Of a DNA stretch of 64,000 bases, positions 1 to 64,000 are shown in pieces (positions within the stretch are counted from its first letter, which is position 1; each line of letters starts with the position of its first letter). The DNA lies in contig OX597830.1 in assembly GCA_951406725.2 (NCBI GenBank), positions 47,182,001 to 47,246,000 of the forward strand, given 5' to 3'. The notes beneath the pieces were generated by a model. The model ran no database searches. It was not told the origin of the DNA and was given only the letters and a program-made list of their open reading frames with translations. This DNA is from Octopus vulgaris (taxonomy: Eukaryota). The position numbers and the translations under genes were made by a program.

Positions 1-36
1 AGTGTGTGTTTGTGGGTGCACATGTATGTGTGTGTG

Positions 37-74
<38 letters not shown>

Positions 75-167
75 TGTGAATGTTAAGGAGAGGGGGTTAG
101 ACCGAAACGAAGAAAACGAAAGGGAAAAATATGAGAATAGGTAAGTAGGAACTTGTAAGAGAAGAAA

Positions 168-216
<49 letters not shown>

Positions 217-436
217 TGTGTATGTGTGTGTGTGTGTGTAAGAATGGGAAAGGAAATATAAAAGGAGGCGAGCAGTTTGGATCGAGAGAGAGAGGGGGAG
301 AAGAAGAGAGGAAGCTTCTAGAGAAAGTGTGTGAAGTAACTGGAGAAATAGTGAGAGAAAAATGAAAGTGAAAGACGAGAAAAAGAGGAAGGGTAAAAGA
401 GTGGTGAAAGAGGAAGAAGGAAAGATGCAGAAAAGC

Positions 437-488
<52 letters not shown>

Positions 489-2010
489 ATAGAAGGTAGA
501 GGAAATAAATAGGGAGGTGAAGAAAAGAGAGTGAGAGATGCAAAAGAGAGAAAGTGAGGGTGTGTGGGGTTTGTGTGTGTGTGTAGGTTGGTGAGTTAGT
601 GTGTGGCTGCGAGAAAGAAGAAAAAAGAAGAAGAGGAGGACATTAATTTTAGTTAAAGAAAGAGATAAAGAGAGAGAAACGTTCATAAAATACTAGAGGT
701 GAAGAGGACGAAAGAGAGAAGCACTGAAAGGTGTGTGTGTGTGTGTATTTAGATATATATATATATATAAGAAGAGAGAGAGAGAAAGAGAGAGAGAGGG
801 GGAGAAGATAGTCCACGAAGCAGTGGGCGGCCACAATGAAAGCGAATAAAGGAAGAACTCTAATAGATGGGTTAGTGTGCGGGTGGATGGGTTATGTATA
901 TGAGTATGTGTGTGAGAGAAAAGGAGAGAGAGGGAGGGAGAGAAAGGGAAAGAGAGGAAGAGAGAGAGGAGGATAGAGGGGAGAGAGAATGTACCTGTGC
1001 ATAAGATTTGAGTGTGGCAATGTAGGTGTGTTTAATAAAAAGTAAAGGATCGAATGGAGTCGACTGAGGTGGAGATTTACAAGGAAATAAATATTGAAAC
1101 GATAAAGGATGAGGAGAGAAACTAAGACACAGTGTGTGTGTGCGTGTGTGTGTGGAATATATATGCAAATAAAAGGAGGATGAAGAACGAGAGAGAGAGA
1201 GAGATAGAGAGAGAGAGAGTGAGGGTGACAAAGTGAGAGAGAGATTTGCCTTTGATCCTATGTAGAATGGAGTTATATGATTATATACGGTTTAAGACAG
1301 GGAGCCAGAGGAGGGGAGAAGGAAATAACGGGAAGAGGGATGTGGATAAAAATGGGGGGGATAGACATAATGAAGATGGAGAAGAGAGAGAGAGAGAGGG
1401 TGAGAGAGGAAGAGTGAGAGAAGGGAAGAATGAGAGAGAGTAATTGTGTGAGAGGGAGAGTGAAAGAGAGAGTGTGTCTGAGAGAGAGGGAGTGTGTTCC
1501 TCTGTGTGTGTGTGTGTGTTTAGCTGCTTTTTAGCGATTGGCCAGCTTTGATCGGGCGGTTCTATGACGAAATATGTTCCAAACGTGACCATCTCGTATA
1601 TTTGGATATCAAAGGCTCCATTAACTAATATGTGTTCCTTAATTAAAACGGAAGTGAGAGAGTTTAGGAATATTTCGAACGATTTTATAGTTGTATTATG
1701 TAGAGTAAAGGACGACGTATGTGCAAATATTTTGAGGGTGAACGAGAAAGGGAAAGGGAAAGAAAGAAAGAGAAGGGACGAGGAATCTCGATGACGAACG
1801 AGGGCTTATGGAAAAAGGAGAGAAGGGAAAAACAAGAGAAAAAGGAGTAATTAGGGACAGTGATGAGAATGGTGAAAAATAAGAGAAAAGTCGATAATTA
1901 CTTGAAGGCAAATATATAAGTAACAATGAGTGGGAAGAAAGAGGAGATGGGAATTAAGAGAAGAAAGAAAAAAAATAAGAGATGCTAAAGTGTGAGAAAA
2001 ATTAGAGGAA
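1..2010. repeat. Purine-rich low-complexity region with (GA)n and (GT)n microsatellites
   Basis: Long GA/AG runs and GT tracts; the ORFs here translate to SLSL/ERER/THTH repeats. Confidence 0.9.
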
Positions 2011-2259
2011 AAAGACATCGTGTAATTAGCGAATAATACGGAGAAATAATTTCCTTATATATAAATACATTTTATACTGGCTTCTAGGTTTAAATGCGTG
2101 TATATAAGTAGGAGTGTACATACGTATATTTGGTTCTAGGTAGGATGAACACAAAAAGTACTCCATCCGCTAAGAGATGAGTATCACTGACTAGACACAA
2201 TTTACAAAAGAACTACAAATAGTTTCATACTATAGAGATACAATAAATTGTCGGATTTA

Positions 2260-3000
2260 TATAAAATGCCATGTACTCCAAGCAATATTTCGTTTCCGTT
2301 AAGGTAACGTGAAGAAACAAAATCCATCCAGTGAGAGTATTGCAGTTGGCAAAAATGGCGAGAATCGAGTCTCTGATCCTGAATCACCAACTTAAATGGT
2401 CAGTAATCTTGTCCGTTCAGAGGACATTCGCATGGCAAAACAGGTTTTGTACAGGGAGTTGGAGCAAGGAAAATGTCTCAAGTGTAAGCTACGCATACGT
2501 TTGAAAAACAATCTTAAAGACACACTTAAAATAATCAATGGTGATACCAACACCTGAAAAGATCTTGCATCAAATAAGGAGCTGTGGAGGAATCGGCTTG
2601 CTACAAGGGTTAAAGAATTCGAGAACGACAGAGTTGCATAGACTGAGTTGATGCACGCTGCTAAATATATGGAGGATGTGAAGCTTCTTTCTTGTGAAGG
2701 ACACGAAACAGTCTTTGACCAGTGTGATCGTGTCTGCTTCTCAAAGACAGGCCTACTCAGTGTCGTCACGGAGGCGATTCCGTCTACCAACGTCATGTCA
2801 GGTGTATTCTCTCGGGCACCTTGTGTAGCAGGGTGTATGGGTCGGTCAGTGGGTTTGCTCGCCATTGTAACTTTCAACACTCAGTCGGTCAGGCTTCTGC
2901 TGGTGGTGGTGGTGGTGGTGCTAACTTGCGGTCAGTGCAGAATGACCTGTAAGTCCCTTGCAGGCCTTAGGGGGCCATATGAGACGTCATCGGCGATAGG
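2260..3000 (+). mobile_element. Degenerate RTE-clade LINE, 3' part of ORF (post-RT region and terminal C2H2-like motifs)
   Basis: Broken translation RIESLILNHQLKW..LVRSEDIRMAKQVLYRELEQGK..LKDTLK..DLASNKELWR..KEFENDR..CDRVCFSKTGLLS and CGQCRMTCKSLAGLRG(H)MRRH, matching the RTE/BovB-like C-terminus; stops and frameshifts present. Confidence 0.75.
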
Positions 3001-3097
3001 AAGTCCAATGTTCTTTAGAGTGAAATAAATTCAGGAAGTAGTCTTACTCGTCATGAGTCGACTTCCACCACACACACACACACTTATATATATATAT

Positions 3098-3220
<123 letters not shown>

Positions 3221-3244
3221 CATATACATATGTATGTATAGAAA

Positions 3245-3498
3245 AAAGGATCATGCGTCCTTCCTGAGTTCAAAAGTTCGGCTTCTGTCCAGATAATGTG
3301 ACGCATATATCCACAATCCACCTAGACGGAACGCCGGTCTGTCGCAGGATTACTCGTTTCCACAAGCTGAGGGGACTGAAGCAAGATGAAATGAAGCGTT
3401 TTGCTCAAGAACACAACGCATTGCCAGGTCTAGGAAACGAAACCACAATCTTACGGTCATTGGTGCAACACGCTAACCACTGATCTACGCACCTCCAC
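3245..3498 (-). mobile_element. tRNA-derived SINE, family A (GTGGAGGYGC head)
   Basis: Reverse strand begins gtggaggtgcgtagatcagtggttag (A box) ... ggtttcgtttcc (B box); homologous to 6691-6948. Confidence 0.8.
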
Positions 3499-4194
3499 TA
3501 TATAAGTGCTTACATGTATGTGTGTGTACCTAAACCATAGCCGTCGCTTGTGAGCAAATATGATTTGAGGGCATGGTGCATGATTCTGCAAATTGTTTTA
3601 AGGGTTTCTTTAATCGTGACATTGTACAAACACCCTTTTGGCCCTCCCGGTCGTCTCCAAGCCCAACATCGAAGCTGGAAAGAACGATCGTTATGACAGC
3701 CCTAAGCCTGAACACTTTTCAGAAGTAGAGACAGGAGCAACATAAAATGAACGGCCTCAATCAAGGACACAATCCTCCCTCACACTTCGGTCGGCGTGAG
3801 GCTGTAGCAGAAGACACTTGCCTAAGGTGCCACGCAATGGGACTGAACCCAGGACCATGAGAGTGTATACATGCATTTATATTTATGCATATATATGAAG
3901 ACTTGTGAATTGATAGATGCATATATATTAAGCATCATCAGCCATGCTCCGAGTTCAAAACAGGTCGAGGGGTCAACTTTGCCCTTGTCCTTTGGGAATC
4001 TAAAAATAAAGTACCAGTGTTAAGCAGCAGGATCGATCCTTCTCACTCGCTCTCTGCCTCTCTCCTGTGTGGGGTGGGGTGGGGGTGGATATGCGTGTAT
4101 GTATGTATGTATGTATATATGTATGTATCTGTGTATATAATTTAATGTACACATTTTAAGGATACGAGCTATTAATAATTGCTTGCTTTGGAGA

Positions 4195-5084
4195 CACAGA
4201 TCTAGCTAGGTTTTTGAAGAAAATCCTGCATTATCAGTTGAAGAATTGGCAATAAAGCTTAGTTGAAACCATACAGCTATTCATCGCCATCTTCAACAAC
4301 TTGGAAAGGTTCCTAAACTTGGAAAATGAATGCCTCATGAATTGTCCGAAAGCAACTGCAAATCCTGAGTTGATATCTGCTCTTCTCTCCATTCTCGCGA
4401 ACTCATTTCACCCTTTTTGGATAGACTTGTGACTGGTGACGAAAAATGTATCTTCTATCGGAATGTTAAACGTCGTAAACAGTGGCTTGGTAAAAGGGAA
4501 AAAGCTCAACCACAACCGAGAAGGGAACTTCATGGGGAAAAGGTTCTCTCTATCTGGTGAGATTGCAAAGGAGTAATTCACTTTGAATTGTTACCACCTA
4601 ATGCAACAAGTCAATGCTTAAGTCTACTGTCAGCAATTAGAACGTTTGAACCAAGCTCTGAAGAAAAAAAGACCCGCTTTAGTGAATCGAAAAGGAGTGA
4701 AGTTACATCAGGACAATGTGCAACCCCACACTGCAAAGATCACATCACAGAAGATCGAAGAGCTTGGTTGGGAAAAATTCCTCATCCACCTTATTCTCCC
4801 GACCTTGTTCCTTCAGACTACCATTTGTTTCGTAGTTTACAGAATCATTTGGGGGACATAATTTTCTCAAGCCAGGAGGAGGTCGAAACTGACATTTCAG
4901 AGTTCTTCGCTTTGAAACTAAAAGAGTTTTACATTGATGGGATTAAAAAGCTTGTAAATAGATGGAAGTAAGTCATAGATAATCAGGGAAAATACATTGA
5001 TGATTAAATTTCAATTAAATATAACATTTGATCAGTTGTTTTCTTTATTCAAAATTCGGACAAAATTTATGGGATGACCTGATA
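4195..5084 (+). mobile_element. 5'-truncated mariner transposon remnant (transposase pseudogene plus right TIR)
   Basis: Motifs VTGDEK, HQDN and HPPYSPDLVPSDYHLFRSLQNHL; several stops and frameshifts; ends in aatttatgggatgacctgata, resembling the TIR of 19075-20277. Confidence 0.92.
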
Positions 5085-5264
5085 CATACCAGTCCATACA
5101 CATTCACTCATGCATGCAAATGTTTCGCATAGACGCATGTAAGCACATTCACACTGATGTCGTTGTATGGAAGACTAAGGATTAGATGTGTATGTGTGTA
5201 TATCCATGTGCGTGCATGCGTGTGTGTGTGGTGTGTGTGTGTGTAAGTGTGCGTCTGCACATAT

Positions 5265-5880
5265 TCTTTTATTTGCTTCAGTCATTTAACTGTGGCCATG
5301 CTGGAGCACCGCGTTTAGTCGAGCAAAGCGATCTCAGAACTTATTCACTTTAAACCTAATACTTATTCTATCTGTTCCTTTCGCCGAACCGCTAAGTTAC
5401 GGGGAGGTAAACACACCAGCATCGGTTGTCAGGCAATGTTGGGGGACAAACACGGACACACAAACATATAGACATACATACATACCACATATATATATAT
5501 ATATATATACATATATACGACGGGCTTCTTTCAGTTTCCGTCTACCAAATCCACTCACAAGGCTTTGGTCGGCCCGAGGCTATAGTAGAAGACACTTACC
5601 CAAGTTGTTACGCAGTGGGACTGAAACCGGTTGGTAAACAAGCTACTTTATTTCATAAATTGGCCATACAGCCTTACAAAGATGTAGCTGTGGCCTAGAC
5701 AAACACACAAATGATAATGGAATGAAAAAAATGAAAAAGTGACTGGTGGGCGAAGCAGACAACGCCCGTCGATTGCTGCTTCCCGTAAACATTCTTTTTC
5801 TCAGCAACACAAAATGAGGTATTGAACCTCTTATCAAAGTTTAAAGAATGGACGCAAGCTACTTACCACACAGCCACCCT
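5265..5880 (-). mobile_element. tRNA-derived SINE, family B, interrupted by a 206-bp insertion (5649-5854)
   Basis: Reverse complement of 25038-25455; caagctactt is duplicated at 5639-5648 and 5855-5864 around the insert. Confidence 0.85.
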
Positions 5881-5919
5881 TACACATATATATGTATGAA
5901 TTAATATTCTAAAATTATG

Positions 5920-6100
5920 CACTCTCAGAGTGGTTGGCATTAGGAAGAGCATCCAGCTGTAGAAACCGTGCCAGATCAGATTGGAGCCTGGTGCAGCCAT
6001 CTGGCTCGCCAGTCCTCAGTCAAACCGTCCAACCCATGCCAGCAGGGAAAGCGGACGTTAAACGACAATGATGATGATGATGAGGATGATGATGATGATT
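5920..6100 (+). mobile_element. Retroposon 3' end with (GAT)n tail
   Basis: tggttggcattaggaagagcatccagctgtagaa...cggacgttaaacgac followed by (gat)n, typical of a SINE/LINE tail. Confidence 0.6.
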
Positions 6101-6412
6101 ATACTAACCATTATACTAGAAAGTATATAAAGATTTATTCTTACTACTCAGCTTACTGGCACCCGTAATAAAACGAAGAGAAATGACTATGAACAACAGC
6201 CTTTTATTATTATTATTATTACTCGTGTTTTGCTTCAAAGCACTGAATGTCAAACTAACGAATTTAGTTTTCTGTTTTATTGATGATCAAATAATATTGA
6301 TTTCAGTTGATTTTAGTGCATTTCTTTAAAACAGTTATTATTAGCTTTACTCTTGGTTCTCACCGTAAAATATTTCCTTTCCAAAATTAAGCAAAGCAAC
6401 CTATCTGCCACT

Positions 6413-6446
<34 letters not shown>

Positions 6447-6690
6447 GTCTTTTTCTCCTTCTGTGTGTGTGCGTGCGCGTGTGCGTGCGCGTGTGCGTGC
6501 AAACATAATGTATTCGAAATACGTATGCACACAGATATGTTCATAAATTCACATACAGATATATTTATATATGTATATACATACATACATGTACAAAATA
6601 TGGGGGTTTTGTTCACAGGCGATGTTTGCCTTGTGTTAACTTTTGTTGTCCTCTTTAATAATTATATATACATACATACATACATATTAT

Positions 6691-6948
6691 GTGGAGGCGC
6701 GTGGCTTAGTGGTTAGGGTGTCAGTACTATGATCGTAAGATTGTGGTTTCGATTCCTGGACCGGGCGACGTGTTGTGTTCTTGAGCAAAACACTTCATTT
6801 CACGTTGCTCCAGTCCACTCAGCTGGTAAAAATGAATAACGCTGCGATGGACTGGCGTCCCGTCCAGCTGGGGAACACATACGGCATTGAAACCGGGAAA
6901 CCGGGCCCATGAGACTGGCTAGGCTTTAAAAAGGGCGCATTTATTCAT
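6691..6948 (+). mobile_element. tRNA-derived SINE, family A
   Basis: gtggaggcgcgtggcttagtggttag (A box), ggtttcgattcc (B box), body with gcgatggactggcgtcccgtccag. Confidence 0.85.
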
Positions 6949-6974
6949 TTTGTCTTACATATATATATATATAT

Positions 6975-7699
6975 AAAAGCCAAAAAAAAAAAAGCAACAA
7001 GAATGGATCGGTAGTTTAGTACAATTGTTTCATACTATAAACATTTTATTTAAAGCTGCAAATATTACAGCAAATATAATGTCAAGTATTCATCAGCTAA
7101 TGCACATATAGGTTTTCCAAACATCTTAGAGAGTGTAAATATCCTTATGAAGTTATAGGAGGGAGTTCCATGAATTTGAAGTAAGATTCCAAGCAGACTA
7201 TAGAATTTTGTCTGCAACAGTTAGATGCGAACTTAACCGTGGTATGACCAGCATCTTTCCTCATGTCTCTTGGAACTTATATCCACATCTTTATGAGTAT
7301 ATTTATCTTCTCTGTGATGTTAATAATCAATTTAAAAACTTTGTATTGTTGGAAAACATATATAGTCTGCTTGGAATCTTACTTCAAATTCATGGAACTC
7401 ACTCCTATAACTTCATAAGGATATTTACACTCTCTAAGATGTTTGGAAAACCTATATGTGATTTAGCTGATGAATACTTGACATTATATTTGCTGTAATA
7501 TTTGCAGCTTTAAATAAGATGTTTATAGTATGAAACAATTGTACTAAACTACCGATCCATTCTTGTTGCTTTTTTTTTGCTTTTTTCTTGGTTATAATCA
7601 CCCCACATAATTTTATGGTTAATACCATAGAGAATTCTGGTGCATCTAAGTTAAGTACCATATTCATTTGAATTCATTTGAATCTTGATTGTTTTGCTG

Positions 7700-7702
<3 letters not shown>
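6975..7702. repeat. Fold-back cassette between (TA)n tracts: inverted arms 6975-7202 and 7361-7584, spacer about 158 bp
   Basis: Arms are reverse complements with only a few differences; (TA)n on both sides; right arm continues to 7702. Confidence 0.92.
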
Positions 7703-7758
<56 letters not shown>

Positions 7759-7765
7759 ATATATA

Positions 7766-8072
7766 TCACGTGATCACGTGACCGACCAGACCATCAGATG
7801 TTGTTACACATCGCTGGTCACAATGCGTTCGCATTGTTTTAGCCTTCGAATGACGCCACCCCGCTGGCTAAGCGAGCAGGCTAATAGAAGAAAGAGTGAG
7901 AGAAAGTTGTGGTGAAAGAGTACAGCAGGGATCACCACCCCCTGCCGGAGTCTCGTGGAGATTTAAGGCATTTTCGCTCAATAAACACTCACAACGCCCG
8001 GCATGGGAATCGAAACCGCGATCCTACGACCGCGATTCCGCTGACCTAACCACTGGACCATTGCGCCTCCAC
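7766..8072 (-). mobile_element. tRNA-derived SINE, family A head with a different body (A2)
   Basis: Reverse begins gtggaggcgcaatggtccagtggttagg...ggtttcgattccc; highly similar to 14576-14888. Confidence 0.88.
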
Positions 8073-8089
8073 ATATATATATATATATA

Positions 8090-8171
<82 letters not shown>

Positions 8172-8297
8172 TGTGTGTGTATGTGTGTGTATGCATGTAT
8201 ATAGTTGCATACATACGCTACGCACACACACATATATATATAGTGCTCCAGTATGACCGCAACCGCATGGATGAAGTGAATAAAACAATGAAAGAAA

Positions 8298-8353
<56 letters not shown>

Positions 8354-8830
8354 CTTAGTAGTTGCGCCGACGCAGATCTCTCTATTAGCAAATGGTCCGT
8401 TGATAACCAGAAATCAACACGAGTTTATTGTTCAAGTAAAACCTAATGAAGTGAATAATTAATTAAATATTTATACATTAATAAGTCTTAAACTAGCTCC
8501 TCTCAGCTGGCAAAACCGATTGTCTAACCATGTCTAAGATGCTTTCTCCACAATATATTATGTAAGAGCGATCCATTTCAACCCCATACTGCTAACCCTC
8601 ACAAATGTTGCAGCTGATGAATACGTAATGTTGAAGACATCTCCATCAATCACCAAGATTTTCTCAGACAACAAACATCAATTTCCGTTTTCACTTTCTT
8701 CAGTTGATTCCGCTCAAGCTGGCAGACATGAAAGGATGGAGACTGTTTTGTTCTTCATCCGAGTTTTTGACGCACTGACCCAGACATTCCTACTTAGACA
8801 GTCATATGGACAAGAAGTATCGAATAATCT

Positions 8831-8964
<134 letters not shown>

Positions 8965-9004
8965 CTGTCGTGTTCACAAAGATTGGACAGAGTAGTTAAT
9001 TAAT

Positions 9005-9203
9005 CCCTTCTATGATAGGCCCGAGGCCTGGAGTTTGGGGGAATGAGGCTAGTCGATTGCATCGACCCCAGTGTTCAACTGCTACTTAATTTATTGACCC
9101 TGAAACGATGAAAGGCAAAGTCGACCTGGGCGGAATTTGAACTCAGAACGTAAAGACAGACGAAGTAACAATAAGCATTTCGCCCGGCGTTCTAATGATT
9201 CTG
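9005..9203 (-). mobile_element. SINE family C (GGCGGCGAGCTGGCAGAA head), partial
   Basis: Shares gatgaaaggcaaagtcgacc..ggcggaatttgaactcagaacgt with the copies at 17025, 27903, 28141, 36812, 51030 and 57486. Confidence 0.85.
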
Positions 9204-9622
9204 GGTAAACATGTAAATGATATAAGCGTGAATCTAATGTTCATAATGTCGAATTCCTACGAAGAATGTTTTGATTTTTTACAAATAATTCAATTAAAAT
9301 TTCAAAATTTAGTTCTGTCCCAAGGTTTGGTAAAATGAGCTAATAACAAACTCTTTTGGTGTTATAATGTGTGTTCAGAGAAACTATTTTATGATATGTA
9401 TGATATAAAATATTATATAAGTAACCTAATATTCTGTTATGTTCCAAAGTAAGTGTAAATCGCTGCATTGAAAGATTTTATACTTTGCGTTGGATAATTT
9501 AGCTGAATATAGAAATTTTATACGCGCATACATGCATACATACATAATAAACACACACACAGACTCACGCACATACACACTCACACACACAGACGCACAC
9601 TCTCAGATAGATGGATAAATAG

Positions 9623-9734
<112 letters not shown>

Positions 9735-9755
9735 GTATGTGCATATGAATATAGT

Positions 9756-9960
9756 GAGAATTTACAAAAAAAGAAACAAAAGACGAAGACGGGTGTGTAA
9801 ACAACAAACATGTGTATTAGTTTAACGCTCGGGAAGCTAGAAAGTCTTTTACGTTTCGAGCCTACGCTCTTCAGCAGAAAGGAACACAGAAATAAACAGA
9901 GAGACAAAATAGAAAATAGAAAGAGAAAATAGAAAATGTTTAGTGGTTAGCGATCTGTCA
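9756..9960 (-). mobile_element. Short dispersed element (about 200 bp) with a minimal HHR-like motif at 9846-9881
   Basis: Reverse: cttt CTGCTGA a gagc gtag gctc GAAA cg T A aaag; homologous to 17290-17440 and 48440-48645. Confidence 0.75.
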
Positions 9961-11116
9961 TGGCGAATGTATATATGTGTTTGTGTATATGTATGTATGC
10001 ATGTATGTATGTATGTATGTATGTATGTATGTATGTATGTATGTATGTATGTATGTATGTATGTATGTATGTATGTATGAATTTATGTATGTACGTATGT
10101 ATGTATCTATGTATGTACGTATGTATGCATGTACTGGAATGGGATAGCTTACCTCATGGGCAGGTAGAAGCTCTTTAACCTTGGTTGGTAATCTAACTAG
10201 GCGAAGGAAATCTCTGAAATAAAACCTGAGGCCTTGAAAGTTCCTGGTTTTGTCAATTTTCATGTTACACTGGCGAAAGTCTTCTTCGGCCAATAGGTGG
10301 GGGTAGTGCAGTGCAAGCTGCACCCACTGAAAACTATTCATCTGCACAGGTACTTCCTGTATATCAAATCTTAGTAAAATCACTGAATTTGTTGGTTGGC
10401 AGAAACCTAAAAGTGCACTTGTAACTTACTCTAAAATGTCTCAATCTATGTGGGTCTCTTTTCAGAACATTGTCTGGTTTAAAAAGCCACATCAGATGCC
10501 ATGATGGTGCTAAGGTGTAGGTGGGTCAAACTCTTGTTAAGGAGTAGACAACCACCATGTATGTATGTATATACACACACGCCTACACACACGCGCATAC
10601 ACACACGCATATACACATATTATGGGTTGAAAATTAACCATAAAAATAATGATGTGGAAATCAAAATCAAAATGAAGTGAAATTATTAATTTTGACCTTT
10701 GTTGAAAGAAGTAGTTTGATTGATGACTTACGCATTTTTTCAGGAAACTAAACTGGGGGGAAAAGTTAAGGAAAAGAACAAAACGGGAAAATACATTTTG
10801 GTCCCGTCAGTTCATGCTGAAAATGGTCCGAGGTTAGAATAACTTGAAGATAAGTGAAGATATTTCATGCATAAGAACATACGAGAGCAACAAGGGAGGG
10901 AACTGTGAGTCAATGTGTATGATCCGTGTGTGAGAATGTGCTGATATGCATATCTGTTCGTATTAAGGCGTCTAAAGGCGTGTTTCAGGAGATAGCTTGT
11001 AAATTGTAAACTATGAAGTGTGTATATGTGTGTATGTAAGTGTGTACATGTGTGTGTGTGTTGTACGTGAAAGCTTTTTGGCTTATATCTAATATGGTAT
11101 ATATGAGTGTGTATGT

Positions 11117-11176
<60 letters not shown>

Positions 11177-11664
11177 GTGCCTTGGTGCACGAATGTGTTT
11201 TGTGTTTCGATTCGTGTGTGTGTGTAGCTTGTAAATATTTTTGATGAAATTTTCTACTAATAAGTTTCAAATGGCATAAAGTACAATTATGTCGAAATTT
11301 AATGTGACAAAAATCGGGGTGTGGTCGGAGAAGTCACACACCTTGATTTTGTTTCCTCATACCTTTCAATGAGGTTTGTAAATTATCCGCCCAACCCCAT
11401 TTTTTTTTCAACATTAAATTCCGATATGATCATAACGTATAACCAATTAAAAATATATATCTTGAAAGTTTCCTAAAAACATCTGTTTTTCATAACATTA
11501 TGAAGAAAAACATTTGAGGAACACACATCTGTAATTATTTCGATAAACTGGAGACTTTTACGTGATTAATTCAACATAATATCCGATTTCTTCATAAATC
11601 TCAACAATAGTTCGTGCTTGGAATTATTCTAAATCAGTCATTAAGCGACTTAGTACAATTAGAC

Positions 11665-12360
11665 CAGTGGTTCTCAATTTTATATTTCGTGGGGCCCCTC
11701 TTTTAAGTAGCTGTTATGGCTAGCGCCCACCTTGATTGCCGATGTGGGGTGTCACAACTAAACTAACTTAATACGGATGATAATTTCTAAATTTTACTCT
11801 AAAAATGGATTGTATAAGCTTTTTAAAAGTGAAAGGATGAAAAAAGTTAATAAAGACAATAATTGTAAATTTACTTTATCCCTTGCAAGTCCATGACTTC
11901 ACTGGGCCTGATGAGATCTCATTTTATTTTAATAACCACTAGCAGTATCGCCCGGCGTTGCTCGGGTTTGTAAGGGAAATAACTATATAAGCATTTTTAG
12001 AGAGTTACTTCCTTTATATAACCCGAGCAAAAATCATTAAAAATGCGGAAAAATGATGGTAATTTTTTTTAAAATCGTAGACTCATTGTAGACGCGCGCT
12101 AATACACAGAAGGGCTCGATATGAATGACGACTATAAGATACCCGCTTTTGGTTAAACTGCACCGCAAAATGTGGGAGTAGTTGGGAATCTAAATCGGAG
12201 GAGACAGAGTCTCACACACACAACTTCAATTTTATATATAAAGATTACGAGTTTTATCATGTAATTAGAACGACAGGCAAAATTTATTGTGTTGATTATA
12301 CTACCTCACCGCTCCCTAAAGCCTAACGCCTCCTTCGACATGCCCAACTTAGAACATCTG
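11665..12360. mobile_element. hAT (Charlie-like) non-autonomous element with a nested Helitron
   Basis: Imperfect TIRs cagtggttctcaa / ttagaacatctg; near-perfect 8-bp TSD aattagac (11657-11664) / tattagac (12361-12368). Confidence 0.65.
11939..12244 (-). mobile_element. Non-autonomous Helitron
   Basis: Reverse: 5' TC, subterminal hairpin cccgagcaacgccggg, 3' CTAG; inserted between A and T with no TSD; near-identical to 39120-39419. Confidence 0.88.
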
Positions 12361-12650
12361 TATTAGACGAATAAAGGATACAAAGGAAAATGAGATGCAG
12401 AAAGATCACAGAAATTCAGAGACGAAAGTGTGAATGTTATCTAGCCACAGAGCAGAAAACCACCCGGAAGGCGGTCTCCCTGTTACTGTATAAAATGTCA
12501 GATATATGCATCCCTATACACACATATGTGTGTGTGTATACATGCATACATACACACTAATATATATACATTTAATTATTTATATTTGTATATATCTATA
12601 ATGCTTAAAAGGCTAACTAAATGTATGTTTACATGAGTATATAAATATGC

Positions 12651-12688
<38 letters not shown>

Positions 12689-12835
12689 ATATATACATAC
12701 GTACATACATTTATACCTCTTTATATATGCATACATGTGTGTAATACATGTATGTCTTGAGTGTATGTATGTTTAAATGTAAAATAAAGCTACGCCTACA
12801 TATACATACATACATACATACATACATACACACGC

Positions 12836-12890
<55 letters not shown>

Positions 12891-13000
12891 CACACACACA
12901 TATATATATGTATATATATATATATGTATATATATATAATGTACTGTTCTGTGGTGGTAAGATATGTATATGCATCTTTAAATATACATGTACACGTATA

Positions 13001-13081
<81 letters not shown>

Positions 13082-13874
13082 AGCGAGAAAAAGAAAGAGA
13101 TATGGACTTGGTGGAAAATGGTGGGTTTGAATGACAGGGAACAGTGGTTTGACGGAGAAAGAGATGAAAACATTATTGTGAATCTTAATGAAGACATTGC
13201 GAGTCTCTCTCTCTGTGTTTATGCGTAAGTATACACGTATGCGCCCAAGAAATCTTTTATACACACACACACATACACACACGCACAAAAACACACAAAC
13301 ACATACACACACGTATAGATATAAAAATATATACATATATATATATATGTATATTTTTGCATGTATGCATGCATGTATGTATGTATGTATGCGTATGTAT
13401 ATATATTTATACACACACATGCATTTACATACAGACATGAGTATGCTTGAGTGTATGTGTAATACATATAGATACACACATCTATTCGTTCGCCTATTTT
13501 TGTCATTAACTGGATTCCACGCTCTCCACCTCCCCTACACATGTATGTTCGCATGTATGTATATGCACAGCAGAGCACTTACGCTCCTATCTCTGCGTGT
13601 ATATACATATGTACATCTCTATGTTAGTATTATTTGCGCACAAATTTTATTCCTATTAGTACTTGTATGTGTATTCTTATCTCCATCTTCCACTGTATCT
13701 ACATTTCAAACTTTATCAATCTCAACATATATTCTCGTTCTCAACTGCTGTAATATAATAATGCAAAAAAAGCATACAATACACGCACATAAATATATAC
13801 ATTTAAATTATATCTATACATATATATATACATGTATGCATCTATATAAATGTGTATATATATATGTGTGTGTG

Positions 13875-13952
<78 letters not shown>

Positions 13953-14575
13953 TGTATGTATATGTATATATATATATACATATATATACACATATATATA
14001 TGTATACACATGTATAGATGTATGTATAGGTATATATATATGTGTATATATATATATAAATAAATATAAATAAATATATATATAAATAAATAAATATATA
14101 CATATATATATATATAAATAAATATATATGTATATATATATATAAATAAATAAATATATATGTATGTATATATGTATTACAAAGGTTCTTGAGATTTTGT
14201 GATAAATAAGAAGTGCTAGGTCAACGAAAACAAAATATAACAAAATATATTTTCGAAAAATGCTTCTTGTCTCCAGCGTAATAAATATGCGTGTCATTTT
14301 GTGAGATGTTATGATTTTACAAAAATTTTAACATTAAAGATATTTCTGGATAATGCGCAGTACCACCATAAGTAGGTTGTCTTTTAAATATGAAGAAGCG
14401 AAGATAATGACAAAGCAATGATTAACACTTTGAAATGAAAATCGTTTATTTGGAGAATTGGTTCAGCTGTTTAGATTGCTTATTTTCAAACAAACTTAAT
14501 GCCAGAGTGCGTTCTGAATCATCATAAACAACAATATGGCTGAAGCGCTACTTGGCTGCCCTATATAAACAATAT

Positions 14576-14888
14576 CACCGTGATCACCGTGACCGACCAG
14601 GCTATCAGATGTTGCTACACATCGCTGGTCACTATGCGCTTCGCATTGTTTTTTAGCCTTCAAATGACGCCACCCCGCTGGCTAAGCGAGCACGCCAACA
14701 GAAGAAAGAGTGAGAGAAAGTTGTGGCGAAAGAGTACAGTAGGGATCGCCACCACTCTCTGCCGGAGTCTCGTGGAGCTTTAGGTGTTTTCGCTCAATAA
14801 ATACTCACAATGCCCGGTCTGGGAATCGTAACCGCAATCTTACGACCGCGAGTCCGCTGCCCTAACCACTGGGCCATTGCACCTCCAC
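14576..14888 (-). mobile_element. SINE family A2 with a 12-bp TSD
   Basis: tataaacaatat at 14564-14575 and 14889-14900; A/B boxes at the reverse 5' end. Confidence 0.92.
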
Positions 14889-15153
14889 TATAAACAATAT
14901 AAGAGGATTAAAGACTGACTTTGGACCGTTCCGAAGGTTTTTACGGTTTCGGTTGAATTAAATACCCTGAAAACGTATTTGTCGATGAGAAAGTAAATGT
15001 ATTTCCAGCAATCGTATGCGAACTCAAGACCTGCGAGTCAATGGTTCGTAAAACTCAGAAGTTGACCTTGGACAGGTCTGCATTGTTCTGAAGAATCCTT
15101 GACCCAGAATACTGGACTACGCAACACATACACGCATACATACATACATACAT

Positions 15154-15188
<35 letters not shown>

Positions 15189-15200
15189 TACATACATACA

Positions 15201-15236
<36 letters not shown>

Positions 15237-15584
15237 TCTATCTGTCTGTCTGACTGCCTATCTGTCTATCTGTGTGTGTGCGTGCGCGCGCGCGTGTCTG
15301 TGTGTCTGTGTATACATATGACGAGTAGATATGGATAGATTATCTCGGCGGATGCCGTACGAGCACTCATTTATAAACCGAGCTCCAGATTAACCGTCTC
15401 GCGTAGTAAGGAGCATCTAATATTACTTAGGTTGATCAATCCCATTGTCATTGCCTCGATCTATCAGTCCTGGGTTCGCTTCACCAGAGTATGAATAGTT
15501 TACTGAGTGTACATCAAGGCAGTTGCCATGACTACGGAGACTGGTACATCTGCATTTCATTTCTACAGTTAATTTTATAGTATA

Positions 15585-15978
15585 CTAGCAGTATCGCCCG
15601 CCGTTGCTTGGGTTTGTTTCGACCCTTTAAAATTCGAATTTTTGAAAAGAAAAAAATTTGCATTGTGTAGCTTGTTGTTCTCTTTAAGTGAATATTTTTC
15701 TGGTTGAAATACACCGAAAAATGGCGACACAGCACACAAAAAATCGTAAAAAATAGGGATTTTCATAGAAAAAAAAGCACCTTTTTGATGTAAATAATTT
15801 TTGGTGTTAACATGGTCCAATTTGAATTTTTTTCTTCTACGGAAGGAAGAGCAAGCCTTCTTCTATCATGCTCTCAACTTTTGTCAACTTGCGCCGCAGG
15901 GTCTCGGAGGAGATAGTGTTAGTTGAAGGCTACTAAACCTGCCATACACAGACAACTTCAGTTTTATATATAGAGAGA
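15585..15978 (-). mobile_element. Non-autonomous Helitron with the same termini as 11939/39120 but a different interior
   Basis: Reverse 5' TCtctctatatataaaactgaagttgt... and 3' cccaagcaacggcgggcgatactgCTAG; A|T insertion site. Confidence 0.85.
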
Positions 15979-17024
15979 TTTGGTTTAAATTTGTCCGACG
16001 CACTTTTCTGCTGCACAGAAAATAGCAGTTGCATCCAGCTATTTTCGACTGGTTGGCCGTCTATTCAAAGTCTGTCCACGGATATGGCCCGAAGCGACTT
16101 CACTTCGAAACATATCCGTGGACAGATCTTGGATCTCACAGCTGGACATAAACAGCATCCCATCCGTTGAATTTTTCTACTTAGAACACCCACTGAGTTT
16201 GGAAAACAAAAATAAAAGTGTTATTTGAAGAATGAAATGGTAAGTATACTTCTTTAACAACGGAAACCAAGGCCACGACAGCGACAACAAAAATAGTTTT
16301 AAATTATGCAAAACCATCCGCGGAGAAAACATATGGAACCATTTCTATGGGATTTATTCAACCGCATTAAGAACACCAAGTTTAGGAAAATCAACAAACA
16401 AAAGCTTGCCTTAAATTATCTGCCCAGAGCCGAAAATATGTATCTCCATTCTGGTAAAACCAATAACCAGGATAATTTAGAGTTACAGACAGCAATAGAT
16501 TATTATCTAACAGTGCCATCTAAACATGTAAAGAAATCTCACGCAAGTTTTAGAAACTTAGAAGCGAAGAAGAGCATTACCACTGAAATTTTAGAATGAA
16601 CAGAAGAGTTTATCTAATTCTTCAGCCACACTGAATAAACGTAAATTTTTCACCAAAACCAAATTTCGGTTGATTAACTTCTCCAAGGCAGAAGTAGCTT
16701 AAATCAGTAAGCAAATTCTCGTCACTATCGAACTTGGAATTCGGAACGCTATATACCTCTAAAATACTGTCTGTAATCGAAGGGTGCCGTAATATTCTAG
16801 ATTAAAAGAATTCTACATTGGTACAGTTTGGTATATTAGACCTTTAATCTTCAATTACCGAACCGTTTCTACTTAAAGACCTGTTCTTCGCTAGCAGCAT
16901 TTCACCCATCATTGATTTCGATGCTAAATCATCCTGCATGCAAGAATTCATTCTGTTCTTAGAAGATACTGAGTAAAAAAAAAAACAAATGGAAAAGAAT
17001 AGCATGATATAAGCACAAGTCGGA

Positions 17025-17178
17025 TGATATCGACCCCAGTGCGTAACTGGTACTTATTTAATCGACTCCAAAAGAATGAAAGTCGACCATGGTGGAATTT
17101 GAACTCAGAACGTAACGGCGGACGAAATACCGCAAAGCATTTCGCCCGGCGTGCTAACGATTCTGCCAGTTCGCCGCC
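17025..17178 (-). mobile_element. SINE family C
   Basis: Reverse begins ggcggcgaactggcagaatcgttagcacgccgggcgaaatgc...gagttcaaattcc. Confidence 0.88.
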
Positions 17179-17244
17179 TGTGGGACTTGTCTTACACACA
17201 CAAACACACACATACATACATACATACATACATACATACATACA

Positions 17245-17276
<32 letters not shown>

Positions 17277-17289
17277 CATACATATATGA

Positions 17290-17440
17290 TTGATCTCTAG
17301 CCACTAAACTTTTTATTTTCTCTCCCTGTTTATTTCTGTGTTCCTTTCTGTTGAAGAGCGTAGGCTCGAAACGTAAAAGTCTTTCTCACTTCTTGTTGTT
17401 TACGCACCCGTCTTCATCTTTTTTTCTTTGTAAATTACAA
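17290..17440 (+). mobile_element. Short element with a minimal HHR-like motif at 17344-17379
   Basis: cttt CTGTTGA a gagc gtag gctc GAAA cg T A aaag; lies between (TACA)n and (TA)n. Confidence 0.75.
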
Positions 17441-17449
17441 ATATATATA

Positions 17450-17492
<43 letters not shown>

Positions 17493-18419
17493 CAACTGTG
17501 ATGTTCATGCGATTCCCAAAGATTGGGGCAGGTATACATCATAACGCTGGACTCGTTCTCTTCAGAAATATGAACGGGAGTAGCAGTTTGGAAAGCGTCA
17601 AAACTTTATCTTATGACTTAAGTTTAAATTTCCCACCTGACAGCAATTTCTCCGTTGTAAATTTTCTAGGCATCATACTGTATTTAAACAATGGAAATTC
17701 CTTCATACCAGAAGTTTAGTCAGAATTTATTTTATATGAAGAAGAATTCTAATCGCCCTCCTAGTAGTCACTACAACTTAGTTCCTAGCATTAGTAAACG
17801 CATTTTTGATACAACCTATAGACCCTTTAAACGATAAATCGGACAGCTGAAAGAATTAGCGATTACAACATCCGGTTATATTTAAATTGTCCTATCGATC
17901 CTTACGCATTTCCGAACGCTTGGTAAATCAACAAATCATTTTTTAAAACTTAATATATACAAACTTACCTGACATGTTGAAATATGGGTAGAGAATAATC
18001 TTTTCAACTGTGGTCTGTTTGTCCAACCATTTACGACCAGTCTTAACGTAGTTGAGGATGTCGAAGTAAAGTCCAGAAATAGTTGTCTAAAGAGGAGAAG
18101 AGAGAAAAATATTTTACTGTATGTCGGAGAAGTTTCATCCGTCTGTCTGTCTCTTTAGAAATGTCCTCTCTATCTCTTGTGAAGAAAAGGAAAAGTACTC
18201 AAAACAATAGCTGCTTCGTGGTGCTGTTAGTCTACCGCAACAGATTGGACAACAGTTAAAATAAATACAAAATACGCTAAGATGACTGCATTCCCCGCCG
18301 ATCCATGGAATATTCGTACACTTCTGAACATTGCTAAAGCTGATAGACGAACCTCTTTGATACTGTAGAACTCGCTCGTTACTACGTGGATATGACTGCA
18401 TTATGGGAAACATACTTCG

Positions 18420-18745
18420 TCGAAGAACGTCTGATGACTGAGAGCGGCGCTGGTTGCATTTTCTACTTTTGGGTGATCAGCAACGATAAACACCGTAAGT
18501 CTAGTGTTGCCTATGGCTCTTGAGCATATATTGCTACTATTTTAACCGGGTTGCCAAAGGATTTCAATGACCGACTTGTGTTCATTCGACTCCCGGTAGC
18601 AAGAGCCAACAGGTCACATTTATCAGTACATAAGCCACCAAACATGATCAACCCCAGGGGAATACGGACAAGGTGTATAAAGAATTTGACTCGGTTCTCT
18701 CAGAGTTAGTCATCTTGAGTGACTTCAACTCAAAAGTGGGCACAG
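18420..18745 (+). mobile_element. RTE-like LINE AP-endonuclease remnant
   Basis: FNDRLVFIRLPV..TFIST..DKVYKEFDSVLSELVILSDFNSKVG resembles NDRLMxLRLP..ISAYAP..DKFY..ILGDFNARVG. Confidence 0.65.
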
Positions 18746-18991
18746 CTAAGATAGCAATGGTCTACTCTTCCTGTTCTTTCTCCTACTCCTACTGCTCTTC
18801 CTACTTCTCCTCTTTCACAAAGTCTTCTAGTACGTATGACAGTTTGATGACGAATTCTCTATTCCGCTTTCCCAGAGAACATGGATTTCTCTCAGATTCA
18901 AAGCGTGCTATGTGTTAGTTTCTCCCAGAACTCGGAGGACTGACAGCCATGATTTTCTTGACGCTAGGGTTAGGTATGGATTAGAACGTTT

Positions 18992-19074
<83 letters not shown>

Positions 19075-19077
<3 letters not shown>

Positions 19078-20277
19078 TGGATCATCCCATAAATAATGCG
19101 GTTCTTTTCAATTGCATGAACTAGAAGTCAATGGGGGACGGGATAAACTACCTGCATCAATTTCCTATAAAAGCAGGTAGTAATTTTACCTTGTCTTTAT
19201 TATTTGTGCAATTCTTGAAGAGTGCAGTTCGATTTCTAACTGTTATTTTTTCAAAACTATAATGGAAGTGACAAAGGAATACATTCGGCATATTTTACTT
19301 TATGAGTTCGATAAAAGCAACAACGTAGCGGAAAGTGCGAAGAATATTAATGCAGTATATGGGGATTGGACAATAAGCGTAAGCCGATGTTAATGGTGGT
19401 TCCAAAAATTTCGAGCCTAGAAGACGAGCCTCGTCCTGGAAGATCTGTAGAGTTCGACAAGGGCATCCTGCAAACCCTGCTGGAATAAAATCCCATCGTA
19501 ACTGTTGAGGAACTAGCAGAGAGGTTTGGATTTAGCCATTCGACCATTCATCGACACCTGCATGCCATCGGAAAAAATCAGTAAATTGAGTCAATGGGTT
19601 CCTCACATACTTTCCGAGTCTAATTTGCTGTCACGTCACACGAATGAACCTTTTTTGGACTGAATAGTGACTGGTGACGAGAAATGGGTTCTCTATAAAA
19701 ATATTAAGCGCCAAAGAGAGTAAGTAGAGAAAGGAGAAACACCGACACCATAAGCTAAAGAAGGTCTTCACACACGTAAGGTGTTGTTATCTGATGGGAT
19801 ATGAAAGGTTTAGCCCACTTTGAACTTTTAAACCCAAACCAAATGATAACAAAGGCGATCTGCTGCGAGCAGCTTGAGCGGCTTAAGTCAGCGTTAGAAG
19901 AAAAACGACCATGTTTGGTTTCAAGACGAAAGGTGTTCTTACATCTGGATAATGCTCGGCCACATAGAATGAAAATGACATTCCGAAGGCTGGAGCAATT
20001 TGATTGGGAAACGATACCGCACCCACCATATTCGCCGGGCTTTGTTCTATCTGATTATCATTTATTCCGCAGTCTTCAAAATCATTTGGGCGCAAAAAAT
20101 ATGAATTCTGTAGACGAGATCAGAACAGTACTGGAGGAATATTTTTTGTGACGGACAAGTGAATTTTGGAAGAGGGGTCTTGCAAGTTTACCAGATAGAT
20201 GGAAGAACATTGTAGAAAATGAAGGAGAGTATATTTTAGATTATAAAAACCCGCATTGTTTACGGAATGACCCCATA
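19075..20277 (+). mobile_element. Full-length degenerate mariner transposon inserted in a TA tract
   Basis: 27-bp termini including the TA: tattggatcatcccataaataatgcgg / ccgcattgtttacggaatgaccccata (5 mismatches); transposase motifs WVPH, VTGDEKW, HLDNARPH, HPPYSP..SDYHLFRSL; stops and frameshifts. Confidence 0.95.
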
Positions 20278-22452
20278 TATATATATGGTGTGTTTTATGT
20301 ATTCATGTATGTGCATAGGTATAGGTATATTTGTTTGTTTGCGCGTGTGTATATATATGCACATGCTTTCTTCTTTCATTTTGCTAAATGAACAGATTAT
20401 TTGAAAACTATACATTACTCAGGAGACACTGTTGGTTTAGATATTATTCGAACAATCCAGCGATAATTATAAACAAATCTATATAAAAGCAAACGCACTT
20501 TGCAGCGGTTTGATAAGTGGCGTGAACGAAACTCTCGACCTTTTACTCACTGCGTAACTTCTGCTGATTAAAATAATAAATATACTCATGTCCTGAGTTC
20601 TAGGGATCCTGTTTGTACCGCCAAACCGATATGTATTCACACACAGACACACACAAACACACACACACGCATATACACATGTACACATATATACACGTAC
20701 AAATATTTACATATATACATATATACATACATACATACATATATACACACAAACACACGCGCGCGCACACACACACACATATATATATATATGTGTATAC
20801 ACACACACGCACACACATATATATATATATATAAATATATATATATGTATACACACACACACACACATATATATATATAAATTAGAAAAAAAACACCTTT
20901 TATCGATTCAACAATGAAAAAATTAAATTATACCATATAAAAAAAAATTACATCCTATAGATTTTTCTAATTTATATATATATATATATTATATTTTGTG
21001 AAATTTGATTTAGTATTTCTAAATTGAACTTTTCCCTGTAAGTTTGGAATAATATTCCCTAATATTATATATATATATATATATATGTACATACGTATGT
21101 ATGTATGTTTGCATGTATGTATGTATGTGTTTATGTATGTATATGCATGTACGGAGGGGGAGAGAGGAAGAGAGAAAAGAAGGAGAGAGTGAGAGAGCTG
21201 TTATATGATCTTATAAATACATCAATCAGATAAACCATTTGAGGACTGTTCTGGGATCGAACGTAGGATGCCTTCGTATAATTTCAAGTAAACATGAATT
21301 CATATTCGTGGGCGATACAGAGGATGTTGAAGTAAATGTGAGGTGGGAGGTGGGAAAGAGCAAAAGTGACTAACAGTTAGAACAGAGTAATTGATCGTCT
21401 GCTTTGATCGTAAATAAAAAGCTTAAAGGAGAACAAAAAAGAGAATAAGATCATGCGATATTTAGAAATAATTTTTCTTTCGCGAGGAATATCTTGTGAT
21501 ATCTGCAATTCCCTCTAAGAAACTTCATTGATCTCATTCATATTACAACCCAGTGAGTGACAGAGAGATTCTTATCTTTCTGACATTGGCCTTACTAATG
21601 TCAGTAGGTTTCATTGAAAATTCCTGGCATCGGAACTCTTAATCGATCCTGTCTTGGCGTTAGCATATCATCTCTGTTGTTAAAGTCACATTCTTAAAAC
21701 TAACTTTTCCATCAATAGTCAGGAATTTGCAGCACCATTCAGCAAATTTACATTCTGCGCAAGCTCCAGATTAAGCCGGAATTGAAGCTGTACGTACCCT
21801 ATATATATATATATATATATATACTTGCATACAAACACACACACATATATATATGTATATATACATATATATATTGTGTGTGTGTGTAAGTATATAGGTA
21901 CGCATATTAGATCAAAATTTCTTATGAATCCGATAAATGTTTCTATCCAGACTAGTCAAACAAAAGCCGCCATAGCTTCCTGTTAGCTAAGATAAAATCG
22001 GTGTGTTGGACAGAGTTAGTCAGAAGTTCTAAGACCAGAGGCATGCACGACCACAGAACCCCATGCAGAAACGAACATTTTCATTCATTCATTCACACAC
22101 ATACATACACACATAATCACATACATACACACGCATGCATACATTGTCTTTAATTGTTATAAAAATGGCGAATATTAGGTTCCTTTGCTGATTATTTGAA
22201 TAAAAAGAAAATATAACAAAACGCACGTCATTCAAAGCTGAATTATTTCACGAGACAACAATCAAACTAACTAACGGCAATTGTTGAATGCGGAAGAAGA
22301 AAGGCTGAGGATCCTAATTTTGTTCTCCGGTGTTGAAACAAAGACCATATAACATCGAGTGAGTGTTCTCCTGTATGAAAGATGGCACCATGTGACGCAG
22401 CAAACCTGACTGCTAGCGTTACTGTGTTCTTTCACAGCAATATCGTCCACAT

Positions 22453-22533
22453 CAAAATGATGGTAGTAACTGTAACTGTAACAAAATGATGGTAGTAACT
22501 GTAACTGTAACAAAATGATGGTAGTAACTGTAA
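22453..22533. repeat. 29-bp tandem repeat, about 2.8 copies
   Basis: caaaatgatggtagtaactgtaactgtaa starts at 22453, 22482 and 22511. Confidence 0.9.
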
Positions 22534-23079
22534 GTGTTCTGAGAGGCAGAGGGACAGAGAACAAAGAAGACAAACAATAGAAATGCTTCAAATAACTGAT
22601 TACTCTCGTTTTTATAACTCCCACTGCAAGATAGACTGTGTTTGATTGTCGACATTGATTAACAAAATCGGGTGGATGTTTTACGACACAATAACATTCC
22701 TATATTTTGGGAAATAGTCACAATTATTTTATGCCCTTTTAAGAACTGAAATGTAACATCTTGTGTGTGCTAAAGGTGTGATCAAAAGCAAAACAATGAA
22801 AGAGAACCATCACGAAATTGAAAAACTGAGAAGAAAAAAAAAGACTGTGGTTTGCAGAAAAAGTGCCAATTATTTGTACATGTTTATCACATGCAACCAA
22901 ACGTGAGAATGATGAGTTTAAGCAGAATGTAACGTAGTTAGAATAAATTAGAAAAGAGACTTGTCTACTTGTACACATGTACAAAAAATGATCTCATGTC
23001 TGGGGTAGTTTAACGTTGTTTACCAGCAAACCCGCAATCAAAATAGACCAAGTTGTCTGTCGGAAATACAAAGAAATCT

Positions 23080-23540
23080 AGTACAAAAATGTCACCCAGT
23101 CGGCAAAAAACTACTGGTCTATTGCTTGTAGGAAACTAATGCATGCAACCAGTTTGAATGTATTCTTTCAAGAAAATTGCGATAGCAATAATATCCTCAC
23201 AGCAGGTCGAGCAACTGGAAAGAAAAGAGGTTGAGAGGAGTGTGGAGCAAACTTTTAATCAACGAAACTGTAATGTCAGAGGTTCGACGACATAAGAGGT
23301 ACTTGTTTACAGTTTGGCTGGATTACGAGAAAGCCGGATTCTGTAGTCCAGTCGTAATTCTAGGGGACTTTCGTCTAGTTAAAGTGTCAGAGACGAAGGC
23401 CGAGGAAAATACGGGAAGAGGTTGTATCGTCTCTGACAGCGTACACCATCGCAGGAGTATTTTTTCAAGAAAATAGTCTCTGTGAAGTTCAATTGCACCA
23501 CAGCAAAGCACTCTTCGCTACTTGATGTAATATTTATAGC
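23080..23540 (+). mobile_element. R4/Dong-like (RLE-clade) non-LTR RT remnant
   Basis: KNYWSIAC, KLLINETVMSEVRRHKRYLFTVWLDYEKA(F)DSV and RRSIFQENSL resemble NYRPIAC, QLLIN..WLDYQKAFDSV and RGIFQGDSL. Confidence 0.7.
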
Positions 23541-23622
23541 GCAGAACTTGTTTGATACATACATACATATATACACACACACACATACATACATACATAC
23601 ATACATACATACATACACACAT

Positions 23623-23673
<51 letters not shown>

Positions 23674-23693
23674 CATACATAGACACAAACATG

Positions 23694-23752
<59 letters not shown>

Positions 23753-23964
23753 GCATACATACATATATACATACACATACATACATGACTACCGAGTTGA
23801 TGTCAAAATTCCAACAGAATTTTGCTTTTGAATTAGAAACCGGTTAGTTATTGTGAAATTTAATAAGACGAGAAGATATGAACGCACACACACACACACA
23901 CTGTCTGTCTGTCTCTCTCTCTCTGTTTCTCTTACACACACTCACATATACACACATATACACA

Positions 23965-24000
<36 letters not shown>

Positions 24001-24210
24001 CACACACTCTCTCTCCTTCTCTTATACACACACAGTCTCTCCCTCCCTTACACACACACGCTCACACGCACGCACACTTACACACACGCGCTCTTTCTCT
24101 CTCTTACATATACACCCCCTCTCTCTCTTACAAACATACAGTCACACGCATACTCTCTCTCTCTCTCTTACACGCACCCACTCACACACTCACACACACA
24201 CTCACTCTTC

Positions 24211-24241
<31 letters not shown>

Positions 24242-24359
24242 ACGCACACACACATGTACAGACATGATTATGTATGAACGAATATACGTATTTTGATTTA
24301 AAGAGGCTTTACAAATGATTGCATAGATTGTACAAGATGTGTTTGTGTATCTTGTGTAC

Positions 24360-24392
<33 letters not shown>

Positions 24393-25037
24393 TGTGTGTT
24401 TATGTATGTTTATTTAAGAGACTATTTAATTTGATCTTTTTAAATATTAATATGTGAAACAATTTTTATGTAGCAAGAGATTTCATATCAATGAATATTT
24501 CATTATTGATCGACAAACAGCTAGACAATGCCTACGAAACCGAGCTGAAGTTTGGAATTTGTAATTGAAGACGATTCGGATATTTACTACTCAAAATGAA
24601 AAATGGTTACTAGGAGATAATTGATGTTAATTGTTCCAAAATTTCATCTCCAAATATAATGTTGTATCTAATAACTTCCATTCTTTCGAGGGCAATAAAG
24701 AAAGTATCAGTCCAGGGCAGCGGAATGGCGAAATCGTTCGAGAACAATCCGTTACGGTTCCATACGTTCTGTTTTCAAACCGTACCTTCTGTCTCCGGAA
24801 GCGCAACTGGCAGGAGTTGAAAACCTGACGAGGAGAACGAAAACTCTCGAGTGAAGCCCAACTCAAGTATGTTAGCAACTCGCGATGATTATTGCCAATT
24901 AAAATTAACACATGAAACGGCGATCAGACAAGATGAAGGAAGAATACCTTCATGTGTAGACAGGCAGCGTGCAAATCTGCGCCAAGAAGCGAAAAAATTA
25001 CTTTAAATAACGCGCAGGAAAAAATTACTTTAAATAA

Positions 25038-25455
25038 GGCGCAGGAGTGGCTGTGTGGTATGTAGCTTGCTAACCAACCACATGGTTCCGGGTTCAGTCC
25101 CACTGCGTGGCATCTTGGGCAAGTGTCTTCTGCTATAGCCCCGGGCCGACCAATGCCTTGTGAGTGGATTTGGTAGACGGAAACTGAAAGAAGCCTGTCG
25201 TATATATGTATATAAGTGTGTGTGTGTATATGTTTGTGTGTCTGTGTTTGTCCCCCTAGCATTGCTTGACAACCGATGCTGGTGTGTTTACGTTCCCGTC
25301 ACTTAGCAGTTCGGCAAAAGAGACCGATAGAATAAGTACTGGGCTTAAATGAAAGAATAAGTCCTGGGGTCGATTTGCTCGACTAAAGGCGGTGCTCCAG
25401 CATGGCCGCAGTCAAATGACTGAAACAAGTAAAAGAGTAAAGAGTAAAAGAGTAA
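25038..25455 (+). mobile_element. Full-length tRNA-derived SINE, family B (octopus OR-type like)
   Basis: ggcgcaggagtggctgtgtgg (A box), gggttcagtccc (B box), internal TA/TG microsatellite, tandem aaagagt tail; fragments also near 3785, 28395 and 45322. Confidence 0.9.
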
Positions 25456-25919
25456 ATAATAGAAAGAAATCAACTTACCCCAATGGTTTTTGCTTCAAAA
25501 GAAGCTACCCACTGGTCAGCAGATATCAGATTCTGTCTGTAAAAGCAAACAAAAATGGAGAAGGCAAAACAGAAAGTATGAAGAAATTGTACGTTTTTGT
25601 TTGGTCTATAAAAGATTTTCATCGTAATTTATGAGTTTGCTGTTCTGAATTATTTATTTGAACCGTATAACTATATGCATTGTGGAACGATCTCGTAAAT
25701 TAGTTACTATTTCATAAAATACATAAAGTTCAATTACATACAGCTGAAGAAGATTCTATCAAGAATCGAAATTGCCATATTTCAGTTCCTAGTTTTTAAA
25801 ATTCCACTGAATTTTCTCCCCGTTAATTTCCAACTCTCTTTAATTGTCTCTTTATCTCATCATAATTCATCTGCAGAGAATGGACGTCCTCCCTATCTAC
25901 TGAGGAGACCGGCACTACT

Positions 25920-26066
25920 GAAACTACTAAAATTAGCTAGAAAAAAAAAATAGATTCCAAAATGATTCAAAAATAGAATTCTCGAAAAAAATGGATTCCA
26001 AAATTTAAAAACGCAATAAATTCCAAAATTTTAAAAAGCGGCAGGAACTTAGCAGCCAACCCAATA
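25920..26066 (-). mobile_element. Solo terminal fragment of the mariner family at 41864-43124
   Basis: tagattccaaaatgattcaaaaatagaattctcg...gcggcaggaacttagcagccaacccaata matches 43015-43124 and completes its TIR. Confidence 0.85.
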
Positions 26067-26067
26067 T

Positions 26068-26305
26068 GTTTGACTTGAGCTTTGCATTTGTACAAGTTGA
26101 CTCCAAGTCTCCCCCAAAGACCTTAAGAGACAACAAACTAGAATTTCATGCTGGTGTTATGCCTAGGGTGTCATATATTTGGTTTTGCACATGGTATTAT
26201 TCTAGAGAATGCTTAAGAAATCATAAGTACATTATAAGTTTGTTTTAAAATTTGAGATTACATAGACAGTATTTTACGTTGGATATGGACAGTTCTCAGG
26301 AGCAC

Positions 26306-26306
<1 letters not shown>
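26068..26306 (-). mobile_element. R4/Dong-like retrotransposon 3' end next to (TAA)n
   Basis: Reverse encodes VLLRTVHIQRKILSM* (compare VLLGTAHILRKIL* at RLE element ends), then a 3' UTR; abuts (TTA)n at 26306-26356. Confidence 0.6.
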
Positions 26307-26336
<30 letters not shown>

Positions 26337-26578
26337 GTTATTATTATTATTATTATAGCGTTGTTCATTAATTTGCAAACGGACCAGTCACTGATTCAAT
26401 AAGACTACAATTAGGATGGCGAGGATTGAAAGGGATCGGTCGTGAAACTCGGGATGAATAAATATCACAAAGGACTTTGGACGAATCGCTTTACATCTTT
26501 TCTCGACAACATTTACATCTTTCCCTGACATACATCTGCAGAAGATGCACACATATATGCATGCATACATAAACGCAC

Positions 26579-26617
<39 letters not shown>

Positions 26618-26969
26618 GTGCAAATATATAAATGTGCGTGTGTGTATGTGTGTGTAAGGTTCCCTCAAAAAGAGGGACGTTCACAGTGAATTTTATGAGT
26701 TTGATCCCTCTTGCTGATTGAAGCTTACAACATTCACTGTGAACGTCTCTTTGGTTTTTGTTGCTTTCGTTTTCTGAATTCATTGTTCGTTGTCGATTTG
26801 CCAACGTATCCCTCGTCGCCAAAATGGAGACGAGTTCCAACGTTCCCATGTGGCTGGCTTGATAATTGTCCAGAGATACCTCTCTGCATGAAACCAATGG
26901 TAACTTTGTTAACACACACATAGAGAATATTTATCGACCAAGGCGTTGAGCCTTCATTACCATTTTGTG

Positions 26970-27012
<43 letters not shown>

Positions 27013-27902
27013 ATTTGGACGTGTGTATGTATATAGATATGTGTATGGATGCATATACAATTACGTGTATGCATCAATTCGACGGGTTTCTGGGCAGCTT
27101 CGGGGAACTAAATTCAATTCACGCGGGATTGGCCAACCCTAAACAATAGTACGTGACATTCATCAAGGTTTCGTGCCCTGCGATGGAACCGGGAACCCCA
27201 CCATTGTAATGCAAACGTTTTAAAACCCTGTCATCTCTGCACCTAAACATCAGTGACTAAACTGAGGTGAAGCAGAATTGCTCCAGAAGGGTCTGGAAAC
27301 CGAACTAGATACGTGACCTGTCCATTTGAGTTTTATTTCATGTTTTTTGTTATTACTATTTTTCCTCGGCATTCACCGCAGTCACCCAACAAGGAAAACA
27401 GGAAAATATAATTATTTCCTCAGTGTTTACTAAAGAAGCACATATTAATACGACTTACAGCCGTTATCTAATTCAATTTACCAGAAGTTGCTATTCGCAA
27501 TGCAGTAGAAAGATGCTAACGAATTGATTTTTATTATAACTATTGCATAAGATGTTCCTGAAAGCCAATTATATTATATCTACAAGCGGAGTGAATTTGG
27601 CAAAAACACGAGAACAGCGGACTTTCTGTGTTACTGTATAAAGTTTCTTCAAAGCTCGTCCGTGTCCACTTAGTCTTTATATAAATACAAATATTTTACT
27701 GGAGTCGGTTCAATTTATTTATTCAAAATAAATCTTTTTTTAGGAATCACAAGTTTTTGAATTGATAGGATATCGAACTGCTGGTCTGGAGGCGAGCCAG
27801 CTAGTCGGGCTGTCAGCATGTTCGTCTGCTGACCACAACGGACAGCTTAGTTCTTCGCAACGATCATTTGTTTAGTTATTGTTGATATTCAACACAAGCA
27901 GA

Positions 27903-28325
27903 GCGGCGGGCTGGCAGAATTGTTACCACACCGGACTAAATGCTTGGCGGCATTTCGTCCGTCTTTACGGCCGTCTGAGTTTAAATTCTGCCGAGGGTCG
28001 AATTATGCCTTTCATCTTTTCGAGGTCAAAAAAATAAGTACCAGTTGACAACTGGGGTTGATGTAATCAACCTACCCCTTCCCCCAAAAAAACATTGCCG
28101 GCCTTGTGTCCACATTTGAAACAACTATTTAATGCAAGCTGGCGGTGAACTGGCAGAATCGTTAAAGCACCGGACAAAATGCTTGATTGCATTTCTTCCG
28201 ACTTTACGTTCAGAGTTCAAATGACAGCGGGTTCGACTTTGCCTTTCGTCCTTTTGTGATCGATAAAATAAGTACTTGTTCCTTTCCCCGAAACTGCTGG
28301 CCTTGTGCCAAAATTTAAAACCAGT
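27903..28325 (+). mobile_element. Two tandem SINE family C copies
   Basis: Heads gcggcgggctggcagaat (27903) and ggcggtgaactggcagaatc (28141). Confidence 0.85.
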
Positions 28326-29144
28326 ATTGCTTGTGAGCAACGTTTAAAGACTAACTGGATGAAGGGATGGGGGTGGGGTGAAATATCTCTTTTAACTTTT
28401 GGTCATTGGACTGCGGCCATGCTGGGGCACTGCCTTCAAGGGTTCAATCGTTTATGCCGAGCCACTTAATTACGGGGATGTAAACAAACCGACACTGGTT
28501 GTCAAGCTGTGGGAGGACAAACACAAAGGCACACACAGGGACACAGACAGACAACCGATCGAAGGAGCAATAATTTCATTGCGATATGATCAATACACTA
28601 AAGTCTTAAAATATTCATTCTTCGGAGTTTCAAGTAGATCACATAAGTAAGTACAACTTCGCCATGTTTGCCTCTGTGATCGAGAGAACTAACAACTGGC
28701 AACTGACTGCTTCAATAACGTGCAACATTGAATTTAAACCTTTTCACTTGTATAGTTTGAAAATTAAAATTTTCATGTATAAAATATCACATATTCAGTC
28801 TATACGTAAACATTCTAAACTCACTTACGAAAACATTATTTATACAACTTTACATACACAGCGAGTACAGTATACACCTGAAAACATGTTCACTTGTATA
28901 GTTTCAAAATGGAAGCATTTTAACTGATTGTGTTGTTGAAGATAAAGTACGTTGCAATGACATTTTAAATGGTGTCTCGACATAACGGTTGGGATTGTTC
29001 TGTTCGTGATAAAAAGCGCAAAGGTATACATACACACACATACATACATACATACATACATACATACATACATACATACATACATACATACATACATACA
29101 TACATACACACATGTATATATATATATGTATCTATATATGTATA

Positions 29145-29214
<70 letters not shown>

Positions 29215-29316
29215 TAATCCAAACAAGAAAACAAAAAAACAAAAAAGACAACAACGCGAGGAGGTGGAACAATTAAGGTATTATTAGGCGCTCAGGAAAA
29301 AAGGGAAGAAGGAGGG

Positions 29317-29399
<83 letters not shown>

Positions 29400-29403
29400 A
29401 TAC

Positions 29404-29585
<182 letters not shown>

Positions 29586-29918
29586 TTGCTTCTTGTGCTC
29601 AATAAGTTCCATACGGCAACGAGCAGAAATATATTTACCGTTGAGACGGTTGATTTCCCCCACGAAATAATGCTGCTTCTGTTTACTTCAACAGTATCTT
29701 ATTGAACAACAGCTGTGAATTTTCAACGTGTTCCATTGTTAAAAATGATTCCTACCTAAATTAATCTAATTACCAAACAAAAGGCAAACTGGAAATAAAT
29801 TAAACGGATTCCTATTGTCATTTTGATGATGATAAAACGAGATTATTATACTGATAGAGCAGAGTTGTTACTCCAGGTGACTCGAGAATCTATACAATAT
29901 CATTTTAAATATGAGGAA

Positions 29919-29984
<66 letters not shown>

Positions 29985-31124
29985 TAGATTGGTGGAAATC
30001 TATATAGCAGTATTTACCAGCTGAATTCTTATGAGTCTTCTGGTTTCTGTTATGGAGACATAAATTTCAACTGCCAACGGCATTTAGGTACGAGTCTTTA
30101 CTTTCTCTATTCAAATCCAGTGAGTTCAACTTTAACTTTTATTGACTTCGTTATCAGGACAGAGGTGAATCCCGAGGAGTACCAGTCAAACACTGGAATC
30201 AATATAAATGACTGTTTCCGCCCAACAAGGCACATACTGAGAAATTTTAAGATAAATATTAATTCTTTAATTCATTTTTAAACATTGGCTTAATAAATCC
30301 CCTAACATTTAATTCTAATTCCTACTCCTAAATAATTTAACCTTCAACTAGTTTCTCCATTCACGGCTTCCTACACACCCATAATCCCATTGCTAAAATA
30401 ACTCTACAGCCACTGACCTTAGCCATAAAGTGGACAAAATTATTTACTACTAGATTTCCTCCCCAATCCCTACAAACCAGAAGACTACCACTGGCATCTC
30501 CGACTCTCTTTAAATTCCTTTCATTTTGCTCTATTTTGTTTATTTTTTTATGTTATCTTCCTCAACCTCCTCATCTTCTCTCTTATCTTCTTGGCTATCT
30601 TTGTACACTATATTCTTAGACACTATATGTTTACATACCTCACTTTATTTATCCTTAACGCCAATCCTTAACTTCCCTCTTCACTCAATCTACCTCTCTT
30701 TCTATATATTTACTTTTCTTTCTTTTTACCCTTTAATAACCACCCCCGCTACGTTTCCGTTGCTGAACGTTTAATATGTTCGCGTCTTTTTTCTGGATGT
30801 TTACAATATCAGGACTTTAACCCACGTGGATTTACTCAGGATTGCACCTACGGGCTTATGGACTTATTTCTACAACATTGGAAAATTGAACTGTGGACTT
30901 ATATATATATGTTACTTTTTGGCCATGTAATGATACGTGCTTCTCTACTCCTTCCTCCTTTTACTCCTCTTCTGACGTTTCCCTTTTTCCGACGAAGAAC
31001 AATGCTCATTTCCACTCCTATTCTTCTATCTGAAATTTTTACTGGGCGTCAATCTAATATATTTACTGTATACATCGTTTTAACTTTTGGTGATTTCTCC
31101 AGATCTTTTCATTTTTAATTTTGC

Positions 31125-31162
<38 letters not shown>

Positions 31163-31164
<2 letters not shown>

Positions 31165-31365
31165 GGTCCCGGGTTGAGTCGGGGTTAACCACAGTAAATA
31201 AGGTACTCAATACATAGCAGAGTAAATTAATTTATTTTATAGAAGGAGCTTCTACAGGACTAGAACTGTTTCATTCAAATGAAATCTTCACGAAAATGTT
31301 TTCCTGAAGATTTCATTTGAATGAGACAGTTCTAGTCCTGTAGAAGCTCCTTCTATAAAATAAAT
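31163..31365. repeat. 136-bp near-perfect palindrome (31230-31365) in a TA tract, with an HHR-like core in each arm
   Basis: Centre at 31297/31298; arm consensus CTGAAGA t ttca tt tgaa t GAAA cagt TC; left arm extends to 31163. Confidence 0.9.
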
Positions 31366-32134
31366 AAATATATATATATATACAGTAAAGTTTCTTTGTT
31401 TATTGTACAGGCACTACTCAGAAGTGCTCAGATAAAGGACCTGGTATGCAAAGGTATCAAAAAATGTTAAAGAGAATTTCAGATGGGTTCAACAATTTAT
31501 TAATACATATTCTGACATGGATCGATGCATATCAGTCTTAAAATATACCAATGTATCAGTCGTTAATATATATATATACATACATACACCAGCTCTGTGG
31601 CGAGCGAGATCATACGTAGAAATAGATCAGGAGATAAAGAGTTAATGGAAATATTCTAATAATATCAGGGAATTCTATCCAGAAAGGTAACATCTGCAGA
31701 ATGCATTCGTGGGTTTTTCAATTTTTTACAATATTTTCTGAATGTATTAATACTTTCCTACCGAACACAATATTCCTTAGAAAAGCTTATAAAAGCAAGA
31801 TAATGCGCACTATAAGCTTGTCAACGGGAGTATCTCTACATGTGTAAACCCATCCTGTTAGAAATAGCAGCTAAATCTTCCTGAAATTGCATCTTATAAT
31901 TGCAAGAGAGGAAACGCATTGGAGAAGTGCTCTCAGATATATATTATGATCAATGTGTGTTCAAAGCTATTAAACCTTTGATCATATATGTACTGAATCG
32001 TAGTTGGGCAGTTCGATGGGACAAGCAACAACAACAACAACAACAACAAGATTTACGATGTCAAAAGAAAGCACGCACGGCATCCATCATTCCTCTGTTG
32101 TTAAAATTGATTATGGCTTTACAAGACTTTCAAA

Positions 32135-32175
<41 letters not shown>

Positions 32176-32310
32176 TTTCTCTCTCTCTCACTCACACACA
32201 CACACACACACACACAAACATGGAAAGATACACATCCACACATATTTCTCGCATACACACTCACTGAGACGCAAACATACAATAACAAAACCCCACGTCC
32301 GTACAGTAAA

Positions 32311-32385
<75 letters not shown>

Positions 32386-32922
32386 ATACACAGATACTCA
32401 TAGACGTGATACTTACATACATTCCATGAGCCCGCTTCACAGGCTCTCGTATATACACACATACATAATACATACATACATACATACACTTACATGTCAA
32501 ACATACACACTCTCATCACTACACACACTCACCAGATTCGCAAGCATGCATACACACCCACACACACCCAAGGCCCCCCACACACACACACTCACACGCG
32601 CACATAAATACGCACACACACGTATGCACTCATGAATCACACACACTTCCACATCTGGGCACTATCTTGAATATAACTCATATACAAACACATACTTCGG
32701 CTTCGGGAATTTTACTTCCGTAGTTAACTATTACGCACGCACACACACACATACACACACACAACACATTTACAAACACATTCACACACTCACACACGCA
32801 CGCACGCACTTACATTCATCCTTCCGTTTCCCAAATATGCACATTCACAAATACTCACTATACATGTACACACGCAAAAATACAATTTATATTATGCCAA
32901 AGCACACATACAACGCAACATA

Positions 32923-33110
32923 ATCACATACACATTTCAGACACATACACCTTTCAGACACATACACCTTTCAGACACATACACATTTCAGACACATACA
33001 CCTTTCAGGCACATACACATTTCAGACACATTTCAGACACATACACCTTTCAGGCACATACACATTTCAGACACGTACACCTTTCAGACACATACACATT
33101 TCAAACACAT
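32923..33110. repeat. 17-bp minisatellite (acacatacacMtttcag)n
   Basis: About 10-11 tandem units with variants. Confidence 0.9.
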
Positions 33111-33288
33111 ACACGTTAATGTGTCTCAAACATACTTCTGCGTTTTGGATTTTTAAAAAAACGTCGTAGGTTGATTTAAACACGAACAGGAACAAAACAC
33201 TAATTTTAAATTGTAGATACACAGAGAGAAAAACCACAACCGTTTGCCTCAGTTGTGATGTATAAACACACACACACGTACGCACGCA

Positions 33289-33323
<35 letters not shown>

Positions 33324-33636
33324 TAGTTTCCTCAAACGTATGTGCACATGCAAAAATACAATCGACACAGACATATGGACATATGTCTACACATACACCC
33401 ATGAAAAGTACAGATTGAAGCTAGGGATAAAACTCAGGCACTTACCTGAGGCTTTCTTTGCACTTATACTGCACACACACGCACGCATACACACACACAC
33501 ACACAAACAAGCACACACACACACATAGCAGTCCGTACAGGCACGCACATAAACTCAACATAGATGCGTCAGTATTTTCTGATGCCCGATATACACATCA
33601 ATACATATCTCACACATTTTCACAAACGCACTTACA

Positions 33637-34285
33637 TCCTTCGGCCCAGTGCGTCCATGCTGCCAACAAAGCGCGCGGAATTCTGTTTTTGATTCGACGG
33701 TCATTCGGAATGCTCACAGCAGCCATATTCCTGCCACTCTATGTCACGCTGGTGAGACCCATATTGGAGTATGGGATTCAAGCCTCTTCTCCTTATCTCC
33801 TCAAAGACATACAGCACCTCGAAAGAGTCCAGAGGCTGGCTACCCGCATGGTTCATGGTCTCAAAAATTTGTCCTACGAAGAAAGGCTGAGGACGCTCGA
33901 CCTTTATTCTCTTGAAAAACGCCGCCGCCGTGGTGATCTCATTCTCGCCCACAACATCATAAGCGGGAAGTGTAACCTCTCGAAAGAGCTGTTCTTCACT
34001 CCTGCTCCGGAGCGTCGGCTGCGGGGTCATTCCGAAAAGCTCTACCTGCGACGATTTCATCTCAATCGAAGGAGAGGAGCTTTCTCCGTCCGGGTTGCGG
34101 ATCCGTGGAACAAGCTGCCAGACGAGATGGTGAAGATGCCGACGACCGCTTTGTTCAAAGCCTCCCTGGACCTCAAGTAGCCTGAACTCTTTACATGAAC
34201 ACCACCCTGTACTTAACTCCATGTCCCCCTACATGGCCTTGCTATTTGCTTTTGAGCCAAATTAACTAACTAACTAACTAACTAA
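33637..34285 (+). mobile_element. 5'-truncated CR1-clade LINE 3' end with (CTAA)n tail
   Basis: Open frame KARGILFLIRRSF..LYVTLVRPILEYG..LERVQRLATRMV..SYEERLRTLDLYSLEKRRRRGDLI..LRGHSEKL..FSVRVADPWNKLP; tail aactaactaactaac. Confidence 0.93.
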
Positions 34286-34559
34286 CATACCCTTATCAAC
34301 CTCTCTGGTGTCACCTTATAAAACGGCGTTACACCCGGCTAATACCGCTTTTCCTTCCTCTTCTATTCCCTCTCTTATTTACTTCTATTTGTTTCACCTC
34401 ATTTTTCTTTTTTTCTGATGAAGGACTAACGATCAAAACGTCAAAGGCACTCTTCTGCCTTGATACAAACGTTAACGTTCAACAAACCGTGACGCCTAAA
34501 CAAAACACCAATCACCTTAAGTAATTTAGTGAAGCCAAACACTGATTGGTCAGAATACA

Positions 34560-34838
34560 GTTTGTAAAACATAATATTCTGGAGCCAAAACAAATGTAGT
34601 TAAGGCACACATTTTAGCCATCTTACTACAGTTATAAATTGTAAAACATAACTGCCACGAGCCTGAAGATTGCATAGTTTAATGCATGAAAGTACTAGTT
34701 CAATGAGAATGGACATTTAATAGTCTATCATTTCGTTATATTATATTATTTATTACAAGAATGTAAATAAAGCGTGGAAATCAAAGTTGGAATTCCTTTG
34801 ATTAATATATTTTTCTACACACAATCATACGCACCCAT
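34560..34838 (+). mobile_element. Single, diverged copy of the 36 kb fold-back family, with a canonical minimal HHR at 34659-34701
   Basis: gagc CTGAAGA t tgca tagtttaa tgca t GAAA gtac T A gttc; downstream sequence matches 36095-36260. Confidence 0.75.
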
Positions 34839-34839
34839 G

Positions 34840-34970
<131 letters not shown>

Positions 34971-35091
34971 GTCTATCTATCTATCTATTTATATATACAT
35001 GTGTATATACATATATATATATAGTGGGAGAGTGAGGTAGGGAGAGAGAGAGTACGAATATATATCCACACGCATTCTCTCAAACCGACAG

Positions 35092-35141
<50 letters not shown>

Positions 35142-35664
35142 AGTGACGTACACGCATACACATAGACACACGTCTGTGCTTCGATGCGTACTTACGTTTC
35201 TCTTAATGTGAGAAAGCTTTACCAAACGGAAAAATCTCCAGGCGTGTTTATATTTTCTCTCTTTAAATTTCTCTTATTTGAAAGACAATTATATTTTCCA
35301 ACTCTGGTTTCCCATTAAATTAACGTATTTCTCCAAGTCATAGCTCTAATTAGATCGGTTGTATTTGTGTGAATTAATTGCTTCATATCTTCATTGATTT
35401 CCTTTCTGGATTTCTTCTCTTTTGGGTTTTTTTTTTTTTTTTTGTTCTCCGCGTACTTTTTGTGTCTCCTTTATACAATTTTGTATCTTAAACGAATCGA
35501 AGATCAGGAATCGGTGAGATGTTTGTTGTCTGAGAAGAATGGCGAAGATGGAGGATGCGAATGTACATGTGCTTGTATGTATTTACATTGCATATGTGTA
35601 TGTGTGTGTAAGTGTGTGTGTATGCGTACGTATAAGTGTAAATATGTATTATGTGTTTGTGTAT

Positions 35665-36294
<630 letters not shown>

Positions 36295-36295
<1 letters not shown>

Positions 36296-36489
36296 TTTAT
36301 TTTAAGCAGCAGAAAATTCAACAAAATCTGTTACTCTGAGTAGCAAAAACTGTCTGATGAACGGCAACGAGAAACTCAGAGTAACAGATTTTGTTGAATT
36401 TTCTGCTGCTTAAAATAAAGCATATTACTCTACCACTGGTATTTGAGTACTCTTTTTTCCACCTTGTTTCACATTTATGTGTTTACTCC

Positions 36490-36490
<1 letters not shown>
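36295..36490. repeat. Fold-back cassette with 47-bp perfect arms around an HHR-like spacer
   Basis: Arms 36295-36341 and 36374-36420; spacer contains CTGATGA a cg gcaa cg a GAAA; (TA)n on both sides. Confidence 0.9.
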
Positions 36491-36540
<50 letters not shown>

Positions 36541-36811
36541 ACACATATACACATACACACACACATTATTTTCATGCATAACCGTCTTTGTGTCCTTTTT
36601 GTGTTTTTATTTTTTTATTCGAAATTTCCTGTTTGAACCCATTTCAAATGATGACGTGTAAGTCAATGATTAGGGGTGGAATATAATAGCTATACGTGTA
36701 TGTGTGTGCGTGTGTATGCGAGTGTATGCATGTATGAGAAAAAGAGAGAGTATGTGTGTTTGTGTGTGCGCGCTCGTGCGTGTACATGCATCCTCACTTT
36801 ACGTAAATATT

Positions 36812-37325
36812 CTTTTCTACTCTAGGAACAAGGCCCAAAATTTTTGGGTGTGGTGGGGACCAGTCGATTAGATCGACACCAGTACGCAACTGGTATTTAA
36901 TTTATCGACCCCTAACATTTGAAAGGCAAAGTCGACCTCGGCGGAATTTGAACTCAGAATGTACTAGTAGACGAAATACCTATTTCTTTACTACCCACAG
37001 AGAGGACAAACAAGGACAGACAAACGGATTAAGTCGATTATATCAACCCCAGTGCGTAACTGGTATTTATTTAATCGACCCCGAAAGGATGAAAGGCAAA
37101 GTTGACCTAGGCGGAATTTGAAAGATATGAAATATTCTTTTCTACTCTAGGCACAAGGCCCGAAACTTTTTTTTTTGTGGGGGGGTGGGCAGTCGATTAG
37201 ATCGACCCCGAAAGAATGAACGGCAAAGTCCACCTCGGCGTAATTTGAACTCAGAACGTAACGGCAGACGAAATACCGGTAAGCATTTCGCCCTGCGTGC
37301 TAATGTTTCCGCCAGCTCACCGCCT
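36812..37325 (-). mobile_element. Cluster of partial and nested SINE family C copies
   Basis: Repeated gaaaggcaaagtcgacctcggcggaatttgaactcag segments; head ends at gccagctcaccgcc. Confidence 0.85.
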
Positions 37326-37699
37326 TCTCTAGCTCGCTACCTTTACATAAACATTGCATGCCTGGAATACTGTCGTAACGCGAAATTCCATATCGCGATG
37401 CCTATTTTGCCAATTACGTTTATGTTATAATTTCAGACAGCATTTTTCAATATATAACAATCACTTAAGAACATTAATAAGAAAAAAATAGGTAATGTGC
37501 TAACCCCAAACAATATTGGCTACTCTCTGAGTGATGGGGGGGTGATTTATTTAGGGTTACTGCCTCCTTCACTGCAAGTCATCCTCTTCAGCGTCTGCTG
37601 AAAAAGATGAAGAACTTGCTCGAAATTACTTGTTATTTACGGCCCATCATCGTCATCTACAGCTCCGTGTACATACTGACCTCGTTATGAATTCAAATC

Positions 37700-38400
37700 A
37701 TTTTAATTTCTGTCATTTTTTATGTTACAATAGTAATTGGAATCTTATATTACAGCTATGATTAGAATTGTTATAAGCAAAGGGTTGCAGATCTCTCTCT
37801 AGAAGTGCCATCACTTTGGTCGTATACTTTGCAGTCATCTGAAATGGAATAACTGAAGCTTATTTTGATCTACAATTGGTTCTTGATCCAAGGACATCAG
37901 CTTCTCGTTGGAAAAATGTTTCCAAGTGTGACTAGAGCAACTCAACCACATCAGCTTTCTCCATCACCGTAACATTTTACTAAACCTGATGCAGATTTTT
38001 TTATAGTAGAAAACCTGACACGGATAAAAATTGCATTTCATCCAATGATTCGGTATCCATAATACTGACCATTTCCCCAGAGCTCTCTAACTTTTGGTTT
38101 ATCACCCGCCATGTATTGCTTTATGGTTTGTTTCAAAGTTCTCAGGTAATATTTCTTGAAGTTACCATAGACATTTTCATCCATTAAATTAGATGTTGTG
38201 TTGTTGGAGATATAATTCCGATCTCACATCGCCAGAAGATTCATCTAAGTTTACTGAGTGGTTTTATGTATTGTCTAAACAAGGATATCAAATTCGTTTG
38301 GCTTTGCGGACCAGATTTAAACGTATTGTATGTCCCTCGGGCCATATGATGACAGTTATTTCACCCCAAACCCCAATTCTTAATATAAGTCAAAGTAATT
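37700..38400 (-). mobile_element. Old Tigger/pogo transposase remnant
   Basis: Reverse fragments LDNT, TSNLMDENVYGNFKKYYLRTLKQ (compare QPMDQGVIATFKAYYLR) and DVVELL*SH..FSNEKLMSLDQE. Confidence 0.6.
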
Positions 38401-39119
38401 GAATAAATGGGTCAGCATACATTTTAGCAACTTTATTCACAGAAAAGGAAAAGAAAGATTATGTGACATTAGCAAAGTTTGTGGGCAGATAGTGATAAGG
38501 AGATAGAACGCGTCCAAATGAATACATACAGTTCTTGGGAAGACTAATGATTGATAGAAACTTGCACGGCTTCAGTTGCGAAACCTTTCAAGCTCCTTCG
38601 TGTACTTAAAATCCATTCAGCCGAACGCGTCCGTACATATGAAAAAAAATTCTCGTTTGGTTCTGCATATATGGACAAAGTGAAATGGAAATAGATTTCA
38701 TCTTTTCGTATATGGATTCGTGTTTCTTTTTTGGTTGAGATTATAAAATATTCTCTTAGGTACATTGATTTGATTAATAATTGCAACCAGTGTCAATCAC
38801 AACTCTAGTCGGGCTCCGATTCTGAACGTATGCGAGTGATTTATATTTAGGAGAATATTTTGAAATTAAAGAATACTAATAAAATTTCGTTTAATACAGT
38901 TGAGCCAGAAATCAGGTTTAACATGGCTGCGGTTTGCTTGTTTAACAGAATCTTGTTTTAAAAGAGTACTGCTTTGTTGGAAATATCAATAAATGGTACT
39001 GTACTTGTCTACAGTAGGGCAACGTTCGTAAACTAATCTTGGAAACAATTTGTACTCACTCAAGCTTCTTTTTCGTTTGGACGCCAAGCGTAGACCTTGA
39101 AAGCATTTTTCTGCTAATA

Positions 39120-39419
39120 TCTATATATATAAAACTGAAGTTGTGTGGTGTCTGTCTCCTACGATTTAGATTCCTAACTACTCCCACATTTTGCGGTGCA
39201 GTTTAACCAAAAGCGGGTATCTTATAGTCGTGATTCATATCGAGTCCTTCTGGGTATTAGCGCGCGTCTACGATGAGTCTACGACTTAAAAAAATTTACC
39301 ATCATTTTTTTCCATTTTTAATGCATTTCTTTGCTATTATATAAGGGAAGTAACTCTCTAAAAATGCTTATATAGTTATTTCCCTTACAAACCCGAGCAA
39401 CGCCGGGCGATACTGCTAG
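39120..39419 (+). mobile_element. Non-autonomous Helitron
   Basis: a|TCtatatatataaaactgaagttg...cccgagcaacgccgggcgatactgCTAG|t. Confidence 0.9.
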
Positions 39420-40714
39420 TATTAATATAAACTGAGAGTAACATTTCTTCCGACAAGAAGAGTTAGAGAAATTTTTGGAAACATTAAAGCTCGTTTTTCG
39501 TTAGTAAAAATATAAGTCGAATCCGGGAAGCGCCACACGAATGTCTCGTTTCATTCCGTTCAGCCTCTATATGCCTCTTTAGCAACTCATCCACATCCTG
39601 TATCCAATAGAGCATTAAATTCGTTATAAATGCTGAATTTTCGCGGTCCCATTCTTTTCTTGTATTTCATCAATGGAAATATTAAAAAATTATTGATTTG
39701 CTATTTGTTATAACAGTTTCAAAAGATTTTTACAAAATGAATGAAAGCGGATCTCTGTTGCAAAATTCACCAGGCCCATTCTAAGGAATCAACTCTCCGT
39801 GTATTAATTCATTTGATCCGCTTCATACAATGGTTGTGAATTTTTAACTGCCTCGCGGGAAGGGAAACACATAAATCTTGAGAACAGTTCGTTGAACAAT
39901 GTAACTTAGCGGAGTTGTGTGTGACATGTAGGAATTCTTCTGTATAAATTATTTTTAAGCTTTTGTAGAAGACTCATTGGAATTAGATGCAATATTGTAA
40001 ATAAAAAGAAAAATATGAAGTTGAAATTATGAGACAAAACCGTCATTGAAATCTTTAGTACAAAACAATTTCCAATAATGAAAACAAATGACGGAGAAGG
40101 GAAGAACATGGAAACAGTGAGCAGGAAAACCGAAGCCTTCTCGTGTTTAATGAGTAAACGTTTCGATCAGTTTGATCAATATAATTGATCAAACAAAATT
40201 ACAATAAGATACATGCTACTTTCTTTCTCACAACTTTCAGACAGATCTATATGGGGAGAAGTGTTTAGAACAAAAAATAAAAAAAAGCATCTGATGAATT
40301 TTGTGCTTTTACCGTAAGAGAGAAGCAGCGAAAAAGAGACACAACGACGCCCAGAAAAAACTTCTAAGGTGCATATTACGTTGACCATCACCATTTTGTC
40401 TGAGTTTGCTAAGCCTGGCGGCTGCCTTTCTTTTCATTTGTCTCCTACTTGCAGGCTTACAGAGTAGTAAATAGTGAAACTACGAAAGGGAAAGAAGAAA
40501 ATGCCTCATTATACGAGTGAAAGTTCTGAAATGATACTCTCTAACAGATAATTTTAGCTTATTGTGTTGGGATGCGAGGATAACAAAGAAAACGCGCGCC
40601 TTAATGTGGATCAAAATATAGCGAAATATCTTTGGCGATATCATGACAGCCAATTGCGGCTGGAAGGAGTGCTAACTGTCAGGAAGTCTGAAATCGTTGG
40701 GATACACTGTGTAA

Positions 40715-43124
<2,410 letters not shown>

Positions 43125-43267
43125 TGTATGTATGTATGTATGTATGTATGTATGTATGTATGTATGTATGTATGTATGTATGTATGTATGTATGTATGTA
43201 TGTATCTATATATTTCGTTTTTGGATTTGATTTCCAAGATTATTTTGGGCAGTTCGTGTGTTGAAGC

Positions 43268-43412
43268 ATATTCTGTTGTGTCCGGGGAGAGTCTTTTAGT
43301 GCCTTATAATTTCCACTAGAAAAATAAATAAATAAATAAGTGGAACTTTTACCGGTGAGTGTGTTAAATTATAAGGCACCAAAAGAGAATGACTCTCCTC
43401 AGATACAACAGA

Positions 43413-43416
<4 letters not shown>
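43268..43416. repeat. Imperfect inverted repeat between microsatellites
   Basis: ctgttgtgtccggggagagtc..gtgccttataattt versus aaattataaggcac..gactctcctcagatacaacag; a related single copy lies near 51965-52045. Confidence 0.7.
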
Positions 43417-43460
<44 letters not shown>

Positions 43461-43616
43461 TGTGCATGGAGATATTACAACCGTATCTGATTATTAAAAT
43501 GCTTCAATTCTGTGTTTGTATTTAACCGATTGCTAACATAAACGGTTTCTTCAATGTTTTGATGCGACATCTACCATTAATAACACTATCGCATTTTTGA
43601 AGACACGGGGGTGCTA

Positions 43617-43652
<36 letters not shown>

Positions 43653-43821
43653 ATAATAGTTATCGCCATACTAATATGGCATTCTTATAAAAATAAGAAA
43701 AAAGCTGTCCGCTTATTAGCTCCATGAGGCCATCGCCTTAAGTTAGCTATTTGATACACAAACTGTATCCATATAACCTTCGAACAAGGGAGGTCAGTCG
43801 CTCCACACTACTTGACCGGCA

Positions 43822-43863
43822 GCTACAGACGCGTTTCGGGGTATTGCCCCTTTTCAATGCAGC
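43822..43863 (-). ncRNA. Minimal type I hammerhead ribozyme, U3-A8 variant
   Basis: Exact reverse complement of 44321-44362. Confidence 0.82.
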
Positions 43864-44320
43864 GTAGCCAGCCAGTAGGTGTCGCTTCCGACAATCTCTG
43901 TTCGATGGTTTTATTTACCTAGATTCGGTGGAATACATCCACTTGTTTTCAATAATAGAAATATTAAAATAACTAAGTCTCTCTAAAAGAGAACAGCGGC
44001 AGCGTTCCCGGAAAATAATAGTTATCGCCATACTAATATGGCATTCTTATAAAAATAAGAAAAAAGCTGTCCGCTTATTAGCTCCATGAGGCCATCGCCT
44101 TAAGTTAGCTATTTGATACACAAACTGTATCCATATAACCTTCGAACAAGGGAGGTCAGTCGCTCCACACTACTTGACCGGCAGCTACAGACGCGTTTTA
44201 GAGAGACTTAGTTATTTTAATATTTCTATTATTGAAAACAAGTGGATGTATTCCACCGAATCTAGGTAAATAAAACCATCGAACAGAGATTGTCGGAAGC
44301 GACACCTACTGGCTGGCTAC

Positions 44321-44362
44321 GCTGCATTGAAAAGGGGCAATACCCCGAAACGCGTCTGTAGC
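44321..44362 (+). ncRNA. Minimal type I hammerhead ribozyme, U3-A8 variant; predicted cleavage after C44356
   Basis: Stem I gctgca/tgtagc; core TTGAAAA; stem II gggg caata cccc; GAAA; palindromic loop cgcg; T-C cleavage site. Confidence 0.82.
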
Positions 44363-44588
44363 TGCCGGTCAAGTAGTGTGGAGCGACTGACCTCCCTTGT
44401 TCGAAGGTTATATGGATACAGTTTGTGTATCAAATAGCTAACTTAAGGCGATGGCCTCATGGAGCTAATAAGCGGACAGCTTTTTTCTTATTTTTATAAG
44501 AATGCCATATTAGTATGGCGATAACTATTATTTTCCGGGAACGCTGCCGCTGTTCTCTTTTAGAGAGACTTAGTTATTTTAATATTTC

Positions 44589-44639
<51 letters not shown>

Positions 44640-45503
44640 TATATGTGTGTGAAAGAAGGTATGTATGTATGTATGTATGTATGTATGTATGTATGTATGT
44701 ATGTATGTATGTATATATGTATGTATATGCATGTATGCGTGTATAGGATAATATATTATTACTTTAGTTTATCTGAAAGCCAATTACATTCTCACTTCAG
44801 TTTTCCATTAAATTAACATATTTCTCCAAGTCAGAACTATATTTCCATTCATTATGTCTCTATGAATTAATTACTTTTATTCATTATTGATTTATTTTTA
44901 TATTTTACATTTTTATTTATCTATTCTCCTCTTCGGATATGTTTAATTGGTGAGATATTTATTGGTGTTCCGAAAATTGATTTGTGTGTTGTGTGTATGT
45001 TTCCTGATGAAGGGACATTGTCCGCATGGTTTGTAAGATGTTTTATTAATTTTTCTACCAGCACATGAACTCTGGATTCGGCTGTAGAAAGTGAACTTGT
45101 TCCAACTGTATTATATACCTTATATTATATACCGTTAATATATTTTTAAAGAACACCGAACCCTATGGCTCTTTTAAGTGAAACTCTTAACCGTTCGTAA
45201 TTTTAGTACACACAAAAAAAAGAAAATACTTTTATCTGTTCTCTTTTTCTCACGCTTCCTTTCATACGTATCCCACACGGGTTTTATTTACATGTATCTT
45301 TATGCATATTTAAACACATACTCTTTTATTCTTTTACTTGTTTCAGTCATTTGAATGCGGCCATGCTGGAGCACCGCCTTTAGTCGAGCAAATCGACCCC
45401 AGGACTTATTCTTTGTAAGCCTAGTAATTATTCTATCTATATACATACACACACATATATATATGTATGTGTATATATATATGTATATATATGTATATAT
45501 ATG

Positions 45504-45558
<55 letters not shown>

Positions 45559-45619
45559 GTATATATATGTATATATATATATGTATATATATATGTATAT
45601 ATATATGTATATATATATG

Positions 45620-45654
<35 letters not shown>

Positions 45655-46210
45655 GTATATATATATATATGTGTATATATATATATATATATACATAAAT
45701 GTGTGTATGTGTATATCTGTGTATATGTGTTATGTATCTTTGAGTGTGAGTGCGTATACGAAGCTGCTAATTAACATTATGGTACAAAATGGAGATTTGC
45801 CAGGTTTCAGGAAACGACAAAAGAATTTTCTTTTCGCGAGAAAACAAAATGTTTTGATCAAAAGATCGGGAAACTATGAGTTTCGATGAAGTCAAATACC
45901 AGCTTAGTAAACATATGTATATATATTACAAAGCTTTATCAATATGCTGAGTCTTTTGCTCACTCGATTTTTCTGTCGCCGACAAACTATTTCTGTTGTG
46001 AATTTAATAATCACAAAAAGCAAAAAAATGAGAAGTGATAGATTGAATCCTGGCGTGCCCTAACCAGCTTCTCTTGCATACAGAAAGTTGGGCAAATGAG
46101 AAAAGTAGACGTTCAATTTCGATTGACAATCTACTTATTATCATAGACTTGTGTCGGACATGACGGTCCCAAGAAATATAACAAAATAATAACGTCGGTA
46201 ACTTCTGTTC

Positions 46211-46306
<96 letters not shown>

Positions 46307-46319
46307 TTAGTAGTAGTAT

Positions 46320-46375
<56 letters not shown>
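46211..46375. repeat. (TAG)n microsatellite (a second one at 49084-49151)
   Basis: Direct observation. Confidence 0.95.
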
Positions 46376-46733
46376 AGAATATTCCGGGAAAAATGGTGAC
46401 TGTACTCTGACAATGATTATGCCAGCAGTTACGCTTCGATGCACATATCGCTAAGCTCGCTCTGTAAAACATTTTTTTTTTTAAATACGCAAATTTGATT
46501 GGAAAGATCTCTATGTTGCTGCCATCACTCGAAAATCCGGGAAACGTTTCATATAATTTTATAGGCCAGATATTTGCTGACGTCATTAATCAATCTGTCA
46601 AATTTCCGCTTGCTGTCTACAAACAAATCCCGAATGAGAATCAAAGTGTAGACGTGCTACACGTACATATGTGTATGTGCATGTCTTTATGTATTTCATG
46701 CATGCATGTGTGCATGTATAAAGCTATACTGAC

Positions 46734-46914
46734 CCGTCGAGGCTGAAGCAGTGGGCCGCTGTAAGTAACCAAACTTCATCTATAAGGGTGGCTCCACAAC
46801 TGCGGATGCTAGGTTCGTTGTCTTCTGGTTTGAAGTAAGTGGCTGACAATAACACTAACCAGGGAAACTCCTTATTCTGAACAGCATTACCACCGATTAT
46901 CGAACTGACAAAAG
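46734..46914 (-). CDS. Internal exon of an S1-family (trypsin/chymotrypsin-like) serine protease containing the mature N-terminus and catalytic His
   Basis: tctcttttcAG acceptor and GTCAGT donor; 181 bp, phase 1 to phase 2; encodes [45 protein letters not shown]. Confidence 0.95.
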
Positions 46915-46933
46915 CTGAAAAGAGATACACATT

Positions 46934-47079
<146 letters not shown>

Positions 47080-47205
47080 ATAATAAGAGTAAATAATTTC
47101 TATAAAGGCTTTTAAAAAAACCCAATTATTTACTGGTAGAATTCGGAATGTAAATATAGCCGATTACCGGCAGGAACTTCTGTAAAGTTCAGTATATATA
47201 TTGTT

Positions 47206-48221
47206 TATAAGAAAAAGGGACAGGCAACAGGTTGCTTGACCGCATACCGAAAAAATAGAAATAGCAGTGAATGCTTATTTCTATCAAAGTTGGACTCCGG
47301 GCACGACAAACCCTGTAATTTACATATGCAAAACAGAAGGAATAGATAACGAAAACGAAGTCTGGTGGTTATCTGTGAACATCATGTTTCTGGATTATAA
47401 ACATATTGAATATATATTTCATATATATTTTTGATATATATTTCATATACATTGCATATATATTTCACATCCTTCTTCAGCACAGCTTTCCATTGAAAAA
47501 GATTTATCATAGATTTGTCAAATGCTACGTACCTCAAACCTTCTGACCATGCGACATCAAAATATTTGAAGAAAGTGAGCAAAAGCTCAAACCTACATAG
47601 ACGTTTGAATTCGTAAATCTTCCCTCCAAAATTTTGCCATGCGCACTACAAAAATAGTTCCATAAGATTGGGAACTATTGGGTTGTCATAAGGGAGTGAA
47701 AAATCCAAATAGTAATATATATTTGGATTTTTCACTCCCTTATGACAACCCAATAGTTCCCAATCTTATGGAACTATTTTTGTAGTGCGCATGGCAAAAT
47801 TTTGGAGGGAAGATTTACGAATTCAAACGTCTATGTAGGTTTAGCTTTTGCTCACTTTCTTCAAATATTTTGATGTCGCATGGTCAGAAGGTTTGAGGTA
47901 CGTAGCATTTGATAAATCTATGATAAATCTTTTTCAATGGAAAGCTGTGCTGAAGAAGGATGTGAAATATATATGCAATGTATATGAAATATATATCAAA
48001 AATATATATGAAATATATATTCAATATGTTTATAATCCAGAAACATGATGTTCACAGATAACCACCAGACTTCGTTTTCGTTATCTATTCCTTCTGTTTT
48101 GCATATGTAAATTACAGGGTTTGTCGTGCCCGGAGTCCAACTTTGATAGAAATAAGCATTCTTGACTGCTATTTCTATTTTTTCGGTATGCGGTCAAGCA
48201 ACCTGTTGCCTGTCCCTTTTT

Positions 48222-48227
<6 letters not shown>
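47206..48227. repeat. 1.02-kb near-perfect palindrome (arms 47206-47711 and 47720-48227) with TA tracts on both sides
   Basis: Only one substitution and two small indels seen; identical 66-aa ORFs on opposite strands in the track; possible reduced HHR tgtg CTGAAGA aggatgt GAAA tata TA tgca at about 47946-47977. Confidence 0.96.
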
Positions 48228-48278
<51 letters not shown>

Positions 48279-48439
48279 CATATATATATATATATACACA
48301 CATACACAAATTGGGTACTATATATGTACATATTGCATACACCCTTATTTTGGAGTAGGTCATTCAACCCTATTATCTCCCCTAATTTCGCTCTCGCGTC
48401 TCATGTTTGATCTTTGACGTCTGGCCGAAATCAGATCAC

Positions 48440-48645
48440 CATGTTGATTCGTTAGTTACTGCACGCATATTTTTTTCTCTCCTTCTTTCTGTGTTTTTTT
48501 TCTCTATGTATCTTTCTGTTGAAGAGCGTAGGCTCGAAACGTTAAAGACTTGTTTTAATTATATTTCCTGAGCGCCATACTAATACAATTGTTTGTTTGT
48601 TTTCCACCTGTCTTCGTCTTTTGTCTATTTTCATAAAGCTTCCCG
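48440..48645 (+). mobile_element. Short element with a minimal HHR-like motif at 48511-48548
   Basis: tcttt CTGTTGA a gagc gtag gctc GAAA cg T T aaaga; ends in (TA)n. Confidence 0.75.
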
Positions 48646-48756
<111 letters not shown>

Positions 48757-49084
48757 TGTGTGTGTACACATACATATACATAAATATATAAATATATATA
48801 TATACATACATATAGTGTCGGTGACATACGAGTGGGTATATATCTATAAAAATGAAGTTTCAAAACGCCACTATATACGATAAGAGTTTAATTTTCTGAG
48901 AGATTTTACATGTTTCGGTTTTTCTTGGAAAAACGAACCTTATCAAAAATATATATTTTTTAAAGTTAAGTGTAATAAAAGAAGTTCATAATTATTTCTT
49001 ACTAGTTTCAACAGAGTCCACGTGGTAGGGTTTTATGTGCGGGAACATAATGGCTGTCTTATGCGTTGACTAGAATCGTTGGCT

Positions 49085-49151
<67 letters not shown>

Positions 49152-49224
49152 AGACCGTTGTGGTTGGAGTTGTAGCAGCAGCTCATTGTCTGTAGTAGTG
49201 GAAGTGAACGTTGGCCGTAATAGT

Positions 49225-49955
49225 GGATAATTCCTATTTATGAGTGTAGTTCTGAGTTCCTGGAGACGTGTGTGTCGGGTGCTTGTGTCTGATTTATGGT
49301 GCAAATCCTTCTGGCTAAATAGAAAGGGACGGACATTTATTCTTGTGTGTCTTGGGTGGCATGAGTCAAAGGGTAGGTACTGCTTTGAGTCTGTCGGTTT
49401 ATAATTGATACCCGTTTCTATTTTGTTGCCGACTTTCTTAATGAGGATATCTAGAAATGGTAGTTTTTCCTGGTTATGTTCTATCGTGAATTGGATGTTT
49501 TCATCAATTCCATTTAGTAGTATTTTAAATTCCTCAAGTTTTTCTATACTTTCATCCTAGAAGATGAAACAGTAACCGAAATATCTTTTCCAGTTGTTCT
49601 GGATATAGGTGGAGAAAGAGTTTCCATATTTCTCGAGTGTTTTCTGGTAAAGTATTATTTCGAGGTATCCCATTACTAGGTTGGCAAAAGAGGGCGCAGT
49701 ACGTGTACCCATGGCTGTTCCCGATCTTTGTCTGTAAGAGTCATTATTAAATATAAAGTAATTGTTTTCTAAGATAAATCTCAGTCCTTCTATTATGAGT
49801 TCTTTATTTATGCGAGTTGGGAGTTCAAAAGAGTAGTTGTTTAATCAGAAATTGATCGCTTCTATTCCTAGGGTGTTGGGTATGTTTGAATAAAGGTTAA
49901 CTACATCGAAGGATACTAGTAGGTCTTTCTCATTAACTGTTTTTTGGGAGGTGGT
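49225..49955 (-). pseudogene. Penelope-like element reverse transcriptase and thumb fragment
   Basis: Reverse: LVSFDVVNLYSNIP, ILENNYFIFN..YRQRSGTAMGTRTAPSFANLVMGYLE, WKRYFGYCF (decayed RYIDD), IQFTIE..LPFLDI, YKPTDSKQYLPFDSCHP, LARRICT, LINRNYP. Confidence 0.93.
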
Positions 49956-50051
49956 TACGTGTGTCTTGATCCGAAACATTTAAAATTTCTCAGAAAATTA
50001 AAATTTATCTTATATAGTGGCGCTTTCAAACTTCTTTTATATTTATACATG

Positions 50052-50082
<31 letters not shown>

Positions 50083-50172
50083 ACTTTATTTAAAAGCAGC
50101 ATATTACTCTACCCCTGGTATTTGAGTACTCTTTTTTCCATCTTGTTTCACATTTATGTGTTTACTCCGGGG
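50083..50172. repeat. Collapsed version of the 36295-36490 cassette
   Basis: actttatttaaaagcagc is joined directly to atattactctacccctggtatttgagtactc...tttactccgg. Confidence 0.8.
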
Positions 50173-50174
50173 TA

Positions 50175-50278
<104 letters not shown>

Positions 50279-50279
50279 C

Positions 50280-50820
50280 AGACAAAAATAGAACTAGTGA
50301 ACTAGACGTATTAGGCAAAGATTACTGAACCACTGATACATAATATGAAAAATAACAACCCAAGGAATAACCAGCCTAGAACACATAGATTATTTTATGA
50401 ACACAGCGCAATAGATATGCTGCTTCGAATTCTATAACACCTTCAAACACGGAAACACACTAACACTTAAGCGAATATAAACTAGCAGAACAATTTACCT
50501 TTTACCAAAAACTCCCCAAGCCATGTATCAATGGAATAGATTGATATAGATTGATATTAATAAATTCCTTATTAAAAAATTAAAACTTGACATATAAAAT
50601 AAATGATATAAATATGACAAAAAATTCCAAATTATAACAAATTTCTAACAGAAATAAAACTACCAAACTGCAAACAAGCTGACTAACATTCCATTCAGTG
50701 ATGAGGTCTTAAGTGCCTCTGGCAGCAGGAGGGCAATTCAAACGAAATGCGTAGATATTGAAGGAGTATAAGTATAGAAAGTAATTAAACTAACATTTTC
50801 ACCAAACACCTATAAATATT
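50280..50820 (+). mobile_element. Possible old PLE 3' end (GIY-YIG C-terminus and pLTR)
   Basis: Frameshifted (G)[12 protein letters not shown] after a TA tract; degenerate gtgatgagg...gaaatgcgta motif near 50698-50753. Confidence 0.4.
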
Positions 50821-51550
50821 CCTTTTAAAAATGACTTAAACAAATCGTAGCCCAAATATTTCTCATTTAAAAGAACTAAACTCCATGCGGTGCAAAGAAA
50901 TTCATGAAAACACAAACGTCTTAACGTCATCGCTTCCCCGAACGAACTGACAATTATCATTCAAAAGGCGGAAGTCCATACCAACTTTCTAACGGAAGTG
51001 ACGTTGTACACAATTATTCAAAATAATATATGTTTCTTTATTACCAACAAGGGGCTAAACATAGAGGGGACAAACAAGGACAAACGAATTAAGTCGATTA
51101 CATCGACCCCAGCGCGTAACTGGTACTTAATTTATCGACCCCGAAAGGATGAAAGGCAAAGTCGACCTAATATATGACAACCAGCTTACAAATTGCAAAA
51201 TATCGACTTAACCTCCATCTTTCAGTAAAACTAATCATACTTGAAGAGTAGAGATCACTCCATATTTCTTTTCTTAACGTAACATTGTTTCTCTATATGA
51301 GCCACTAACATTCACAGTTCTGTCCGCAGATATTCTAAACTCATTTATTATTCTCCTGTATCTGATACCGTGAGTGGAAAACACGTTTTGGCCGATACTA
51401 ACAGGAATTCTACTTTGCGCGATGGAAACGATGCAACATGCAAATTAATATTATCAGTTTTATTATAAATACTAATCACAATCTTTTTATTTATACACCA
51501 TACAGACACACGCACTTATATGTACATCTATATGCATCATACGTACATAC

Positions 51551-51590
<40 letters not shown>

Positions 51591-51788
51591 GCACGGATTT
51601 TTGTCAGTGAACAGGTCGCGGTCTTATAGCGACGAAAATATTTTGACAAATTAAACTTAAATGTTGAAGTGAATCGAACGGCTTTTGTGTGTTTCTTAAA
51701 TGGCTTACAAACACCTTCCACGCTGCAATTGTTTTCGTTCCAGCACACGATCTCAGATCAAATCACTTGCTATGCAAGTACATCTCCG

Positions 51789-51838
<50 letters not shown>

Positions 51839-54789
51839 TATGTATGTGTGCGTTTGTATGTGTATGTATGACCAGCTTTTCAATAGTCAATTCCACATAT
51901 ATTATTGATGTAGCGTGCGTCAAAATCCATTGATACGGTCACAAATGCGGCGACAAATAAATATAATAAATAAATAAATGAGTGGAAATTGAGTCGGTGA
52001 GTGTGTTATATTAAGGCATTATGTCTCTCTCTAGACACAACAAAAAGTGCGTTTCATTATTATTATTTCATTATTATTGTTTCATTATTGTTGTTGTTGT
52101 TGTTGTTGTTGTTATTCTAGACATTGCACATTATACAATATCGTGATGTTGTTGATTGAAGATATTGTGTCTGCCTGCTTGTCAAGTCACAACAAAGACC
52201 TCAGACAGACAGTACTTTACGCAATATGCGTGCAGTTCCAAGTAATTACGACTTTTGTAATACACCTGGATTGTAGGGTATTTCTAAGGCTTTCAAATGT
52301 TTCTTCAGGTTGGGTGGTATTGAACTCAATGATCCGATGACAACGGATCGCCAGCACGCCGGACAAGATGTTCAACAACATTTCGTTCGTTTTTTCGTTC
52401 TGAGTTCAAATTTCGCCGAGGTCGACTTTACCTTTCAGGCCTTGCGCCTAGAGTAGAAAGGATTGTTATAATTAGTACTAGTGAACTAAGACCAAATTTG
52501 CCTTTGTCTAATTCAAACTGAGATTATAACGCAATGAGTACAACGCTGGGCATTTGTTGTGGCTCAGTATTGACTTGGCCCCAGTTCTCCTTTCTTGCAG
52601 GTTTCCATCCTTTCATGGACTTACAGTAAGCATCAGGAAAGTCAATTGTTCAAGTCCTTCAGATGTACATTCCATTCCTCTGTTCTTACTCTTGTGTCGC
52701 ACCAGTACCTTCTCTACTCACTCAGTCGTCCCTTTGTGAAAAAGCAAACCCTTCACAGAGAGGTTTATAATGTTAGCCAAACGATGCAGCTAATAGTGCG
52801 ATATCACTTCACAATGAAGATTCAGCAAGGAAACAATAGACATATTCTTCCGACCATGCTGACGATCTTTTGTTCTTATCTGACATCTTATGGCAACCAA
52901 GTATAGGAGGAAGGATGGCATTGTTCTGTTGGAAATCTGTCATTTGGAAAGTTTTCATTTCTTAATCGACAGCTTTGGTGGCTAAATTGAATGTAATTTA
53001 GACAAGCTGTCAAAAGCTTCGCCTCGCCAATATTCACAAATATGTAGAGAAGAAGACAACGTAGTCATGCATCCACACACACACACTGAAACGATTATTT
53101 ATCTGAGTCAATTGTTTATGTTTCGTAGTCGAAAGAAGCATCTAGCAATGGGTGATCAATCATTTTGACTGGTGATTAAGTATAAAATGGAAATCAAGGC
53201 GTTCTTTCACGGTAGAAGTTGAGTGAACGGTTTACGAAGAATAATAAGATGCTGGATCGAATTACCAGGACCTTCATCATATTTTATCTCCTTTAAAGAA
53301 TACCTCGATACCAGAAAATTCTCTCTTGGGCCAACTTTTTATGGAGGAATTATGCAAATGATTGATGTTGGTGACGACTGATGCAGTTTGGAACCAGCGT
53401 TGTCACAGGCGAACTCGGAACTTTAATACCGCTAGACATCTCATTAAACACTAACAATTCCACGGATCCAAATCTCGGAGCAGTGAAATATTTCCTTGTT
53501 TTCACAATAGTACAAATACAAAGAATAAACAAAAGTTAAGGAAAAAATTTGTAGCTTGTTGCTGCCGCATCTATTGCTCCTAAACATTAATTATTGTCAT
53601 TAAAACTTGATTATACACTAATTGTTATAATTACTGCAGTGAATGACCAGAAATATAAAAGGTTGGTTGAATAGTTTTAGTTTTACCCGTGCTGAACACT
53701 GAATTCAATCTTTACTTCGTTCAGCAAAAATAAACATCTTACCAGTGCAATATAACCGAACTTTCAACTTTCTGCAAAAATTAGAAACCAAATATTTTCT
53801 ACGTCTAGTTTTGTCACAAAGATATATGCTGGTGGGAGTAAACAGTCGATTATATTAGTTTCTAGTAAGAACTTTACTTTATCGACCCCGGATGAATAAA
53901 GGTGAAAAATTACCTCGGTGGTATTTGATTGAAAAACAGACTAAACAAAACAAAGGGTCTACAAGGTATTTCGTCCGACGTTGTTCTTGGAGTTTTGGGA
54001 AGATCAACATTTAATTTCACATACCTTTCTCAATAATTATAGCAAGCATCCAGTATATGGCAATTGTTACAATCATACTGTTTATCGAGTCTAACAGTTT
54101 GTGTTAGCATTCGTCTCTGAAAGTAATGAAAGACACAGAAGGCCTTGATTGTTTATTTACAGTTAAGTTGGTGAAACATTAGAAAACTGGAGAAGTATCA
54201 AATAAAAAGAGAAAATTTATATTAACCAATAGCAAATACTTTTCTCGGAAAATATGGAAAATAAATCCAGACAAATTTTAGCGTCATCTGGTTTCTCTAA
54301 GCGAACGTTTAATACACAGAACTGTGTACGGGTTGTGAAAGAAAAGGAGAATACAGTAATCTCTCGACTATTGCGGGTGTTACGTTCCATCCCCACGATA
54401 GGTGAAAATTCGCGAAGCAGAAACAGATTCTTCGCCCATTCTGCCTCAGGAACTGCGAGTATATTATGTCACAATATTCAGCGTTTGTCTTTATACCCGA
54501 ATTCCGCCTTGTCCTCTAGCAAATACTCCATTCACGATGCAAAATTGCATCACCTAGTTTATGTCGGTTACAACGACGAGGCTTCCAGTTTTCCTGCGCC
54601 ATGTTTTGCAAATACTTGTGGTTTGATGTCCTACTTTTCCTCGTAGTGTCCAGATCATCTTTGAAGGCATATACATGTATGTGTGTGTGTGTTGTACGCA
54701 TGTGTGTGTGTGTGCTGTATGTATATGTGTGTGTGTACGCGCGTGTGTGTGTGTATGTGTCAGAAGTGTAAGTACGCGTGGGGCCTGGC

Positions 54790-54960
54790 GATTTTCCTTC
54801 TCCTTCTTTGAACTTTTCCCTTTCTCCTTTCCGACGAAGAGTTATGCTCGAAACGTTAAAAACTCTCTCCTTTCACCGAGCGTCAAAAGCTAATGTAATT
54901 CTTGTGCACGTTCTCACGTTCGTTTTCATCTTCGTTTTTCTTCGTTGTTTGAATTGTTTG
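54790..54960 (+). mobile_element. Diverged short element with an HHR-like motif at 54827-54860
   Basis: cttt CCGACGA a gagt tat gctc GAAA cg T T aaa. Confidence 0.6.
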
Positions 54961-56322
54961 TTCATTGAATTGGCTATGTATGTATGTATGTATGTATGTA
55001 TGTATGTATGTATGTATGTATGTATGTATGTATGTATGTATGTGCGATATATATGCAGAATAAAACTCTCTTTGCCGAAGTCATATACAATGACTGACTA
55101 TGCTAGAAATAGCAACCAAATCTCTCACATATCCTATTCTACCATTCTATAAAATGAAAGGGTACACAGAATAAAGTAGTCGTCGGTTACTATGTATTTA
55201 ATTAAAACACTGGATGGTCACGGTTTCAATGCGTTTGATCACAGCTCGGCTCAGTCCGGGTTAACTCGGGGTTAAGCAATACCAACAACCTTTTGGTTCC
55301 TCCTTTGGCCCCACGCGACCCTAAAGACCTGGATGTTTTAATATCTCTGTTATTTCTTTATTCATTCCTTTAGTTATTTATTCTAGTTTTGTATGTTGTT
55401 TGTGCCTTGTAGGTTAATCGATCGTTCATCGTCTCAGTAATTACTTTATTATTTAATTAGCGATTCTGGCTTAGAGATCGATCAGAAATCAGTTTTGTAG
55501 TTGTGCTCTGGTCATTGAATATGTCCCTTTCTGTAGTCTCTGTTGTTGTTGTTGTTGATAAAGATAATGATAATTAGAATGATGACCACGACCATGATGG
55601 CCATCATAACGTAATTGTTATCGATGATTCTGTGTTTTCTTTCAGATTTCTTTAGATTGGTAATCAGACAATCAGTCGCTGTTCCATTATTGGTCTATTC
55701 TTTCATGTGGAAGACATTTTGCCCTGCCAGACAATATGCCTCACAGTTTTTATATTCACTCTCTTTCCATTCTGATTTCAAATCCTGTTGGGGGTCAATT
55801 TGCCTTTTATCATTTCAGATCGATAAAATAAGTACCATTTTTTTTTCCTTTCATTTTCCTGATAATATTTTCCAAATAATAGGGGCACATTTGAAGGGCG
55901 ATATTTTCTGAACTTTGCATGTAGAAGATTTAGCTGTCAGTTCTTCGATTTTCTACTTTGCATCACATTTTGCTGTTCGTAACGATCCTACAAAACATTG
56001 TGCAGACATCGTCCTTATGTCAATATTCTGCATTTTTTGTTTTTATATTCCTATTTTTGCAGGGTTTTTTTTCAAATATATTTTACTGATATTTTATCAT
56101 CTGCCCGATCAATATTATCACATCAGTAAATGTACAATAGCACCATGCTTTGTCTTTTATAACAATATCAGCGGGGTTCAATTGTATCTCAATAACTGTG
56201 TATGTGTTTGGCGATGCAAACGGAATTTAAACAGGAATTCAAAACATGAGTATTGTGCTGTGTCTAGGGAAAGACATTCTGCAAACTAAATACAAAAAAA
56301 AAACGAATTAAAAACATGAGTG

Positions 56323-56464
<142 letters not shown>

Positions 56465-56603
56465 GCACCTTGTTATCTGCACACTCATGTGTATGGTGTG
56501 TCTGCACTCCAATGCCCGGGGATAATACAATTAACGGATACCAATAGTATATACAGATATTTTATTCCTTAGTCGGTTACTATAACCGCTAACTCTGTTT
56601 ACG

Positions 56604-56659
<56 letters not shown>

Positions 56660-59129
56660 GTATATATTCATAACTGTATATAACTGTATAACTATTTATA
56701 ACTGCATTTAACTGATATGTATGTAAATATCTTAGAAATTCGCCCACGGTTCTCGATAACTTTATATGTTGTGATTGTACCATCTTCATCTGCCGGGGTT
56801 TATTTCTTTGGCATATATTCCAAGGCGAATGTTTTCACGATTATTCTGTCTCAGCCGGTGAGAGTCATTCTGTCAAGATGTGGCTAATGGACACGCCATA
56901 TTGGCCGCCCATGTAGCATTCAAGCTTTAATCTTTGTTTCAGTTTAATTTTTCTACTAGTTTCTCGTTGGCAGACGATGGGCCAAAACAGTAACTATCGA
57001 ACCTTCAAATTCTCTTTCATTTGAGAATCAAATATATTCCTGTTGTGTTTCACTGTCGCATTTATGCATCAGTTAGAAGTCCTTTAGTAGCTAAGCTTCG
57101 TTCATGGGCTTTATGTTTTATTATGTATTTTTTCTATTTCCTTGATTTCTTTTACTTGTATTTTATATATATATACACTCTAGCATATGTCTGTGTTTCT
57201 TTTAGTGACTGATATTTGCATTGAGTATTTATTTCTTTGCTATTATTTCTAAACTGGTTCAATTTTTTGCTTTTATCATATTTTGTAAATCCTTGAGGTA
57301 AGATGTCTGAGATTTTCTCTCGTAAGTGACCAGTCCATCTCTAAGGATTTTATATACGTACATATATACACACATACATACATACATACATACATACATA
57401 CATACATACATACATACATACATACATACATACATACATACATACATACATGCAAGCATACATACGTACATACATACATGCAAACACTTCAAATTCTGCC
57501 GAAGTCGACTTTGCCTTTCATCCATCGGGGTCGATAAAGTGAGTACCAGTGATAAACCGGGGTGCAATGTTATCGACTTCTTTGAAATTGCTGAGTTTAT
57601 GCCAAAATTTGAAACCAATATCTCAAAAAACATCAAAATTAATTATTGATCGTAAATAGACATACATTTTGTCTGAAGTTTCTTTTGTAAAATGTGTGAT
57701 GTTTTGTAATATTCTCGGAACCATTTCCCAAGTAGGTTTTATCACGGATTGGGCTCCAAGTTGCAAATAACAGTCCTAGATACAAACGATTTGAGACTCA
57801 AAGAGGGGATGATGTGGCTGATAACCTATGTACCATTTACACAATTCATCAACCGGGCACCATACTTGTGTATCCTAGTTCGTTAATAAATCAACTTTTT
57901 AACTATGACAAAGAAGTCCAGTTTCAATCTACCACTCCCATTTTACTTTTTTTCAAAATTTTCTGTATCTGTGTCAAATTTATTTTAAAATTCATTCTTC
58001 GATTAACCCCGACTCGTTCTTCGAGTAGTTTTAATTTAAAATGAAAATAAAAATTAAATCGATTAATCCAGCAAAGCAGTTAATGCCAAGAATTGATCAT
58101 TTTAAAACTTTCACAAAGAGTACTGGTTGCAGTTTGGTAATGAGAGGGGGAAAAAAACAACTGATAGTTTAAAGTTGTCTGTGTCTTCTTTTTAGATCAC
58201 GACAACAAAAGAGGTTAATACTTTCATAGAGATGAGAACGTAACCTCTATAAATCAGGGGTTTTACACATGTGCAAGAAATCGATGCTGATCTGAGTTGC
58301 TCGCTTTGCAAGAAAAAGCAAGCAAATCTTCCACAAATCATATCCTAGCATCTTGAAAAAATGTAGTCGAGACTCGATGTGTCTGAAAAAATTATTAATA
58401 AACACGAATGATATGAGTTGGTATACTTTTCAGAACTGACTTCGGGGTAAGTAGTAACAATTACAGCAACTACAAAAATATGAAAAGGTTTAAGGTTTGT
58501 CAAGATTAATATTTCCTCTATCATCCGTGAAATTAAAATGCTGTCAGTTTCAAAGTTGATCACTTTAATGAATTAAATAATGTGTTACTATTAATATTAG
58601 GCGTAAATACACAGGTTCTTGTCATTGGCAGCATTTTTATAACAAAATCTTTTTACAAAATGAGTCGAAATTATTAAAATCTAACAAACTTGCAATGACA
58701 AAATAATGTGAAAGCCTTAACAATTCACGACGAGTGACGTTGTTGTTGGACGGCGGCCATGATAGGGCACCACTTTGAAGTGCTTTAGTCGGTCATATTC
58801 CACCATCCATTCTTGCAAACAGAACGGTCTGTATCAGAAGAAATGGTGTGAACTAAGACCGAAACTATCTGTTTTATGCCATGGATTAGAATTTAAGGCA
58901 TTTCGTCTTTTCTTTCACACGAAATAATTCATAATTTATATGAATATTTGTTGAGCATTTTGGTGAAAATATATCTCGTTTAGACAAGTTAAGCTGTATC
59001 CTGTGCAGTAGAGGGTCAGTCCGAGCACGCATCGGATTGATCGGCCACAGCCAGAGACACCTTCGGTCATCATCGACAACAACGACGGATGAGCTAATAT
59101 ATATATATTAGCTGTATATATATATATTT

Positions 59130-59170
<41 letters not shown>

Positions 59171-59320
59171 CGAGTGAGTAGACAAACCAAAGAAGGGCAT
59201 TCAACAAATTTATTTGGAGTTATATGTAAGGATCACAATATATATATATATACGAGTGAGTAGACAAACCAAAGAAGGGCATTCAACAAATTTATTTGGA
59301 GTTATATGTAAGGATCACAA
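59171..59320. repeat. Exact 68-bp direct duplication separated by a TA tract
   Basis: 59171-59238 is identical to 59253-59320. Confidence 0.92.
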
Positions 59321-59452
59321 CAGTTTGATTCAAATTCGTTGGTACACTTGAGTTTCAAGCGCAATGTTAGTCGTCAGCCATATTGAATTTGAATACATAC
59401 ATACATACACACACGCACACACACACACATGCACACACACACACGCGCACAC

Positions 59453-59536
<84 letters not shown>

Positions 59537-59537
<1 letters not shown>

Positions 59538-59910
59538 ACAAAGTGGAATTGTAAGGTACCGCACGAGTGGAATTATATATGAAAGAAGGTTTGAAAATGC
59601 AATTTTAAAAGATGTTTATTTACTTTACCGGGTTCACTTTTTTTAGAAAAAGATTGTCAAAAGTAAAATGTAAAAACGTGGTTGTGTTAGTTACTGGTTG
59701 TCACAAAATACTACAATACATATATACATTCTTTGATAACAAGAACATGTTAAGAACAGTTTAGAAGGGAAAATCTTGGGAAAATATAAAAAAGTTTAAG
59801 TTCATCATTTTCAAACCTTCTTTCATATAGATAAACCCTTATTTTTAGTCGTAAAAAAATTTTACCTATGTATGGTATTTATTCCCATGCTGGCCACTTG
59901 ATAATACCGA
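59537..59910. mobile_element. Probable MITE with long decayed TIRs
   Basis: Perfect 24-bp inverted repeat at 59576-59599 / 59806-59829, with weaker outer similarity. Confidence 0.6.
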
Positions 59911-59956
59911 TATTTAAATATCGATATCATCCTTATTTATAAATTTATATATGTAA

Positions 59957-59987
<31 letters not shown>

Positions 59988-60470
59988 CATACATACATAC
60001 ATACATACATACATACATACATACATGTTCACATGTATATATACTTACATTTATGTACGTATATATGAATAATTGGCGACGTGAAAGTTGGAGTAACGAT
60101 TCGGAAAGCTTCAGCTTATAAGGCACATCCACTGTTTTATGTATTTGACTACTTTTTTCCTTCGTTGTAAACACTCGCACACACCAAACCGCATTTCCTT
60201 AGGCTCACTGAAATAATATCTCTAAAACATGCACACACACATACATACACATACACACAAATATACATATATGCTCACACACATATATATTATATATCAC
60301 ATTTACATACATATATTAGACACAAATATATATATGTACATGTATGTATGTGTGTGTCAGTGTGTGTACTTCTATATATAGATACATACATATATATATA
60401 TATATATAATTATATATATGTATATATATATATAGAGATAGATAGATAGATAGATAGATACATACATACA

Positions 60471-60551
<81 letters not shown>

Positions 60552-60634
60552 ATATTTATATATATGTGTGTATATATATGTTTGTGTATGTATACATATA
60601 TATAAAATTATATATATGTATGTATATATATGTT

Positions 60635-60679
<45 letters not shown>

Positions 60680-61024
60680 GTAATGGATTTAACTTGCATT
60701 TAATATATTTATTATTCCAAGCTTCAAGATAATTAACACTTAATTGGTAAGAAACTGCTTCCAGAAAGCATTTATGCTAAACTTTTCAGAGATATCTATA
60801 TCATGTAGTTCTGAGTTATATCATTTGATTTTAAGTTATATTAAGTGAAATCGTATATCTCTACTACTAATGCGTTGTTGCACTTTGCTGGGGTGTATTT
60901 AGATGTAGAGAGGATAAATTTGGATTTTGTAGAAATTCGAACTCAATCTTTACACCTCATGTCCTAAATTTCCTGTCGCCACTTTGTGTGTGCGCGTGTG
61001 TATGAGTGTGCATATATATATATG

Positions 61025-61121
<97 letters not shown>

Positions 61122-61320
61122 TTACACACAGGACGTCAGGAAACGTGTACAGCAAAAAAGTACGAAGCACGAGTACAGGGAGCATGAACTATTCTTTCGA
61201 ACAACGAAAGACACAAATGGAAATTGTTAATGTTTGAAATACGGGACTAGAAAAACAGCCAACAACTGATGAAGGGTCGTTCTTTATGTTGTTTTGTCTT
61301 GCTTTCAATTTGTGTCTTTC

Positions 61321-61724
61321 AAAGTGGCAGTTGAATGTTGCTACTAGTTTAACCCCGGGTAGATTCTCCGCCAGCTGGTTATCGGCGCAACGCTCTGCAC
61401 TCTGTTTTATACAATATATCGTTAGTTGGGGGAGCGACCCCTACTACCCTCCGGCAGCTAACAGGATCGCGAAACTGTTTCAGTTTGGAGCTATTTGGCT
61501 CATTATCAGTCGCGAGTACCTGCGCACTGAAGGGATAGCTAAGATCTGCTAGCGCTAACGATATATCGGAAAGAAAGTGACCATTGGTCAGTAATTTGCA
61601 ACAAGCAAGATAGCTAGTTATAAAATTTCAAGAAGCGATAGAGCGTGCAGTGCGTTGCACTGATAACCAGCTGGTGGATAATCTGCCTGGGGTTAAACTA
61701 ATAGTAACATCCAATTGCCATTTT
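61321..61724. repeat. Old diverged inverted repeat (about 61321-61402 / 61638-61724) enclosing a degenerate HHR (-, 61467-61515)
   Basis: Opposite-strand ORFs give KWQLNVATSLTPGRFSASWLSAQR versus [24 protein letters not shown]; reverse spacer tcgcga CTGATAA t gagc caaata gctc caaact GAAA cag TT tcgcga. Confidence 0.75.
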
Positions 61725-61738
61725 GTTTTGGCGACTGG

Positions 61739-61794
<56 letters not shown>

Positions 61795-62034
61795 TTATGT
61801 GTGTGTGTATACATGTATATATACATATATATATATACATATATATATACAAATATTCTATAATTATAAGGATAATTATAATCAGGGGTCAGCTAATTGC
61901 TTCACCACGCACCGAATTTAGAAATAGGAGTTAAAATGCCTTTTCTACTACCATAAAGATCTCCCAGACAGTAACACACTTCTTTTTATACGTAGGCAAA
62001 AAGAAAAAATAACGAATCCACACGACTACACATA

Positions 62035-62339
62035 CAGTGATACCTCACTTTACGAGGTCCCGCTTTACGAACCTCCGGGTTTACGAGTTTTATTTTTCAA
62101 GGACAAGATCCAAATTTGGAACAAGGTGCAAAGTTTCTACTACCATAAGGAATGCTTTTGCATGTTACTGAGAAATTTATAGAGAGCGGAAAAAAAAGCT
62201 TCTACTAAGCAAAGAGCTCTTGACTTATTTTTTAAAAAGAAATCTACAAGTCCGCCTACGAGTGCTTGTGAATCGGCGATCACGTCTACAAGTGATGGTG
62301 GGCGCGAGTCTAGTGCGAGTGAACGTGATTCAGAAAGTG
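62035..62339 (+). mobile_element. Tigger/pogo-derived deletion remnant
   Basis: TA followed by a cagtgatacctcactttacga TIR-like start; NAFACY*EIYRERKK..KQRALD resembles the Tigger transposase C-terminus. Confidence 0.65.
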
Positions 62340-62743
<404 letters not shown>

Positions 62744-63584
62744 ATTTCTTTTATTATAAATGATCTTCATGTTCTTTTTATTTTGCATAAAATATTCATT
62801 ACATTCTTCTGTTGTTTTATTGCCATTTATTTACAAGTATTACACATTTTATAGATAAACTGTTTTTCTGGGAACGAATTACGATTTATAACATTGCTAC
62901 AACGGTAAATTATCGCTCTGCTTTACGAGTTTTCGCTTTACAAAGGTCTCCGAAAACAAATCAATTCGTATATCGAGGCATTACTGTATATACATGTGTG
63001 TGTGTGTGTGTATGTGTGTGTGTAGACGCATTTGAACGGGTGTGGCTATATAAGGATGATTTGTAATACATATATGTGCGTGTGAGCCTGTGTCTGTGTG
63101 TATATATGCGAACGTGTGTGAATGTGTGTAGAGGGGGAAGGAGGGGAAAAGAGATCCAGCGGTTGATAGGAAAATAGTCTTTAAACCATACTTTTAACTC
63201 AACAGTATCCTAGGCTGTAAATCCTTAAAGCCGAAAGTACCGTCAATAGTCAGGGTTCATTGTTGAGTGGAGTGGCAGTGGTACAGAATTAGCTTTTGCT
63301 TCATTAGCATGTAACTCTGCTTCCTTTGATGGTAAGCTAACGAAGTCAACCCTACACCTGTTAGCTCAGTTAAGCGACTGAAGGGACAAGTTTTCTATGA
63401 AGCGCCATCACTTTAACAGACGTAATCTTTCTGACGAGCGCGATAGACTGAAACGATGGTAAATAATCACAAATATACTCACATGTTCCTTGTCGTTTCT
63501 CTTATTGTACGCAGCTCTGTAGAGACATTTAGGAACAGCAACGTTTACCGTGCTTATATACGATTGCCGTTTTATTTTATCTAT

Positions 63585-63672
<88 letters not shown>

Positions 63673-64000
63673 GTGTATGTGTTTTGTATGTTTGTGCACG
63701 TTTTTTTATTGATTTTTCGAAGTTTCTCTATTTCCAGGTTCCTTTTCCTTTATTTGCAATTAATTTACAAGTTGTAACGTTTCTGCTACTTTATACGCTC
63801 TTGTGTATTTATCCATGAATCCTGTTCTGTGCCGTACACTTACGTAAGCAGGGGCGCACAAAATTACTCAGATACATGCATTTGAACGCGCAAATTACAA
63901 AGTAAATTTGATAAAACAAATGAACACTCTATTGACCAACTTAATGTTGAACCATTCATTAACTCAATTACATGTTATATACACGCATACGTAAGAGTGT

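Follow-up and report, generated by a model that had tools for sequence, protein, structure and literature searches.

The window, a 64,000-nt stretch of the Octopus vulgaris genome, contains a head-to-head insertion of a short tandem repeat in a (TA)n microsatellite, the left and right parts of which lie at 43618–43651 and 44592–44636. The left arm (43652–44198, minus strand; 547 nt, 1.51 units) has its RNA-sense 3′ end at unit position ~175 (site A) and its 5′ end at unit 354, and the right arm (44196–44594, plus strand; 399 nt, 1.10 units) runs from unit 202 to unit ~238 (site B), with its final 2–3 bases merging into the TA tract; unit positions are numbered from the predicted hammerhead cut. 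The tandem period is 362 nt, the unit has a GC content of 41.7%, and the 5′ ends of the two arms are linked by a 3-nt microhomology (TTT, 44196–44198), such overlaps being in excess family-wide. An earlier, sequence-only reading of the window had described longer-than-unit arms in opposite orientation, their join at TTT, outward-facing 3′ ends in (TA)n, identical copies and a non-coding unit, and all of these hold: both 3′ ends enter (TA)n, the repeated parts of both arms are 100% identical or complementary, and the longest open frame in any frame of a unit trimer is 55 codons. Both arms carry a rare variant (44261, plus strand; T versus the family A), and the 25-mer that includes it occurs six times in the genome: two copies are inside the window, one is in a near-identical 338-nt sister of the window copy (L161), and the remaining three are on other haplotypes. 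This search for the variant 25-mer found no donor of the window copy. Elsewhere in the window (~47645–47789), a long near-perfect inverted repeat of MITE-like appearance was seen in Rfam alignments.

Each arm carries one type I hammerhead motif, in agreement with the claim of a complete predicted ribozyme per arm. In the right arm, the motif (44321–44362, plus strand; called from motif and fold) has a predicted cut after C44356; in the left arm, the complement of this sequence (43822–43863, minus strand) has a predicted cut between 43828 and 43827. Helix I of the right-arm copy (6 bp) pairs 44321–44326 with 44357–44362, the core occupies 44327–44333, helix II (4 bp) spans 44334–44346, and helix III has 2 bp with a palindromic loop. 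The core pair C3-G8 is replaced by U3-A8, a natural covariation that is reported as active (PMC3088659). The minimum-energy fold of 71 nt gives helices I, II, and III (z = −2.96), and an Rfam scan returned no hammerhead match at the motif, even at E 10; thus, the ribozyme call rests on motif, fold, and family. In a covariation test on 26 copies, 87.6% of the predicted pairing is retained, versus 33–41% when the pairing is slid, and for nine pairs the covariation does not beat a shuffled control (32 of 500 shuffles equally high). Folding the monomer as a circle (z = −5.7; 0 of 100 shuffles as stable), together with pair counts on relatives, predicts a long interrupted stem that extends helix I (44271–44414, plus strand). 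This stem would place both ends of a cut monomer close together, but it is equally possible in a linear multimer, and hence is no proof of a circle.

The 30-nt ribozyme core is present as 892 exact copies across many contigs of the 2.8-Gb genome. We analyzed 86 stretches, comprising 26 from the best DNA matches (four duplicates dropped) and 60 that cover the first 100 listed core matches minus three places, a sample that is skewed to young, long copies. At a threshold of at least 85% identity to the unit, these stretches yield 152 arms, with a median identity to the window unit of 98.9%. The copies are dispersed over many contigs, lack LTR structure, and have a characteristic arm anatomy. Among the 142 arms that end at site A or B, 91 extend beyond one unit, 24 of them beyond two, and the longest reaches 7.6 units. 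These data uphold the proposals that the family is recently mobile and that it forms multimers. Older relatives (~70% alike; 30 loci read among 2,286 first-look candidates) have retained the period and, in many cases, both end sites; none of them has an attached PLE (Penelope-like element) ORF. In public sequence runs, the unit is present as a single 392-nt contig (two runs), and contigs of four runs guessed to be RNA span the unit and link its end to its start; however, a genomic tandem would yield equal contigs, so neither observation is counted as evidence of RNA, and none of the public records that hold the unit is on record as RNA. Near-identical unit words also occur in public runs under seven organism labels.

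The RNA-sense 3′ ends of the 152 arms are concentrated at two sites: 69 at site A (unit 165–182, mode 175) and 73 at site B (unit 226–242, mode 238), with 10 elsewhere. The sites bound a ‘tail’ of ~62 nt (44532–44594, plus strand), recognized from the end counts and from the heptamer CTATTAT, which is present at both sites and nowhere else in the unit. A TA tract lies beyond 63 of the 69 A ends and 61 of the 73 B ends (124/142). The two sites are also paired with each other within insertions: the sample contains 61 head-to-head pairs (in 60 of the 86 stretches), with 52 of type AB, two BB, one AA, and six with an odd end, such that AB is found in 52 of 55 classifiable pairs (p = 8e-13). The sequence-only reading had taken the ‘differently permuted’ ends as a mark of a circular template, and had proposed a genome-wide tabulation of end points in which variable permutation would support this. 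Neither expectation is borne out in the 86-stretch sample, where sites A and B account for 142 of 152 arms and each pair has one of each; two fixed, paired ends are as in PLEs, and what was read as ‘different permutations’ thus corresponds to the two start sites of PLEs.

The same reading had envisaged arbitrary priming: microhomology would position the start wherever a circle is TA-like, and the permutation would vary accordingly. The presence of CTATTAT at both end sites, and single arms whose ends lie close to other TA-like points (unit 64 and 111), are in keeping with this, but the unit has seven TA-like points, of which practically only two (170 and 233) serve as ends, and the arms follow the A-plus-B rule; arbitrary priming is thereby largely refuted, and we regard it as very unlikely. 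Because arms hardly ever end at the other five TA-like points, base pairing to the nicked tract may assist initiation but does not determine the site. At two loci (L011:1894 and L029:1894), B ends enter (CT)n instead of (TA)n; each stops five bases short of the usual point, at a CT in the unit, which is consistent with primer pairing. In B arms, the base at unit 186 (window 44542) is invariant in all 71 first rounds, whereas 7 of 52 later rounds have a change to A, G, or T (p = 0.002, which does not survive correction for the 362 positions tested).

A chimeric-read artefact, which the sequence-only reading had named as an outcome that would overturn it, is ruled out by the presence of head-to-head pairs in 60 of 86 stretches and by head-to-head joints, at other positions, in contigs from two other public runs. 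The window junction itself is bridged by no listed contig in four public runs; this is what an assembly artefact, or a satellite spread at the DNA level, would predict, although it proves nothing for a young polymorphic insertion. The combination of fixed 3′ ends with variable 5′ ends, the spread over many chromosomes, the A-plus-B rule, and the joints in other runs make either explanation scarcely credible.

The junctions between arms overlap by at least 3 nt in 35 of 61 pairs, versus 5.5% by chance, which supports the proposal that two cDNAs on opposite strands of a TA microsatellite were joined by microhomology. The 5′ ends are variable, but 13 of 142 fall at the predicted cut (unit 359–8) versus 4.7 expected (p ~1e-3, with the width of this interval picked after data inspection), suggesting that RT in vivo encounters cut RNA or stalls at a ligated junction. 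Five of these 13 arms exceed one unit. A second cluster of 5′ ends, at unit 32–45 (window 44388–44401), includes 25 of 142 and was matched in 0 of 5,000 uniform simulations; it is also found in solo arms. This cluster sits in the 5′ strand of the predicted long stem; RT stalling at the stem, palindromic microhomology, and a transcription start are candidate causes.

The end pattern directs attention to PLEs resident in the genome. Searches with PLE protein and GIY-YIG families gave 27,456 first-look candidates and revealed at least three PLE families that are young and have long open frames; 99 PLE loci were compared with the unit. The first family is intact, encoding a 451-aa ORF1 and an 811-aa RT/GIY-YIG ORF2, the CxxxxCxxC linker of which is of the Neptune/Nematis type as defined by Craig et al. 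2021 (bioRxiv 10.1101/2021.04.23.441226). Its copies have two ends ~43 nt apart in (TA)n, with a long end paired with a short end at three loci (L113, L114, and L125; a fourth inverted locus, L126, was not scorable), and the motif in its pLTR is likewise U3-A8. A young intact PLE at L111:2170–5915 (minus strand) forms tandems of ~4 kb; its 451- and 811-aa ORFs overlap, suggesting a frameshift or intron, and its pLTR hammerhead looks reduced. The other young families comprise near-identical copies with open frames up to ~1,200 aa (L167–L196), and elements with 781-aa frames and a repeat-rich 3′ region (L203/L208). The window also contains a broken PLE fragment (48910–49943, minus strand), which is interrupted by stops and matches the 811-aa ORF at 57% across 240 aa; after it comes a pLTR-like end, in which a hammerhead-like motif of the U3-A8 form lies near 48952.

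The unit might itself be the pseudo-LTR (pLTR) of a longer autonomous PLE, with the loci being 5′-truncated copies, a finding that the sequence-only reading had likewise said would refute it. The ends, inversion, and target are as in PLEs, and just three young families were sampled out of many. Nevertheless, successive units of an arm, as many as 7.6, abut directly without an intervening ORF, and BLAST and profile comparisons detected the unit as a terminal repeat in 0 of the 99 PLE loci, a small sample of the PLEs of this genome; we therefore judge the pseudo-LTR explanation improbable. An RT/GIY-YIG ORF is absent from the unit, and none is attached in the loci analyzed. Unit matches at L168, L215, and L178 are apart from the PLE 3′ end or on the opposite strand. 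A short likeness of the unit to PLE 3′ regions was judged to be due to chance. No helper was found by relatedness, the pLTRs of the three young PLE families being unrelated to the unit. We conclude that the insertion in the window is most probably recent and belongs to a young, non-coding hammerhead repeat of 362 nt (a non-LTR retrozyme), likely mobilized in trans by a PLE enzyme.

The form of the RNA template can be approached through sequence variants shared between rounds and arms. Diagnostic non-CpG variants are common to all rounds of an arm in 113 of 118 cases, diagnostic variants are common to both arms in 73 of 78 cases, and copy divergence is 0.62% within loci versus 2.0% between loci. 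The shared variants and the low within-locus divergence indicate that both arms derive from one type of RNA, and that multimers repeat one monomer. That each insertion carries a single haplotype favors a monomer that was read repeatedly, possibly as a circle. An array can also be homogenized afterwards by conversion or unequal crossing-over, and adjacent units have variants in common at L086.

Four variants were flagged as register-specific among 9,157 informative sites. Two of the four are common variants that are absent from one copy; in the other two (L004 and L049), a variant is present in the upstream unit of both arms and absent downstream, which fits a linear dimer or conversion between arms. 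These two cases compare with 0.03 expected by chance and 15–30 under a rough linear-donor model of our own that assumes donor units diverged by 0.16–0.33%. We read this as predominantly monomer re-reading, via a circle or a template jump, together with some linear dimers. A ligated circle would be the simplest form of a re-read monomer, and we consider it about evenly balanced against template jumps.

In its full form, the circular model would have a PLE dimer reverse-transcribe a single small RNA circle, produced by the ribozyme, starting simultaneously at two fixed sites (one for each DNA strand) and rolling around the circle to write both arms; to this we assign somewhat less than an even chance. 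With the same element and helper, the template might instead always be linear, a read-through or partly cut multimer, with no circle and with arrays homogenized later. Multi-copy linear RNA was proposed by Frangieh et al. (PMC11167929), and the register-specific variants at L004 and L049 accord with it, as do the uncut predicted ribozyme inside L049, which also ends at the cut site, and those cut-ending arms that are longer than one unit. However, the clear register-specific cases amount to just two, well below the rough expectation for linear donors, and the fixation of 14 diagnostic non-CpG variants across units requires repeated passage through a monomer; an exclusively linear template is accordingly possible but rather doubtful.

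The family shares features with two described groups, as far as these are characterized in the accessible portions of the cited sources. Animal non-LTR retrozymes have a non-coding tandem unit of 150–450 nt (350–390 nt in mussel) with <45% GC (PMC7229834; bioRxiv 10.64898/2026.07.22.740005); the octopus unit is comparable in being non-coding and tandem, with one type I hammerhead motif per unit and with monomers to multimers, and the co-existing PLEs proposed as helpers in metazoans (PMC7229834; bioRxiv 10.64898/2026.07.22.740005) have a counterpart in the young PLEs that co-occur with the octopus family. Compared with those published retrozymes, the octopus family has a U3-A8 core and is described here with fixed end sites, an inverted arm, and a microsatellite target; circles have been demonstrated for published retrozymes, whereas the octopus family is known from DNA. 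No TSD is readable at the octopus insertions because the target is (TA)n.

PLE copies are recognizable by a tail delimited by two fixed ends, by partial tandems, and by a truncated copy in inverted orientation (Craig 2021, bioRxiv 10.1101/2021.04.23.441226). For an anole PLE, a predicted dimer, in vitro work showed nicking of both strands and initiation of reverse transcription at two adjacent internal sites that bound the tail; the starts lacked homology to the target, and the ribozyme was dispensable (PMC11167929). The octopus family resembles EN+ PLEs, in the available descriptions, in having partial tandems, a 5′-truncated copy inverted at the 5′ end, a tail carried by just one of the ends, two sites where RT starts, a hammerhead within the repeat, and targets that are microsatellites or AT-rich (Craig 2021; PMC11167929; PMC4209133). 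It differs from them in that the unit has no ORF, the tail is ~62 nt rather than the 30–40 nt in print, the start sites are TA-like so that pairing with the target is possible, and the pairing of the two sites has been counted (52/55). Non-autonomous Chlamys PLEs such as MRC1 are green-algal and helper-like at the 3′ end (Craig 2021), and no such likeness was found for the octopus unit. By its sequence features, the element is thus a candidate animal non-LTR retrozyme that appears to work like a PLE without being an autonomous PLE.

The strict two-arm rule across copies suggests that PLE-type enzymes paste them in. A PLE RT/GIY-YIG protein, probably as a dimer, would nick both strands of a TA tract and, from the same RNA, likely hammerhead-cut, synthesize one cDNA from site A and the other from site B; the TA-like end motif could base-pair with the nicked tract and thereby aid the start of each cDNA. 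Both cDNAs would extend 5′-ward, often beyond one unit, and annealing of their ends would produce the inverted junction. Most multimers would be generated by re-reading of one monomer, with a minority derived from linear, partly cut dimers.

The sequence-only reading knew of no description of such a system in cephalopods. This stands insofar as we found no cephalopod retrozyme in the published literature (the supplements of the cited papers may list cephalopod hits), but the kind of system has already been described in molluscs, namely in mussel. The element class is therefore not new; what is new is a member with a clear mechanistic footprint. Among papers judged by titles and the beginnings of abstracts, we found none on the anatomy of retrozyme insertions. 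PLE mobilization of animal retrozymes and the circle as template are both standing hypotheses, and a 2026 preprint that adds PLE co-occurrence and pLTR relatedness calls the mechanism unresolved (bioRxiv 10.64898/2026.07.22.740005). To these the octopus family contributes an insertion footprint: a near-strict rule of different start sites, 5′ ends enriched at the predicted cut, and one haplotype per insertion. With the two start sites, the target, and candidate intact helpers named, the mechanism becomes testable in vitro. Rolling-circle retrotransposition of animal circular RNA has so far been a hypothesis; if the circular model is true, this family would constitute an in vivo record of that process, and would provide a minimal 362-nt substrate for it.
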